From: a virus
Length of the DNA stretch: 64,000 nt
Direction: 5' to 3' (one strand)
Virus record (IMG/VR): IMGVR_UViG_3300047476_000577
Span: 40,247 to 104,246 of that record
Shown here: positions 1 through 64,000 of the stretch, one piece after another
Numbering within the stretch: the first letter of the stretch is position 1
Layout of the letters: each line of letters begins with the position of its first letter
Made by a program: the position numbers and the translations under genes
The notes under the pieces: model-generated
What the model was told of the DNA's origin: nothing
Database searches by the model: none
The model's input: only the letters and a program-made list of their open reading frames with translations

Positions 1-75
1 CGAATAAAGATTCTAATTGCTTAGTATCTATATACGGGCTCATATCTATAAATGGTGCGCCGTTAATACCTTCTA

Positions 76-1152
76 TCATTTAATATACTCGTCTAAGTTT
101 AGTTCATTTAGGAAATTAAGATCCTGGTCTATTGCCTTATACACTTTCCTATACCTAAATACTCCGGGTAAGCTAGGGAACTTTGTTTTATTTACATAGT
201 AGTCATAGTCCTTGGTTACTTTGTAAATTAGTTCTTTAGCAGGACCTTTATAACTAGCCCAAGTATTGCCTATTTTCTTATCAGGATTATTAACTGCCCA
301 TTGTTGCCAATCTTCAGTTTGCCAGAAGTGAATTAAATTATTATTCAAGTAATCCCAATCTGGTTGAAACTCTGGTTGCTTGTGGCTTAATATCCTAAAT
401 TCAACAGCTTGCCATTTCATTGCAAAGTTGTGATACCATAAGTAATCTGCCCAAGTCTTAATTTCAAAAGGACAAGTTTTTACTAACTGCTCCAGTTGAT
501 CTAAGAACCATTTAGTCTGTGTATCGTTATTGATTTTTCTATTAAAGAAAAAATGTGCGTAGTTTTGGTAAGGCTTGTTAATAATATCTTCTGTACCGAA
601 GTAATCGATACTAAATTTTAAAGTTAAGCTACCGAATACATTATCACTAAATTCGCCTGTAATAACTTTGTACTTTTTGTTCAAGTATTGTTCGAATCTG
701 TTGCTGCTAGCAAGTCTAAAATGACGCTTGATAAAATTTTCGTAAAAGTGTTTTGCTTCGTCTATGCTAGCATCATTTAATATTACCAACAGGCGTTCCT
801 TAAACTCTTTACTGCAATATTGATGTATCAAGCAAGCAACCATAGTACTGTCGATACCGCCGCTGTACATTAACACAGGTTGGGTGTCAGGGTCTGCTAG
901 TATTTGTCGCTCTATTTCTAGAATACGCTCAATTGATAATTCTTCAAAAGACTTTGTAAATGTTTTCCACTTGGGGAATGGATATAAGTTAGTAGTCCTA
1001 TACGGCAAATCAATAGTACCTGACCTATCTACTACTGCAATACCTGTGTTAATTGCCTGGGAAAACGTCTTGTAGTTTTCTAATTGAGGATACTTGCGTA
1101 TATTCTCGTCTGTATAGATATCAGACTGATGATAGTATATTAGGCTTTTCAT
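76..1152 (-). CDS. Asparagine-synthetase-like / PP-loop ATP pyrophosphatase (adenylating enzyme)
   Basis: PP-loop YSGGIDST and TGEFSDNVFG motif; paralogous to 15846..16964. Confidence 0.75.
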   Translation of the reverse strand: MKSLIYYHQSDIYTDENIRKYPQLENYKTFSQAINTGIAVVDRSGTIDLPYRTTNLYPFPKWKTFTKSFEELSIERILEIERQILADPDTQPVLMYSGGIDSTMVACLIHQYCSKEFKERLLVILNDASIDEAKHFYENFIKRHFRLASSNRFEQYLNKKYKVITGEFSDNVFGSLTLKFSIDYFGTEDIINKPYQNYAHFFFNRKINNDTQTKWFLDQLEQLVKTCPFEIKTWADYLWYHNFAMKWQAVEFRILSHKQPEFQPDWDYLNNNLIHFWQTEDWQQWAVNNPDKKIGNTWASYKGPAKELIYKVTKDYDYYVNKTKFPSLPGVFRYRKVYKAIDQDLNFLNELNLDEYIK

Positions 1153-1778
1153 AGCAGAATGTTTAAGAATGTGTCTCGGTGAATTTCATTTAGTAGACCC
1201 TTGATAGATTCTACATCATTTAATTCTTTTAGCTTACGCAAAAACTTCATTCTAAAGAACTCTGTTTTTGTTAGCATATCTATATATAGCTGGTGCTTCA
1301 GTATAATTTGTTCCGCTGCCTGCTTTACACTACAGTTATCTAGTTCTGCATAGTCTACTACCATCGGAGCATTGTTATATGCGCTAATGTCGTAATCATT
1401 CTTTTGTAAGAATACAGCTTGCTCGTACTTTATCCTATATGTTTCTAATTGTAGAATATTAAGTTCTTCGTATCGTGCACGTGCTAGATTAATTCTATTA
1501 AGTATTTCGAAATAAATCCAACGTTTGTGGTCAACTAGGTTTACTAATGCTTGAATAGCAGTTAGCTCCTTGTCCACTAAAGGTCTATATTCTAGTTTAT
1601 CTCCTACTAGAACCCAGTCATATGGCCTTGCAGTTACTTTGTCGTAGTCTGCATCAGCTACATTAGACGTAAAGACGTTAGAGTCTACAAAACTCTCGTT
1701 AACAAAGTAAAGGTGTTTCTTTTCTTTGTGAACCATTAGCACTCTGTTTAGTGCATTACATAGTACGTGTACCCACAT
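1149..1778 (-). CDS. Hypothetical helical protein, partner of the Asn-synthetase-like gene
   Basis: Overlaps the downstream gene by 4 nt; C-terminus (MVVDYAELDNCSVKQA) resembles 16943..17599 (MLEEYARILEVPVEQA). Confidence 0.6.
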   Translation of the reverse strand: MWVHVLCNALNRVLMVHKEKKHLYFVNESFVDSNVFTSNVADADYDKVTARPYDWVLVGDKLEYRPLVDKELTAIQALVNLVDHKRWIYFEILNRINLARARYEELNILQLETYRIKYEQAVFLQKNDYDISAYNNAPMVVDYAELDNCSVKQAAEQIILKHQLYIDMLTKTEFFRMKFLRKLKELNDVESIKGLLNEIHRDTFLNILL

Positions 1779-3310
1779 TATTTTAGTATCCTATTTTTGT
1801 ATTCTGTAGTTAATTTAGTCTTAGAATCAATAACATATTTTGCATCTATCGTTGCCATTGGTTTGTTAATTAGATCTTTGCTTTCCCAGCCAGTTCCTTG
1901 TTGCCATAGCATAAATGCAAACCCGCTTAATTTGTTCCTACGATTAAACACACTGCCATTAGTATATCTATCTGCAATCGCCCAGGCATCGGCAAGACGC
2001 ATATCTTTATTTTTCCAATCACTCCATCTAAAGAAAGAGTTGTTGAACTTAGCAGGTGTTATTTGATAACCGTGTTCATTGGCATTTTTCTCGAACGCAC
2101 TTTTCCAAAGTTTCTTTGGGTGCATATTAAACCCTAATGCCTCTACGTTAAATCCGTGTAAAGGGAAATCTTCCGCCATTACTTGGTCTAACCATTCATT
2201 GGCAGTGTCTTCCGTTTCTCCCGGAAGCCCTATCACAAATCCACTATTAGTCATTACCTGATCTTTCCACTTGTCGTTTCTTAGCCAATGTAATAATTCT
2301 ATAGTTTTGTCGGGGTGAAAGCCTTTGCCAACTGCTTTTGCTGCTTGATGATTTAAAGTTTCTATACCAAATACACAAGTTCTGAGACCGGACTCTAGCA
2401 GCAGATCTGCCATCTCCCGGTTGTCCCATATTAAATCGTGTCTTAGATATGTTACGAACTCTATTTTAAAAGGCAGTTTAGAAAATACTTCGTTGTATAG
2501 TGTTTCTACTTTGTAGATACTATCGTTAAATGTGTCATCGCAGAACACATACTTTGTTGTTCCGAACTTCTCGTAGTTGCGGATAAATTCTTCTCTTAAA
2601 GGACCGGGGTCTCTTATATAGTCAAACTTTTTCTTTCCGTTCATAGGAAAACCGCAATAGTCGCATTTGAATATGCAACCCCTGCTAATTTCTATAGGAA
2701 GAACTTCGCCCGGTAAAATATGGTCACTGTCTTGCCATAGTGTCTGGCATTGCCTGAAATTAAAAGGACTGTCTTCCCTCCAGGCAACCTGATTCTGCCG
2801 ATCATTAATTTTTATTAGTTCTATGTCAGCGGGCTTGCCTGCTAGTAGATTAGCATACTGTACAGTAGTGTAGTCTGCAAAGCCGTGAATGTAAGTGTCT
2901 ACGAGCTTTGAGCTCATATACTGACTTTTGCCGCCTCCTAACACAATTTTAATGTTAGGGTTTTTTGATTTAATATGGCTTATTAGTTCGTGACTAGTTT
3001 CGGGCGTGAACGGAAAGTCTTCAGTATAACGTAAGTCTCTTCTGTTGTTATATGTTCTGTTCTCTCCACCTATAGGCTTGTCTTTAATAGCAAATAGAGT
3101 AGAGCTAAATCCTGCGAAAAGAGTGTTAGATCCTACGTATTTGTCTACTGCTAATTTAAGCTCATCTAGTGTCCAGTCAGATAGAAAGTCTATCATCTGG
3201 ACGCTATACCCTGCATTTCTTAATTCTGTGGCTATCCTGTAGCCGCCTATCATCCTAGTATAAACTAAGCTATTAGTAAACTCTGTGAATATTACAATGT
3301 CGGCAGTCAT
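1778..3310 (-). CDS. B12-binding-domain radical SAM protein
   Basis: EISRGCIFKCDYC (CxxxCxxC), FCDDTFN, FGIET, FVIGLPGET; N-terminal cobalamin-binding-like domain. Confidence 0.9.
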   Translation of the reverse strand: MTADIVIFTEFTNSLVYTRMIGGYRIATELRNAGYSVQMIDFLSDWTLDELKLAVDKYVGSNTLFAGFSSTLFAIKDKPIGGENRTYNNRRDLRYTEDFPFTPETSHELISHIKSKNPNIKIVLGGGKSQYMSSKLVDTYIHGFADYTTVQYANLLAGKPADIELIKINDRQNQVAWREDSPFNFRQCQTLWQDSDHILPGEVLPIEISRGCIFKCDYCGFPMNGKKKFDYIRDPGPLREEFIRNYEKFGTTKYVFCDDTFNDSIYKVETLYNEVFSKLPFKIEFVTYLRHDLIWDNREMADLLLESGLRTCVFGIETLNHQAAKAVGKGFHPDKTIELLHWLRNDKWKDQVMTNSGFVIGLPGETEDTANEWLDQVMAEDFPLHGFNVEALGFNMHPKKLWKSAFEKNANEHGYQITPAKFNNSFFRWSDWKNKDMRLADAWAIADRYTNGSVFNRRNKLSGFAFMLWQQGTGWESKDLINKPMATIDAKYVIDSKTKLTTEYKNRILK

Positions 3311-4074
3311 TAGATCCTCTTAAGGATAGGGTAAAAAATCATACAAGGGTCAAATTCCCACCACTTCTCTCCAAAGTTGTAGTTACCTGGATGCTTGTGG
3401 TGATTGTTGTGCCAACCTTGTCCCCACGCGAAATAGCCTAGTAGAGGAACGTTTCTGCTTTGATCATTAATTTCGTGATTCCTGTAACCGAATTCTTTCA
3501 TATGGCAGAATAAGTTAATGCAAGCTTCTTGGTGGATACCAGTAATCATCGGTAGTAGGATTAAGCAAGTTGCAATCTCCCAATTGATTAGCATTGCAAC
3601 AGCGATAATAGCCCATACAATTTTGTAGTAATGTTTGTGTACGTTAACCTGGAACGGGTCGCGTAATAGATCTACGGCATACTTGAAACTAATGTCTTCT
3701 GGCTTTAGCTTAAACATCCAGCCTAAGTAAGATACCCACTTGCCGTGAATAGGACTATGGACATCGCGTGGCTTATCTGCGTGACTATGATGGTAACCGC
3801 GGTGTAATGCTACCCAGAAAATAGGGCTACCTTGCCCAGCCATACAGCCTAGGATAGTTAGCACTTTTCTAGTAAAGTTACTCATTTCGGGTATACCTTT
3901 GTGACTTAATACCCGATGCAATCCAATAGCACTACCTAAGCCGCTAATCAACACCCAGCCTACGGGCCATAGCCACAGATAACTTAAATTGCCGTAGTTC
4001 CATAATACTACGAACATAATAACTGCCAGTATGTGAACTGGCCAAAACATTTTTTCAGCGTGTCCTAATTTCAT
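3310..4074 (-). CDS. Membrane fatty-acid (delta-9-type) desaturase
   Basis: His boxes HRVLSH, HRGYHH, HNNHH; WWEFDP; hydrophobic segments. Confidence 0.9.
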   Translation of the reverse strand: MKLGHAEKMFWPVHILAVIMFVVLWNYGNLSYLWLWPVGWVLISGLGSAIGLHRVLSHKGIPEMSNFTRKVLTILGCMAGQGSPIFWVALHRGYHHSHADKPRDVHSPIHGKWVSYLGWMFKLKPEDISFKYAVDLLRDPFQVNVHKHYYKIVWAIIAVAMLINWEIATCLILLPMITGIHQEACINLFCHMKEFGYRNHEINDQSRNVPLLGYFAWGQGWHNNHHKHPGNYNFGEKWWEFDPCMIFYPILKRI

Positions 4075-4098
4075 ATGTTTTCCTCTTTATTTTGATAT

Positions 4099-4737
4099 TT
4101 AGTTGTTATTCTTATCTTTGTTTGCACTAGGATCTAGACGGTATTCTGGTTTTAGGAACTGCATAGTTACGATTAAGTCAACAGGCCACGGCTGGCTGTT
4201 CATAAGCCACATCCATTGGTCCTGATACGGCGGGCGTGTCCACGCAGAAATCGTATTTAAAATAATTCTGTCGTAGCGTTCTTGTCTTTGCTTAACGTGT
4301 TTGGGCCATATACGCTTGTGAACTTCCCAGTACTTTAAAGGATACGCCATAATATATTGATACACATAGCGTTCTTCTGCATAACTAATGGCGTGCTCCA
4401 TTACTTCTACTAGACCATTCATATTCCCTGCACTTTCGCATCTTTCTGCTCTATTAGTAAGTGCTTTCTGGATGTACCACATATTAGTGTCGGGACTGAA
4501 ATATTGTGTCATACAGCTATACAGTTTATCTGTATTTTCGTCAACGTAGCCCCACATTTTAAAATGCGGGTTATCCTCCATTAGATAGTAATTCACCATA
4601 GTATGGCTTTTTGTTATTTCTAAGTGAGGCTTATACCACGGCATCTTATCTAAGTCTACACCTGCATATGTAGTCTTATCTTGATTCATTAAATTAATTT
4701 GATCAAGATAACTAATGTCTAATTGTTTAACTATCAT
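4099..4737 (-). CDS. Hypothetical protein, possibly GNAT-fold
   Basis: Intact 212-aa ORF in the operon; size and pattern are compatible with GNAT, but no decisive motif. Confidence 0.45.
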   Translation of the reverse strand: MIVKQLDISYLDQINLMNQDKTTYAGVDLDKMPWYKPHLEITKSHTMVNYYLMEDNPHFKMWGYVDENTDKLYSCMTQYFSPDTNMWYIQKALTNRAERCESAGNMNGLVEVMEHAISYAEERYVYQYIMAYPLKYWEVHKRIWPKHVKQRQERYDRIILNTISAWTRPPYQDQWMWLMNSQPWPVDLIVTMQFLKPEYRLDPSANKDKNNN

Positions 4738-5663
4738 TTTAGGGACTCTATAAAATCTTTTACATATATTTGAAATACATTATCGTTATAAGGAATAACT
4801 TTTTGCATTTCTTGTTTGGCATTAAAGTTTAATAACTTCAATGTTTCGTAACCGTGGTACTTAGGCCTGGGTTTCAATAAGAAATGTTGCCCGTATACTT
4901 CTTTTTTTATTGCCTGCACACTACGCTTTCCTACTAATTGATTAGTGACTAGTTTAGTTACTAATGGGTCTATAGCATAACTTAACATTATTTCCGGAGT
5001 ATAACTAAAGAATTCACTAATTACTGGCCGTTGATTGATGTGTGCATACTTGGGAACGCTTAAATCGTTGTTTTCTCTAACATAGTAAAACCAACGATTA
5101 TTTCTTTCCTTCGGATTTTTGAGGTATGCGGCATAGTCGAACTTTTGTTCAAAAAATACTTCACCGGTTCCTAATACAGGAATAGCATCGTCGATTTTAT
5201 TCATCAGCCAGATTAATTGAATCTGTGCAATCTGGCTGCTTTGATATTTTATACCAATTGGCAAGTATTCTTTGCTTTTATAAAACTCTACAATGTCAAT
5301 CTCGTGTACTCTATATTGTACATTATAATACTCGCAAAAGTCTATAGCGTATTTGATATCGTGATCGTTGTATCCGTCTTTGAATCTTAAGATATCTGCT
5401 ACAAAAGGTACACCTGCTAGTAAAAAACTTTGTGCCAATACTTCGCTATCGACACCGCCGCTGAAAAATATACTGAATTTTTCATTAGGGTAAGCATCTT
5501 TTATTTTACTAACAACATCTAGGCACTCCGATTTAAAGTCAGCAGGGCGCCTTGTCACTTTATCCCAGTGCATTTTAAAAATATCCGAGTCGTGTGTTCT
5601 ATTAGAAAATGGAACACCATTGTATGTCCAATGAAAATGATTATTTTGTGTTAGTGTTACCAT
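4734..5663 (-). CDS. PP-loop ATP pyrophosphatase (Asn-synthetase-like)
   Basis: FSGGVDSE PP-loop; C-terminal RPKYHGYE. Confidence 0.7.
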   Translation of the reverse strand: MVTLTQNNHFHWTYNGVPFSNRTHDSDIFKMHWDKVTRRPADFKSECLDVVSKIKDAYPNEKFSIFFSGGVDSEVLAQSFLLAGVPFVADILRFKDGYNDHDIKYAIDFCEYYNVQYRVHEIDIVEFYKSKEYLPIGIKYQSSQIAQIQLIWLMNKIDDAIPVLGTGEVFFEQKFDYAAYLKNPKERNNRWFYYVRENNDLSVPKYAHINQRPVISEFFSYTPEIMLSYAIDPLVTKLVTNQLVGKRSVQAIKKEVYGQHFLLKPRPKYHGYETLKLLNFNAKQEMQKVIPYNDNVFQIYVKDFIESLK

Positions 5664-6510
5664 AATTAAATTCTGGGTCTAGCTGGGTATCTATAGACAC
5701 TCGAACGAACCTTCTATCTCCCACGCTATCGGAAAATATTTCTCCCTCGCCTTTGCGGTGCATAGTGGCCCAATTATCGAAAATAATTAAATCTCCTATT
5801 TCCCAGTTGTGTGAGTACTGATATTTATTGCCCAGGTCTTTAACAACATTTTTTAAAATTTCGTTATCTAAATATTTTTTCTCTGTTCCGTGCTGTTCAT
5901 ACCAGGAGCGAATCCACCCGTTGTCCTGACTAACAGCATTTAATCTTAGAAACTTTTCTTTAGTATATGGATGTTCTTCTATAGCAGGTAAATCTTTTAT
6001 ATTAGTTCCTACTCGTTGCCAGCTTTGGTATGTGAAATATCTACGACTGTATTTTTCTTTTTCTTCTTGACTGAGGTCAGAATAAGCTCTTGCCATATTT
6101 GAAACATCAGTGGTCATACCTTTAAATTTAGAAGGGAGATCGATGCAGTATAGCATTCTACTAGGATATCTTGCAAAGCCGGGTTCATTGGCAATATCTA
6201 CGTGCCAAGGAATTCCTGAAAATAATCTTGCGTAGCTTTTATTAGTATAGTCTGTATAAGATCTTCCTTGATTATCAAATCTTGCATCTTCTTTAATTGA
6301 CTTATAATCTTTATACGCCCACGGCTTACCTAGCTTTTCCCCTAGATCTATTATTTTTTTAGGACTAAGGTTGTGCCATCCTTTAAACACTAATACTTTA
6401 TGGGTGAATAGCAGATGTCGTAAATCACTATTATCGACTGCCATTACTTCGTCGTATGATAGGTTTATTTTAATTCCTATAAAATCAGTGAGGGAAGTGT
6501 AGGGTATCAT
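5641..6510 (-). CDS. TauD/TfdA-family 2OG-Fe(II) dioxygenase
   Basis: WHVD, HPYT, W..GDLIIFDNWATMHR motifs. Confidence 0.85.
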   Translation of the reverse strand: MIPYTSLTDFIGIKINLSYDEVMAVDNSDLRHLLFTHKVLVFKGWHNLSPKKIIDLGEKLGKPWAYKDYKSIKEDARFDNQGRSYTDYTNKSYARLFSGIPWHVDIANEPGFARYPSRMLYCIDLPSKFKGMTTDVSNMARAYSDLSQEEKEKYSRRYFTYQSWQRVGTNIKDLPAIEEHPYTKEKFLRLNAVSQDNGWIRSWYEQHGTEKKYLDNEILKNVVKDLGNKYQYSHNWEIGDLIIFDNWATMHRKGEGEIFSDSVGDRRFVRVSIDTQLDPEFNYGNTNTK

Positions 6511-7084
6511 TTCGTACGTCCATTATAATATGTATGCGATCACTGTCTCCTTTATTAGATGCCCAGTGCATAGTTTTATTGTCAAACACCCATAATTCTC
6601 CTTGCTCGAAGCGGACAGTTTCTGTGTCTTCTTTACTACCACAACTAAAGCTAACTCCGTTGTTAGTTTTAAGTACGATATGATATCTATCGTGCAAATC
6701 AAAGTATTTTCCTGGATCAATGTGAGGATATATGTTGCCGCCTGGGACCATTTTAGCAATATAGCATCTTCCTAATTTAGATCCCGGCAGCGCCAATAAT
6801 AAGGCACTATTAATTAATTTTCTACAAGCAGGAAGTCTGTACATTGCCTCTGCGTCTACTGCTTCTAGCATTTTATCTGCTAGTTCTTTCGCTCCTCGGG
6901 CATCAGATATAGAATCGCTTTTATGATTCTTGTCGTGAATTCTTAGGTGAATAGATTGCCCTTCCCTGAGAGGAGGGCTTTGCTCTGGCCTTGCTGTATG
7001 CGGCCCAAACAAGTGATAATTTTGCATAACCTCTTCTAAGGCTTCTGTTACATCAATGTTACCTATAAATTTAAAATATTTCAT
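6485..7084 (-). CDS. Aspartyl/asparaginyl beta-hydroxylase-like 2OG-Fe(II) oxygenase
   Basis: PGGNIYPHID, RYHIVL, GELWVFDNKTMHWASN, RIHIIMD. Confidence 0.85.
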   Translation of the reverse strand: MKYFKFIGNIDVTEALEEVMQNYHLFGPHTARPEQSPPLREGQSIHLRIHDKNHKSDSISDARGAKELADKMLEAVDAEAMYRLPACRKLINSALLLALPGSKLGRCYIAKMVPGGNIYPHIDPGKYFDLHDRYHIVLKTNNGVSFSCGSKEDTETVRFEQGELWVFDNKTMHWASNKGDSDRIHIIMDVRNDTLHFPH

Positions 7085-7656
7085 ATCGTGTCAAATAGTA
7101 AGTGTACCCGGTCATCCTGGCTAGCGTTCATTGCAGTGTGCATCGCAGTTGAAACTAAACTGTAGAGTTTACCTTCAGTCTCCATAGTATATAACCCGTG
7201 TTCAGTTACAATGAAGCATCTAGGATTTGTAATAATGGGAACGTGATAACGTATTAGATCATCGTCCTTGTGCCAGCTGTAGCAAGTTTTAGATCTAAGC
7301 ATCATTAGCCTAATTCTGCCAATCGGTCTTGTGCTAAATTCTCTAACTTTGTTAATTACAAATTCAAAATATGTATTCTTTACAGCAGGGTGCAAGTGGG
7401 TAAATTTTTCTTTTTCTTTACCCTCTTGATATACACGATTAAGTCTGTTGTCGAGTCCTGGCTTGATAATACTGCCTATACCATCGTATATTTGATCAGC
7501 AGGATCATCATACTCGCCTGTATGCACAAGGCTTAATTGATTGCTGTGCGGATGCCAGGGGTACTTTTTAAGCAAAAACCCTAGTTCCATTTTTAATTTC
7601 AGCTTGTCAAAAACTATAGGATAGGATTCGACATCTATTACGTTATCATTAAACAT
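7081..7656 (-). CDS. AspH-like 2OG-Fe(II) oxygenase
   Basis: CYSWHKD, RYHVPIITNP, HTAMN, RVHL. Confidence 0.8.
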   Translation of the reverse strand: MFNDNVIDVESYPIVFDKLKLKMELGFLLKKYPWHPHSNQLSLVHTGEYDDPADQIYDGIGSIIKPGLDNRLNRVYQEGKEKEKFTHLHPAVKNTYFEFVINKVREFSTRPIGRIRLMMLRSKTCYSWHKDDDLIRYHVPIITNPRCFIVTEHGLYTMETEGKLYSLVSTAMHTAMNASQDDRVHLLFDTI

Positions 7657-7690
7657 ACACTTATTTATAGATGCAATACCTTGGCTTTTC

Positions 7691-8242
7691 TTAATCTAGA
7701 GCAAAAGTTATTGTCCATTGTAGTGTATGTTGAATCATTTCCGGTTCGTCGTTTATTGTAGCGTTTTTATACCACTTGCTCATCGGGTGGTGCTCACTTT
7801 TCATTGCACGTTTGAATATAGTAAGCAAACCTCGATTGTACTCGTTAACAGTAATCATTGCGCGAGTGGCACCATTTGCTTTAGCCCATTCTAGCTGCTT
7901 AGGTAACAAGTATTCGTGTAACAGGTATTGTGTTCTGAACTCTTTCAGCGTCCAAGTTCTAACTAAAAGAATTGCAGTGGAATCTTTTATGTATACGCCA
8001 CTAGCAGATATAGTCTGCATATCGTTGCATAGTACAAAGTATTGCCCAGTTGGCGGGACAAGTCGCTGCTCGTTATAAAGCAAAAAAAGTACACTAGCGG
8101 GATTATTTTCCCAGTCAGTGTACTTCATATTAGAAGCAGCAGGATGTTTAGGCTCTGCTGCTTCTATGGTTTTACAGAATCCAGAAACTAGCCTATAGTG
8201 ATCTGGATCTTCTTTGTTAATTGCAATTACGCTATAGGTCAT
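7691..8242 (-). CDS. GNAT-like acetyltransferase
   Basis: [11 protein letters not shown] motif-A-like segment; TVNEYN. Confidence 0.55.
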
Positions 8243-9147
8243 ACTGCCATTGCAGCCTTGATAGCACCGTGAGATTGATAGCCCACTAGCTCGATGTCTG
8301 CCATAGTAAATCCGTCAATGTCTTTAATTGCAGGATTTAGTTTTAGCGTAGGTAAAGCCAGTGTCTCTCGTGACAGTTGTTCTTTAACTTGCTCTACGTG
8401 GTTGGAGTAGATATGGGCATCGCCGATAGTATGCACAAACTCGCCCACACCTAAATCGCACACTTGAGCAATCATATGTGTAAACAGGCTGTAGCTAGCA
8501 ATGTTAAATGGGACACCCAAGAAGAAGTCTGCACTACGCTGGTACATCTGGCAGCTTAATTTTCCGTTGCGTACATAGAATTGTGCAAAACTATGACAAG
8601 GAGGCAATGCCATTTGATCTAGTTCGCCGGGGTTCCACGCAGATATAATATGACGCCTATCCTCGGGCTTTGACTTAATGCCAGCAATTAGATTTGCTAG
8701 CTGATCTACTTCTGTTCGATCAGCAGCTACCCTGACACCACCTAGGTGAGCATCTCCCATATCTTTACGTTCAGTATACTTGCGCCAGTGTCGCCACTGT
8801 ACACCATATACACGGCCTAAGTCGCCTTCGTACTGTGCTTTAGGTGTCCAATAGTCTGCTTGTGCATTAGCAGTCCATATTGTAGATTTTGCATCATCTC
8901 GAGTACCGTGCAGAATTTCTGCTAGTCTACGTTCGTCGCCGCTGCCTTCAATGAACCAAAGTAATTCCGACACCACACTTTTCCAGGCTAGCTTCTTTGT
9001 AGTGACAGCAGGAAAGCCTTTAGTTAGGTCATAACGGCTTTGCATACCAAACACACTGATAGTACCAGTGCCTGTACGGTCTTTTGATTCTACACCGTTA
9101 TCTAATATAAATTGTAAATCTTTTAAGTATTGTTGCATCTTAACCAA
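8239..9147 (-). CDS. thyA: Thymidylate synthase
   Basis: [39 protein letters not shown]. Confidence 0.97.
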
Positions 9148-9587
9148 GTCTCAAATGCGAGCTCTGCTTTTACGGTACATTCATTAAACGTAAAATTATC
9201 TAGCAAAGCTTCTGTATCAATGAAAGTATCGCATTGATAGTCACTAGAAAAACGTGTAACGTACACAGTGTCTATCCTGTCGATAAACGACTGTATCAAT
9301 TTAGCACCGCCTATTACTACTGCATCTGCAGGTATAGCAGGGTCGTCTATTGATTGTACTGTAATAACACCGGGTATGTCAATAGGCTTGCTAGTGACTA
9401 TAATGTTTGTTCTATTAGGTAATGGCTTAGGGAAAGCAGGATCGTCCCAAGTCTTGCGGCCCATTACTACTGTTTTGCCTAATGTGTGTTGTTTAAACCA
9501 AGCAAAGTCTTCTTTATTTTTTGGCCAAGGTAGTGTACCGTCTTTGCCGATCCCGCCATTAGAATCGACTGCAAATATAGCCTTCAT
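9123..9587 (-). CDS. folA: Dihydrofolate reductase
   Basis: [28 protein letters not shown]; adjacent to thyA. Confidence 0.95.
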
Positions 9588-9946
9588 TTTTCCTCGCCGA
9601 AGTGTTTTGCTAGTAACCCTGCAACGTGCTTGGTTACGCTTTTCTTTAGTAAGTCGCTATCCATAGTTATTTGGACGTCGACAATCATATCTTTATATTC
9701 TTGGAGTTCTTCAGATTTTAGTATTGTGTCAATGTCGTCGAGACCTTCTAAGTCTGCGCCTTCGAACACAATTGAAGTGCCGTTGTTTAGGACCACGTTT
9801 ATAGTTGCTATAAACCTTACAGGGAGATCATTCATAACAACATCGTTTAGGATGTCGTCAAAACTCCGGTCTCTCTTTATCAATGCCATCGTCTTTAACC
9901 AATTCTTTATTTCTGTATAACGAGTCTTCGTGTTCCAGTGCAGCAA
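9584..9946 (-). CDS. Hypothetical phage protein
   Basis: ORF in the operon; start may lie further downstream (MALIK). Confidence 0.55.
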   Translation of the reverse strand: MLHWNTKTRYTEIKNWLKTMALIKRDRSFDDILNDVVMNDLPVRFIATINVVLNNGTSIVFEGADLEGLDDIDTILKSEELQEYKDMIVDVQITMDSDLLKKSVTKHVAGLLAKHFGEEK

Positions 9947-10143
9947 CTATAATAGCAGCGGCTTTGATTAAGTTGTCGCGAAACACTTCACGTTCTGGCT
10001 TAATGCCTTTTCTATTTACATCCTGTGCCAAATAATGGATTACGATGGCGATCCAATCATTTGAACTATATGTTAAGTCGTACTCGCTACCAGGTAAAGA
10101 CTGCTGACGCAGTCTTTCCTGTTTAACTTTAGCTAGTATGTCG

Positions 10144-10710
10144 TCAAGCAACGGCAACACTCTTCTTCCTACCGCGAGCTTTAGCTGCCTTAGGATCGAT
10201 ACTGTCTGCTTGTGCACGTAGCTCGGCTGCTTGTTTTTCAAACAATGCTGCTTGGTTACGCAAGTTTTGTGCAAGTGTAGCATCATCGATAACGCCGTCA
10301 TCGTGTTTAGCAACTGGACCATCGCCGGGTTGTACAGCGGCTGGATCGATACCGGAGTCAAGTTGAGACAAGCTACGATTTAGTTCGGATAGATTGATCT
10401 CGACGTCGATACGTGGACGCATAATTACACGTTCTGCAGGCACCTTACGAAGGAAACCTTTGCTGTGAAGTGTAGTTAGCATATTGCTACCGTCATAGAA
10501 GAATTGACGGTTTGCATACTCATAAAACTCTAGTGTTTCTTGTGCAGTTAGGCTTTCTACTGCATCCATTAGGTTTTGATGATAGCGGTCGGGTAGACTA
10601 TCTGTCTCCACGATTAGACAGCTTTGTGGCTCGTCTGGGAGTGAACGGAATACTACGATAACACGGTGACCGGTATCGCGTAGTGTTCCTACGTGTTTTA
10701 GAAATTTCAT
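10144..10710 (-). CDS. Conserved hypothetical phage protein
   Basis: 188-aa ORF with RBS-like AAAGA and biased codons. Confidence 0.65.
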   Translation of the reverse strand: MKFLKHVGTLRDTGHRVIVVFRSLPDEPQSCLIVETDSLPDRYHQNLMDAVESLTAQETLEFYEYANRQFFYDGSNMLTTLHSKGFLRKVPAERVIMRPRIDVEINLSELNRSLSQLDSGIDPAAVQPGDGPVAKHDDGVIDDATLAQNLRNQAALFEKQAAELRAQADSIDPKAAKARGRKKSVAVA

Positions 10711-10728
10711 CTCTGTGTGTCTTTCTAA

Positions 10729-10959
10729 TTAGGCGGCGTCTTCGCCAGTTGCAGTAGCGGCAGAAGACTCTGCTTGCTCTTGCTCGGCTTTGGCAGCAGC
10801 TTCTGCTTCGCGTTGAGCTTTAACAGCTTCAACAAAGGCAGTTAGCTTGTTATATACTGCGCCTACTACTGTAGCTTCGGCTGCTTTAAAGGCACCACGC
10901 TGTACTGCGGCGTCAATAATTTGTGCCGCGGCTGCTAAGTCTTGATCAGTTAGTTCCAT
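10729..10959 (-). CDS. Small Ala-rich hypothetical protein
   Basis: GAGG RBS; IIDAAVQRGAFKA segment. Confidence 0.65.
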   Translation of the reverse strand: MELTDQDLAAAAQIIDAAVQRGAFKAAEATVVGAVYNKLTAFVEAVKAQREAEAAAKAEQEQAESSAATATGEDAA

Positions 10960-11062
10960 TTTATACCTCTTAATTAAGTGTGTGTTTTATTTATTATGGT
11001 ATCTTATTATACAAAAAAGAAAGGCTACAGGTCAACTGTAGCCTTGTAATAAGTTCAAACTT

Positions 11063-12265
11063 TTATTTGTGCTTGAACTCGTAGTGTGCAGTTACGCCAA
11101 ACGGTGCTTCAATGTTTGGGCCGCCGTGTACTACGAATAGTGTGTCGCAGTAGTCTGGGTCACCCCATTCGCCGCAAGGGTAACCGTCTGTAAACATAAT
11201 GAACTGTTTGGGCTGGATATCCCGTTCTTTCATATATTCCCAGTTAGCTTCGAACATAGTACCACCACCGCCTTGAGGCTCGTAGTCTGCAATGTCATCG
11301 CCTGCATCACTGCTAAAGTCGCGCTCTGCGTACACTTGAGTATCGAAACACCAAATCTTAATGTTCCAACTATCAAAGGTACCCATAATGCCTTGAATCT
11401 CGCCAAGGAAGTCTTTAACCATATCGTTAGAGATACTACCTGAAGTGTCAATGGCAATACACACATCTACTTCTTCAGCAGGTAGCATACCCGGCAGCAC
11501 TGCACCAGTATGCCAGCTCTTGCGGCTAGGACGAGTAAACGAGTAGTCGTTTTTAATCATACTAGTCAATTGGATGCGGCACAGTTCTTGCCAAGGCATT
11601 TTTGGATCTGTAATGTTCTTAACAATACGATCTACGCCAGTCGGCAAATTGCCTGCACCAGCAGCCTGTGCTGCCTGGATAACTGCATCTTTAAGCTCGT
11701 CACGCAGAGCTTTGCGCTCTTCTTCGGTTAGCTTCTTGCCAATGCCGGACTTGCCGTCGCCATCACCGTCTTCGCTGTCGCCGTCACCTTCTAAGTCCAA
11801 GTGAGTGTCGAGTGTCATCTTAATAGTGACAGCATTTTCCATTAGCTTGTCGTAGACTTCGTCAGTAGTCATACCATCATACTGTCGGTCTGCGAGGATA
11901 GGAACTACCTTAATTACATCGCCAATGCGGTCACGAATGAGGCCGTTGTTAATAACATAGTCAGCCGCCATATTCCACACTTGGGGCTCACGCTCGCCTC
12001 GGCGTAGCATATGCTCGTAGACGCAGTGCATAACTTCGTGAGCAATTAGAAAGATGAGCTCACCGTCTGACAACTTAGAAACAAATTCGTCGTTATAGAA
12101 CAAATTACGACCATCTACTGCGGCAGTAGGAATACGGTCGCTGGCATCCACAATCTTAAGACGAGTTGCAAGGTTACCAAAGAACGGGTGATGCAATAGC
12201 AGTTTTACACGGGCTTTGGTAATACGATCTCGTTGCTTAGAAGCAGTTACAGTAGTCATTGTCAA
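11063..12265 (-). CDS. DUF2201-type metallopeptidase + vWA domain protein
   Basis: HEVMH zincin motif, MIDAS DTSGS, GGGT, FTDG. Confidence 0.9.
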   Translation of the reverse strand: MTMTTVTASKQRDRITKARVKLLLHHPFFGNLATRLKIVDASDRIPTAAVDGRNLFYNDEFVSKLSDGELIFLIAHEVMHCVYEHMLRRGEREPQVWNMAADYVINNGLIRDRIGDVIKVVPILADRQYDGMTTDEVYDKLMENAVTIKMTLDTHLDLEGDGDSEDGDGDGKSGIGKKLTEEERKALRDELKDAVIQAAQAAGAGNLPTGVDRIVKNITDPKMPWQELCRIQLTSMIKNDYSFTRPSRKSWHTGAVLPGMLPAEEVDVCIAIDTSGSISNDMVKDFLGEIQGIMGTFDSWNIKIWCFDTQVYAERDFSSDAGDDIADYEPQGGGGTMFEANWEYMKERDIQPKQFIMFTDGYPCGEWGDPDYCDTLFVVHGGPNIEAPFGVTAHYEFKHK

Positions 12266-12282
12266 TTCCTTATTAAGCCATT

Positions 12283-12311
12283 ATTATAGCACACTTGCAT
12301 TTATCGGTCAA
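12283..12311 (-). promoter_or_regulatory. Sigma70-type promoter
   Basis: TTGACC-17-TATAAT on the minus strand upstream of the vWA gene. Confidence 0.6.
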
Positions 12312-12316
12312 ATAGT

Positions 12317-12342
12317 AAAAAAGCGCCTTGCGGCGCTTTTTT
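12317..12342. terminator. Intrinsic terminator (bidirectional)
   Basis: AAAAAAGCGCC-TTGC-GGCGCTTTTTT. Confidence 0.75.
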
Positions 12343-13423
12343 AGGCAATGTCAATTACCAAGTGAGCGTACTTCTTAAAGAACTCTGGGAAGTTCTTGAG
12401 CTTCTTGTGCTGGAAAGGCAGCTCGTGAATCTTAAGAGCAGTGTGAGCACCCATAATAACCATTTCTGGTTCAAAGTTATCCATCATATACTGGATAAAG
12501 TTCTCACACATTGGATGCCAATCATCGAGCTTCTTCTCTTTAGAGAGATTCTCAAACGCAGCCTTGAGTTCGTAGCACAGACTAGTAGTCAGTGAGTACA
12601 TTGCAGACACTTCCTTAACCTTCAGGTCCTTGACCTTGCCTGCAAGGATCTCAGTAGGGTCTGGCAGTTTAGCGGCAATCTTGCGATGCGCCATAAACTT
12701 AATAGCAGTGCCTTCACCTACGCAACCTGCAACGATGTCGCTCATAGTACCTTCGCTGAGCTCGTCGGTTAGCATTTCGCTAACGAAACTCCAAGAGCGA
12801 GGAGTAGCGAAGCTACGGTCGTGAACTTTGGGGTCAAAGTTGTTGAGGTCGTTCTTAGCAAAAGTTAGGTAACCAACAACGTCCGGATGGACACCATTCT
12901 TAAGAGCCCAGTTGGACCAGTCAGCAAAGTCCACACGCAGTTCCAAGTGAATGAAACGGTTAGCCAGTGGGCTAGGCATACGGAAAGTAACGCCCTTGTC
13001 TGACATACGGTTACCTGCGGCAACGATGCCAACATTCTTAGGTAGCTTGTAAGTGCCAACACGGCGGTTAAGGATCAGCTGATAAGCCGCAGCCTGAACA
13101 GCAGGAGCCGCAGACACAAGCTCGTCCAAGAACAGGATAGCGTCACTGTCTTCGTCCTGCGGCAGTTCTGCAGGAGGAGCCCAGCTCATATTGTTGTCAG
13201 TGGAATTGTAGTACGGGATACCCTTAATGTCGGTGGGCTCCCAGAGGTTAAGACGAACGTCAATAACCTTACGACCAGTTGCAGAGCCGATTTGAGCAAT
13301 AAGGTCGCTCTTGCCAACGCCGGGGCCACCCCACAGCATAATAGGACGATCGCGTTTAAGTGCGTGACGGATAATGACGTCAGCTTCGGAAATTTTAACA
13401 GTACGGGTGTCAGTTGCAGACAT
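12341..13423 (-). CDS. MoxR-like AAA+ ATPase
   Basis: Walker A GGPGVGKS, Walker B LFLDE, AAGN, LANRF, TPRSW; paired with vWA gene. Confidence 0.9.
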   Translation of the reverse strand: MSATDTRTVKISEADVIIRHALKRDRPIMLWGGPGVGKSDLIAQIGSATGRKVIDVRLNLWEPTDIKGIPYYNSTDNNMSWAPPAELPQDEDSDAILFLDELVSAAPAVQAAAYQLILNRRVGTYKLPKNVGIVAAGNRMSDKGVTFRMPSPLANRFIHLELRVDFADWSNWALKNGVHPDVVGYLTFAKNDLNNFDPKVHDRSFATPRSWSFVSEMLTDELSEGTMSDIVAGCVGEGTAIKFMAHRKIAAKLPDPTEILAGKVKDLKVKEVSAMYSLTTSLCYELKAAFENLSKEKKLDDWHPMCENFIQYMMDNFEPEMVIMGAHTALKIHELPFQHKKLKNFPEFFKKYAHLVIDIA

Positions 13424-13543
13424 TTGGTGCTCCAGAAAAACTAAGTTAGAAAGTAATTGTATGCGATTTTGAATTTTGTGTCAAATTGCCTTGCAACTGA
13501 CTGGAATTTGTGGCCCGGAGCAACCCGGGCCAGGTTGCTCAAA

Positions 13544-13780
13544 TTAAGCAGCTTCGGAAGCGTCAGCCTCAACAACTTGACCTTCAGGCACAACCTTGGA
13601 CAGGAAGCCTTCGGCCTCAATTTCAGCCTTGGTCATTGCACGGGGAAGCTCGACAAATAGAACGTCCTTGTGACCGTTCTTGACAAGCACCTTAACACGG
13701 GTGTTGTCGTTGGTATAACGAACCTTGAATTTGCCGTTGAGGGTTGAAGAACCGACGAAAGTGAAAGTCTTGTTAGACAT
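13544..13780 (-). CDS. Small conserved phage protein
   Basis: Strong GGAG RBS and biased codons. Confidence 0.65.
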   Translation of the reverse strand: MSNKTFTFVGSSTLNGKFKVRYTNDNTRVKVLVKNGHKDVLFVELPRAMTKAEIEAEGFLSKVVPEGQVVEADASEAA

Positions 13781-13863
13781 AATGAAACTCCTATTTCAAA
13801 AAAAGTTAAGTTTTTGAACTTGGCAGAATTGCTAGCTCAATTCAAATTATATGACCAATCGAA

Positions 13864-14016
13864 TTATTCGTCAAGTCCAGGCTTACCCAAACGCTTGCGG
13901 CTATAAACTTTTTTGCTTATTTCCTTCTTTTCGAAGAATCGTGTGTCAGCAAACAGTTCAAAAGCACGGCGCTTAGGACGCTTAACTTGCAGTTGAATAA
14001 CTTCTCGACGTTTCAT
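13864..14016 (-). CDS. 50-aa basic ORF, ArfA-like ribosome rescue factor candidate (absent from the ORF track)
   Basis: MKRREVIQLQVKRPKRRAFELFADTRFFEKKEISKKVYSRKRLGKPGLDE; directly behind a TTGACT-17-TACAAT promoter. Confidence 0.5.
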   Translation of the reverse strand: MKRREVIQLQVKRPKRRAFELFADTRFFEKKEISKKVYSRKRLGKPGLDE

Positions 14017-14177
14017 AATAGTTGTATTGTAGCTTGGATTGATTTATTAGTCAACCGTTTTTGCAACACTTCCAAAATTCCCTGCATCATCGCAGTACCG
14101 TTAGTATAGCAGAACGGTATTTTCCGGTCAAATCTTGAATAGGAGTACAACAAAGTGTTGTATTTTTGCAACACTAT

Positions 14178-14408
14178 TTAACTGTAACGCAGTGTCCACA
14201 GCAGTTTTTCATTCAAATCTGCAAATTTTATACGAATGCCTGCATACTGTGGTCTTGCATCTTTCGGGTCCCACTCTAGGGTGTACGGCCCCGGGCACTT
14301 GAGTTGAAAGTTATGAGTGATAGCGTCTAGCGTGATGTCGTCTAACGGCTCGTACGCATAGTGTGACATTATTTCTGACAAGACTTTTCGGTACAGCATT
14401 AGCTCCAC
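14178..14408 (-). CDS. FxL[RK]W-tail small protein family member
   Basis: Ends KFADLNEKLLWTLRYS. Confidence 0.65.
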   Translation of the reverse strand: MELMLYRKVLSEIMSHYAYEPLDDITLDAITHNFQLKCPGPYTLEWDPKDARPQYAGIRIKFADLNEKLLWTLRYS

Positions 14409-14656
14409 CTCAATGCAAACATAGTAGCAACCTCTGGGTCTCTAAAGAAATAGATAGTCCTGTGCCCCGGTGTTAGTAAATCGTCGTCAGGATAGCACCA
14501 AGCATCGTAGTCATCATCTGCGTTCGGGCAATGGTCTCTTAGCCAGCAAGGTAGGTATACGATTTTATCGTAAAACTCTATAGGAGAACGGATTATAACT
14601 GGATGCCAGCTTTCGACAGTCTCGTACAAATGTCCTTCGTATTCTTTCATACCCAC
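14399..14656 (-). CDS. FxL[RK]W-tail family member
   Basis: Ends FFRDPEVATMFALRWS. Confidence 0.7.
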   Translation of the reverse strand: MGMKEYEGHLYETVESWHPVIIRSPIEFYDKIVYLPCWLRDHCPNADDDYDAWCYPDDDLLTPGHRTIYFFRDPEVATMFALRWS

Positions 14657-14904
14657 CTTAATATAAACTTAAATGCTGCCTCGTCGTTGTCAAACCAAAA
14701 CCTGCTGCCGGTCCACGCATAGTGGTCTTCTCCAATGTGTTCCCCGCACCACCTATGTACTTCGGGCCATTTCTTGTGACCTTCCTCGCTTAACAGCGCA
14801 CTGGGGTAACCTTTGCTATTAAAAGCGTGTCTCCAGTCATAGTCTTGCACTGGCTCAAACAGCAACTTTGCTTTGATACTAGCAACATACTCTTTTATAG
14901 TCAT
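14647..14904 (-). CDS. FxL[RK]W-tail family member (start revised to the ATG at 14904)
   Basis: WCGEH...FWFDNDEAAFKFILRWV; ATGA overlap with the upstream gene. Confidence 0.7.
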   Translation of the reverse strand: MTIKEYVASIKAKLLFEPVQDYDWRHAFNSKGYPSALLSEEGHKKWPEVHRWCGEHIGEDHYAWTGSRFWFDNDEAAFKFILRWV

Positions 14905-15410
14905 AACCAACGCAAAGTAAAGTATGCTGCATCTTCCTGACGTTTGAACCAAATTTGTCCGTCGGGCCAGCGACAATGGTACTCTACACCCGATTCATCT
15001 AACCAGTCTAGCATTAGCTGATGAAGCCCGCCTGATTCGTTAAACGATACTTTATACTGCCAAGCACTATAGTTGACTATGGGGTCAACTACAAACTCGG
15101 TAGTTAACGTCATTTCGTCAAAGTAAGCCACGCTCCAATCGGGCAATTCTGCTTGCAAACGCTGGCTAATTTTACGACCCCAATGACTAAAATGCTCAAC
15201 ATTAAAAGCATTATATATGGTTTTATCGCCTATGTCATATGCGTTGGAGTGATTGTCGTAGTGATCTGTCCATTTTAGTAGCTCATTAAACAAGTCATCG
15301 GAAATAGGGATTCTACTAGTATCCATCATTGTATAATCGTAAGCCCATACACCCGTACTCATATAGTCTGCACAAAGTTTGATGCACTTATTAAGATTTA
15401 ATTTGCCCAT
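14901..15410 (-). CDS. FxL[RK]W-tail family member with extra N-terminal domain
   Basis: Ends IWFKRQEDAAYFTLRWL. Confidence 0.7.
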   Translation of the reverse strand: MGKLNLNKCIKLCADYMSTGVWAYDYTMMDTSRIPISDDLFNELLKWTDHYDNHSNAYDIGDKTIYNAFNVEHFSHWGRKISQRLQAELPDWSVAYFDEMTLTTEFVVDPIVNYSAWQYKVSFNESGGLHQLMLDWLDESGVEYHCRWPDGQIWFKRQEDAAYFTLRWL

Positions 15411-15504
15411 AATCTGCTTAGTTTGCTCGCGTATTTACATATGTTATCTGAAATAGTATAAATACTGCAAGAGCATAAAAAGATTATGCTACAAGGAGAA
15501 TAAT

Positions 15505-15801
15505 ATGGCATTTACACTAGTTTCTAAAACAGTCAAACCTGCAGAAGCAAAATGGTGGAACCAAGTCGATCCTGAAGCAGCAGCTCGTGTAGGTGAATTC
15601 GTAAAGGCATTCCCTGGCGTAGTTAGCGCAGATGCTAAGGAAATCGAACCAAACGTATGGCAATCAGTCATTGTGTTTGAAAGCAAAGCAGTAGTAGAAG
15701 AATACAAAGTTGCTATGGCAGCTAATTCCGACAACGCACTACGCAAAGCATACAACGCTACACACGGCATTGTAACTAAGTTCCAAGGTCAAGGCGAATA
15801 A
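15505..15801 (+). CDS. Small, probably highly expressed hypothetical protein
   Basis: AAGGAG RBS, upstream TATAAATA, biased codons, own terminator. Confidence 0.7.
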   Translation: MAFTLVSKTVKPAEAKWWNQVDPEAAARVGEFVKAFPGVVSADAKEIEPNVWQSVIVFESKAVVEEYKVAMAANSDNALRKAYNATHGIVTKFQGQGE

Positions 15802-15819
15802 TTTTTGCTCACTGTACAA

Positions 15820-15847
15820 TAAAAAGGACTCCCAGGAGTCCTTTTTT
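15820..15847. terminator. Bidirectional intrinsic terminator
   Basis: AAAAAGGACTCC-CA-GGAGTCCTTTTT between convergent genes. Confidence 0.7.
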
Positions 15848-16964
15848 AATTCCTGAACGGATTGTCAGGATTGTACCACATATTAGGGTTAACTACTTCG
15901 ACGGGCTTAAAGTCACTGTCTATGCCGTCTAGCAGCTTGCGCTGGCCAAATACAGTATACAAGCTAGCCCTTTTAATTTTGTTCTTGTAGTATTCATAGT
16001 CCTTGTCGAACTTGAATATATCGTCCTTGGCAGCTTGTTTGTAGTTTTTCCAGTCCGGAATGATACGCACTTCGGGATGATTAATGCTCCAAATTTGGAA
16101 GTCGTCCGAGTGGTAGAAATGGTGCATATAAGTATCGTTCCACTCTGTAGACAAGTTAGAGTAATACCTAGGAGCAATCAGTGCATACATTCTAAAGTAA
16201 ACGCTTTGCCACTTAAAGCAGAAATTATACCACCAGAAGAAGTCCGAATTCTTCTCTATGCTAATTCCGTACTTTCTTGCAGATGCTTCTACGGCATCTA
16301 CTAACAGTGTTGTCACAGCTTGATCTTTAATTTTACTATCAATGTAGTTGAACACCGCAACCTTGCTGTAGTTATTGCTTAGGCTTTCTGCCCCTTTGTT
16401 AGCAATATACATCTTCATCAAATCACTACCGAACAGCTGGTCATTAAATTCACCACTTACTAAAATCATCGATCCGTCGAATAGCCAAGGTGTGTGCTCT
16501 GCATTTACTAGTTCGAAGTTAGGAAGTATATAGTCTTTGTAGAAGTTAGGGTTTTCGTTTGCAGCTTCTGCACTTGTGATAATTTTAATTTTGTCTTTTA
16601 GCACAGACATAGGATAGTTACGCAAAAAGCTAACCATAATCATAGTACTGTCAATACCACCGCTCCACATAACGCCTAGTGGTTTTCCTAGTGACTCGCT
16701 TAAATCGAATAACTCTTTCGCCCTAGCATCGCAGCAATCTGTATAGGTCATTGTAGTAGTACGCAATGCAGGCAGCTCACATTTACTGTAGATGCTTTGT
16801 GCAACAGGCTGCTTGAACAACTTCATACGGTCATTCATACCTACAGCGTGGCCGATAAGTCCGTATACTTTGCTCCATTTTAGTACATCCTTTCTAAAAG
16901 AATGATGTACAAATGATAGTGGATTGAAATAATATAAATCGCTCATATAGAACTGTTCTGCCAA
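15846..16964 (-). CDS. Asparagine-synthetase-like PP-loop enzyme (paralogue of 76..1152)
   Basis: WSGGIDST, SGEFNDQLFGS, FWWYNFCFKWQ. Confidence 0.75.
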   Translation of the reverse strand: MAEQFYMSDLYYFNPLSFVHHSFRKDVLKWSKVYGLIGHAVGMNDRMKLFKQPVAQSIYSKCELPALRTTTMTYTDCCDARAKELFDLSESLGKPLGVMWSGGIDSTMIMVSFLRNYPMSVLKDKIKIITSAEAANENPNFYKDYILPNFELVNAEHTPWLFDGSMILVSGEFNDQLFGSDLMKMYIANKGAESLSNNYSKVAVFNYIDSKIKDQAVTTLLVDAVEASARKYGISIEKNSDFFWWYNFCFKWQSVYFRMYALIAPRYYSNLSTEWNDTYMHHFYHSDDFQIWSINHPEVRIIPDWKNYKQAAKDDIFKFDKDYEYYKNKIKRASLYTVFGQRKLLDGIDSDFKPVEVVNPNMWYNPDNPFRN

Positions 16965-17599
16965 AATTCGCGAGCCATTGCACGTCTAATAGACTCTACT
17001 TCTTCTTTTCTAGTTACGCCGTTGATGTAACCCTTCCATTTTTCGGCTAGAGCCTGGATGCGGAATTTAGTCATTAAGTCTGACTCTAAACGTAGCTTTA
17101 ATTCTTTGTATGCTTGCTCAACTGGAACTTCTAAGATTCTGGCGTATTCTTCTAACATCCAGGTATAGTTCCCTGTTGTAGGATCAGATTGTTGTATTTG
17201 TTCTAGTGCAACGTGATCAAACTCTGCCCACCTGTAGCGTGTTTGTCTAGCTAAAGCCTGTGCTTGAAATGCTTCCCATCGTCCGAATAGTTGTTGTCTG
17301 ATATTAAGAATATCTCGCATCTGTTTCCAGGATTCGGTAACGTGCTCGTCCGGTAATAACTGCAACGCATTTCCGTTTGGCTGGTCTAGTGTATAGCAGC
17401 CTTGCTTAAAAATCTCAGGATTTAACTTCCCGAAATCAACTGTATTGAAAGGGGTTAGAACTTTGATAATTGCATCACCGTTGCCCATAACTAGTGCGTT
17501 AGCAGTTATGATGCTAGTAGTCATCGTGTAGATACTAGCGTTCTCTAAACTAGTAATTAAATATCGTTCCTGGATCATATAATAAACTCCGCTGTCCAT
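16943..17599 (-). CDS. Partner protein (paralogue of 1149..1778)
   Basis: Same position upstream of a PP-loop gene; similar C-terminus. Confidence 0.6.
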   Translation of the reverse strand: MDSGVYYMIQERYLITSLENASIYTMTTSIITANALVMGNGDAIIKVLTPFNTVDFGKLNPEIFKQGCYTLDQPNGNALQLLPDEHVTESWKQMRDILNIRQQLFGRWEAFQAQALARQTRYRWAEFDHVALEQIQQSDPTTGNYTWMLEEYARILEVPVEQAYKELKLRLESDLMTKFRIQALAEKWKGYINGVTRKEEVESIRRAMAREFWQNSSI

Positions 17600-18495
17600 T
17601 CATAAAGCAGCTCTCTGCTTTTTTCCCAAACACATAAATGAGTTGCATTGGGCAACACCTTAAAGTACGATGTACTGACAGGCAATAACTTATATAGTCT
17701 GTTAGTCACAAAGTAAGGATTCTCGATATCGTACTGAGATGTAGTAATCAGTACTCGAGATTTTAACTCTGCAAACTTGAATGTCTTTAAGTGTTGAATG
17801 ATGTTAGGGATTTTGCCCAACTTCCAATTGCCAGTAGCAGTGTCGAAACTTCTATGATCTCTTGCAAGAGCTTCAAACGCTTGCTCTTTCCACAACGGTT
17901 CTCTGAAGTCTTTGCCGGCAGGTTGAGCCGCAGAAAATCGTTTGTCAATCGAATCCATACCCACCATTGTATACGGCAACTTCTCGTCGACTTCGACGTA
18001 AAAGTTATAACCGCTTGGAGGATCGTCTTTTGCTTTAATCCATTTAGGGTTGATGCTGATAATGTTGTCAACAAGTCCGGGATTGAGGACAGAGTACGTT
18101 ATACACAGCGATCCTAAGTAGCTGAACCCTACTAGCGAAATCTTAGTGGTAGCGCCTAGTTTATTTTTAATGTAATTGATGGCTGATGTAATGTCCTGGT
18201 AGTAGTCCTCGATTGTTAAAGGACTTTTGACTAGTGATATATCTTCTACTAGTTGTTCTTCTACTGGACTACTTTGTCCGTAACCGCGAAGGTCTATTAG
18301 GAAAGCATCTACTCCGGCATCTGCCATATAATCGCCGTAGCTTTTGCTACCCATTGCAATACCCATCGTAGACTCTACACACAGGCTTCTGCTATTAAAC
18401 AATAAGATTGCATTACCCGTGTTAAACTTAGCAGGTATGTGCCGTATATAAAGGCTAGCAGTACCCGATTCTATAAAATTAATATTTTCTTGCAT
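17575..18495 (-). CDS. Alpha/beta hydrolase
   Basis: DLRGYGQS, nucleophile elbow GFSYLG, C-terminal ATH. Confidence 0.85.
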   Translation of the reverse strand: MQENINFIESGTASLYIRHIPAKFNTGNAILLFNSRSLCVESTMGIAMGSKSYGDYMADAGVDAFLIDLRGYGQSSPVEEQLVEDISLVKSPLTIEDYYQDITSAINYIKNKLGATTKISLVGFSYLGSLCITYSVLNPGLVDNIISINPKWIKAKDDPPSGYNFYVEVDEKLPYTMVGMDSIDKRFSAAQPAGKDFREPLWKEQAFEALARDHRSFDTATGNWKLGKIPNIIQHLKTFKFAELKSRVLITTSQYDIENPYFVTNRLYKLLPVSTSYFKVLPNATHLCVWEKSRELLYEWTAEFII

Positions 18496-19951
18496 ATATA
18501 GTTGAGAACATATATCTAGAGTTGATGACTTGGATGTCAGAGAAGCCAGCAGACTCTAGTGTTTCAAGGTACCATTTTAATGGTTTTGTAGTTAACACTC
18601 CTATTAGTGCTTTTTTCTTTTGCTGTATAACTTCTTCCGAAACTCCATTAGCACGTTTGAAATCATAATACATTTCTTCCGTTTCCATACTATGATCCAT
18701 TTTGTCTGAGATGATAACAAAGCCGCCAGTTTGTAAGTTGTCGTAGATGTCTTGTATATATTGTGCTCGTTCTTGAACAAAGTGCAGAGTCCAGTTAGCT
18801 AGTACAACGTTATATGACCCTTGCGGTAGCGTATTGCTTACGGTAACCAATTCAGGGTACTTGCTTCTGTCAACCATTGCTTGACTATTGTCTACGCCAA
18901 CAACATCAGTGTATCCACGTTGAATAAATTTATCCATTGTGTTACCTAGAGCAGAGCCTACATCGATGACTTTAATGTCCTTTTTGCTTTTAAACACTTT
19001 ACTAGTATAGTCGATGCAAAGGTCGATTACCCTGTTGTAATCGGGAATATGTGTTTCGGCTTCTTGTTGGAACCTATTAGCAACTGAACCATCGAACACC
19101 CAATGTTTATCGACTGGCATAACGTTAGGCATATCTTTCATACGCTCTTTTGCAGCGTTAATATTAGCCTTAACTAAGTCTCCTACTTGCCTTACGCCTG
19201 ACTTCTCTGTTTTGTAGAATCTTAGCATATATCTGCTAGGTAATGGATATGTAGTAGGGCCCGGACGATTGACTAGTGTAGAGTACGAATCGTGTACTGT
19301 TTTATCTTCTAGCTGTTCTGGATAAATTAAACCTTCTTTGCTTTGGAAACCTAACGACCCTAGGATAATTTTCATTGCATTAGGACTAGGTCTTGACCCA
19401 GCACCAGAGAACGCAGTGTTGGCATCTGAGCTGTTGATGTGCTGCTTCTTGATAACGTCAATGATAGCAATGTCGGGAGATATCATTGGCCAAGGATAGA
19501 TGCTGTCTGCAACAATAGAGTAGTCGCAAACCTTAGCTACCCGTTCAAGGAATCCGTAAGTGTCGAGGAAAGCATATATAACGCCAATCATAACTACAAC
19601 GTCGTACTTTTTGCCCGCTGCAATCTCATTGTCCAGAAACTCTCTAATATCCCGTTCTACTATAGAAAACTTATCAGATGACCAATATTTTCCTAGCAAC
19701 TCTCTACTAGTTGCAGCCATCTGCGGTTGCACTTCGACTCCGGTGTAGTGCTTACAGCCTTGAGATAAGACCCACTGTCCAGTAGCGCCCAGGCAGCTAC
19801 CTAAGTCTAAAACTGTCATTCCGTCTACTAGCCAATCTGGCGCCATTGCTTTATGGCGTTTGTCTAGTGATTCTATGGTTACTCTACTGTAGCCTCGGTC
19901 TTTGCGTGTATCGTTCTCTACGAACTCTGGATATTGGCTAAAAAAGCTCAT
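18479..19951 (-). CDS. Tandem SAM-dependent methyltransferase (C-terminal domain CmoA-like)
   Basis: VLDLGSCLG and VIDVGSALG; W.FD..VA..F...IPDY, GVDNSQAM, NWTLHF as in the CmoA family. Confidence 0.8.
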   Translation of the reverse strand: MSFFSQYPEFVENDTRKDRGYSRVTIESLDKRHKAMAPDWLVDGMTVLDLGSCLGATGQWVLSQGCKHYTGVEVQPQMAATSRELLGKYWSSDKFSIVERDIREFLDNEIAAGKKYDVVVMIGVIYAFLDTYGFLERVAKVCDYSIVADSIYPWPMISPDIAIIDVIKKQHINSSDANTAFSGAGSRPSPNAMKIILGSLGFQSKEGLIYPEQLEDKTVHDSYSTLVNRPGPTTYPLPSRYMLRFYKTEKSGVRQVGDLVKANINAAKERMKDMPNVMPVDKHWVFDGSVANRFQQEAETHIPDYNRVIDLCIDYTSKVFKSKKDIKVIDVGSALGNTMDKFIQRGYTDVVGVDNSQAMVDRSKYPELVTVSNTLPQGSYNVVLANWTLHFVQERAQYIQDIYDNLQTGGFVIISDKMDHSMETEEMYYDFKRANGVSEEVIQQKKKALIGVLTTKPLKWYLETLESAGFSDIQVINSRYMFSTIYARKY

Positions 19952-19988
19952 ATATACGTCCTCTATTATGTACGTATTTATTGAGCAG

Positions 19989-20294
19989 TCAACTGAACTT
20001 CAATGCAAATTCAAATAGCAATTCATCGTCAGTGTCATCATTAAAGTCAACCCATTGGTCAACAATGATATTAGATACTCCGTCTGTTCGTTTTGGTTCT
20101 GCAAAACTGCATACTCCGCCCATAGCCCAACCGCTGCCGTGTATCCATTCATTGCCACCCGGCTTCCAGTTTTTACTAATAGGGCCTATGTTTGTACTAA
20201 GCCAGACTAGTATAGGCGTGTCTGTATATTTGAGCTTTCTGGAATTATTGTTCCAAGGCTCCCATACATTTCTATTGTACCTAACTCTTTTCAT
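19989..20294 (-). CDS. FxL[RK]W-tail family member
   Basis: WLSTNIGP...LLFEFALKFS. Confidence 0.65.
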   Translation of the reverse strand: MKRVRYNRNVWEPWNNNSRKLKYTDTPILVWLSTNIGPISKNWKPGGNEWIHGSGWAMGGVCSFAEPKRTDGVSNIIVDQWVDFNDDTDDELLFEFALKFS

Positions 20295-20533
20295 AAGTCA
20301 AGTAAAAATTGTTCTTCTGTAGTCAAGTTAAGTATAAGATTTATCTTACCTTCTTGCAGCCATCTGTTGATGGTTAATGATATGTATTCGGCTTCGTCGC
20401 AGTCGTTAACCTTTACACCTATGCGTTTAAATGTCATACCGTCTGGTCCTTTGACCCACGGGTTAACAACTGATATTAGTTTCTTTGGATCAGGTATTCG
20501 TACTATAGGTCGTATACTCATTTTCCTGCCCAC
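20291..20533 (-). CDS. Hypothetical protein (weak capsid-peptide resemblance)
   Basis: LISVVNPWVKGPDGMTF. Confidence 0.5.
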   Translation of the reverse strand: MGRKMSIRPIVRIPDPKKLISVVNPWVKGPDGMTFKRIGVKVNDCDEAEYISLTINRWLQEGKINLILNLTTEEQFLLDL

Positions 20534-20790
20534 CTTAATTTAAACATCACTGCATCTTCTGCAAGCTCGAATGCAACACTGTGGTGTAAGTTAACGTGAT
20601 TGCCAGTTAAGTTACTGTCCAGCCAAGTGTATATGTCAACTAGTTCAACAATGTTGGGCTCTTTTTTGTATTCTACTAAATGCCAGCCTTGGCTAACTAG
20701 TACCTTACTTAATACTTCTCGGTCGATTTCGTTTTTAATTTCTTCTGCAAGAATTTCTGCAAAATCTTGCGACACTGAATCACCGTCCAT
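20518..20790 (-). CDS. FxL[RK]W-tail protein with N-terminal gp23-like helix
   Basis: EILAEEIKNEIDREVL plus AVMFKLRWAGK. Confidence 0.7.
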   Translation of the reverse strand: MDGDSVSQDFAEILAEEIKNEIDREVLSKVLVSQGWHLVEYKKEPNIVELVDIYTWLDSNLTGNHVNLHHSVAFELAEDAVMFKLRWAGK

Positions 20791-20791
20791 A

Positions 20792-21019
20792 TTAGCTCCA
20801 CCTTAATAAAAATAGCAGCATATCAGATTCTTCTTTGAACTTGATCCAGCCACCGTGACTATCCCATCCGCTGTGCACGCCAGTATCCGGGTCTGTCCCA
20901 GGATGCCCAAATGTATCCCATAGCCAGCCGTATACACTAAGAAACTCTTTTCCTTGAGGACTATAATACCATTCCCACTTATAATCTCTGTCAGGCCTGT
21001 GCTTAAATTTTATGTCCAT
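20792..21019 (-). CDS. FxL[RK]W-tail family member
   Basis: WLWDTFG...MLLFLLRWS. Confidence 0.7.
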   Translation of the reverse strand: MDIKFKHRPDRDYKWEWYYSPQGKEFLSVYGWLWDTFGHPGTDPDTGVHSGWDSHGGWIKFKEESDMLLFLLRWS

Positions 21020-21209
21020 TACAATGTCCCCATTTTAGCGTAAACATTAGCGCATCTCGTTCTTCTAAGCAAACATATATGTATGCTTGTCCTATTTGCC
21101 ACAGGCCCCAGTTTGTTTCGTCTACGTAACCAGGGCAATGGTCATTGATCCACATAAGTTGATCGTGCCACGTAGTAGGACAAGTAATCTCAACACGATT
21201 CATAACCAC
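21003..21209 (-). CDS. FxL[RK]W-tail family member
   Basis: DALMFTLKWG. Confidence 0.7.
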   Translation of the reverse strand: MVMNRVEITCPTTWHDQLMWINDHCPGYVDETNWGLWQIGQAYIYVCLEERDALMFTLKWGHCNGHKI

Positions 21210-21472
21210 CGTAGCTTGAACATTACTGCTTCGTTGTCGTCTTTGATGCTAACAGTATACATAGGATCTCCGCTGTTAAAGCGATGCGTACAGTCTGCTG
21301 TTGGACAATTTGTCTCCATCCACATTTCAAACTCTCTGTCGTCTGCGGGATATACCCAGCAGGTCCAACTACGAGGCGGCACCATCGGCCATTGAGACCC
21401 GGGGTTGATTGGATCTACACCATTATGGAATTCCCAATGATGCACTATAGTTTTTCTCATCAAGCAGCCCAC
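21200..21472 (-). CDS. FxL[RK]W-tail family member
   Basis: WMETNCP...EAVMFKLRWL. Confidence 0.7.
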   Translation of the reverse strand: MGCLMRKTIVHHWEFHNGVDPINPGSQWPMVPPRSWTCWVYPADDREFEMWMETNCPTADCTHRFNSGDPMYTVSIKDDNEAVMFKLRWL

Positions 21473-21732
21473 CTTAATCTAAATAGCATAATACTTTCTT
21501 TACTGTCGAGCAACCACCTGTCATATGCAACTCTTTTACCGCATCCAGTTGTTTTTACCCAAGCGTCAATTTCTTCAGCTTGCTCGTCCGTTAGCTCAAC
21601 AAAAGAGTTCCATACCTTACTATACAGACCGTGATATGTTATGGCCTGTTTGACCCATATTTTCCTGCGTAACAGTTTAAATGTAAAACGACTCACGCCT
21701 TGCCCTTGCCGCCGTAGTTTAGTTTTTCCCAA
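21460..21732 (-). CDS. FxL[RK]W-tail family member
   Basis: IMLFRLRWAA. Confidence 0.7.
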   Translation of the reverse strand: MGKTKLRRQGQGVSRFTFKLLRRKIWVKQAITYHGLYSKVWNSFVELTDEQAEEIDAWVKTTGCGKRVAYDRWLLDSKESIMLFRLRWAA

Positions 21733-22151
21733 AACTCAAACTTGTGTTCTGCTTCTTCCCGCAACTTCTTTTCGTGCTCTGCAATACGGCGTGCCCTGCC
21801 TTCTTCCATTTTAGCAGTTTCTAATGTTTGTTGCACATCTGCAATAAAGCTAACAAGACTTGTAGTAGACAACCGGTTTATTTCTTTGTTCAAGTTATAA
21901 ATTTCAGTGTCCTTGTCGTCTATATCTCGTTTGTAATAGTCAATGTCATCTCTAAGTTTGCGGATATAGTCAGCAGGATACAAGTGTTCCCACTCGTATT
22001 CGAATGTACAGTCTACTGGATCCATTCCTGCTTCTTCTAACTCTACACGAATAGTATCATCGTTAATGATAGCAAGTAGGCGCCGAATGACAGGGTCAGT
22101 TGACTCTAAGTCAAGTTGGTTGATAAACTCTTTGTTGCTTAGTCCGAGCAT
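21693..22151 (-). CDS. Coiled-coil hypothetical protein
   Basis: Heptad-like charged C-terminal half. Confidence 0.6.
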   Translation of the reverse strand: MLGLSNKEFINQLDLESTDPVIRRLLAIINDDTIRVELEEAGMDPVDCTFEYEWEHLYPADYIRKLRDDIDYYKRDIDDKDTEIYNLNKEINRLSTTSLVSFIADVQQTLETAKMEEGRARRIAEHEKKLREEAEHKFEFWEKLNYGGKGKA

Positions 22152-22501
22152 TAGTGTTTCCCCCAGCGTAATACAAAGTTAAAATAATCTTCTTGGTCGC
22201 GAATAAGAATACTGTTTTCAAATTTGTGCCACCAACGACTCCACGCATCGGGGCGTTTGGGGTGCGGCCCGAATTGTTCTTCGCACCACTTGTCTACTGC
22301 AAAATAATCAGCAGGATCAAATTCTGCCTGATACCAGTTCCTGCTGAACTTGTATTTTGGTTCTTGCTGATTAAGTTTTATTTGCATTTCTTTAAGTATC
22401 TTATTTGCCAGGCGTTGAATCTCATCTAACAGTTGTTGGTCCAATGGCGGTATAGTTTGCCAGGCGTACATACTGTTAATGTCTAAATCTATGTGTTGCA
22501 T
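22151..22501 (-). CDS. FxL[RK]W-tail family member
   Basis: WCEEQFGP...YFNFVLRWG. Confidence 0.7.
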   Translation of the reverse strand: MQHIDLDINSMYAWQTIPPLDQQLLDEIQRLANKILKEMQIKLNQQEPKYKFSRNWYQAEFDPADYFAVDKWCEEQFGPHPKRPDAWSRWWHKFENSILIRDQEDYFNFVLRWGKH

Positions 22502-22719
22502 TATACACCTTGTGCAAGTTTAAACAAAAACATATCGTGCTCGTCTTTGAAGCAAAATGTAATATAGCAAGCATCGTATCCGCTGTACAATACCTTGCAG
22601 GATTCTTTTGGCATATTAATTTTGATCCAGTTACAGTAGTCATCAACTGTTGCAACTTTCTTACCATTTGTCTTGACAGATAGTTGATACGGCCAATATT
22701 TTTTGTTAAGCACTCGCAT
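22501..22719 (-). CDS. FxL[RK]W-tail family member
   Basis: FKDEHDMFLFKLAQ. Confidence 0.65.
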   Translation of the reverse strand: MRVLNKKYWPYQLSVKTNGKKVATVDDYCNWIKINMPKESCKVLYSGYDACYITFCFKDEHDMFLFKLAQGV

Positions 22720-22954
22720 TGCTATATCTCAATTTAAAAATTAAATATGCTTCTCGATCAAGTAATTCAAAGCCTGCTAAGTTGTCGCCTACATACCAAC
22801 AGCGAACGCCACTTTCCTTGAGTAGATCTATAGTTGATATTTTAGCATAGTTAGGATTAGTTTTGTATCGCTTAGTAACCAAAGCAATGAACTCATCACG
22901 AGCTTTGAACTGCTCGTATATGCTACAATTTTTTGGGATTAAACTTATTGCCAT
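22706..22954 (-). CDS. FxL[RK]W-tail family member
   Basis: AYLIFKLRYS. Confidence 0.65.
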   Translation of the reverse strand: MAISLIPKNCSIYEQFKARDEFIALVTKRYKTNPNYAKISTIDLLKESGVRCWYVGDNLAGFELLDREAYLIFKLRYSNASA

Positions 22955-23250
22955 CGCAGTAAAAACATTAATAAATCATCGTGGTCGCGAAACCAAAACG
23001 AACTGTTGTTAACAAACCACCTGTCTGACGAAGCAGGCCATTCATTGAGTGGGCGTTTTCCAAAAGTACTGTAGCACCAGTCTTCCAATTTCAACCAGTC
23101 ACGCTGTAATTCTTGTTTACTGACCCCGTACGGCACCCACCAGTTTGTACCGCTAATGTAACTTACATTAGCAACATAATACCTTGCACCGTTTAATCGT
23201 TTTTCTTCTGTAGTGAATGTTAAATTCATTAGCTCCACTTCAGCTTCCAT
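22945..23250 (-). CDS. FxL[RK]W-tail family member
   Basis: WCYSTFG...FWFRDHDDLLMFLLRWQ. Confidence 0.7.
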   Translation of the reverse strand: MEAEVELMNLTFTTEEKRLNGARYYVANVSYISGTNWWVPYGVSKQELQRDWLKLEDWCYSTFGKRPLNEWPASSDRWFVNNSSFWFRDHDDLLMFLLRWQ

Positions 23251-23489
23251 AACATAAAAGCCTCGGGCTCGACAACTTCGATTTGGTTGATTTTATAACC
23301 TGCTTGGGTACCTTTAATCTCAACTTCAAAGTCCAATTTAAGACCTGCTTCTTGTTCAAGATAATATTTAAAAGCACGAACGAGGTTAGCATTGCCAATG
23401 TTATATTGCCAGTTTGGATCCCAGGCATCGTAGCAGTTGTTTAGCTGATTTTTAATTTCTTTTTGATCAACGGTAATCATTGTGCCCAC
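23229..23489 (-). CDS. FxL[RK]W-tail family member
   Basis: AFMLWKLKWS. Confidence 0.65.
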   Translation of the reverse strand: MGTMITVDQKEIKNQLNNCYDAWDPNWQYNIGNANLVRAFKYYLEQEAGLKLDFEVEIKGTQAGYKINQIEVVEPEAFMLWKLKWS

Positions 23490-23665
23490 CTTAGTGCAAA
23501 TAGTAACGCATCTTCTTGTTTATCGAAATTAAATGTAACGTGTTGGATTTTATTAACTACTTCCCAAGTCCGGTTAACGAGATTCATATCGTGTTCAGCC
23601 GCCCGATCTGAGCGAGCAGTGCACTCTACTATGTTGTTACATTTAACAGTTACAGGATACATCAT
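23477..23665 (-). CDS. FxL[RK]W-tail family member
   Basis: FNFDKQEDALLFALRWAQ. Confidence 0.7.
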   Translation of the reverse strand: MMYPVTVKCNNIVECTARSDRAAEHDMNLVNRTWEVVNKIQHVTFNFDKQEDALLFALRWAQ

Positions 23666-23892
23666 ACGTACCTCAATTCAAACATCATTGCATCTTCTGC
23701 TTTTTCAAACCAAAAATCCAATCTAGTACCTTGACTGTGGATTTGATAACTATAGCTGCCGCTCCATTCTGTAATTTCGTCTGCCAGGTCTCTGCGATTT
23801 CCAATTAATTCCAATCTTGTTGTAGGCCAAATAGTATGACCCTCGGGCAAAAATGTAGCCACTCTAAAGTTATGATTCTCTTTAATTGGCAT
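23662..23892 (-). CDS. FxL[RK]W-tail family member
   Basis: FWFEKAEDAMMFELRYV. Confidence 0.7.
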   Translation of the reverse strand: MPIKENHNFRVATFLPEGHTIWPTTRLELIGNRRDLADEITEWSGSYSYQIHSQGTRLDFWFEKAEDAMMFELRYV

Positions 23893-24178
23893 CTGGCAAG
23901 CCCGGAAACTTTAATGCAAACATCAGCTTTGACTCTTCGCTGTCGAAGGTAATCAGCCTTGCTGGTGTTTTGTACTGGTCCCAATAGCCTTCTTCTCTTG
24001 CCTCAAACTCCCACATATTGACATTATACTTTTCTCGTATGTAGTCACCTAAGTGGCTTAGTTCCTTTGTCTTATTGAAGTTAAACTCGTCAAACAAAGT
24101 CGTCTGGCACTTGCCCCAATACTCGGGTGCATCTTCCCAGCGATATGTTAGCTTAACAGCAGTAAGAAATGTAGTCAT
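23882..24178 (-). CDS. FxL[RK]W-tail family member
   Basis: ITFDSEESKLMFALKFP. Confidence 0.65.
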   Translation of the reverse strand: MTTFLTAVKLTYRWEDAPEYWGKCQTTLFDEFNFNKTKELSHLGDYIREKYNVNMWEFEAREEGYWDQYKTPARLITFDSEESKLMFALKFPGLPDAN

Positions 24179-24229
24179 AAGAAAAGGCTATTTCACATAG
24201 CCTTATTATAATACATTTTGAATTATTGG

Positions 24230-24631
24230 TCAACTATAGAGCAGTTTCATTACCATAGCAGCTTCTTTGTGTTTATTTCTTATTTTTATAAGCACTCGGT
24301 CTTTAGCTGTCATTTCTTGCTCGTATCCGGGTGTAATCATAGTATCTGTAATAATATGTTTCCATTCCCAATCCCAACCTTGCTTGCCTATGTTTTTCTC
24401 TAACCAAGGGCGATAGTGATCATTTGGATCACTCGATTCAGCAGATACTTTCGACCCATCGGGGTCTTCGTGTAATACTACCCAACCAGTAGGCCACGGT
24501 AAAGTAATTTCAACACCGGGCACAGTAGCCCACCATAGAGCTTGTTTTAAGCCTGTTCTTTTATTTAATTCCCATTTAGCCATATCAATCTTATTCATTG
24601 GTCTCAAAAAGGCTGCGCCGTTAAAGCTCAT
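24230..24631 (-). CDS. FxL[RK]W-tail family member (divergent)
   Basis: WLEKNIGKQ...AAMVMKLLYS. Confidence 0.6.
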   Translation of the reverse strand: MSFNGAAFLRPMNKIDMAKWELNKRTGLKQALWWATVPGVEITLPWPTGWVVLHEDPDGSKVSAESSDPNDHYRPWLEKNIGKQGWDWEWKHIITDTMITPGYEQEMTAKDRVLIKIRNKHKEAAMVMKLLYS

Positions 24632-24868
24632 TTATTTGCCCCACACTAGCTCTAACAACATTAATAATTCGTCTCGAACCCAATATCTTGCTCTCATACG
24701 ATGGCCTTCAGTTTTCCACCAGTCTGGATTTTGTTCTTCAATCCAATCTCCGCATATATACCTTGTCTCTAATAGAGTCCACTTGATTCCATCGGAGTCT
24801 GTGTAAGGGTTGATATAGTTGCGGTCCGACTCTTTACGGAAGTTTCCTTCTTCTGCCCTCACGGCCAC
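24632..24868 (-). CDS. FxL[RK]W-tail family member (divergent)
   Basis: LLMLLELVWGK. Confidence 0.6.
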   Translation of the reverse strand: MAVRAEEGNFRKESDRNYINPYTDSDGIKWTLLETRYICGDWIEEQNPDWWKTEGHRMRARYWVRDELLMLLELVWGK

Positions 24869-25224
24869 CTCAATACGAACAGCATAGCATCTTCTTTACG
24901 CTTAAATGCAAACTTGTTGCCATAGTTGCGCCAGTAGCGACCGTGAGAAATATTTTCCCAGCACCAGCGTTCCATATCAAGAATAGGTATTAATCCTGAA
25001 GGAGTATGTTGATATGGCCAGTAAGTTTTATTATGCCCTTGAAACAGCCAATCATTCTTATAAGAAAAAAAGTCGCCTGTATTACCCATTGGTTGTACTC
25101 CTGCAATAGAATGTGCCATCAAGTTAGGCAATGATTTTCTAAGCATCGAAATTAAAACTTGTTGAGCAGCTTGTGTTACTGACAGGGCCGTTTTACTATC
25201 ATATATTTCCGTCATTAAGACCAC
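24859..25224 (-). CDS. FxL[RK]W-tail protein fused to a gp23 Gol-like peptide
   Basis: LISMLRKSLPNLMAHSIAGVQPMGNTG plus FAFKRKEDAMLFVLRWP. Confidence 0.75.
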   Translation of the reverse strand: MVLMTEIYDSKTALSVTQAAQQVLISMLRKSLPNLMAHSIAGVQPMGNTGDFFSYKNDWLFQGHNKTYWPYQHTPSGLIPILDMERWCWENISHGRYWRNYGNKFAFKRKEDAMLFVLRWP

Positions 25225-25439
25225 CTCATAACAAATAGCATTAAGTCTTTCCTGTCTTCAAAGCACACTTCTCCGTAAACAATACAATCCTTCCATCGCT
25301 CACCGGGAGGCCCGAAAGAATCGTTGCACCACTGTTTCATAGCCACTACTTCATCCACTTTATGCGGCGTGGGAAAAGCAGCAACAGCCCATCCTTCATT
25401 CCAATATTCATCGTAGGTATGTATTACCATCACGCCCAC
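25215..25439 (-). CDS. FxL[RK]W-tail family member
   Basis: WCNDSFGP...FEDRKDLMLFVMRWS. Confidence 0.7.
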   Translation of the reverse strand: MGVMVIHTYDEYWNEGWAVAAFPTPHKVDEVVAMKQWCNDSFGPPGERWKDCIVYGEVCFEDRKDLMLFVMRWS

Positions 25440-25831
25440 CTTAGCTTAAAGTTGAAAGCATCAAGTTCGTCTTTAAATCCAACAAAGTAGTAGTCCCCAC
25501 CGCCGATTTCATTTACAGTCCACTCGCCCCAATAGTCTTTTATTACCCTGAGGGCATCAAATCTAAACTTGCCTTGACAGTTTTCTTCGCACCATTCTAC
25601 AATTTCTCTGCTACCATCATATGCCATATCCCACCAGTAGATTTGATGAGTGCGATTCTCAAAACAGTGTAAGTAAGGGTAGCCGTGGAAATAGTCCTTG
25701 ACTCTAGTAGCCCTGATATTATAGTCAGGATCATAGTATCTATCGTACTGTGCTTGTGTTTTAAAGCCTTCCTTATGTAACATCCGTTGATGTTTCCAGG
25801 CCTTAAACTTTGCTAATAGATTAGATATCAC
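25430..25831 (-). CDS. FxL[RK]W-tail family member
   Basis: WCEENC...FKDELDAFNFKLRWA. Confidence 0.7.
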   Translation of the reverse strand: MISNLLAKFKAWKHQRMLHKEGFKTQAQYDRYYDPDYNIRATRVKDYFHGYPYLHCFENRTHQIYWWDMAYDGSREIVEWCEENCQGKFRFDALRVIKDYWGEWTVNEIGGGDYYFVGFKDELDAFNFKLRWA

Positions 25832-26063
25832 TGCCGCCCCAGGTTAACTTAAACATAACAGCGGCATCATACCACTCGAATTGGACAACATCGTAGTCTC
25901 GTCTATAGACTTCTTTCCACTCTGTGTGCCAACGACGAAAGTATTTCCCTTCGTCATCAAAAGCCTCGCACCACTTGTACATTTCTGTAGTGCATTTTGA
26001 AATCTTTATTCTGTATCTAAATACAGGGCGATTGTTTCCGCCTTCTGAATAAAAATATTCCAT
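25821..26063 (-). CDS. FxL[RK]W-tail family member
   Basis: WCEAF...AAVMFKLTWG. Confidence 0.7.
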   Translation of the reverse strand: MEYFYSEGGNNRPVFRYRIKISKCTTEMYKWCEAFDDEGKYFRRWHTEWKEVYRRDYDVVQFEWYDAAVMFKLTWGGSDI

Positions 26064-26260
26064 CTTATTCGGCGGAGTTCAAGTCCCTGTACTCTTCGTC
26101 GGAGAATTGATCCTTGTAGTATGCAATAAACTCAGACAATTCTGCATACAGCTCTAATATAGCTTCTTTGTCTGCATAAAGAATATATTCGCTTTCTCCT
26201 ATATTCTTTAAGCCCAGTTCACCGCCGCCTACCCATTTTAAACGGGGAGAAGTGAGCCTG

Positions 26261-26794
26261 TTATTCGTCGAGCTCATAAGGTTCATCTTCCTCTTGTTCA
26301 AGCATACCGCGGGCTTCTGCGTGTTCGTTGCACAGAGTTTTAATCCAGCCGCCGCCGCGACGAATGCCCCTATTGCCACAGTCTTCGCAAGTTACGCCAG
26401 ACATATGTTCTGCCATATCAATTAGTGCACGATTAGCATCAGTAGTCTTGTGCACATAAAAACGCAAAGTTCCGAACTTTTCTTTAACTTGTTGGATGAC
26501 TGGCAAGCGTTCTAGTTCAATGTCGTATGCTTCTTTTAGTTTGGCAACGTCTTCTTCTGTCCAAGGAACTTCGACACGTGCATTAGTCTCTCGATCCCAG
26601 GTTACTTTCATTGCACCTAGGTCAAACTGCTTAACTGCATATTCGTAACGATCTCTGGTCATACGAACAGGATGCACAAAGCCTGCTAGCAGTGCGTCAA
26701 TGATATTGTACCAGCCACCGCCGTGTTCGCAGTACCACTTCTTGCCTAGCTCAGGATAGTCTTCGTAAAGTTTGTTCTGTAGCTCTTCTTGCAT
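26261..26794 (-). CDS. Conserved phage protein with KEKFG.LRFY and Zn-ribbon
   Basis: GGWYNIID, QVKEKFGTLRFY, CEDCG..GGWIKTLC; paralogue at 36804..37319. Confidence 0.7.
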   Translation of the reverse strand: MQEELQNKLYEDYPELGKKWYCEHGGGWYNIIDALLAGFVHPVRMTRDRYEYAVKQFDLGAMKVTWDRETNARVEVPWTEEDVAKLKEAYDIELERLPVIQQVKEKFGTLRFYVHKTTDANRALIDMAEHMSGVTCEDCGNRGIRRGGGWIKTLCNEHAEARGMLEQEEDEPYELDE

Positions 26795-27406
26795 ATTAAT
26801 CTCTTATAAATTTTGATTCTATGTATGCTGACATTCGTTTGTCATTGGCAGACATCCATATAGTAACACCGTCTGGGTGTCCTAGTAACTCATTATTAAT
26901 TTCTGGAAACTTAGTCAAGAACATTTTTCCTAATCTAATGTTGCCGTCTTTTAATTTCTCTACAAAAAACCAATTGACAAAATCGTCAAACTGTTTCCGT
27001 GTTATCTTCGTATACATTGCCGAATACTTCTATAATCATCTGTTGCACTTCTGCTAACGACACATTCGGCCTAGAGCTTAGTGAAAGAAAGTCGTCGTCG
27101 TTAGCTTTACTAGGGTGCAATTTATCTACAATACGGCCTGCTAGAGTGAGTAACATAGTGTTAGGGCTTGCAAACTCGTCTAACTGTAGCTTGTGCTTTT
27201 TAGGCAAATCGCTTTCCACCTTTGCATAATAGCCAATTACAGCGTTAGCGGCGTGTGCAGTAATATATTGCCCGTGACTTGCCATTAAGATAGCTAACAG
27301 CATTCGCTTGGGCATAACAGAATCTCCCCAAACAAACCATTCACCGTTAACGTGAACAGGCCGTTTGGAGAACATACTCATTAGCACAGCATTTTGGATT
27401 TCTTCT

Positions 27407-28000
27407 TCAGTAAGCATTGTCGAACTGGTAGATTTTTTCAAATTGAGCAGTGCTAATACTCTTGGCACACTGCTTAAAAGTTTCTGGATCCATTTCATAG
27501 CCATACATTGTATATTTTGCCCAGCGGTTAATAAAGCTATCGGCTACGAACTTGTCGCACGTTAGTTTCCTTGCTCCGATATCTGCAATAGCACGAGGCA
27601 AAGTAACAAAGTTGCCACGGCCATCGGTTGCAATCTTACATACACTGAAGTCAAAACTGTCAAACACTTCCTGTACTGTTTTGAAGTTTTGCTTTTTAAT
27701 TAGCTGGACTTTATGCAGGATAGGATCATATTCTGTTTTCTCAGATAGACGCAGTGTGACAGCATTTTCACTATCATAAGTGACAATAGTATCATCTTCT
27801 AGCTTGAGCCGGTGCTTGGTAGCATCTCTAGAAAATGAATCTCTAAAGTATACGTCAATGTCGTTAACAGGTGTCTTAGTGTATAAACTAAGAGCAGCAC
27901 CTCCGCATATCCACGGCCCTCGTTCAATGTCTAGCTCGAGTAAACCGATGATGTGCTGATTAGGATACTTTCTGTCAGTAAGCCCGTTAATGCGTAGCAT
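27407..28000 (-). CDS. Nucleotidyltransferase (poly(A) polymerase/CCA-enzyme head-like)
   Basis: ICGGA..NDIDVYF and FDFSVC. Confidence 0.7.
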   Translation of the reverse strand: MLRINGLTDRKYPNQHIIGLLELDIERGPWICGGAALSLYTKTPVNDIDVYFRDSFSRDATKHRLKLEDDTIVTYDSENAVTLRLSEKTEYDPILHKVQLIKKQNFKTVQEVFDSFDFSVCKIATDGRGNFVTLPRAIADIGARKLTCDKFVADSFINRWAKYTMYGYEMDPETFKQCAKSISTAQFEKIYQFDNAY

Positions 28001-28429
28001 TTTTAGTTTGCAAATTGACTGAAACGTTCGCGAATGAATTTAAAAGTTTTACGTTCGGTGTCGAACACAAACTCTTCCTCGCCCTCGTCTGTATGTACTG
28101 CAACCACAAAGCCATTCTTAACACGGCGAATTTCGATTGATTCTAACATATTTTTCCTATTGTGAAGTTAAGTTAAATTATAGCAGGACGTGATTGATTA
28201 ATCAAGCGCAACGTCTTTCATCGGACGTCTACCTGTCCAGTGATCTTTGGTAATACATAGCCCTCGGTGCTTAACACCCATTGCTCCTGCATCTAAATCT
28301 AAATTCGGCACACTTCGTTGCACAGCAACGCAATCTGCTTTAGACTTGAATTCGTAGTCAACGACTTGTTTGTCAATAAAGTCCCCGCCCGGGGTATACA
28401 TTGCAATTAGTAAGAGCCAAGTATTCATA

Positions 28430-28990
28430 TTAAACGTCCATAGCGCATTGATGTTGTTCTTCGTCCGAGCAGTGACACAATGTGTCAAAGTCGTTAAACA
28501 ATTCCATACGATAGGGGCAAGGATGCCCTTCGTCTTCTACCTCAAGGGTATAAGCATCTACAATACGGATAACCTTTACAGGCTTGTATTCTTCAAACAA
28601 TGCAGAGATATCGAACTGGAATCGTTCACGCATCTTAGCCAAAGTCTCATCAGGCACATTATGCACACTTCCGAAATCGTTCTGTGCAACAATTACTTGA
28701 GGCACAATGCCAAACTCTTGAGCCATAGCAAAGTACGGACGCAATTCTTTAGCAGTAGTAAAGGTGTTGGTTACTACAACGCTCTTGCCGTCGCGAAGTG
28801 CGCTACGAGTGCGCTCTTGGCACCACTCGTGAGCACGACCTAACTTAGAAGCATCAAACTTGTATTCACCTTCTACAATGAAATACTGGTCAGCTTCGTA
28901 GTGGCGATCCACTGCAACAGCCAACAGCTTCTGTGCTAAAGTGCTCTTGCCAGAGCCAGGCATTCCGCGAATAATAATCAAACGAGACAT
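28430..28990 (-). CDS. P-loop polynucleotide-kinase-like protein (AAA_33)
   Basis: RGMPGSGKST, EADQYF, VTNTF, HNVP. Confidence 0.85.
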   Translation of the reverse strand: MSRLIIIRGMPGSGKSTLAQKLLAVAVDRHYEADQYFIVEGEYKFDASKLGRAHEWCQERTRSALRDGKSVVVTNTFTTAKELRPYFAMAQEFGIVPQVIVAQNDFGSVHNVPDETLAKMRERFQFDISALFEEYKPVKVIRIVDAYTLEVEDEGHPCPYRMELFNDFDTLCHCSDEEQHQCAMDV

Positions 28991-28992
28991 AA

Positions 28993-29544
28993 TTATTCCT
29001 TGTGGTGATGCCCACGGATTTCTCCTTTGAGAGCATCGTTAATAACATCTTCCAAACGAGACACAACCTTACCAGTTGCGTCAAATGCAACATCGCGAAT
29101 ACGATACTGTTCCATTCCAGTCTTGCCGCCGTGAACGTGACCGTGCAAGTGTACAGCACCACGGTGCATTTGGTTCCATTCGTGAATTGGGTAGTGGAAC
29201 ATTACAACAAAAGTACCGTTATAGGTCATTTCGTAGTAAGGATGCACTTCGTCAAAACAAGCACGGAACGCAGGGTCACGCAAGTTCTTATGGTCGTGGT
29301 TACCGGCAATTAAAATCTTGCGACCATTTAAGCCTTGCAAGATTGCAGTTGCTCGTTCGACACGCCCGAACGCAACGTCACCTAAAATGTACACAGTGTC
29401 TTCTGGTTGTACATCACGGTTCCATTCGGCTACTAAGATACTGTTCATATGATCAGCATCTTTCATACCGTAACGAGTAACAGGGCAAAACTTAATAATG
29501 TTAGTATGGCTGAAATGCAAATCAGCAGTTACAAAATCTGTCAT
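28993..29544 (-). CDS. Calcineurin-like metallophosphoesterase
   Basis: DLHFSH, LGDV, GNHD, HYP, HGHVH. Confidence 0.9.
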   Translation of the reverse strand: MTDFVTADLHFSHTNIIKFCPVTRYGMKDADHMNSILVAEWNRDVQPEDTVYILGDVAFGRVERATAILQGLNGRKILIAGNHDHKNLRDPAFRACFDEVHPYYEMTYNGTFVVMFHYPIHEWNQMHRGAVHLHGHVHGGKTGMEQYRIRDVAFDATGKVVSRLEDVINDALKGEIRGHHHKE

Positions 29545-29556
29545 AATATTCTTTCT

Positions 29557-30072
29557 TCACTTGCTGATTTGCACACGTGCACGTTCCAGCAATGCAGGAT
29601 CACCTTTAGTCAGCACTTCCAACAGGAGCCTCTTTTCCTCGAGATACACTCGAGCAAACTCTGCATCGTGTTCTACAATACTGCGAGTATTGGAGATCAG
29701 ATCCGCCAGCTTGATGGTTTGGGCTTGGGCGGGTGCCATTGCAGTGTGCGCTCTGTCGATTGCCTTGCGGGTTGCTCGGTTACCTTGCTCTTTGCGTGAG
29801 ACATCAGTAAGCCATCCAACCAACTCGGCGACTTCTTCTCCGAATTCGGCTCGAACAATTTCAATCGTCACTCCCGTATCTTCAACTACATCGTGCATCC
29901 AAGCGGCGCACAGCATAGCAGGAGTATGGGGCACAGACTGCACAATACTCACCACCTCAGCAGGGTGCACAATGTACGGTTCGTTAGTATACTTGCGAAG
30001 TTGGGCGCAGGCAGCGTGAGCAGCCGTAGCAAACAAACGGGCTTTTTCTACTGTATGTGCATCCATTTCCAA
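29557..30072 (-). CDS. HD-domain hydrolase (RelA/SpoT hydrolase, MESH1-like)
   Basis: AH..Q.RK..EPYIVHP, HDVVEDT, IKLADLISN. Confidence 0.88.
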   Translation of the reverse strand: MEMDAHTVEKARLFATAAHAACAQLRKYTNEPYIVHPAEVVSIVQSVPHTPAMLCAAWMHDVVEDTGVTIEIVRAEFGEEVAELVGWLTDVSRKEQGNRATRKAIDRAHTAMAPAQAQTIKLADLISNTRSIVEHDAEFARVYLEEKRLLLEVLTKGDPALLERARVQISK

Positions 30073-30126
30073 CTCCTTATTTCTTACTATGTGTATATTA
30101 TAGCAGATGTTGAATTATTGAGCAAA

Positions 30127-30714
30127 TTATTGAGGTACTACTAAAGTTTGCAATTCGCGAGGCACTGCATACACTAATTCAGGCTCCTTACTCCAGTCCG
30201 TAGGGCGTCCAAAAGATGTAGGAGTAATGTTTAGCTTGCGTAGACTCACGTGATCGATTAAGTAAAACCGATTGCCGTCCGAGCGCACAGTTGCCCACAA
30301 AAATAAACTCTTGTGCTTCTCTGCAATAGAGATATATTTTTCCTTACGCTTGAGCAGGTCAATGGTTCGATGCTTGTAAATGGGATAACCGGGCCCCCAA
30401 TTACGCTCTGACTTGGTCATAACATCGATCATATACTTGATATGGTCGAATTGATCAATTACCAAGATGTCGGGTAAGTGCTTTTTATCTGTGCCAGTGT
30501 TCAGGTAAGCATCATACTCTGCTTGTTCGTTTGTAATGCAACGAAATCCTTTGGCAGTAAAATGCTTGATTACAGGTTCGAAGCCGATGTCCTCGTAATA
30601 CTTGCGGCGATCTTCGTCAAACTTATTGTCACGCTCTCCGTGCGGCTTGACAAATTTATCTTCATTTAGCGACATTGCGATATCCTTTAATTCGCCAAAA
30701 CAGTTGCCAGGCAC
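30127..30714 (-). CDS. Hypothetical protein, possible PD-(D/E)xK nuclease fold
   Basis: PDILV...IDVMTK pattern. Confidence 0.4.
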   Translation of the reverse strand: MPGNCFGELKDIAMSLNEDKFVKPHGERDNKFDEDRRKYYEDIGFEPVIKHFTAKGFRCITNEQAEYDAYLNTGTDKKHLPDILVIDQFDHIKYMIDVMTKSERNWGPGYPIYKHRTIDLLKRKEKYISIAEKHKSLFLWATVRSDGNRFYLIDHVSLRKLNITPTSFGRPTDWSKEPELVYAVPRELQTLVVPQ

Positions 30715-30854
30715 GTGATTGCTTAGTACGATGCAAACTCTTTGTGCCGGTTAAAAATTTGTTGCCGATTAGTTTACCAAAGGGCTTTGCTTTGGGCTGT
30801 CCTTGCAGTAAACGTTCGGCAACACGTTCGTAGGTAGTCATTTTGAAGTACATA

Positions 30855-31262
30855 TTAGTTCTTGTACAAGATAGCTTTTTGGGGATAAGTCACGCCAGTA
30901 GTACTGTAGAACAGTACACGATTTCCTTCTACTTCGTACTCGACATAGGTATAGTGCTTGTCTACCATCCGAGTGGTCTTACCGCTACGCTCGGAAACAC
31001 TGTAACCTTCTGCAACAAATCCAATGAACTTGCCTTCTACTTTGGTGTTAGCATACTCTTTGTAAGTGCCGGTGTTCCAGCTGATTGCAGCCGCAATACC
31101 TACAGGAATAGCAAAGAGTACAAACACCTTGTACATATTCCATTCGTCATCGTTGTTAATCAGCATCAGGATAAAGATTGCAATCGCAAATGTCAGTACA
31201 ATGTAAAAACCAGCGTGGTTGTTGATAGTATCAACTGGAGCCAACGGTGCAAAAGTGTACAT
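30855..31262 (-). CDS. Membrane protein
   Basis: Two hydrophobic segments. Confidence 0.6.
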   Translation of the reverse strand: MYTFAPLAPVDTINNHAGFYIVLTFAIAIFILMLINNDDEWNMYKVFVLFAIPVGIAAAISWNTGTYKEYANTKVEGKFIGFVAEGYSVSERSGKTTRMVDKHYTYVEYEVEGNRVLFYSTTGVTYPQKAILYKN

Positions 31263-31278
31263 ACCTTTTCCTGTATTG

Positions 31279-31304
31279 TTTAACGCAATACAAGTATTAT
31301 AGCA
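31279..31304. repeat. 26-bp direct repeat covering a -10 box and leader (second copy about 33660..33685)
   Basis: ttaacgcaatacaagtattatagcac in both places; contains TATAAT on the minus strand. Confidence 0.7.
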
Positions 31305-32315
31305 CCAAACGAATTTAGGATCAAATTCGGTGCATATATTCTTTCTTAATACTATCGTATACTTGTAATACTATAGTTACATCAATGTGCATACGCCTTG
31401 CAATCTCATCTGGACTACAGCCTCGCTGAACAAACTCTTTAATTTCCAGATAGACGCTGTTCATTCTTCCCATTTAGGGCTCCTTGTAGATCTACTCCTT
31501 TAGCCACTCTAAAAGTTTTTTAGGATCTACTACACTAATAACGTCTTGAGGCGGTAGTTCGTTGACTTCATATGTAACAATTTCCCAGTCATCGAAGCTG
31601 GCGTGACTCGAAATTCGTTTCATTGCTTCACGAACCATAGTCAAATGGCTACGCAGTTTTCCTAATGTATCCCAAGTCTTGCCCGTTTTAGACCAAGACG
31701 AGCTATTGTAGCTATAAACTACATCGGTGCTGCCTTTACTGTACAGCCCTGTCTTCTTGTTTCTAATTTTATAGAACTGCTGAGTCATATTGGCGTTTTC
31801 TTTCTAGGATAAGGTTGTGCTTGTAGCTTAACCATAAAGAACTCTTCCATATCTACATTGTAGCCGCAGGTGTCGTATAGATCTGCAAACCTATTTTTAA
31901 CAAACTTAACTGTACCGTTTTGTTCTTGCCAAATCCTATCGCTCGACTGTGTGAGTTTGAAACCACCTGCACTTCCGACCATAGAGTCGCTATTGCTTAC
32001 ATCGCAGACGGAATAATAGCGATTGGCATAAACCCCGGAATCGAGCATTGCTCGGCACACTTCGTAGTAATAGTTAACCATCACTCGCCTTTAATTACAT
32101 CGAATAAGGTACCATACTCGTACCTTGCCCAATCATCCATATCTACATATGTATTAATTTTACGGCGATACACGGTTTCGAGCCAAACTCGTTCACCGTG
32201 TATCTTCACTGGACGCCAAGCGAACCACGGCTTCCAAGGCAATACTTCTACCTTTCGATAGACATTGCCTATAGGAGCCTTGTTGTAGTTCATTCTGCCC
32301 GGATCAAGGATTTCC

Positions 32316-33236
32316 TTAAGCCGCCTCCATATAGTTGCGTACCCAAGCTAAACGAGCTTGCTCGTCCATAGCAGTGTATTCAACAATGTTAGCACGAATA
32401 GCATCCACTAGTGGATAATATTCTTCGTCAAGGTTACGCTTGATGTCGTTGTTCAAGTCTACTAGCTTGTCTGTACGTGGATTGCGAGCAACCCACTTAG
32501 AAGTCAAGTAGTATGGGCTTTTGATTTTAGAAGAAACGTTAGTTTCTGTGTAAAACACAAAGCCTTCGTGCTTAACTTCCTTAACAGCCACTTGCAGTTC
32601 TGCAATAGTCATATGATAGGATTCTGCAAAGAAACACTTTAGGTCATCCTCTGCAAAAAACTTCCAAACAATTTCAGAACCAAAGCCGTGAACTTTAGAC
32701 TCCCAAGAGTTCTCACGCCAACCTAGGAAATACATACCAGGCTTTTCAACCACGATATGAGGATCGTTAGGATGTACACACTCAAACATCAAGGTATAGC
32801 CTTCTGCCCCACGCACTGCAAATTGCCAGTCGATCCAGGATTGATGTGTTAGCATCATTTCCTTTGCCATAGCAACATACGGGCTGTCGGTAGAACCAGT
32901 TGTAGACACAAGGATGTCTCCGTTGTACCAAGTCATAGCAACCATAAAGCCATTGACTTTACGATATGCAGTTACTTTGGTTTCGTCTGCTAGAACAGGT
33001 GCTTGCTTTTCGATGCCGTAGTTGTATACCTTAGTGAAAGGGCGTGACACTACATTAAAGTTTGCGTCAACAATAGTGCCACGGCATTCTTCCAAATACT
33101 CGTTCCACAGGTTGTCGAAAAATACCTTCTTCTTGTACTTCAACACAAAGATGCCCTCGCCAGCAGGACGCATTGACACTAGCTTAGGGTTGTCTTCTAC
33201 AAACTTCTTCAATTCGTCTTTGTTCATTTTATTCAC
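32316..33236 (-). CDS. RNA ligase (T4 Rnl1-like)
   Basis: ECRG, motif I RKVNG, FECV, EGFV, KIKS. Confidence 0.85.
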   Translation of the reverse strand: MNKMNKDELKKFVEDNPKLVSMRPAGEGIFVLKYKKKVFFDNLWNEYLEECRGTIVDANFNVVSRPFTKVYNYGIEKQAPVLADETKVTAYRKVNGFMVAMTWYNGDILVSTTGSTDSPYVAMAKEMMLTHQSWIDWQFAVRGAEGYTLMFECVHPNDPHIVVEKPGMYFLGWRENSWESKVHGFGSEIVWKFFAEDDLKCFFAESYHMTIAELQVAVKEVKHEGFVFYTETNVSSKIKSPYYLTSKWVARNPRTDKLVDLNNDIKRNLDEEYYPLVDAIRANIVEYTAMDEQARLAWVRNYMEAA

Positions 33237-33648
33237 CTAGAATCAATTTACCGTCGATGTCTTCGTCGTTAGTCCAAACTACACGCTTGAGACCAAAACT
33301 TGCGATAGCACGTGCACAGCCTTGACAAGGTTTAGCGAGGCCGTATACAGGATTACCTTCGCGATCCTGCTTAACACGAGTCACATACAAAGTAGCATTA
33401 GCAAGACGCTTGGGATCAATCTTTTTAACAGCCTTTGCAATAGCATCAATTTCTGCGTGGATGTGAATTGCCTGGTAATGCTTGGCAAACTTTGCTTGCA
33501 AAGGATGAGTTTTAACTTGATTGGTACCAATCGAAATCAGCTCATTCTTAATAACAATACCAGCCGCAATGCGAGCACGGAACACAGGCGCTACATCTTC
33601 TGCAACACGAGCTAGCAGTTCCGTAAACTTCAAATCCTTACGCGACAT
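33229..33648 (-). CDS. Cytidine/deoxycytidylate deaminase-fold protein
   Basis: HAEIDAI and PCQGC zinc motifs. Confidence 0.85.
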   Translation of the reverse strand: MSRKDLKFTELLARVAEDVAPVFRARIAAGIVIKNELISIGTNQVKTHPLQAKFAKHYQAIHIHAEIDAIAKAVKKIDPKRLANATLYVTRVKQDREGNPVYGLAKPCQGCARAIASFGLKRVVWTNDEDIDGKLILGE

Positions 33649-34050
33649 TGTGTTCCTTGTTAACGCAATACAAGTATTATAGCACTTTTGGATTTATTGA
33701 GCAAATTACTTGTAAAGTGCCGCCATCATAAGTAGCATTTCAAGTTCTTCTATATTACTGTTAATTTTAGTTAACATTTCTTGGTACTGCACAATAGTAG
33801 ATGTTAACTGCCTTCTACGCCTTGCTTCTATTTCCATATTAGCAAGAATCTTGACGTCATTGTGTATATTTTGCAACACTTTTGACAGTCTAGGGTCTTG
33901 TGTAGCACTGCGCCCTATTTTGCGTAACTGTGTACTAACATCTGACCAATCTAAGCTAGAATTTATTTGCATTGTGCAATTATACTACAGATCGATTTTT
34001 CAGTCAAAAATAAGCCCCGCTACGCAGGGCTTATTTGTACTACTTGCGTA

Positions 34051-35100
34051 TTACACGTTTTCGATACCGTTTAGCTTCCACTCTTTGCCAAACTTTTCGT
34101 AATGCCAGACTTGGTTAACTTCTGCACCATCGTCTTCGAACTTGTACCAAATGCTGAACTCGGTTGCATTAGCAAGACGCACTTCGTGGCTTACATTGTG
34201 TAGATTTAGAGTGCTAGCAGTCAGACCGTTAGTAAGCTCGTCTACAATATCCGGGCCAAGTAGAACCTTAAGCTCAGTTACATCTGCTTCGGCGAAGGCA
34301 CGTTGAATGCGCCAGAATTGTTGAGTAGGGTTAAAAGGTTGAGTACTCACACCACGTTCCTTGTTAATAAAATTACGAACCAGTTGAAAGCCTTTGTAGA
34401 ACAGCCAAGCTACACCTAGTAGGATAGCAACAACAAAAACAAATCCAATAATATCAGCGATAAAACTCCACACGGTATATTCCTTTTTAGCTACGGTGGT
34501 TACTCCACCTGGGTTAAATTGATTGTCACCTGCAACAGTGCCGGGACCAGTTGCGACAACTCCGTTAGATGTACTAGGAGTGCCATTGTTAATAACAGTA
34601 GTACCACTGCCGTGATTACTGTGTCCACCGAAACTATTAAACAGGGCATTGCCTACAATAGTTCCGCCCACTGCACCTAAGAATGAAGTGCCTAGCCCGC
34701 CGCCGCCGATACTAGGCGCAGGCGGTTGTTGATATCCATATTGGGGAGCAGGTGCATACTGCGGGCTTGTGCTAGGATTAGAGTACGTCCCAGAAGAAGT
34801 GCCAGTAGTACCTGTGCCTTTACTAGCCGCTACATCATTGCGAACACCGTTAGTGACTTCGCTTTTACGCACACCTACGCTAGAAGTAGTACTGCCGATG
34901 CCTCCTGGTTTACTTGGCGCCGGAGCAACACTAGGCTTGCTAGGAGCAGAATAAGAGCTAGATTTGCTAGGAGCAGAACGGCTAACACTTGAGCTAGATC
35001 GTCCGCCTCCTCCACTACGGCCGATGCTGGCGGCATCAGCAACAGTAGCAAACATAAATGCACTAGCAGCCACTGCCGCCATTAGTTTAGAGATTTTCAT
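34051..35100 (-). CDS. Signal-peptide, Gly/Ser-rich membrane protein with Tim44-like C-terminus
   Basis: Signal peptide, low-complexity region, TM helix, F.RIQ.AF...VWH. Confidence 0.65.
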   Translation of the reverse strand: MKISKLMAAVAASAFMFATVADAASIGRSGGGGRSSSSVSRSAPSKSSSYSAPSKPSVAPAPSKPGGIGSTTSSVGVRKSEVTNGVRNDVAASKGTGTTGTSSGTYSNPSTSPQYAPAPQYGYQQPPAPSIGGGGLGTSFLGAVGGTIVGNALFNSFGGHSNHGSGTTVINNGTPSTSNGVVATGPGTVAGDNQFNPGGVTTVAKKEYTVWSFIADIIGFVFVVAILLGVAWLFYKGFQLVRNFINKERGVSTQPFNPTQQFWRIQRAFAEADVTELKVLLGPDIVDELTNGLTASTLNLHNVSHEVRLANATEFSIWYKFEDDGAEVNQVWHYEKFGKEWKLNGIENV

Positions 35101-35302
35101 AAAAGTTCCTTATACTTCGTTGTAGAACACTAGGGCACGTTCTGCACGATGGTAGTATTCGGCTTCCTCTGCGTCAAGGTCGATGTCTCGGTAATAACGT
35201 TCCTTGAGTTCGACTTCTGCGGCAGTAATTAGTTTTTCTAGATCCTCGTTGCTGAGTTGATCCAGGGCCTCAGTGATGTTGTAGGTACTCATACCGTCCT
35301 TT

Positions 35303-35770
35303 TTAACTGTTAAGAGCTAAATTATACACGTAATCTAATTTCTTGTCAAATTCCGTTCCGTCTAGTGCTTGTAACAGTTGACCATTTGGAACCATATTTT
35401 CGTCATAGCCTTCTAAGCACATAGCAAAGTAACTAGGAGCAGGCGGAGCGTCAGGGTTACCCGGCTGCATTGTGTAAATTATAGCATCTACTACACCGCT
35501 TTCAGTAAGAACTTGAGCATAGGTTCTATCATAATAATACGGATACCCTTCTAGCATATCTAAACTATGCAAGCAAGAATCTGTAATTTCCCATAGTACG
35601 CCGTCTACATACGAATCCATTAAAGGTTTAACATCTGCGTGAGTTGCAAACCTAAAGTCGTAATCTAGCAGACGTGCGTAACCTAAGTTAACAGCGGCGG
35701 GGCACCTAGATGCCATACTGCTGATGTTAGTATTCATTCCGTAGGCGAAATAGTAGTGCTTATTCATCAC
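35303..35770 (-). CDS. Gamma-glutamylcyclotransferase-family protein
   Basis: [20 protein letters not shown]. Confidence 0.85.
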
Positions 35771-36387
35771 TTGTGCTTAGTAATAACTTCGTCAGCCAAA
35801 CCAAATGCTACTGCTTCCTCTGCACTTAGGAAGGTGTCGAACTTCATTTGCTCGAACAGTTCTTCGTAAGTTTTACCAGCAGTATTGTGCTTGACATAGA
35901 GTTGGGTAAGACGCTCGTTAATGCGTTGGCTTTCTTCAAAGCTACGTTTTGCATCTTCGAACTGTAGCTCTTGTACGTGCACACTTCCACGAGTACCAGG
36001 AGTACCCGAGCTAACACGGTGGATCATTGTACGTGCTTCTGGTAGTACACCTCGCTTGCCTTTAGCGCCAGCCTGTGCAAGGAATGAACCCATACTGCAC
36101 GCCTGGCCGAGAACTACAGTTCGAACATCTGGTTTGATGTACTGCATTGTATCGTAAATTGCAAGACCCGCGGTAACAGCGCCGCCCGGGCTATTAATGA
36201 ACATTGTAATGTCTTGTTCTTTGCTTTCGCTTTCTAGGAATAGAAGCTGTGCAACAATTAGGTTAGCCATTTGATCGTGGACTTCACCTTCAAGTAGAAT
36301 AATTCGGTCTTTGAGCAGGCGACTGTAGATATCGTAACTACGCTCTCCGCGACCTGTTTGTTCTACTACGATTGGTACTAATGACAT
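35767..36387 (-). CDS. clpP: ATP-dependent Clp protease proteolytic subunit
   Basis: [31 protein letters not shown]. Confidence 0.95.
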
Positions 36388-36456
36388 TGTGTGTTTCCTT
36401 CTTAATTTAAGTTAAAGTATAAGTTAATTTAGTAGCTAAGTCAACTAAATATTTTT

Positions 36457-36858
36457 ATGGCAAGACGCATAACAAGACGATCATTTCAAAACGACACTTG
36501 GTTCAACACTAAATGGCGTCCTGCTATGGCCTGGACATATATGGCTATCTGTATTTTAGATTTTGCAGTGTTCCCTATACTATGGAGTTTATTGCAAGCA
36601 TACAAATCTGGGCAAGTTACAAGCCAATGGCTTCCTATTACATTGCAAGGTGCAGGCCTGTTTCATATGTCAATGGGTGCAATATTAGGTATCAGTGCTT
36701 GGACTCGAGGCAAGGAAAAAGAGATGATGTTAGCACAACCAATGAGCTCTGCTCAACCCTATGTTCCTCAGCCGCAGCCTGTAGTTCCGCAACCATTTAA
36801 ACCTCAAGCACCTGTAACAGTTGTGGGTTCTGCTCCAGAAGAATCACCAATCAGGTAA
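36457..36858 (+). CDS. Membrane protein (3TM-holin-like)
   Basis: KWRPAMAW, GAILGISAWTRGKEK. Confidence 0.55.
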   Translation: MARRITRRSFQNDTWFNTKWRPAMAWTYMAICILDFAVFPILWSLLQAYKSGQVTSQWLPITLQGAGLFHMSMGAILGISAWTRGKEKEMMLAQPMSSAQPYVPQPQPVVPQPFKPQAPVTVVGSAPEESPIR

Positions 36859-37319
36859 GTATCTTCTTCGTAGCCTAGCATATCTGCAAGATCCTTACTT
36901 AAGGTTTTATACCATCCATCCTTGGCATATAGCTTACCTGGCTGGCCACTAATCTCGCATACTCGTTTACTCATTTCCATAGCAACATCTAGCATATGGT
37001 CAATGATAGGATTCTTTCCAGTATAGTAAAACATAAGGTTGCCGCATTTTTCTAATATTGCAGTAATCTTGTATTGTTCTACCGGAGCATTACTGTACCT
37101 TCTGCTGTAGTCGATATACTTTTGTATAGAGGTCAAAGTACTATCGATTATATCATACCAGCCCCCACCGCATATAAAAGTTGTTACTTTCCTTGTGTAT
37201 TGGATATCATCAGAATCTCTGATGATTAGCAACTTAGGGTGTTTGGAAATTAGCAAATCAATTTGTTCCTGCGTAATGCGCTCGCTCATATCAACTCCAA
37301 GTCCGGTGGCGCTCTGCAA
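36804..37319 (-). CDS. Paralogue of 26261..26794
   Basis: GGGWYDIID, EKCGNLMFY, CEISG, GWYKTL. Confidence 0.65.
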   Translation of the reverse strand: MQSATGLGVDMSERITQEQIDLLISKHPKLLIIRDSDDIQYTRKVTTFICGGGWYDIIDSTLTSIQKYIDYSRRYSNAPVEQYKITAILEKCGNLMFYYTGKNPIIDHMLDVAMEMSKRVCEISGQPGKLYAKDGWYKTLSKDLADMLGYEEDTYLIGDSSGAEPTTVTGA

Positions 37320-37554
37320 TCCACTCTAGACCGTTATAGTTATGTATCTCCCAATCCACATCGTCGGGAATTTCTACTACCTTAAGCACACTTGACCAAC
37401 CACCTGCTTCGTCTTGTAGTTCCTCTACTACCTCTACTAACAAAGGATCATCTCGACCTGTAGGTTCTGTTCCGCCTTTAGCAATATAAAGTGCCACGGC
37501 ACGTTCGCTTAGTTCGAACATACCGGGGCAAGCGTTGATTACAATCTTAGTCAT
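37291..37554 (-). CDS. Conserved phage hypothetical protein
   Basis: KIVIN..G.F.LS, RDDPLL, VVEIPDDV, E.HRTW. Confidence 0.7.
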   Translation of the reverse strand: MTKIVINACPGMFELSERAVALYIAKGGTEPTGRDDPLLVEVVEELQDEAGGWSSVLKVVEIPDDVDWEIHNYNGLEWIAERHRTWS

Positions 37555-39608
37555 TAAAATTTAGAGTTGTAAGATACAAACAACATCGGTTGTAGCTTAG
37601 TACCTGCATTGTCGGACTGTACAGTAAAGTTAGTCTTAATCTGGCTCATTGCAGTAAGATTGCGACTGTATGACACGCTAGTTGCGTACTGACGATACGA
37701 GCTAGTAAGGCTAACCTTTTCTGTAGTTACTACTGGAGTAGCATCTGCACCTGAGTCAGTTACGTTAGCGTATGAGTAGCCAGTTACACCCGTTACAGTA
37801 GCAGTACCCTTAGTAATACGAGGCATCTCGGTTACTTGAAATGACACTGCATCCTTGTCATCGACGAAGCCTGCCTTGCTAAAACCTAGTGTCCAGCTTT
37901 GAGTTTTGATTGTGTCGAAACCAGTAATCATACTGTCAGCAGCCGCTTTGGCATTAGTTGTACCCATTGCAAGGCTACCAAACATAGTGTAAGAGCTATT
38001 GTCAACCGGCTTAGCAAGATGCACTGCGGTCCAGTTAGTTTGACTGTCGCCTAGTGCAAGGGCGCCAGCACCGCGACTGCCAAGAATAGCACCTGACTCA
38101 CGTGCAGTACCAGACTCTAGGCCCACGTACATATTGCCGTATTCTTTACCTAGGTTGTGACCAAAACGTGCGCCTGACATATTGGTGCTAGTGTACATTG
38201 CACCAATTACACCGGTGTAACCAAAATCAACATAGTTGAGTTTAGTTGCGCTCAGGCCCGAGTATGCGCTAACAGGCATATAGTTCATCATAGTAGGCAT
38301 CATACCGTTAGTCATATTAACAGTAAAGTTACGGCCCATACTGTCAACAACTTGTGCGTTTTGCATCACTGCACTGCCGCTAAAACTTTGCTTGGTCAGT
38401 ACGCTACCAGTCATACCGGTCGAGCTAAGTTGCACAGGGCCGGCTGCGATTGCAGTGGTGCTAGTGCTGGTAATTTTAGCAAGAGTCAGTGCGCCGATTG
38501 GCTTAGTAGCGGCATCTAAGTTCATCAAACCGTTACCGTATACAGCATCTACACCGGGTGCGCCCAGATCAGTTGCAGTCTTGAGCAACACTTGCACAAT
38601 CTGCTCTGGCTTTAGAGTGGGCCAGGCCTGCTTGATAACAGCAACACCGCCGCTAACAAAGGCAGCACTTGCACTGGTACCGATGTCTTGTGCAATCATT
38701 GTCTTGGTTGCATTGGTAGAGCTAGTGTAGTTGGCATTGGCGCCCCATACAAGGCTACCGCCAGGTGCAACAAGGAAGTAATCTTGAATCTTTACAGTAT
38801 CCTTACACACGCCGCCTGCAAAGTTTTGGCAAATATCGCCTGCTCGGTTAGAGAAGCTAACAATAACATTGTTCTTGTCTACTGCACCAACAATAACAGC
38901 ACGACCGCCTAGCAGTAGATTGCCGTTAGCGTCAACCATCTTAGCCATATTAGCAGGGCTAGTAGGAACAGGGTTGCCGTCATTACCTGCCGCCATAACA
39001 ACAATAGAGCCTTTGCTCACTGCATATTGCAAGCTGGGCATCAGTTGCGTGTCTGCATAAGGATCCTTGACGCCGGTTTTACGAACATACGTGTCGTTAC
39101 CAATATTTGTGTAGTAAGATGCAAACTGTGCCTTAGTTTCGCGTGTGCCTAGGCTAAGGTTGATAACATCTGCACGATTGTCAGCGTTCCAGACAATGCC
39201 TTTAGCAATATCGCTAAAGAACAGCAAACCATACGAGCCGCCGGCATAGGCCATAACGCTAGCATCGTATGCTACACCCTGTACACCGACTCCGTTCTTC
39301 GCACCTGCCGCCATACTAATCATTGCAGTACCGTGCCCGCGATTGACGTCGGTAATTGTCAAGCCCGAGTATCCTTTGCTAAGGATAACATTCTTAAGGT
39401 CAGGGTGCTTCAAATCTGCGCCAGTGTCAACAAAGCCAACCCGAATACCTGCACCGGTAAATCCGCGGCTGTAAGCACTGTATGCACCAATCTGTGTTAG
39501 TGCTTGTTTATTAGCTTCCGCTTCTGTAGGCGCTGTTTGAGCGTATGCAACATTAGCCAAAAATACTGCGGCAGCAACGGAATTTAGTGTAAATTTGCGG
39601 TAGAGCAA
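37554..39608 (-). CDS. Secreted subtilisin-like (S8) serine protease with beta-rich C-terminus
   Basis: Signal peptide; DTG, HGT, AAGN, GTS catalytic motifs; terminal Phe. Confidence 0.9.
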   Translation of the reverse strand: MLYRKFTLNSVAAAVFLANVAYAQTAPTEAEANKQALTQIGAYSAYSRGFTGAGIRVGFVDTGADLKHPDLKNVILSKGYSGLTITDVNRGHGTAMISMAAGAKNGVGVQGVAYDASVMAYAGGSYGLLFFSDIAKGIVWNADNRADVINLSLGTRETKAQFASYYTNIGNDTYVRKTGVKDPYADTQLMPSLQYAVSKGSIVVMAAGNDGNPVPTSPANMAKMVDANGNLLLGGRAVIVGAVDKNNVIVSFSNRAGDICQNFAGGVCKDTVKIQDYFLVAPGGSLVWGANANYTSSTNATKTMIAQDIGTSASAAFVSGGVAVIKQAWPTLKPEQIVQVLLKTATDLGAPGVDAVYGNGLMNLDAATKPIGALTLAKITSTSTTAIAAGPVQLSSTGMTGSVLTKQSFSGSAVMQNAQVVDSMGRNFTVNMTNGMMPTMMNYMPVSAYSGLSATKLNYVDFGYTGVIGAMYTSTNMSGARFGHNLGKEYGNMYVGLESGTARESGAILGSRGAGALALGDSQTNWTAVHLAKPVDNSSYTMFGSLAMGTTNAKAAADSMITGFDTIKTQSWTLGFSKAGFVDDKDAVSFQVTEMPRITKGTATVTGVTGYSYANVTDSGADATPVVTTEKVSLTSSYRQYATSVSYSRNLTAMSQIKTNFTVQSDNAGTKLQPMLFVSYNSKF

Positions 39609-39649
39609 TTCGGACTCCTTTTAACTAAGATAAGTAAGTATAGCAAAGA

Positions 39650-40276
39650 ATGAATTATTTGTCAAATTCCGAAATTATGAAAAATTACAACTTTTTAGTA
39701 CATCCGCATATGGGCTCTTTTATGAGAGTTATTAACGAAATATGGGAAGTATATGGAAAACCATCTTACATTGAGCAAGTTAAAGCGGCAGGTGAATCTA
39801 AGCACAAACTAGTTAACTTAGACCCTGTGCACATAGAAAACACCGATCTAGGTAAATGGCTATTAGCTATTATAGGAGAAATAGAAAATTGTAAGTTTTT
39901 CATCTGTGCACCTAATTCTTGGGGAGAAGTACACATTGACGGAGGCAACCCTCCTAGAAATTGTGCAATTAACATTCCGATTTATAATTGCGAACGAGGA
40001 TTAATGAACTGGTTTAGTAATGAACCAGAAGATCACAAATTTATTAGCAATGAAAACACTAAAGTTCATTCTACAAATAAAAATAGAGAGATAGGCTTTT
40101 GGGTTTCGGAAGAGCAAATGATTTTAACACAGCCTGCACTAGTCAGAACAAATAACTGGCATAATGTTGATAATCGAGATAATAAAAAACACAGGGTAGT
40201 CTTTAGTTTTAGATTTAAAGACAACCCTGAGTTTGATACAGTAAAAGAAAAATTAGCTAGATTTCTTTGCAATTAA
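39650..40276 (+). CDS. Cupin/2OG-Fe(II) oxygenase-like protein
   Basis: HIDG, AINIPI, WHNV, RVVFSFRF. Confidence 0.7.
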   Translation: MNYLSNSEIMKNYNFLVHPHMGSFMRVINEIWEVYGKPSYIEQVKAAGESKHKLVNLDPVHIENTDLGKWLLAIIGEIENCKFFICAPNSWGEVHIDGGNPPRNCAINIPIYNCERGLMNWFSNEPEDHKFISNENTKVHSTNKNREIGFWVSEEQMILTQPALVRTNNWHNVDNRDNKKHRVVFSFRFKDNPEFDTVKEKLARFLCN

Positions 40277-40513
40277 AGTAAGCAAGAACTCTGCGGTGTT
40301 TGAGATAGTACCTAAGCCTTCTACTTTACCTTCAGGCATATCGAAGTTGTATAATTCTTGAACTTCAACTAGCACTTCCATTAAGTCCAGACTGTCGAAG
40401 TCCAAGTCATCCACTAAGTGGCTAGCTGGAGTTACTTCTCCGTCGTAGCGCAGGATATCTTTAATTACTTTAATGATTGCAGTTTCTAGTTCTTGTTTAG
40501 TTGGTAGAGACAT
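40253..40513 (-). CDS. Acyl carrier protein
   Basis: DLDFDSLDLME phosphopantetheine site; acidic. Confidence 0.9.
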   Translation of the reverse strand: MSLPTKQELETAIIKVIKDILRYDGEVTPASHLVDDLDFDSLDLMEVLVEVQELYNFDMPEGKVEGLGTISNTAEFLLTLIAKKSS

Positions 40514-41345
40514 TTTGTTTCCTTTTGCGATATAAGTCTAATAAGTCTAATAAGTATGATGGGTTTACTACAAGTAGTGTAGCAAATATTTGTACTCCAG
40601 TCAAATCAAATTGCCACCATCTTTCACCGAAGTACCATTTCCACGGTGCACGATGGTGATTCAAGTGCCAACCTTCGCCTCCGTCAATTAATGCTAATAG
40701 CGGAACGTTCCTGCTAGCATCTTTAGTAATGCGCTCTGAAGTAGGGAATATCCACCACGGAGAATTGTGTGCAAGACTGTTAACAGCAAACGCATTCATC
40801 TGAGCTAAGAATGAGCCGCCTAACCATATGCCTACATAGAGGGGATTGATGTAAAACAATACAAAGAATAGTGTTGCATTTATAACCCAATAATAATCAA
40901 ACAATCCACGTAACCATTTATCTTTATACAAGTCTAACACATATCTAAGATCCGGAGTGTAATTGTAACTCATAAATTGTACCCATAATCTGCCCTTGTA
41001 TATAGGACTATGTGGATCCTTGTCAGTATCACTGTGATGGTGATGCTGTCTATGTACTGCAACCCAAGCAATTACAGGGCCGTGAAGCGCAAAAGTAGAT
41101 AGCAACGAAATATACTTTTTAAACCAACTTGGTGCCGGCCAAGAATTGTGGGAAAACAATCTGTGATTACCGGCAATAATTGCAAAGCCGAACACAAACA
41201 TCAAGTGGAAAGAATACCAAAAGTTTGCAGAATCTTGTAGGGTTAAACCTAATAGCACAACCCCGCCTATAACAAATAGCACAGTTAGGAGAATAGGGTC
41301 GATGTGGTGGCGCTTGTACCTAAGTATTTTTAAGAGTTTTCTCAT
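40497..41345 (-). CDS. Fatty-acid desaturase
   Basis: HRLFSH, HRQHH, GEGWHLNHH; directly upstream of the ACP gene. Confidence 0.9.
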   Translation of the reverse strand: MRKLLKILRYKRHHIDPILLTVLFVIGGVVLLGLTLQDSANFWYSFHLMFVFGFAIIAGNHRLFSHNSWPAPSWFKKYISLLSTFALHGPVIAWVAVHRQHHHHSDTDKDPHSPIYKGRLWVQFMSYNYTPDLRYVLDLYKDKWLRGLFDYYWVINATLFFVLFYINPLYVGIWLGGSFLAQMNAFAVNSLAHNSPWWIFPTSERITKDASRNVPLLALIDGGEGWHLNHHRAPWKWYFGERWWQFDLTGVQIFATLLVVNPSYLLDLLDLYRKRKQNVSTN

Positions 41346-41403
41346 ATAACAGTATTTAATTAATAGTCCAGAATACTTAAATATAGTATAACAGGAGGCT
41401 TCT

Positions 41404-51006: not shown

Positions 51007-51234
51007 TTAACGACGTTTACGCCAAGTGTAATCACTACCGTCAGGTAGCTTTCCATTAGTAACTGCATCAACACCGGGCTTTCCAATGCTGTTAGGATTT
51101 TCACTTACCATTGTGACAAAAGTTTTACCTGCTGTTCGCAGTTCTTGACACCAGTTAAGTGCTTCCGTTAAGTTGCTAAAGTCACTTGTATAAGGTTCGT
51201 TATTGTACTGGTTAGTCCAATAAACTTTATACAT
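51007..51234 (-). CDS. Small conserved phage protein
   Basis: FVTMVSENPNSIGKPGVDAV..GKLPDG..YTWRKRR. Confidence 0.7.
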   Translation of the reverse strand: MYKVYWTNQYNNEPYTSDFSNLTEALNWCQELRTAGKTFVTMVSENPNSIGKPGVDAVTNGKLPDGSDYTWRKRR

Positions 51235-52230
51235 AGTACTCTTTCAAAAATAAATTAAAGGTTGGATTAGCAGATTGCAGCCTGTTGCACCAACTTGCTT
51301 ACTCGCCATCCTGAGGCAGAATGTTTTGCAGCGTCTACCTGCTAACACCTATAAGCAACTCCCGCTAGACCTCCGAAGGAGTTTCAGTTCATACCTGAAT
51401 GCTTTAAACTTGTTAAACCATTGTAAAACATACTAGCGGGCATATCTAGGTTGCCGCTTATCGCACATCCGTCCTAGTACTGACAGTAGGCTAGTATGCT
51501 TTAAAATGATTTGTTTAGTGGGCTGTCGCTCACGTTCTCTTACTCTTCAACAGCGTGACCACATCGTACAGTACCGAAGAACGATCCGTCTGTACTAGGC
51601 TCCCTCGCTAAAGGCATCACTAAACAAAAACTTACTATTCTAAAACACACTAGCAAGCATCGCCGATGTATTTCTACACCTCCTAGTCTGTGCTGTCAAA
51701 CTATAACCTTCCCGGGTGTTATAGAGTCTCTTCTCTAGAGTGTTTTAGAATAGTGTCCAGTAGTTAGCGTTTCAACACAACCGCTTACAACCTTCAAGGT
51801 GATCAAATCCTATCCAATCGTTCTTTGCTCTTGTAATACTTTTGTCTTTATCTAGCGTCCGGAGCACCGGATAGTGAGTAGCACCGATAAAAACTTGATT
51901 ACAGTCGCTTCGCGGCGAGTATCCAACTTTTGCTCACACGATGCTGGACGCACCGTATAGTATATCCGCAAACATACTATTCTGAAACACACTGTAGCTG
52001 GACTTTCACCAATCTTATCAGTATACAAATCTTACCAATGTGTTTTAGAATAGTGGCTATCGGAGGCTTGCCATCGCCCTTAGGTTATACCGATATTACT
52101 TGTTGTCGCTTATGCTTTCGCATTGTCTGGGAGACTCAACAAGACCTTCTTCCACTCCCACGCTTCGTCTGTAACGCATCATTCGAAAGGATCCAGTCAT
52201 CTCTACTCGTTACAGAAACTGGTTACATTA

Positions 52231-52307
52231 TGGAGGTCGGGGTAGGATTTCAACCTACGAATCATCCGGGTTGCAACCGGAGCCATTAAGCACTCTGGTA
52301 CCCGACC
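52231..52307 (-). tRNA. tRNA-Cys(GCA)
   Basis: U73, CCA; variant T-loop TTGAAAT. Confidence 0.85.
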
Positions 52308-52313
52308 ATAATA

Positions 52314-52390
52314 TGGCGCACCGTAGGGGACTCGAACCCCTGGCCTTCTGCGTGACAGGCAGACGATCTAACCAACTGATCTAACGGTGC
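52314..52390 (-). tRNA. tRNA-Asp(GUC)
   Basis: Cloverleaf, CCA. Confidence 0.93.
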
Positions 52391-52455
52391 AAAATAAAAA
52401 GCCCTGAGTTACTGCAAACAGGCTGGACCTGAGTGGCTCGCTTTCGGGCGGATGT

Positions 52456-52830
52456 TTATCGCACACTTTGCGCTCTTGCTGTAATTACGCCTTCCATATC
52501 ATTCTTTACAATAACGTTTTGATAAGTGTCTACAAAACCACTTGCGTGGTCAACTACTCTGTTATCGCATTCGTGATAGGTTCTAATGCGTTCATTACCT
52601 GCCAAGTAACGCTCAGTGTCTTTGTGGTAAAAATTGTGAACTCTAGACAAGCAAGTGATATAAGCACTGCGCTTATTATCTTCTCTACTACGACTGTTAG
52701 TTCCGTTAGCAGTTATCCCGGTAGGCTCGTGTATGCAACGGCAACAGTTTTGATGTTTGTTGCGATGTTGCCCACCTTTGCCAGTACCTGAAAACCACTC
52801 GTATCTAAACTGATCTTCGGTAATTTTCAT
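52456..52830 (-). CDS. Stand-alone GGQ peptidyl-tRNA hydrolase domain (class I release-factor-like)
   Basis: SGTGKGGQHRNK, HEPTGI, RSREDNK, ERIRTY..RVVDH; no stop-codon recognition domain. Confidence 0.85.
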   Translation of the reverse strand: MKITEDQFRYEWFSGTGKGGQHRNKHQNCCRCIHEPTGITANGTNSRSREDNKRSAYITCLSRVHNFYHKDTERYLAGNERIRTYHECDNRVVDHASGFVDTYQNVIVKNDMEGVITARAQSVR

Positions 52831-52844
52831 AACTGCCTTTATGT

Positions 52845-52919
52845 TGGTACTCGGTAGGGGAATCGAACCCCTCTTCCATCCGTGAAAGGGATGTGTCCTA
52901 GCCGATAGACGAACCGAGC
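52845..52919 (-). tRNA. tRNA-Glu(UUC)
   Basis: Cloverleaf, CCA. Confidence 0.93.
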
Positions 52920-52932
52920 AAGGTTAAATTGT

Positions 52933-53016
52933 TGGTGCCCCAGGGGAGACTCGAACTCCCACGGCTCTCGCCAGTGGCTTCTAAGACCACCGTGTCTACC
53001 ATTCCACCACCAGGGC
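52933..53016 (-). tRNA. tRNA-Leu(UAG)
   Basis: Long variable arm, CCA. Confidence 0.93.
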
Positions 53017-53017
53017 A

Positions 53018-53653
53018 TTATTTGTTGTGTGCTTTATTTAGCACAAGATCTAAAAATTCTTTACTAACAGGCTTATGATATTGAAACCATATGTGATACC
53101 TAAATTTACCAAACGGTATGCGTACACTGTGTTCTGTTTGTGCTACTTCAACTAGTGCTGGTATACCATTTGCTGGTTGATTTATTTTATATTCACCTGT
53201 TGCATTTTTAAAGTACCAATCTACGTCATATGCAGAGTTTAAGGCAATGTGTACTCTGTAAGGAGTATGAGGATCTGTGTGATATGACAAATCTACTGCC
53301 TTAAACTCTGCACTACCGCCTATAAATTTTGATATTCGAACACGTGGCTTATCTAAGCCTATGTAACTGCTAATTTTTTCTTCTACTGTGCGTATATAAG
53401 AAGATTCTAAACACTTAGGATAATACACTAAATCTGTATCGGCTTCTCCAGTAGGGAAGCGCCTAACTCCATATTCATCTAGTTTTGTAATAGACCTGTA
53501 TTGACTAAAATCGCATACATCTTTTTTTGATTCTGTTAGCGTAGTTGTTATTGCAGTTCCTCCCATAGGGGGTTTAACAATAACTTCTAATTCATTGCGT
53601 ATACGATCAATGTCAAATTTCAAGTCTACTAATGGTATGTAAAAATCGTACAT
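53018..53653 (-). CDS. 2OG-Fe(II) oxygenase-like protein
   Basis: YHTD, RVHIAL, HSV, RYHIW. Confidence 0.65.
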   Translation of the reverse strand: MYDFYIPLVDLKFDIDRIRNELEVIVKPPMGGTAITTTLTESKKDVCDFSQYRSITKLDEYGVRRFPTGEADTDLVYYPKCLESSYIRTVEEKISSYIGLDKPRVRISKFIGGSAEFKAVDLSYHTDPHTPYRVHIALNSAYDVDWYFKNATGEYKINQPANGIPALVEVAQTEHSVRIPFGKFRYHIWFQYHKPVSKEFLDLVLNKAHNK

Positions 53654-53663
53654 ACATTATTTA

Positions 53664-53738
53664 TGGTACCACTAGTAGGAATCGAACCTACATCTAAGAC
53701 TTAGGAGGTCCTTGTTCTATCCATTGAACTATAGCGGC
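53664..53738 (-). tRNA. tRNA-Arg(CCU)
   Basis: Cloverleaf, CCA. Confidence 0.9.
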
Positions 53739-53757
53739 AGCAAAGTTAAATACACTA

Positions 53758-54891
53758 ATGAATACAGATGACTTAATCAACAGCAAAAAATGTAGCATAC
53801 CTTGGTTGCATACTGAAATAAATTTACAGAACAACAGTGTTATGCCTTGCTGTAAGTACACAAAATCTATCGGTACTCCCGACAACTTTATTCAAGTATG
53901 GAGTAACGACCATTATAAAAAGCTAAGAGCAGATACTGCTCAAGGCAAGTTACACGCAGGTTGTGTTAAGTGCTATGTACCATCTAACGAATTTTCGTAT
54001 AAAGACTTAAAAAATCTTGCATACAAAAATAAATTAGTAGCTGACGTAGATAGCTTTAAATTCCCTCAGGCCTTCTGTATAAGTTTAACAAATACGTGCA
54101 CTCTAGCTTGCAGGATGTGTCATCCTAACTCAAGTTCTAAACTAGCAGAACTATCCAATAAAAGCGCCTTCTTAAAGCCTTTTTATAATCAAAATGCTAT
54201 GCAAAATACCTTTAACTTATCAAAGCTAAAAGGAGCGTTTGTTGATGCAAGACGTATTACTATTACAGGCGGCGAACCTTTAATTGATTCTACTTGCAGT
54301 GACTTAATTGCGTTAGTAGCAACCGAATCTCCACACTTAGAGGAAGTAATATTTTCAAGTAGTCTTGTAACTTACAACAAGAAGTTAATCGAACAACTAC
54401 GACAACTATCTGCCAAAGTAAGAATAAACATAAGCATAGACGGGCCAATTAACGTACACGAATACATACGTGTTGGATTCGATTGGCAACGTATGCTAGA
54501 AAACATACACAGTCTTAAAGACTTTGTAGAGTTTGGAATCAACTCTACTGTTAGTTTACTAAACGTAGGTTATATTCCAGAACTGCTAGATGCTATAAAG
54601 AATATTAGCAACGAGACTGGAATAACACTAAAGTATCTAATGACTAGCCCTGTGTTAGAAAAACATCTGCACGTAGGCAATTTACCGACACACATCAAAC
54701 AACAATATTTGAAAAAGCTAGAGCTAGCAAGTCCTAGTATACCCGGTAGCGATAAACTAATTGCCACGGCTAAGAATTTACTAGCACTTGAAAGAAACGA
54801 GTTAGAATTGACTAAACAATTTTTAGCCGAATTCGATAGTATTACAAATACAGATTACAGGCTTGTGTATCCAGAATTTGCAAACTTGTAA
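53758..54891 (+). CDS. Radical SAM protein with N-terminal SPASM/Twitch-like domain
   Basis: CSIPW..PCC..CVKC, then CTLACRMC, TGGEP, SIDG. Confidence 0.88.
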   Translation: MNTDDLINSKKCSIPWLHTEINLQNNSVMPCCKYTKSIGTPDNFIQVWSNDHYKKLRADTAQGKLHAGCVKCYVPSNEFSYKDLKNLAYKNKLVADVDSFKFPQAFCISLTNTCTLACRMCHPNSSSKLAELSNKSAFLKPFYNQNAMQNTFNLSKLKGAFVDARRITITGGEPLIDSTCSDLIALVATESPHLEEVIFSSSLVTYNKKLIEQLRQLSAKVRINISIDGPINVHEYIRVGFDWQRMLENIHSLKDFVEFGINSTVSLLNVGYIPELLDAIKNISNETGITLKYLMTSPVLEKHLHVGNLPTHIKQQYLKKLELASPSIPGSDKLIATAKNLLALERNELELTKQFLAEFDSITNTDYRLVYPEFANL

Positions 54892-54892
54892 T

Positions 54893-54967
54893 TGGTCCGG
54901 CGTAGTGGAATCGAACCACTATAATCACTTTAGAAGAATGATGTCCTATCCGTTGAACGAACGCCAG
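54893..54967 (-). tRNA. tRNA-Arg(UCU)
   Basis: Cloverleaf, CCA. Confidence 0.9.
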
Positions 54968-54975
54968 TAATTTTA

Positions 54976-55058
54976 AACAGGATAGTTGGTGCCATTTTTA
55001 TTTTAGTCTGACAGCGAACAGACAGCCATTATGTAGTAATTGCTGAACCTATCCTAAA
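54976..55058 (-). ncRNA. CAGCA-handle RNA 4
   Basis: GGATAG-GTTCAGCAA ... CTATCC-TG; cargo hairpin GTCTG/CAGAC. Confidence 0.75.
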
Positions 55059-55061
55059 AAC

Positions 55062-55137
55062 TGGAGCGGGTAGCGAGATTCGAACTCGTCTCTTGAGGTT
55101 TGGAAGACCGCCGTGCAACCGTAAACACTTTACCCGC
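55062..55137 (-). tRNA. tRNA-Gly(UCC)
   Basis: Cloverleaf, U73, CCA. Confidence 0.9.
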
Positions 55138-55150
55138 AAAATACATTGTC

Positions 55151-55225
55151 TGGTGGAGGATAGGAGATTCGAACTCCTGACTCAAGCGTGCAAGGCTAGT
55201 GTGTTCCCAACTATACCAATCCCCC
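55151..55225 (-). tRNA. tRNA-Ala(UGC)
   Basis: G3-U70, CCA. Confidence 0.9.
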
Positions 55226-55364
55226 GAAATCATCCAACTGTTACCTTATGCTCTCTCCGTTGGCGATTGAGCAGCCGACATTCTTAAAGTCTTCTCGGAA
55301 CTGACTAAAATATGTTAGACGACATTTCAGCTCTAATTGCTTGGTGTGGGACCTAACATAAACC

Positions 55365-55438
55365 TGGTGCCCCGAGAGAGAATCGAACTCCCGTCCTCGG
55401 ATTACAAAACCGATGTTCTACCATTTAACTACCGGGGC
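55365..55438 (-). tRNA. tRNA-Thr(UGU)
   Basis: Cloverleaf, CCA. Confidence 0.9.
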
Positions 55439-55443
55439 AAATT

Positions 55444-55519
55444 TGGTGCTGAATGTCGGATTCGAACTGACGACCTACCGCTTACAAGGCGGTTGCTCTA
55501 CCAACTGAGCTAATTCAGC
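55444..55519 (-). tRNA. tRNA-Thr(UGU)
   Basis: Cloverleaf, CCA. Confidence 0.95.
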
Positions 55520-55554
55520 ATTGACATTTTATTTATACATACACCAAAATAAAT

Positions 55555-56115
55555 ATGTATATGTTATACAAAAAACTATCATTCGAGCAGCTTCGCTTTA
55601 CAGAAGAAGATCGAATTTACTTTACTGATAAATTTAGTAATAGTTCTAATTCTATAGGATATGGAACTACTGTGCATAAGAGTAAAGTGAATAGTAGTTT
55701 TTTAAATTACATATATGACTTAATCCCTTATTGTAAAGATACCTTTATGATCATAAAAGGAATTAAAGATTCCGACGATATTAACATACCCGGACGTCAT
55801 ATTCATTCCGATGATCGATTATCTGCTATTAATATTCCTTTGATTAATTGCAAGGAAGGAGCAGACACTGTTTTCTATAAACCTGAAACTCTGAAGAATA
55901 TTAGTTTTCCTAATCCAACTAACTCTACTATTTTCTTAAAACAAGAAAATGTTCTGCCTTTAGAAATAGGAAGATTCACTTTAACAATGGACAGTGCATA
56001 TCTTCTAAATACTAGTATACCTCATTGCAAAATACAAACCTATAATGAATATAGGATGTTACTTAGTATTAGTATAGATTTATCGTTTCAAGAAGCAACT
56101 AATTACTTCGAGTAA
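55555..56115 (+). CDS. Cupin/2OG-Fe(II) oxygenase-like protein
   Basis: IHSD, AINIPL, TSIPH, RMLLSI. Confidence 0.7.
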   Translation: MYMLYKKLSFEQLRFTEEDRIYFTDKFSNSSNSIGYGTTVHKSKVNSSFLNYIYDLIPYCKDTFMIIKGIKDSDDINIPGRHIHSDDRLSAINIPLINCKEGADTVFYKPETLKNISFPNPTNSTIFLKQENVLPLEIGRFTLTMDSAYLLNTSIPHCKIQTYNEYRMLLSISIDLSFQEATNYFE

Positions 56116-56117
56116 GT

Positions 56118-56192
56118 TGGCTCCGGAGGCAGGGATCGAACCTACGACCAATTGATTAACAGTCAACTGCACTACCGCTGTGCTACTCCGGA
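56118..56192 (-). tRNA. tRNA-Asn(GUU)
   Basis: Cloverleaf, CCA. Confidence 0.93.
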
Positions 56193-56273
56193 ATATTTGT
56201 TCTGCTATGTTATCGGAAAAGGGCTTACATCGTATTGCTACAAATGCCTTTTACGTCACACGGCAGGGGTATG

Positions 56274-56348
56274 TGGTACCTGGACACGGTTTCGAACCGC
56301 GGACCCTCTCCGTGTAAAGGAGACGCTCTACCCCTGAGCTATCCAGGC
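56274..56348 (-). tRNA. tRNA-Val(UAC)
   Basis: Cloverleaf, CCA. Confidence 0.93.
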
Positions 56349-56356
56349 GACTTATT

Positions 56357-56446
56357 TGGCGGAGCGTTAGGGAGTCGAACCCTATCAGCTGCTTTCACAA
56401 CTGTACGGATTAGCAATCCGCTGCCTTACCGTCCGGCCCACGCTCC
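56357..56446 (-). tRNA. tRNA-Ser(GCU)
   Basis: Long variable arm, CCA. Confidence 0.92.
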
Positions 56447-56468
56447 TTGCTAATACTTTATTTATGTT

Positions 56469-56553
56469 TGGTGCTCCGACCCGGACTCGAACCGGGATGG
56501 CTTTCGCCGACAGATTTTAAGTCTGTTGTGTCTACCTATTCCACCATCGGAGC
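56469..56553 (-). tRNA. tRNA-Leu(UAA)
   Basis: Long variable arm, CCA. Confidence 0.93.
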
Positions 56554-56567
56554 GTAAACTTATTTAC

Positions 56568-56690
56568 AACTGGTTCGCATTTTTATCCTATCCATTAGAC
56601 GACAGTGGTGACCAACTCCACCGCTGGGATTCGAACCCAGATCTTCTTTGTTCAAAAAAGTTAAAATATAAATTGCTGAAACGAACCGAG
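56568..56690 (-). ncRNA. CAGCA-handle RNA 5: permuted tRNA (YrlA-like)
   Basis: GGTTCG/CGAACC handle; T-arm CTGGG-TTCGAAT-CCCAG, looped acceptor CGGTGG/CCACTG, D-arm. Confidence 0.8.
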
Positions 56691-56699
56691 GTCAAAAAC

Positions 56700-56760
56700 A
56701 ACAGGATGCTTATTTTTCAATTAACAGTTGAATTATTAAATTTGCTGAACGCATCCTAAA
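56700..56760 (-). ncRNA. CAGCA-handle RNA 6 with Asn-GUU anticodon stem-loop
   Basis: GGATGC/GCATCC handle; cargo TTCAA-CTGTTAA-TTGAA. Confidence 0.8.
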
Positions 56761-56763
56761 ACT

Positions 56764-56848
56764 TGGTGGAGCCGGTTGGACTTGAACCAACAATGCCAGG
56801 GGCGGCTGATTTACAGTCAGCTGGGGTTACCAATTTTCCTACAACTCC
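56764..56848 (-). tRNA. tRNA-Tyr(GUA)
   Basis: Cloverleaf with variable arm, CCA. Confidence 0.92.
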
Positions 56849-56855
56849 AAAACGT

Positions 56856-56997
56856 TGGTGTAGCGTTTGCGAATCGAACGCAAACAATCGCGGATTTCTC
56901 GCCAGGTAACGTTACCTCCTGGCACCGTGCGTTATTCTGAAGTAATTACTCTTCTCATTACACACGCCAACAACCGTGTAAGTCCATTACACGCCAC
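56856..56997 (-). ncRNA. 142-nt tRNA-like RNA with G3-U70 acceptor and CCA
   Basis: Acceptor GTGGCGT/ACGCTAC-A-CCA, T-arm TTGCG-TTCGATT-CGCAA; no canonical D or anticodon arm. Confidence 0.7.
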
Positions 56998-57401
56998 AAA
57001 ACTTTAGACTACTCGACCCGTTCATAACTGCGACCAAGCAGCCTGGGGACGGATGTTTCATCACGGTGGAATAACATTCTGCTGGTTAGGCGTCCTGCTT
57101 CTTCGACCTTTATATAAAAATACACTAGCCGACCCTGGGATTTTAACCCAGAATTCATATTAGTTTTGCACGAGTTTTACGCTCGGTCAACTAGTGTATC
57201 ACAAATGAAATAGTGTCACAGTGTTCTTGTTACGTTCCACCTAGGCTGAACAGCATTTGCAACTGAACGAACGGATATTCTGAGTACCCATTTTTAACAG
57301 CTATGATCCACCATATTGAAGTATACTACTTGCTATGCCGGCCACTATCACTTACCGCGGAGTTGTGCGCCTTCCAGCTCCTTATGCAATACACTTCAAT
57401 A

Positions 57402-57478
57402 TGGTGCCCCCAACTGGACTCGAACCAGTAACCTATCGATTATGAGTCGATTGCACTAACCAATTGTGCTATAGGGGC
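57402..57478 (-). tRNA. tRNA-Ile2(CAU)-like
   Basis: CAT anticodon; GCCCC acceptor resembles Ile2. Confidence 0.8.
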
Positions 57479-57697
57479 AACTGACTAAGTCATATAAAAA
57501 CACATATTAGCAATACTAACCGGCAACTCTTAGCCTCTTGCGATGATACCTCGCCTGCTTAACTTAGCCAGACTTTCAAACAAATATGCGTTTTTATATG
57601 ACTTCTTGCTACGTGTTGCTTCACAGCATTACGGACTGTTATCACCTTGCATCATTATCGTGCTTGGTGTTGTCTATGCAAGAACGTCATACTTTAC

Positions 57698-57712
57698 AAA
57701 TTGTTAAAGAAC
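57698..57712 (-). promoter_or_regulatory. boxA antitermination element
   Basis: GTTCTTTAACAATTT versus rrn boxA TGCTCTTTAACAATTT, downstream of a promoter and hairpin. Confidence 0.65.
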
Positions 57713-57748
57713 TTGTTAAGTTAGTTAATATTAACTAACTAAGCTTCT

Positions 57749-57777
57749 ATTGTAGCAAACAATGAATTTCTTGTCAA
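57749..57777 (-). promoter_or_regulatory. Sigma70 promoter (repeat copy 1)
   Basis: TTGACA-AGAAATTCATTGTTTGC-TACAAT. Confidence 0.8.
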
Positions 57778-57909
57778 CTACTTTAGAACTAGTTTGTTAA
57801 GATACGCACGTTACGAGCGTGTCGTCCCTTGTTGCGTTCTTTTTTGGCGCTACCCAACATTTCAGTTGGCGTCACTAAACAACAAAGTTTCTTAACTAAC
57901 TAAGCTTCT

Positions 57910-57938
57910 ATTATAGCAAACAATGAATTTCTTGTCTA
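57910..57938 (-). promoter_or_regulatory. Sigma70 promoter (repeat copy 2)
   Basis: TAGACA-AGAAATTCATTGTTTGC-TATAAT. Confidence 0.75.
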
Positions 57939-58132
57939 CCACATTACAGTGCATTTTAGGCTGACGCTTGTTAAACACTAGCCGGGATTCGAACCCGTAC
58001 TTTCCGCCACAAGGCGGCTGGTCTTCCGTTAACCTACTAGGACTCCTTAGCGGTGCGCTCGGCAAAGCGGTGCGCTGAGGGACAAGATACAGACCTTCTG
58101 ACGATTGCCGTCATCAGCCTAAAATGCACTGC

Positions 58133-58148
58133 AAATTTTTAAAGAACA
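58133..58148 (-). promoter_or_regulatory. boxA-like element
   Basis: TGTTCTTTAAAAATTT downstream of promoter copy 3. Confidence 0.6.
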
Positions 58149-58174
58149 TTCAGTTAATTTCTTAACTTGCCTCT

Positions 58175-58203
58175 ATTGTAGCAAACAATGAATTTACTGT
58201 CAA
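58175..58203 (-). promoter_or_regulatory. Sigma70 promoter (repeat copy 3)
   Basis: TTGACA-GTAAATTCATTGTTTGC-TACAAT. Confidence 0.8.
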
Positions 58204-58204
58204 A

Positions 58205-58636
58205 TCAGCAAAGCAATTCTTTAACAATTCTAGATGCTATAGCACCATCGTAAGTACCTTCGTACTTTTGTTTAAATTCTTTAAGCACTGCACCCATAGC
58301 TTTAGGGCCCGATACACCTAGTGTACTTACTAGGTCACTAGCAGCTACTCGGATGTCTTGTTCTGACATCTGTGCTGGTACAAAAGTCACGAGAACAGAG
58401 TTCTCCATCTGTAGTGTAGCTATGACTCCTGCGTCGGTTACTCTACTCAAAGTTTCTTCGTTGTTCTTGATGAACTTCTTAACTACAGCGATTGCTTCTG
58501 CATCTGTAGTGTCGCGATTCGCATTTTTACCTACCATTGCGACTTCTGATAAAAGAGTCACAAGTAGGCTAGCACTAGGGGCTTTGGCTTTCCTAGCTTC
58601 AACGCTTGCAGATTTAATAGTTTCTAAAATTGACAT
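58205..58636 (-). CDS. GatB/YqeY domain protein
   Basis: ARKAK, VVKKFIK, FVPAQMSEQDI, MGAVLK..K..G.YDG. Confidence 0.85.
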   Translation of the reverse strand: MSILETIKSASVEARKAKAPSASLLVTLLSEVAMVGKNANRDTTDAEAIAVVKKFIKNNEETLSRVTDAGVIATLQMENSVLVTFVPAQMSEQDIRVAASDLVSTLGVSGPKAMGAVLKEFKQKYEGTYDGAIASRIVKELLC

Positions 58637-58658
58637 ACTTGCTCTCTTTCTATATAAA

Positions 58659-58745
58659 TGGTATCCCGAGGGAGACTCGAACTCCCAGCTATTCGCTTAA
58701 CCTGTATACTCAATACAGTGACTCTACCAATTCGTCCACCGGGAC
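58659..58745 (-). tRNA. tRNA-Leu(GAG), unusual U37
   Basis: Loop TTGAGTA, long variable arm, CCA. Confidence 0.85.
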
Positions 58746-58751
58746 ATATAA

Positions 58752-58858
58752 AACAGGATGTTGTGTCTAAGCCGGGACTCGAACCCACGACACACCCCCA
58801 GCGGGCCGGCCTCCAGAAGGTTTGGTTGGAGAAAAATTGTTGCTGTAATCATCCTAAA
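58752..58858 (-). ncRNA. CAGCA-handle RNA 7 with T-arm cargo
   Basis: GGATG-ATTACAGCAA ... CATCC-TG; cargo GGG-TTCGAGT-CCC inside GTGTC/GACAC. Confidence 0.75.
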
Positions 58859-58861
58859 ATT

Positions 58862-58939
58862 TGGTGGACTGTAGCAGAGTCGAACTGCCGCCCGAATAGA
58901 GTTACTATCCGCTGTTAGCCATTTACACAGTCACAGCCC
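58862..58939 (-). ncRNA. Anticodon-less tRNA-like RNA with G3-U70 (tmRNA TLD-like)
   Basis: GGGCTGT/ACAGTCC-A-CCA; 7-bp stem with 5-nt loop in place of the anticodon arm. Confidence 0.7.
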
Positions 58940-58945
58940 ATATTG

Positions 58946-59020
58946 TGGCGCCCCGTGATGGAATCGAACCACCATCCCGACGTTCGTAGCATCGTATCCT
59001 ATCCATTGAACGAACGGGGC
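58946..59020 (-). tRNA. tRNA-Arg(ACG)
   Basis: Cloverleaf, CCA. Confidence 0.92.
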
Positions 59021-59225
59021 AAAAATTATGCAGTAGCTTTTTCTTTAACTTGTCGCAGTGCGTCTTTACGCATTAACAAAGTTCTATCGCTACCGTGACG
59101 GTGTACACGTAAGTACTCTACACCGTCTATATACTCTGGGCTACGCAAGTCTGCCTGCCAGCAGACAAATCGTTCCCTATTAAAAATGTTTTCAAAAGTT
59201 ACTGACTTCATTGTCTACTCCTATG

Positions 59226-59299
59226 TGGTGCTCTCGGGCAGAATCGAACTGCCGATACTGTCGTACCAAGACAGAGGTATACCACTTACCTACAAGAGC
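59226..59299 (-). tRNA. tRNA-Thr(GGU)
   Basis: Cloverleaf, CCA. Confidence 0.88.
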
Positions 59300-59300
59300 T

Positions 59301-59376
59301 TGGTAGTTCCTACTGGGATTGAACCAGTGACCTTCGCCGTGTCGGGGCGGCGCTCTACCGACTGAGCTAAGAAACT
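59301..59376 (-). tRNA. tRNA-Val(GAC), unusual C33
   Basis: Loop CCGACAC, CCA. Confidence 0.88.
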
Positions 59377-59383
59377 ATTACTA

Positions 59384-59740
59384 TTATCTCTTTTTATTGC
59401 CCCACGTAGGCGTTTGCCTGTGACAGTTAGGGCAAAGTAATCTCAAATTGCTAGGAAAGTTATTTGTATTGTTCCCATCAATGTGATCTAAATCTAACGA
59501 AATTTTTTCACCCAACCAGTTAGTTAACCCGCAACAACTACACTTGTAGCCGTCGCGTTCCGATACATATCTAATTAACAGTGGTAAACTAGTTTTTGTT
59601 AGTTTGCCTTCTTCTATTTGTAATTTCTTAATATGATTGTATCTGTATTCGTGCATACAGACTGGGCCGCAATATTTGTTACTTTTACTGTGCTGGAATA
59701 ACGATTCCTTTCTACAGTTAATACATTCATAAGTTTTCAT
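59384..59740 (-). CDS. HNH endonuclease
   Basis: CSCC, LDHIDGNNTNN..SNLRLLCPNCH. Confidence 0.92.
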   Translation of the reverse strand: MKTYECINCRKESLFQHSKSNKYCGPVCMHEYRYNHIKKLQIEEGKLTKTSLPLLIRYVSERDGYKCSCCGLTNWLGEKISLDLDHIDGNNTNNFPSNLRLLCPNCHRQTPTWGNKKR

Positions 59741-59788
59741 TGGTAGAATACTCCTTAAGAGTATTTATGCTCTACCGGGCATTATTTG

Positions 59789-59905
59789 TGGAGCCGCCGG
59801 AGGGACTCGAACCCCCATCACTTCCTTCGAATGGAAAAATGAATTGCTGCACGTATCCTTAACAGGATCACCTTTTAAGTGTCCTAACCATTAGACGACA
59901 GCGGC
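59789..59905 (-). ncRNA. CAGCA-handle RNA 8: CCA-ended tRNA body with the handle in place of the anticodon arm
   Basis: GCCGCTG/CGGCGGC-T-CCA, D- and T-arms; internal GTGATCCTG-TTA-AGGATACGTGCAGCAA. Confidence 0.8.
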
Positions 59906-60061
59906 TTAAAGATTGGGAGCCTAGCTATCTGACGTTACTCAGCCTCACTAGATTGTCTCGAATACAAGAGTTTATACAACCTATTAAGTCTACTGCCGTG
60001 TCACACACCAGCCCAGTGTGCTAGACTTAAAGGGACTCATCGTACCGTCTATCCCGTTAAC

Positions 60062-60137
60062 TGGTTGCGAGAGGGTGGAATCGAACCACCGACCTGAAGC
60101 TTATGAGACTCCTGAGATACCACTTCTCCACTCCGCA
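60062..60137 (-). tRNA. tRNA-Met(CAU), bulged acceptor stem
   Basis: TGCGGAG/CTCTCGCA, loop CTCATAA, CCA. Confidence 0.75.
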
Positions 60138-60143
60138 ATATAT

Positions 60144-60218
60144 TGGCGCCCCGTAGGGGAATCGAACCCCTTTATCCCGGTAGACAGCCGAGTATAATAA
60201 CCAATATATGAACGAGGC
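60144..60218 (-). tRNA. tRNA-Asp(GUC), unusual U37
   Basis: Loop CTGTCTA, G73, CCA. Confidence 0.85.
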
Positions 60219-60233
60219 ATAAAACTACTTAGG

Positions 60234-60306
60234 GGTGACGTATGGAATTCGAATCCATCCTATCGGAATCACAATCCGAGGTGCTAACCGCTAACACTAA
60301 CGTCAC
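60234..60306 (-). tRNA. tRNA-His(GUG) lacking encoded G-1 and CCA
   Basis: C73 followed by CCT; T at -1; flanks extend the acceptor by 10 bp. Confidence 0.85.
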
Positions 60307-60324
60307 ACCTAAGTAGTCTAACTT

Positions 60325-60399
60325 TGGCCGGCCCTGCAGGAATCGAACCCACATCTCGAAGTTCGAAGCATCGCATTCTATCCATTGAACTAAGAGCCG
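60325..60399 (-). tRNA. tRNA-Arg(UCG)
   Basis: Cloverleaf, CCA. Confidence 0.88.
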
Positions 60400-60497
60400 A
60401 AAATAAAAATGTATAGTTTCGCCTGCGCCAGCCTATATACTATAAATTATCAATTGATAAGGGGATTCGAACCCATACAGCAAAACTATACTAAACT

Positions 60498-60573
60498 TGG
60501 TGCCCACGACTGGACTCGAACCAGTAACACACGGATTTTCAATCTGCTGCTCTACCATTGGAGCTACGTGGGC
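60498..60573 (-). tRNA. tRNA-Phe(GAA)
   Basis: Cloverleaf, CCA. Confidence 0.93.
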
Positions 60574-61127
60574 ATAAATACTTTACTATGCAATATTATA
60601 AAACACTAGACATTCCTAGTCTACCTGACATACAAACTAGTGTACTATCTGCGCTACCTAACGAGCATTTAACAAATGATTCGTTACGTTATGTTTATGA
60701 TGATCCTGCAACTAGTACAAAATTTTTCCTAGACATACCAGTGTTAAAAGATTTAATCGACTCATATAAGCTGACACAGCATATATCAGGCATTTGCATA
60801 ATCAATAAATCTTCTAACTCTACTACAGACATCCATATAGACAGAGGCTCATACAAGCTAAGTCTAAACATACCTATTATAGGATGCGAAGGTACGTATA
60901 CACATTTTTACAAAACAAACCATTCGCCTGAATTAGTCGAAATGGGAGTCAATAAATTCTGGCGACTAAGGTCTAATCATTGTAGGAAAATGGAAACTCT
61001 AGACACTAGTAAGCCTGCTGTGCTAGACACTTCTGTTCCACACTGTGTAGAAAACTATACTAGCAACACAAGAATAATGCTACTAATACGACTAAAAGGC
61101 TACATCAACTTTGACTGGTTTGAATAA
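60558..61127 (+). CDS. Cupin/2OG-Fe(II) oxygenase-like protein (true start likely MQYY, about 60588)
   Basis: IHID, SLNIPI, TSVPHCV, RIMLLIR. Confidence 0.7.
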   Translation: MELRGHKYFTMQYYKTLDIPSLPDIQTSVLSALPNEHLTNDSLRYVYDDPATSTKFFLDIPVLKDLIDSYKLTQHISGICIINKSSNSTTDIHIDRGSYKLSLNIPIIGCEGTYTHFYKTNHSPELVEMGVNKFWRLRSNHCRKMETLDTSKPAVLDTSVPHCVENYTSNTRIMLLIRLKGYINFDWFE

Positions 61128-61203
61128 TGGTGGTCGGAAGAGCGCTCGAAGCTCCACATTCATCCTTATGAGGGATGCTCTCTTCCTCTTAAGATACCCG
61201 ACC
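61128..61203 (-). tRNA. tRNA-Met(CAU), divergent
   Basis: CAT anticodon, CCA, atypical T-stem. Confidence 0.75.
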
Positions 61204-61207
61204 TAAC

Positions 61208-61285
61208 TGGAGTACAGGGTGGGATTTGAACCCACGAATCAACTGGTTTGCAATCAGTGCCATTAAGCCACTCTGGTACCTGTAC
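61208..61285 (-). tRNA. tRNA-Cys(GCA)
   Basis: U73, CCA. Confidence 0.9.
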
Positions 61286-61294
61286 ATAAACTAT

Positions 61295-61371
61295 TGGCTG
61301 GCCAGGCAGGGATCGAACCCGCGACATCTTGATTAACAGTCAAGCGCAACTACCAACTGTGCTACTGGCCA
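61295..61371 (-). tRNA. tRNA-Asn(GUU)
   Basis: Cloverleaf, CCA. Confidence 0.92.
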
Positions 61372-61507
61372 ATAAACTCATATAGAAAAACTCTCTGCGG
61401 CGCTTGAATCCACGGTAGCCCTGCTCTTCCTGGCCGGTCCTTGCCGTGGTCGACTTTGGCAAGTATTTCGGTGTTCCAGTGTAGCTACTACAAAGAGTTT
61501 TTCTATA

Positions 61508-61584
61508 TGGTGGGACTGCTCGGACTCGAACCGAGACTCTTACCGGTTAAAAGCCGGATGTTTTAGCCATTAAACTACAATCCC
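61508..61584 (-). tRNA. tRNA-Lys(UUU)
   Basis: Anticodon arm CCGG-CTTTTAA-CCGG, CCA. Confidence 0.92.
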
Positions 61585-61588
61585 ATAT

Positions 61589-61663
61589 TGGTCCCTCCGG
61601 TGAGATTCGAACTCACACTTGTCGGATTAAGAGTCCGCTATGCAGCCTTAACATCTCGAAGGG
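61589..61663 (-). tRNA. tRNA-Lys(CUU)
   Basis: Loop CTCTTAA, CCA. Confidence 0.85.
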
Positions 61664-62138
61664 TTAGTGTATTAAATTAGATTTAACGTGCCACCCTGAG
61701 ACCAATACGGGATCTAGAGTGACACTAACGTTTAGCACGTTTCATAGTGTCATTTCCTTTAAATTGAAATTGTTTTGCGACCGTACTTTCTTGCACAGTC
61801 TATACTAACTCTCATCGCAGCACTGCAACAAAACTTTTCGCCGCGTTTAAATTTCCACTCGTTTACTTTAAACGGTTTAAGTACACGATCGCCATTCCAC
61901 GATTGTCTACAGGTACTAATATAGCCTAATCTCTCAAGCTCATTACGTAACTTCGTAAACTCAGGATGGTCCTCCGAATGTACACTTGTGCATCTATCTT
62001 CGCCTTTTAAGACTTTAATAAATTGCTCGTGTGTTAATTCGTTTTTAGGGATATGGTCATACATACCCCATTCTTTTCTAATAGTAACACTGCTAATGAA
62101 TTGATCATCTATATAAAATTGCATTACTACTCCATTGT

Positions 62139-62215
62139 TGGCAGAGGCGTCCGGATTCGAACCGAACCTAACTGAGTCAAAGTCAGTTGTGCTAACCAGG
62201 CTACACCACGCCCCA
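62139..62215 (-). tRNA. tRNA-Gln(UUG)
   Basis: Cloverleaf, CCA. Confidence 0.9.
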
Positions 62216-62223
62216 ACATATTT

Positions 62224-62299
62224 TGGCACCCCCTGATGGACTCGAACCACCGAATGTCGGAATCAAAATCCGATGCCTTACCAACTTGGCGAAGAGGGT
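62224..62299 (-). tRNA. tRNA-Gln(UUG)
   Basis: Cloverleaf, CCA. Confidence 0.92.
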
Positions 62300-62394
62300 A
62301 TAAATTTCGATGCTGGTCTTGGGACTTGTACCCCAGAACTCCATTTCCCTCGACAACACGTCAGGGCGAGTCTGTTTCCTTCTTGCAAGAAATT

Positions 62395-62471
62395 TGGTGC
62401 CGCCACGTGGGCTCGAACCACGGACCCCCGCCTTATCAAGACGGTGCTCTAACCAACTGAGCTATGGAGGC
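62395..62471 (-). tRNA. tRNA-Ile(GAU)
   Basis: Cloverleaf, CCA. Confidence 0.92.
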
Positions 62472-62476
62472 AATAT

Positions 62477-62543
62477 AACAGGATGCTTTTTTACGGGTTT
62501 GATTAAAAGTCAAATGTATAAAGTTTGCTGAACGCATCCTAAA
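62477..62543 (-). ncRNA. CAGCA-handle RNA 9 with Lys-UUU anticodon stem-loop
   Basis: GGATGC/GCATCC handle; cargo TTTGA-CTTTTAA-TCAAA. Confidence 0.8.
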
Positions 62544-62721
62544 TTTAGAGTCTAGTGCTATTACGACATAGCAGCATCCCTTGAGCGAGAGCGTAGGAAC
62601 TTAATCTACGGGTTTAACACCTCTTGGGTCGAACAGCCAGGACAACTACTTGCATTCACTCCGCATAACTTGTTCAAGGTTATGTTTCACTACTAACTTT
62701 CATTTCCAACCAGACGTAACT

Positions 62722-62796
62722 TGGAGCGGGTAGCGGGAATCGAACCCGCAACTTAACCTTGGCAAGGTTGTGTGTTACCACTAGCACCATACCCGC
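62722..62796 (-). tRNA. tRNA-Gly(GCC)
   Basis: Cloverleaf, CCA. Confidence 0.93.
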
Positions 62797-62802
62797 ATAA
62801 AA

Positions 62803-63036
62803 TTAAAATACAATAGCTTCCTTAGTGATCTTACGTAATACTAAGTTAACGCCAGATAACACTAATGCTTGTGTACTAGGATCAATAATAAATCCCCACT
62901 TCATCTGTGCAAACAATGCACCTGCTGCAATAATGTTAACCCAAACGGTTTTAGATGTATACCACTTCTTGCCAGTGTTCTCGCTAAGAATTGCATCTGC
63001 TGCCGCTGTTGTTAAAGAGTCTTTAATAGTTGCCAT
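62803..63036 (-). CDS. Small membrane protein (holin-like)
   Basis: KKWYTSKTVWVN, two TM segments, NLVLRKIT. Confidence 0.65.
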   Translation of the reverse strand: MATIKDSLTTAAADAILSENTGKKWYTSKTVWVNIIAAGALFAQMKWGFIIDPSTQALVLSGVNLVLRKITKEAIVF

Positions 63037-63069
63037 TACATTTTTCCTTTGTCAATGTAATGCTATTTA

Positions 63070-63161
63070 TGGCGGGGAGATAGTAGAATCGAACTCTAAG
63101 CTGCTCATCACAACTCCATCGGTTTTCAAGACCGTGCCAGACCCAGTCTGGATAACTCCCC
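63070..63161 (-). tRNA. tRNA-Ser(UGA)
   Basis: Long variable arm, G73, CCA. Confidence 0.88.
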
Positions 63162-63167
63162 ATTGTT

Positions 63168-63244
<77 letters not shown>

Positions 63245-63250
63245 ATTGTT

Positions 63251-63325
63251 TGGTTCCCAGAGCAAGAATCGAACTTGCAACGACCGGTTATCAGCCGATT
63301 GTTATAACCATTTAACTATCCGGGA
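63251..63325 (-). tRNA. tRNA-Ile(GAU)
   Basis: Cloverleaf, CCA. Confidence 0.88.
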
Positions 63326-63332
63326 AAAAATA

Positions 63333-63410
63333 TGGTCTGGGTGAGAGGATTTGAACCTCCAGCCTCCTGACTCCAAATCAGGCCGTCTACCAAGTTGACA
63401 TTACACCCAG
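63333..63410 (-). tRNA. tRNA-Pro(UGG), A37
   Basis: Loop TTTGGAG, CCA. Confidence 0.9.
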
Positions 63411-63418
63411 ATAAATTT

Positions 63419-63494
63419 TGGTACTCGGTACGGGATTCGAACCCGTTTTTCCAGATTGAAAGTCTAGCGTCCTAACCAAGTAGACGAACCGAGC
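63419..63494 (-). tRNA. tRNA-Glu(UUC)
   Basis: Cloverleaf, CCA. Confidence 0.93.
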
Positions 63495-63500
63495 AAATTT

Positions 63501-63590
63501 TGGTGGAGAGTGATGGAATCGAACCACTTGGCTAGCCACCCCACTTAACAAAGCCTACCGGGTTACAGCCGGCAACGGGGAACACCCTCC
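63501..63590 (-). tRNA. D-armless tRNA-Tyr(GUA)
   Basis: GGAGGGT/ACTCTCC-A-CCA, 10-nt linker instead of a D-arm, loop CTGTAAC, 28-nt variable region. Confidence 0.7.
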
Positions 63591-63826
63591 AGTATTCTAA
63601 AGTACATTAAAACATTGACCGAAAGCAGTGCAAAACGGTTGCAGTAATGTACTTTAGAATACCCTGTATTTCTACAGGATATGACAGGGTTATACCCTGC
63701 CCAGTAATTTTTCACTCCACACAAGGAGCTTCATCCTACTGTCCGCCCTTTTACAACTTATTATAGTGTGTTGTCAGGTCTACGTTACCTGGCCATATAG
63801 GACTTATTTTAACACTTGCTTAAAGC

Positions 63827-63856
63827 AAAAAACCCTAGGTCTTTCGATCCTAGGGT
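63827..63856 (-). terminator. Intrinsic terminator (attenuator) upstream of the tRNA array
   Basis: ACCCTAGG...CCTAGGGT followed by a T-run; its 5' arm has a competing partner at 63905..63912. Confidence 0.8.
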
Positions 63857-63881
63857 CCTTGAAGTTTGTAGTAAGTTTCGA

Positions 63882-63998
63882 TTACTCTCTACCTACATCT
63901 CCTCGGACCCTACGAATGTGCTCATAGCCGCGATCGGATTTATTAATCTGTGACCAAGCAAAGGGCATTGAGCCTTGCTGTGGCAGCACACTAATAAA
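63882..63998 (-). CDS. Putative attenuator leader peptide (5' end possibly outside the window)
   Basis: FISVLPQQGSMPFAWSQINKSDRGYEHIRRVRGDVGRE*; overlaps the antiterminator strand. Confidence 0.55.
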   Translation of the reverse strand, partial: FISVLPQQGSMPFAWSQINKSDRGYEHIRRVRGDVGRE

Positions 63999-64000
63999 TT

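Follow-up and report, generated by a model that had tools for sequence, protein, structure and literature searches.

Genes and RNA elements at the head of the tRNA array

The stretch of DNA analyzed here (the window, 64,000 nucleotides) makes up the final 64 kb of a virus fragment of 104 kb from IMG/VR, and its position 64000 is the end of the contig. The fragment is estimated to be about 29% complete, which identifies its source as a jumbo phage. The current view of large tRNA arrays in phages is that they replace tRNAs destroyed by host defences or under-supplied by the host; how such arrays are regulated is, to our knowledge, essentially unknown. The array of this phage comprises 42 tRNAs called by ARAGORN and further tRNA-like RNAs, and it follows, in the minus-strand direction, a leader made up of a short reading frame, hairpins and a terminator, all on the minus strand of the window. 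The first 9 codons of the frame, like both promoters, fall past the end of the contig and can be seen in a related one, L018 (8884-9039). The features are as follows.

L018 8266-8898: 210-residue TilS-type PP-loop gene (PF01171, E = 2.5e-30), just before the leader and the tRNA array
L018 8884-8912: promoter 1, TTGACA-17-TAAAAT (11/12), overlapping the TilS stop
L018 8978-9006: promoter 2, TTGACA-17-TAAACT (10/12), its -10 box ending 6 nt before the ATG
63885-63998, minus strand: short reading frame, 38 visible codons of 47 (full frame, L018 9013-9153, plus strand)
63910-63927, minus strand: small hairpin CTATGA / TCGTAG, which in full-length folds takes the first bases of arm A
63893-63912, minus strand: 5' arm of the antiterminator hairpin (arm A), within codons 38-45 of the frame
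63882-63884, minus strand: stop codon TAA, which both variants of the sequence place within the apical loop region of the antiterminator hairpin
63851-63871, minus strand: 3' arm of the antiterminator hairpin (arm B), whose last five bases, CCCTA, also begin the terminator stem
63827-63855, minus strand: intrinsic terminator with a 7-bp stem, a 9-nt loop and T6
63739-63826, minus strand: conserved spacer after the terminator, with TATAAT at 63765-63760
63419-63738, minus strand: highly structured RNAs (z = -5.5), namely hairpins, a long AU-rich stem (63592-63662) and a Tyr-like element (63501-63591)
63419-63494, minus strand: first canonical tRNA of the array, Glu

Three relatives (L018, L019 and L020) were obtained from a metagenome scan with the neighbouring 77-residue gene, and all of them extend upstream past the contig end. 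L018 shares 98.6% identity with the window, L019 carries an identical leader and L020 is 77-89% identical; the comparison of the leader is one between two lineages. Searches by blastn and tblastn of 50,697 phage records returned nothing usable for the sequence beyond the contig end, and pattern scans of IMG/VR found no copy.

The array itself contains several unusual elements on the minus strand. The tRNA-like RNA at 63501-63591 has a CCA end, an anticodon loop with GUA (Tyr) and a normal T arm, and no ordinary D arm; it was not called by ARAGORN and reached only 28 bits with Rfam. The RNA at 63074-63161 is a tRNA with a long variable arm that was missed by ARAGORN and matched the Rfam tRNA-Sec family at threshold (47.5 bits versus 47). 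Since its anticodon loop, CUUGAAA, gives the anticodon UGA, it is most simply a tRNA-Ser(UGA) and not a selenocysteine tRNA. At 57973-58044, a tRNA was called by ARAGORN with an undetermined two-base anticodon (Rfam tRNA, 33.8 bits), and it is also found in L018. Eight elements between 50631 and 63662 consist of long (17-21 bp), nearly perfect AU-rich stems that close unrelated inserts of 35-100 nt; they fold at -25 to -48 kcal/mol, and the copy at 63592-63662 is absent from L020. A weak match to Y-RNA-like RNAs (YrlA; 40 bits, below the gathering score of 69) was observed at 49292-49416, about 0.6 kb from a 472-residue frame at 47271-48689. The gene for a hydrophobic 77-residue protein, with a Shine-Dalgarno sequence, is embedded between tRNAs at 62803-63036; proteins about 50% identical to it occur in other phage contigs, some of them also adjoining tRNA arrays, and it belongs to no Pfam family.

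The frame has 47 codons and starts behind two promoters

Direct reading of the sequence confirmed two statements of the initial annotation, namely that the 38 visible codons cover 18 amino acids and that they include five different arginine codons (CGC, CGT, AGG, CGA and AGA), one for each of the five arginines. The visible frame ends with TAA. The same annotation had conceded that the frame might be the end of an ordinary long gene. This is ruled out by the three relatives that cross the contig end, in each of which the full frame has only 47 codons, with an in-frame TAA four codons before an ATG-ATG. The frame of L019 is identical to that of L018, and in L020 the last six codons differ and the stop falls in the same alignment column.

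Upstream, where it had been proposed to look for a short ORF and a promoter, the start of this 47-codon frame is preceded by two sigma-70-type promoters, which match the phage's own TTGAC-17-TATAAT type. From these promoters to the terminator the leader measures about 200-290 nt. If transcription started at the canonical distance of 7 nt past the -10 box of promoter 2, the transcript would begin at the A of the frame's ATG; the first 13 nt of this predicted transcript are unpaired in the fold. Between the terminator and position 62913 no promoter site scores 9/12 or more, so the first tRNAs and the embedded 77-residue gene seem to depend on upstream promoters, and, as far as can be judged from the sequence, they appear to be driven by the two that precede the terminator.

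The terminator is pre-empted by an overlapping hairpin

The terminator stem pairs CCCTAGG (63855-63849) with CCTAGGG (63839-63833), five of the pairs being G-C, and is followed by T6 (63832-63827). It begins 26 nt past the stop codon, has a folding energy of -12.9 kcal/mol when the hairpin is taken alone, and is identical in L018, L019 and L020. Within the last codons of the frame, TAGGGTCC (63912-63905) is exactly complementary to GGACCCTA (63858-63851), and the helix is extended by the pairings GAGG/CTTC and TGTAG/CTACA. The end of the frame does, as claimed before, pair with a segment overlapping the 5' arm of the terminator, arm B sharing CCCTA with the terminator stem.

We compared the two structures in an 86-nt context that included 63 nt of native upstream sequence. 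In all three variants, the Boltzmann probability of the full terminator stem, P(T), was 0.006, versus 0.9 for the helix between arms A and B (A:B), which was about 3 kcal/mol more stable than the fold containing the terminator. The other six terminator candidates in the window, when treated alike, had P(T) values of 0.23-0.98, this terminator alone being pre-empted to such an extent. No substitute for the upstream 63 nt, be it one of 1000 shuffled versions or one of 489 natural phage 63-mers, brought the terminator down to 0.006, and P(T) fell below 0.05 in only 0.2-0.5% of the shuffled or natural control contexts. The overlap between A:B and the terminator is more than chance, and the attenuator-type geometry that had been recognized by eye is real and statistically strong, being matched in 0 of 1489 control contexts.

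Folding of growing prefixes of the transcript indicated that the full A:B helix is the best structure from nt 176 to nt 190, before the 3' arm of the terminator is complete. As A:B forms first, is more stable and uses five bases of the terminator, these predictions indicate that the terminator is pre-empted by default and that transcription continues into the tRNAs. The small hairpin at 63910-63927 is a candidate anti-antiterminator or pause hairpin; its tract is identical in all relatives and thus uninformative as to covariation. A search with Rfam, T-box included, found no family in the leader at E values up to 1, in the window or in L018 and L020.

The hairpin is maintained in a diverged relative

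L018 and L020 share about 95% identity over a tract of about 900 nt (L018 8212-9111) that comprises the 3' half of TilS, the spacer and the leader frame, versus 70-80% elsewhere, which suggests either a recent exchange or an unusually strong constraint. In the distal part of A:B, a 33-nt patch differs by 17 substitutions between the two lineages. Both versions of the patch fold better than shuffled copies of themselves (p = 0.021 and 0.0075), and chimeras made of the 5' half of one and the 3' half of the other are 3-6 kcal/mol weaker. One of the changes in the patch turns a G-U pair into an A-U pair, and an A-to-G change in arm B of L018 converts U-A to U-G. The maintenance of the distal helix through 17 substitutions, together with the weakness of the chimeras, indicates that A:B is under selection as a structure.

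L020 differs in a second respect. Directly after the terminator it carries an inserted 52-codon gene (L020 8941-9099) with a good Shine-Dalgarno sequence and no promoter of its own, which should therefore require read-through. This gene is in the same frame as the 47-codon leader frame, and its 52-residue product had no match in Pfam.

Beyond these relatives, a leader composed of a frame and a terminator was found at none of 80 more distant TilS-like loci of IMG/VR (41-51% identity), and is thus specific to the lineage of the window. A promoter at the end of TilS is common at these distant loci. In several distant jumbo-phage relatives (L039, L045, L069, L077, L093 and L123), a promoter at the end of TilS is accompanied by a tRNA-Met(CAT) within 9-44 nt. 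A tRNA-Met(CAT) placed after a TilS-type gene may in reality be the Ile2 tRNA, the substrate of an enzyme of this type.

These data bear on another account of the locus, according to which it is the ordinary end of a TilS-like operon, the hairpin overlap and the open frame being coincidental in a 3' untranslated region. TilS indeed has no terminator of its own before that of the leader, and RNA contigs (described below) run unbroken from TilS through the frame. Yet two strong promoters lie between TilS and the terminator, and neither the absence of a comparable overlap from the control contexts nor the persistence of the distal helix is expected under this account, which we regard as improbable. 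We conclude that the terminator/antiterminator leader is real and non-random, and that its location is the one expected of a regulator acting on the array's first transcription unit.

Read-through molecules are present in metatranscriptomes

The locus is represented by Logan contigs in four metatranscriptome runs, and the leader also occurs in 14 DNA runs. In one study (runs X17 and X18), contigs were unbroken from TilS through the frame, and separate contigs bridged the T-tract, with flanks of 33 and at least 76 nt. These bridging contigs ended at L018 9287-9299 (window 63751-63739), one of them continuing into an Illumina adapter, and the recorded depth beyond this point was low. The adapter junction suggests a defined RNA end at 63739-63751, perhaps produced by processing just ahead of the next structured RNA. 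Runs X15 and X16 each gave one flat, uninformative contig.

Read-through molecules thus exist; DNA carry-over into the RNA libraries is possible, and the contigs are silent on regulation. Contig depths and uncovered stretches were left out of quantification. Contigs ending at L018 9208, inside the T-tract, have the appearance of terminated transcripts; they were rejected as 3' ends, as this position coincides with an in-branch of the de Bruijn graph, the following contig beginning 30 nt before it and a variant entering at 9171-9178.

The frame does not resemble an ordinary gene

The initial annotation had described the frame as "pan-codon". This composition proved to be close to what any open frame gives and is at best weakly unusual (P ~0.03). 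Among the 38 visible codons, 30 are different (P = 0.03), the 18 amino acids covered have a P value of 0.16, and five arginines on five codons one of 0.04. In the full frame, the occurrence of all 20 amino acids gave P ~0.03 whether real genes or random open frames served as the null, and 35 different codons in 47 gave P = 0.21 when compared with random open frames. Codons for a single amino acid are not clustered in the frame, arginine being the commonest residue with its five codons. The lack of any codon run argues against an amino-acid-specific attenuator of the trp or his type.

Other coding signals were also weak. No Shine-Dalgarno sequence precedes either ATG of the frame; its core is present in only about a third of the phage's genes. 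The codon log-odds of the frame (-2.1 bits) correspond to the 2nd percentile of windows from real phage genes (12.2 ± 6.2) and lie in the usual range for non-coding open frames (-4.9 ± 6.5). A leader peptide would look just as non-genic if its sequence did not matter, so that codon usage cannot separate a translated from an untranslated frame. Searches of 5.8 billion and 1.8 billion (representative) proteins found as homologues only the frame's own three-member cluster, and Pfam had no match for the 47-residue product. Three long repetitive proteins matched in the 1.8-billion-protein search were taken as spurious.

We considered two further readings of the leader. The first is that of a stand-alone, moron-like small gene: two promoters, an RNA of about 200 nt (a small RNA or the mRNA of a micro-protein of 47 or 28 residues) and a terminator, A:B serving as a stabilizing or processing structure and the tRNA array owing its expression to other signals or to incidental leakage. 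This reading accords with the order of promoter, short RNA and terminator; gene callers did call the frame on metagenome contigs, and small stable RNAs are known from phage tRNA clusters, examples being the species 1 and 2 RNAs of T4. The TATAAT that follows the terminator (63765-63760) is conserved in L020 and could be taken as a separate signal for the array; it lacks, however, the -35 box shared by the phage's promoters, and the next gene of L020 has no promoter. The sequence around it does not recur elsewhere in the window. A boxA-like word just past the T-tract was dropped, as it is not conserved in L020. Under this reading such a gene would have its own terminator pre-empted to more than 99% by its own 3' end, an odd arrangement encountered at no other terminator here; the lack of any protein homologue and the non-genic codon usage also weigh against a micro-protein. 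On balance we think a stand-alone small gene rather unlikely.

The second reading is that of an RNA-only conditional or leaky terminator, in which the leader and A:B are real and the frame is untranslated. Either A:B would set a fixed, low termination efficiency, and with it the proportion of leader RNA to tRNA precursor, or it would be stabilized or opened by a partner (a protein, a tRNA or some other RNA), as in protein-dependent antiterminators and put-like elements. All of the structural evidence for the leader applies equally to this reading, and the non-genic codon usage, the missing Shine-Dalgarno sequence, the strong folding of the frame region and the RNA contigs, which suggest substantial read-through in nature, agree with it. 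The body of the frame folds as a long hairpin (z = -2.4), a property shared by many of the array's non-coding elements; the resemblance of this hairpin to the long AU-rich stem elements of the array is only loose, and it was not assigned to them.

The position of the frame argues in the other direction. The frame starts at the predicted start of the transcript, and in L020 it stays open through nine substitutions in its last six codons, with TAA keeping its place in the loop of both variants. Among shuffles, 1.3% contained a frame that begins with ATG, runs for 47 codons or more and ends in the hairpin loop (P = 0.013 by chance); for frames of 20 codons or more ending in the loop the figure was 12%. 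Elsewhere in the frame, L018 and L020 differ by three changes, all of them synonymous and all at unpaired positions of the RNA. Conservation of the frame was rejected as evidence of coding, as the whole tract from the 3' half of TilS to the frame is about 95% identical in L018 and L020. No ligand or protein partner is indicated for an RNA-only switch, and the negative Rfam search, which extended to T-boxes, points the same way. We regard an RNA-only device as likewise rather unlikely.

A ribosome in the last codons is predicted to release the terminator

We modelled the effect of a ribosome by forcing a 27-nt footprint to be unpaired at each codon in turn, the calculation being thermodynamic only. 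In this model, P(T) was 0.97 with the A site at codons 37-46, versus 0.11 without a ribosome. At all other positions it remained below 0.16, except at the transition codons 36 and 47 and the stop codon 48 (0.21-0.58). With ribosomes stalled at codons 8-9, 13-17, 27-28 and 32-34, the modelled probability of A:B was 0.6-0.9, clearly above the ribosome-free state, and stalls elsewhere upstream of codon 35 gave a leaky baseline.

These predictions are compatible with the following mechanism. The 47-codon frame would be translated from the predicted start of the transcript and translation would stop in the loop of A:B. If a ribosome advanced as fast as RNA polymerase and came to codons 37-46, it would cover arm A and leave arm B free; the terminator would then form and the transcript would be aborted. 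If the ribosome were missing, slow or halted at an earlier codon, A:B would stay intact and the tRNA array would be transcribed. The output would thus rise when translation capacity falls, and the leader would act as a general sensor of the translation rate, of the bmrB type, and not as an amino-acid-specific one.

Ribosome-mediated attenuation is our leading reading, as the most specific one that fits all parts of the leader; we put it forward tentatively, at somewhat less than an even chance. With similar reserve, we propose that the leader may be the head of the first transcription unit of the phage tRNA array (40-plus tRNA genes) and may be built as a transcription attenuator. The initial annotation had gone further, proposing that the loss of almost any tRNA would cause antitermination. 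The attenuator-like behaviour of the model supports the general idea; the breadth of the claim is not borne out, as only stalls at certain codons clearly raise the antiterminator. The link that it drew from the leader to tRNA damage and "decoy RNAs" is purely conjectural. A further reading is a feedback sensor of the phage that would report the overall decoding capacity of the cell: host defences such as anticodon nucleases, or starvation, would slow the ribosomes on the leader, the antiterminator would persist and transcription of replacement tRNAs would rise. We hold this reading to be doubtful. If true, it would be the first leader-peptide attenuator over tRNA genes and the first counter-defence circuit of its kind.

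Discussion

The present analysis identifies, at the head of a phage tRNA array, a concrete element that is open to synthesis and testing. If it is controlled by ribosomes, the phage would measure translation capacity and adjust its supply of tRNAs, and leader-peptide attenuation would be extended to RNA genes. Even if it functions through RNA only, the leader marks where transcription of the first segment of the array is set.

The classical attenuators of amino-acid operons (trpL, hisL, leuL and pheL) consist of a promoter, a short frame, overlapping hairpins (1:2, 2:3 and 3:4) and a U-tract terminator, followed by structural genes. The phage leader has its elements in the same order, with the stop codon just before the segment that is shared with the terminator. 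It differs from them in lacking a cluster of codons for a single amino acid and in the length of its frame (47 codons versus 14-32). Furthermore, in the absence of a ribosome the phage leader is predicted by the model to read through, whereas the trp leader terminates, and the downstream genes are tRNAs in the phage and biosynthetic enzymes in the classical operons.

T-box leaders share with the phage leader a terminator/antiterminator arrangement that is tied to tRNA biology. Yet no specifier loop or T-box sequence was recognized in the leader, in line with the lack of a T-box match in Rfam at E values up to 1. The put elements of phage HK022 are structured RNAs located just downstream of the early promoters, which act on RNA polymerase and enable it to pass terminators. 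Compared by description only, they resemble the phage leader in being structured RNAs near a promoter that aid the passage of a terminator; unlike A:B, which competes directly for the bases of the terminator, put does not overlap one.

The closest parallel to the mechanism favoured here, ribosome-mediated attenuation, is the bmrB-bmrCD leader of Bacillus subtilis, an experimentally tested attenuator with a leader frame of 162 nt (PMC4191407). In that system a slow ribosome allows the antiterminator to form, which reports the general rate of translation, and rare codons slow translation (PMC4191407). The phage leader is known by computation alone, whereas bmrB is known by experiment. Both have a long leader frame (162 nt versus 144 nt here, stop included), a terminator, an antiterminator and a further alternative hairpin upstream, and neither has a run of one regulatory codon; to the rare codons of bmrB corresponds the non-optimal codon usage of the 47-codon frame. 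The bmrB terminator lies inside the coding region and is reported to be more stable than the antiterminator, whereas the terminator of the phage leader follows the stop codon and is the less stable of the two structures. Finally, bmrB governs a drug exporter on a Gram-positive chromosome, whereas the phage leader would exert a putative control over the tRNA array of an uncultured freshwater jumbo phage.
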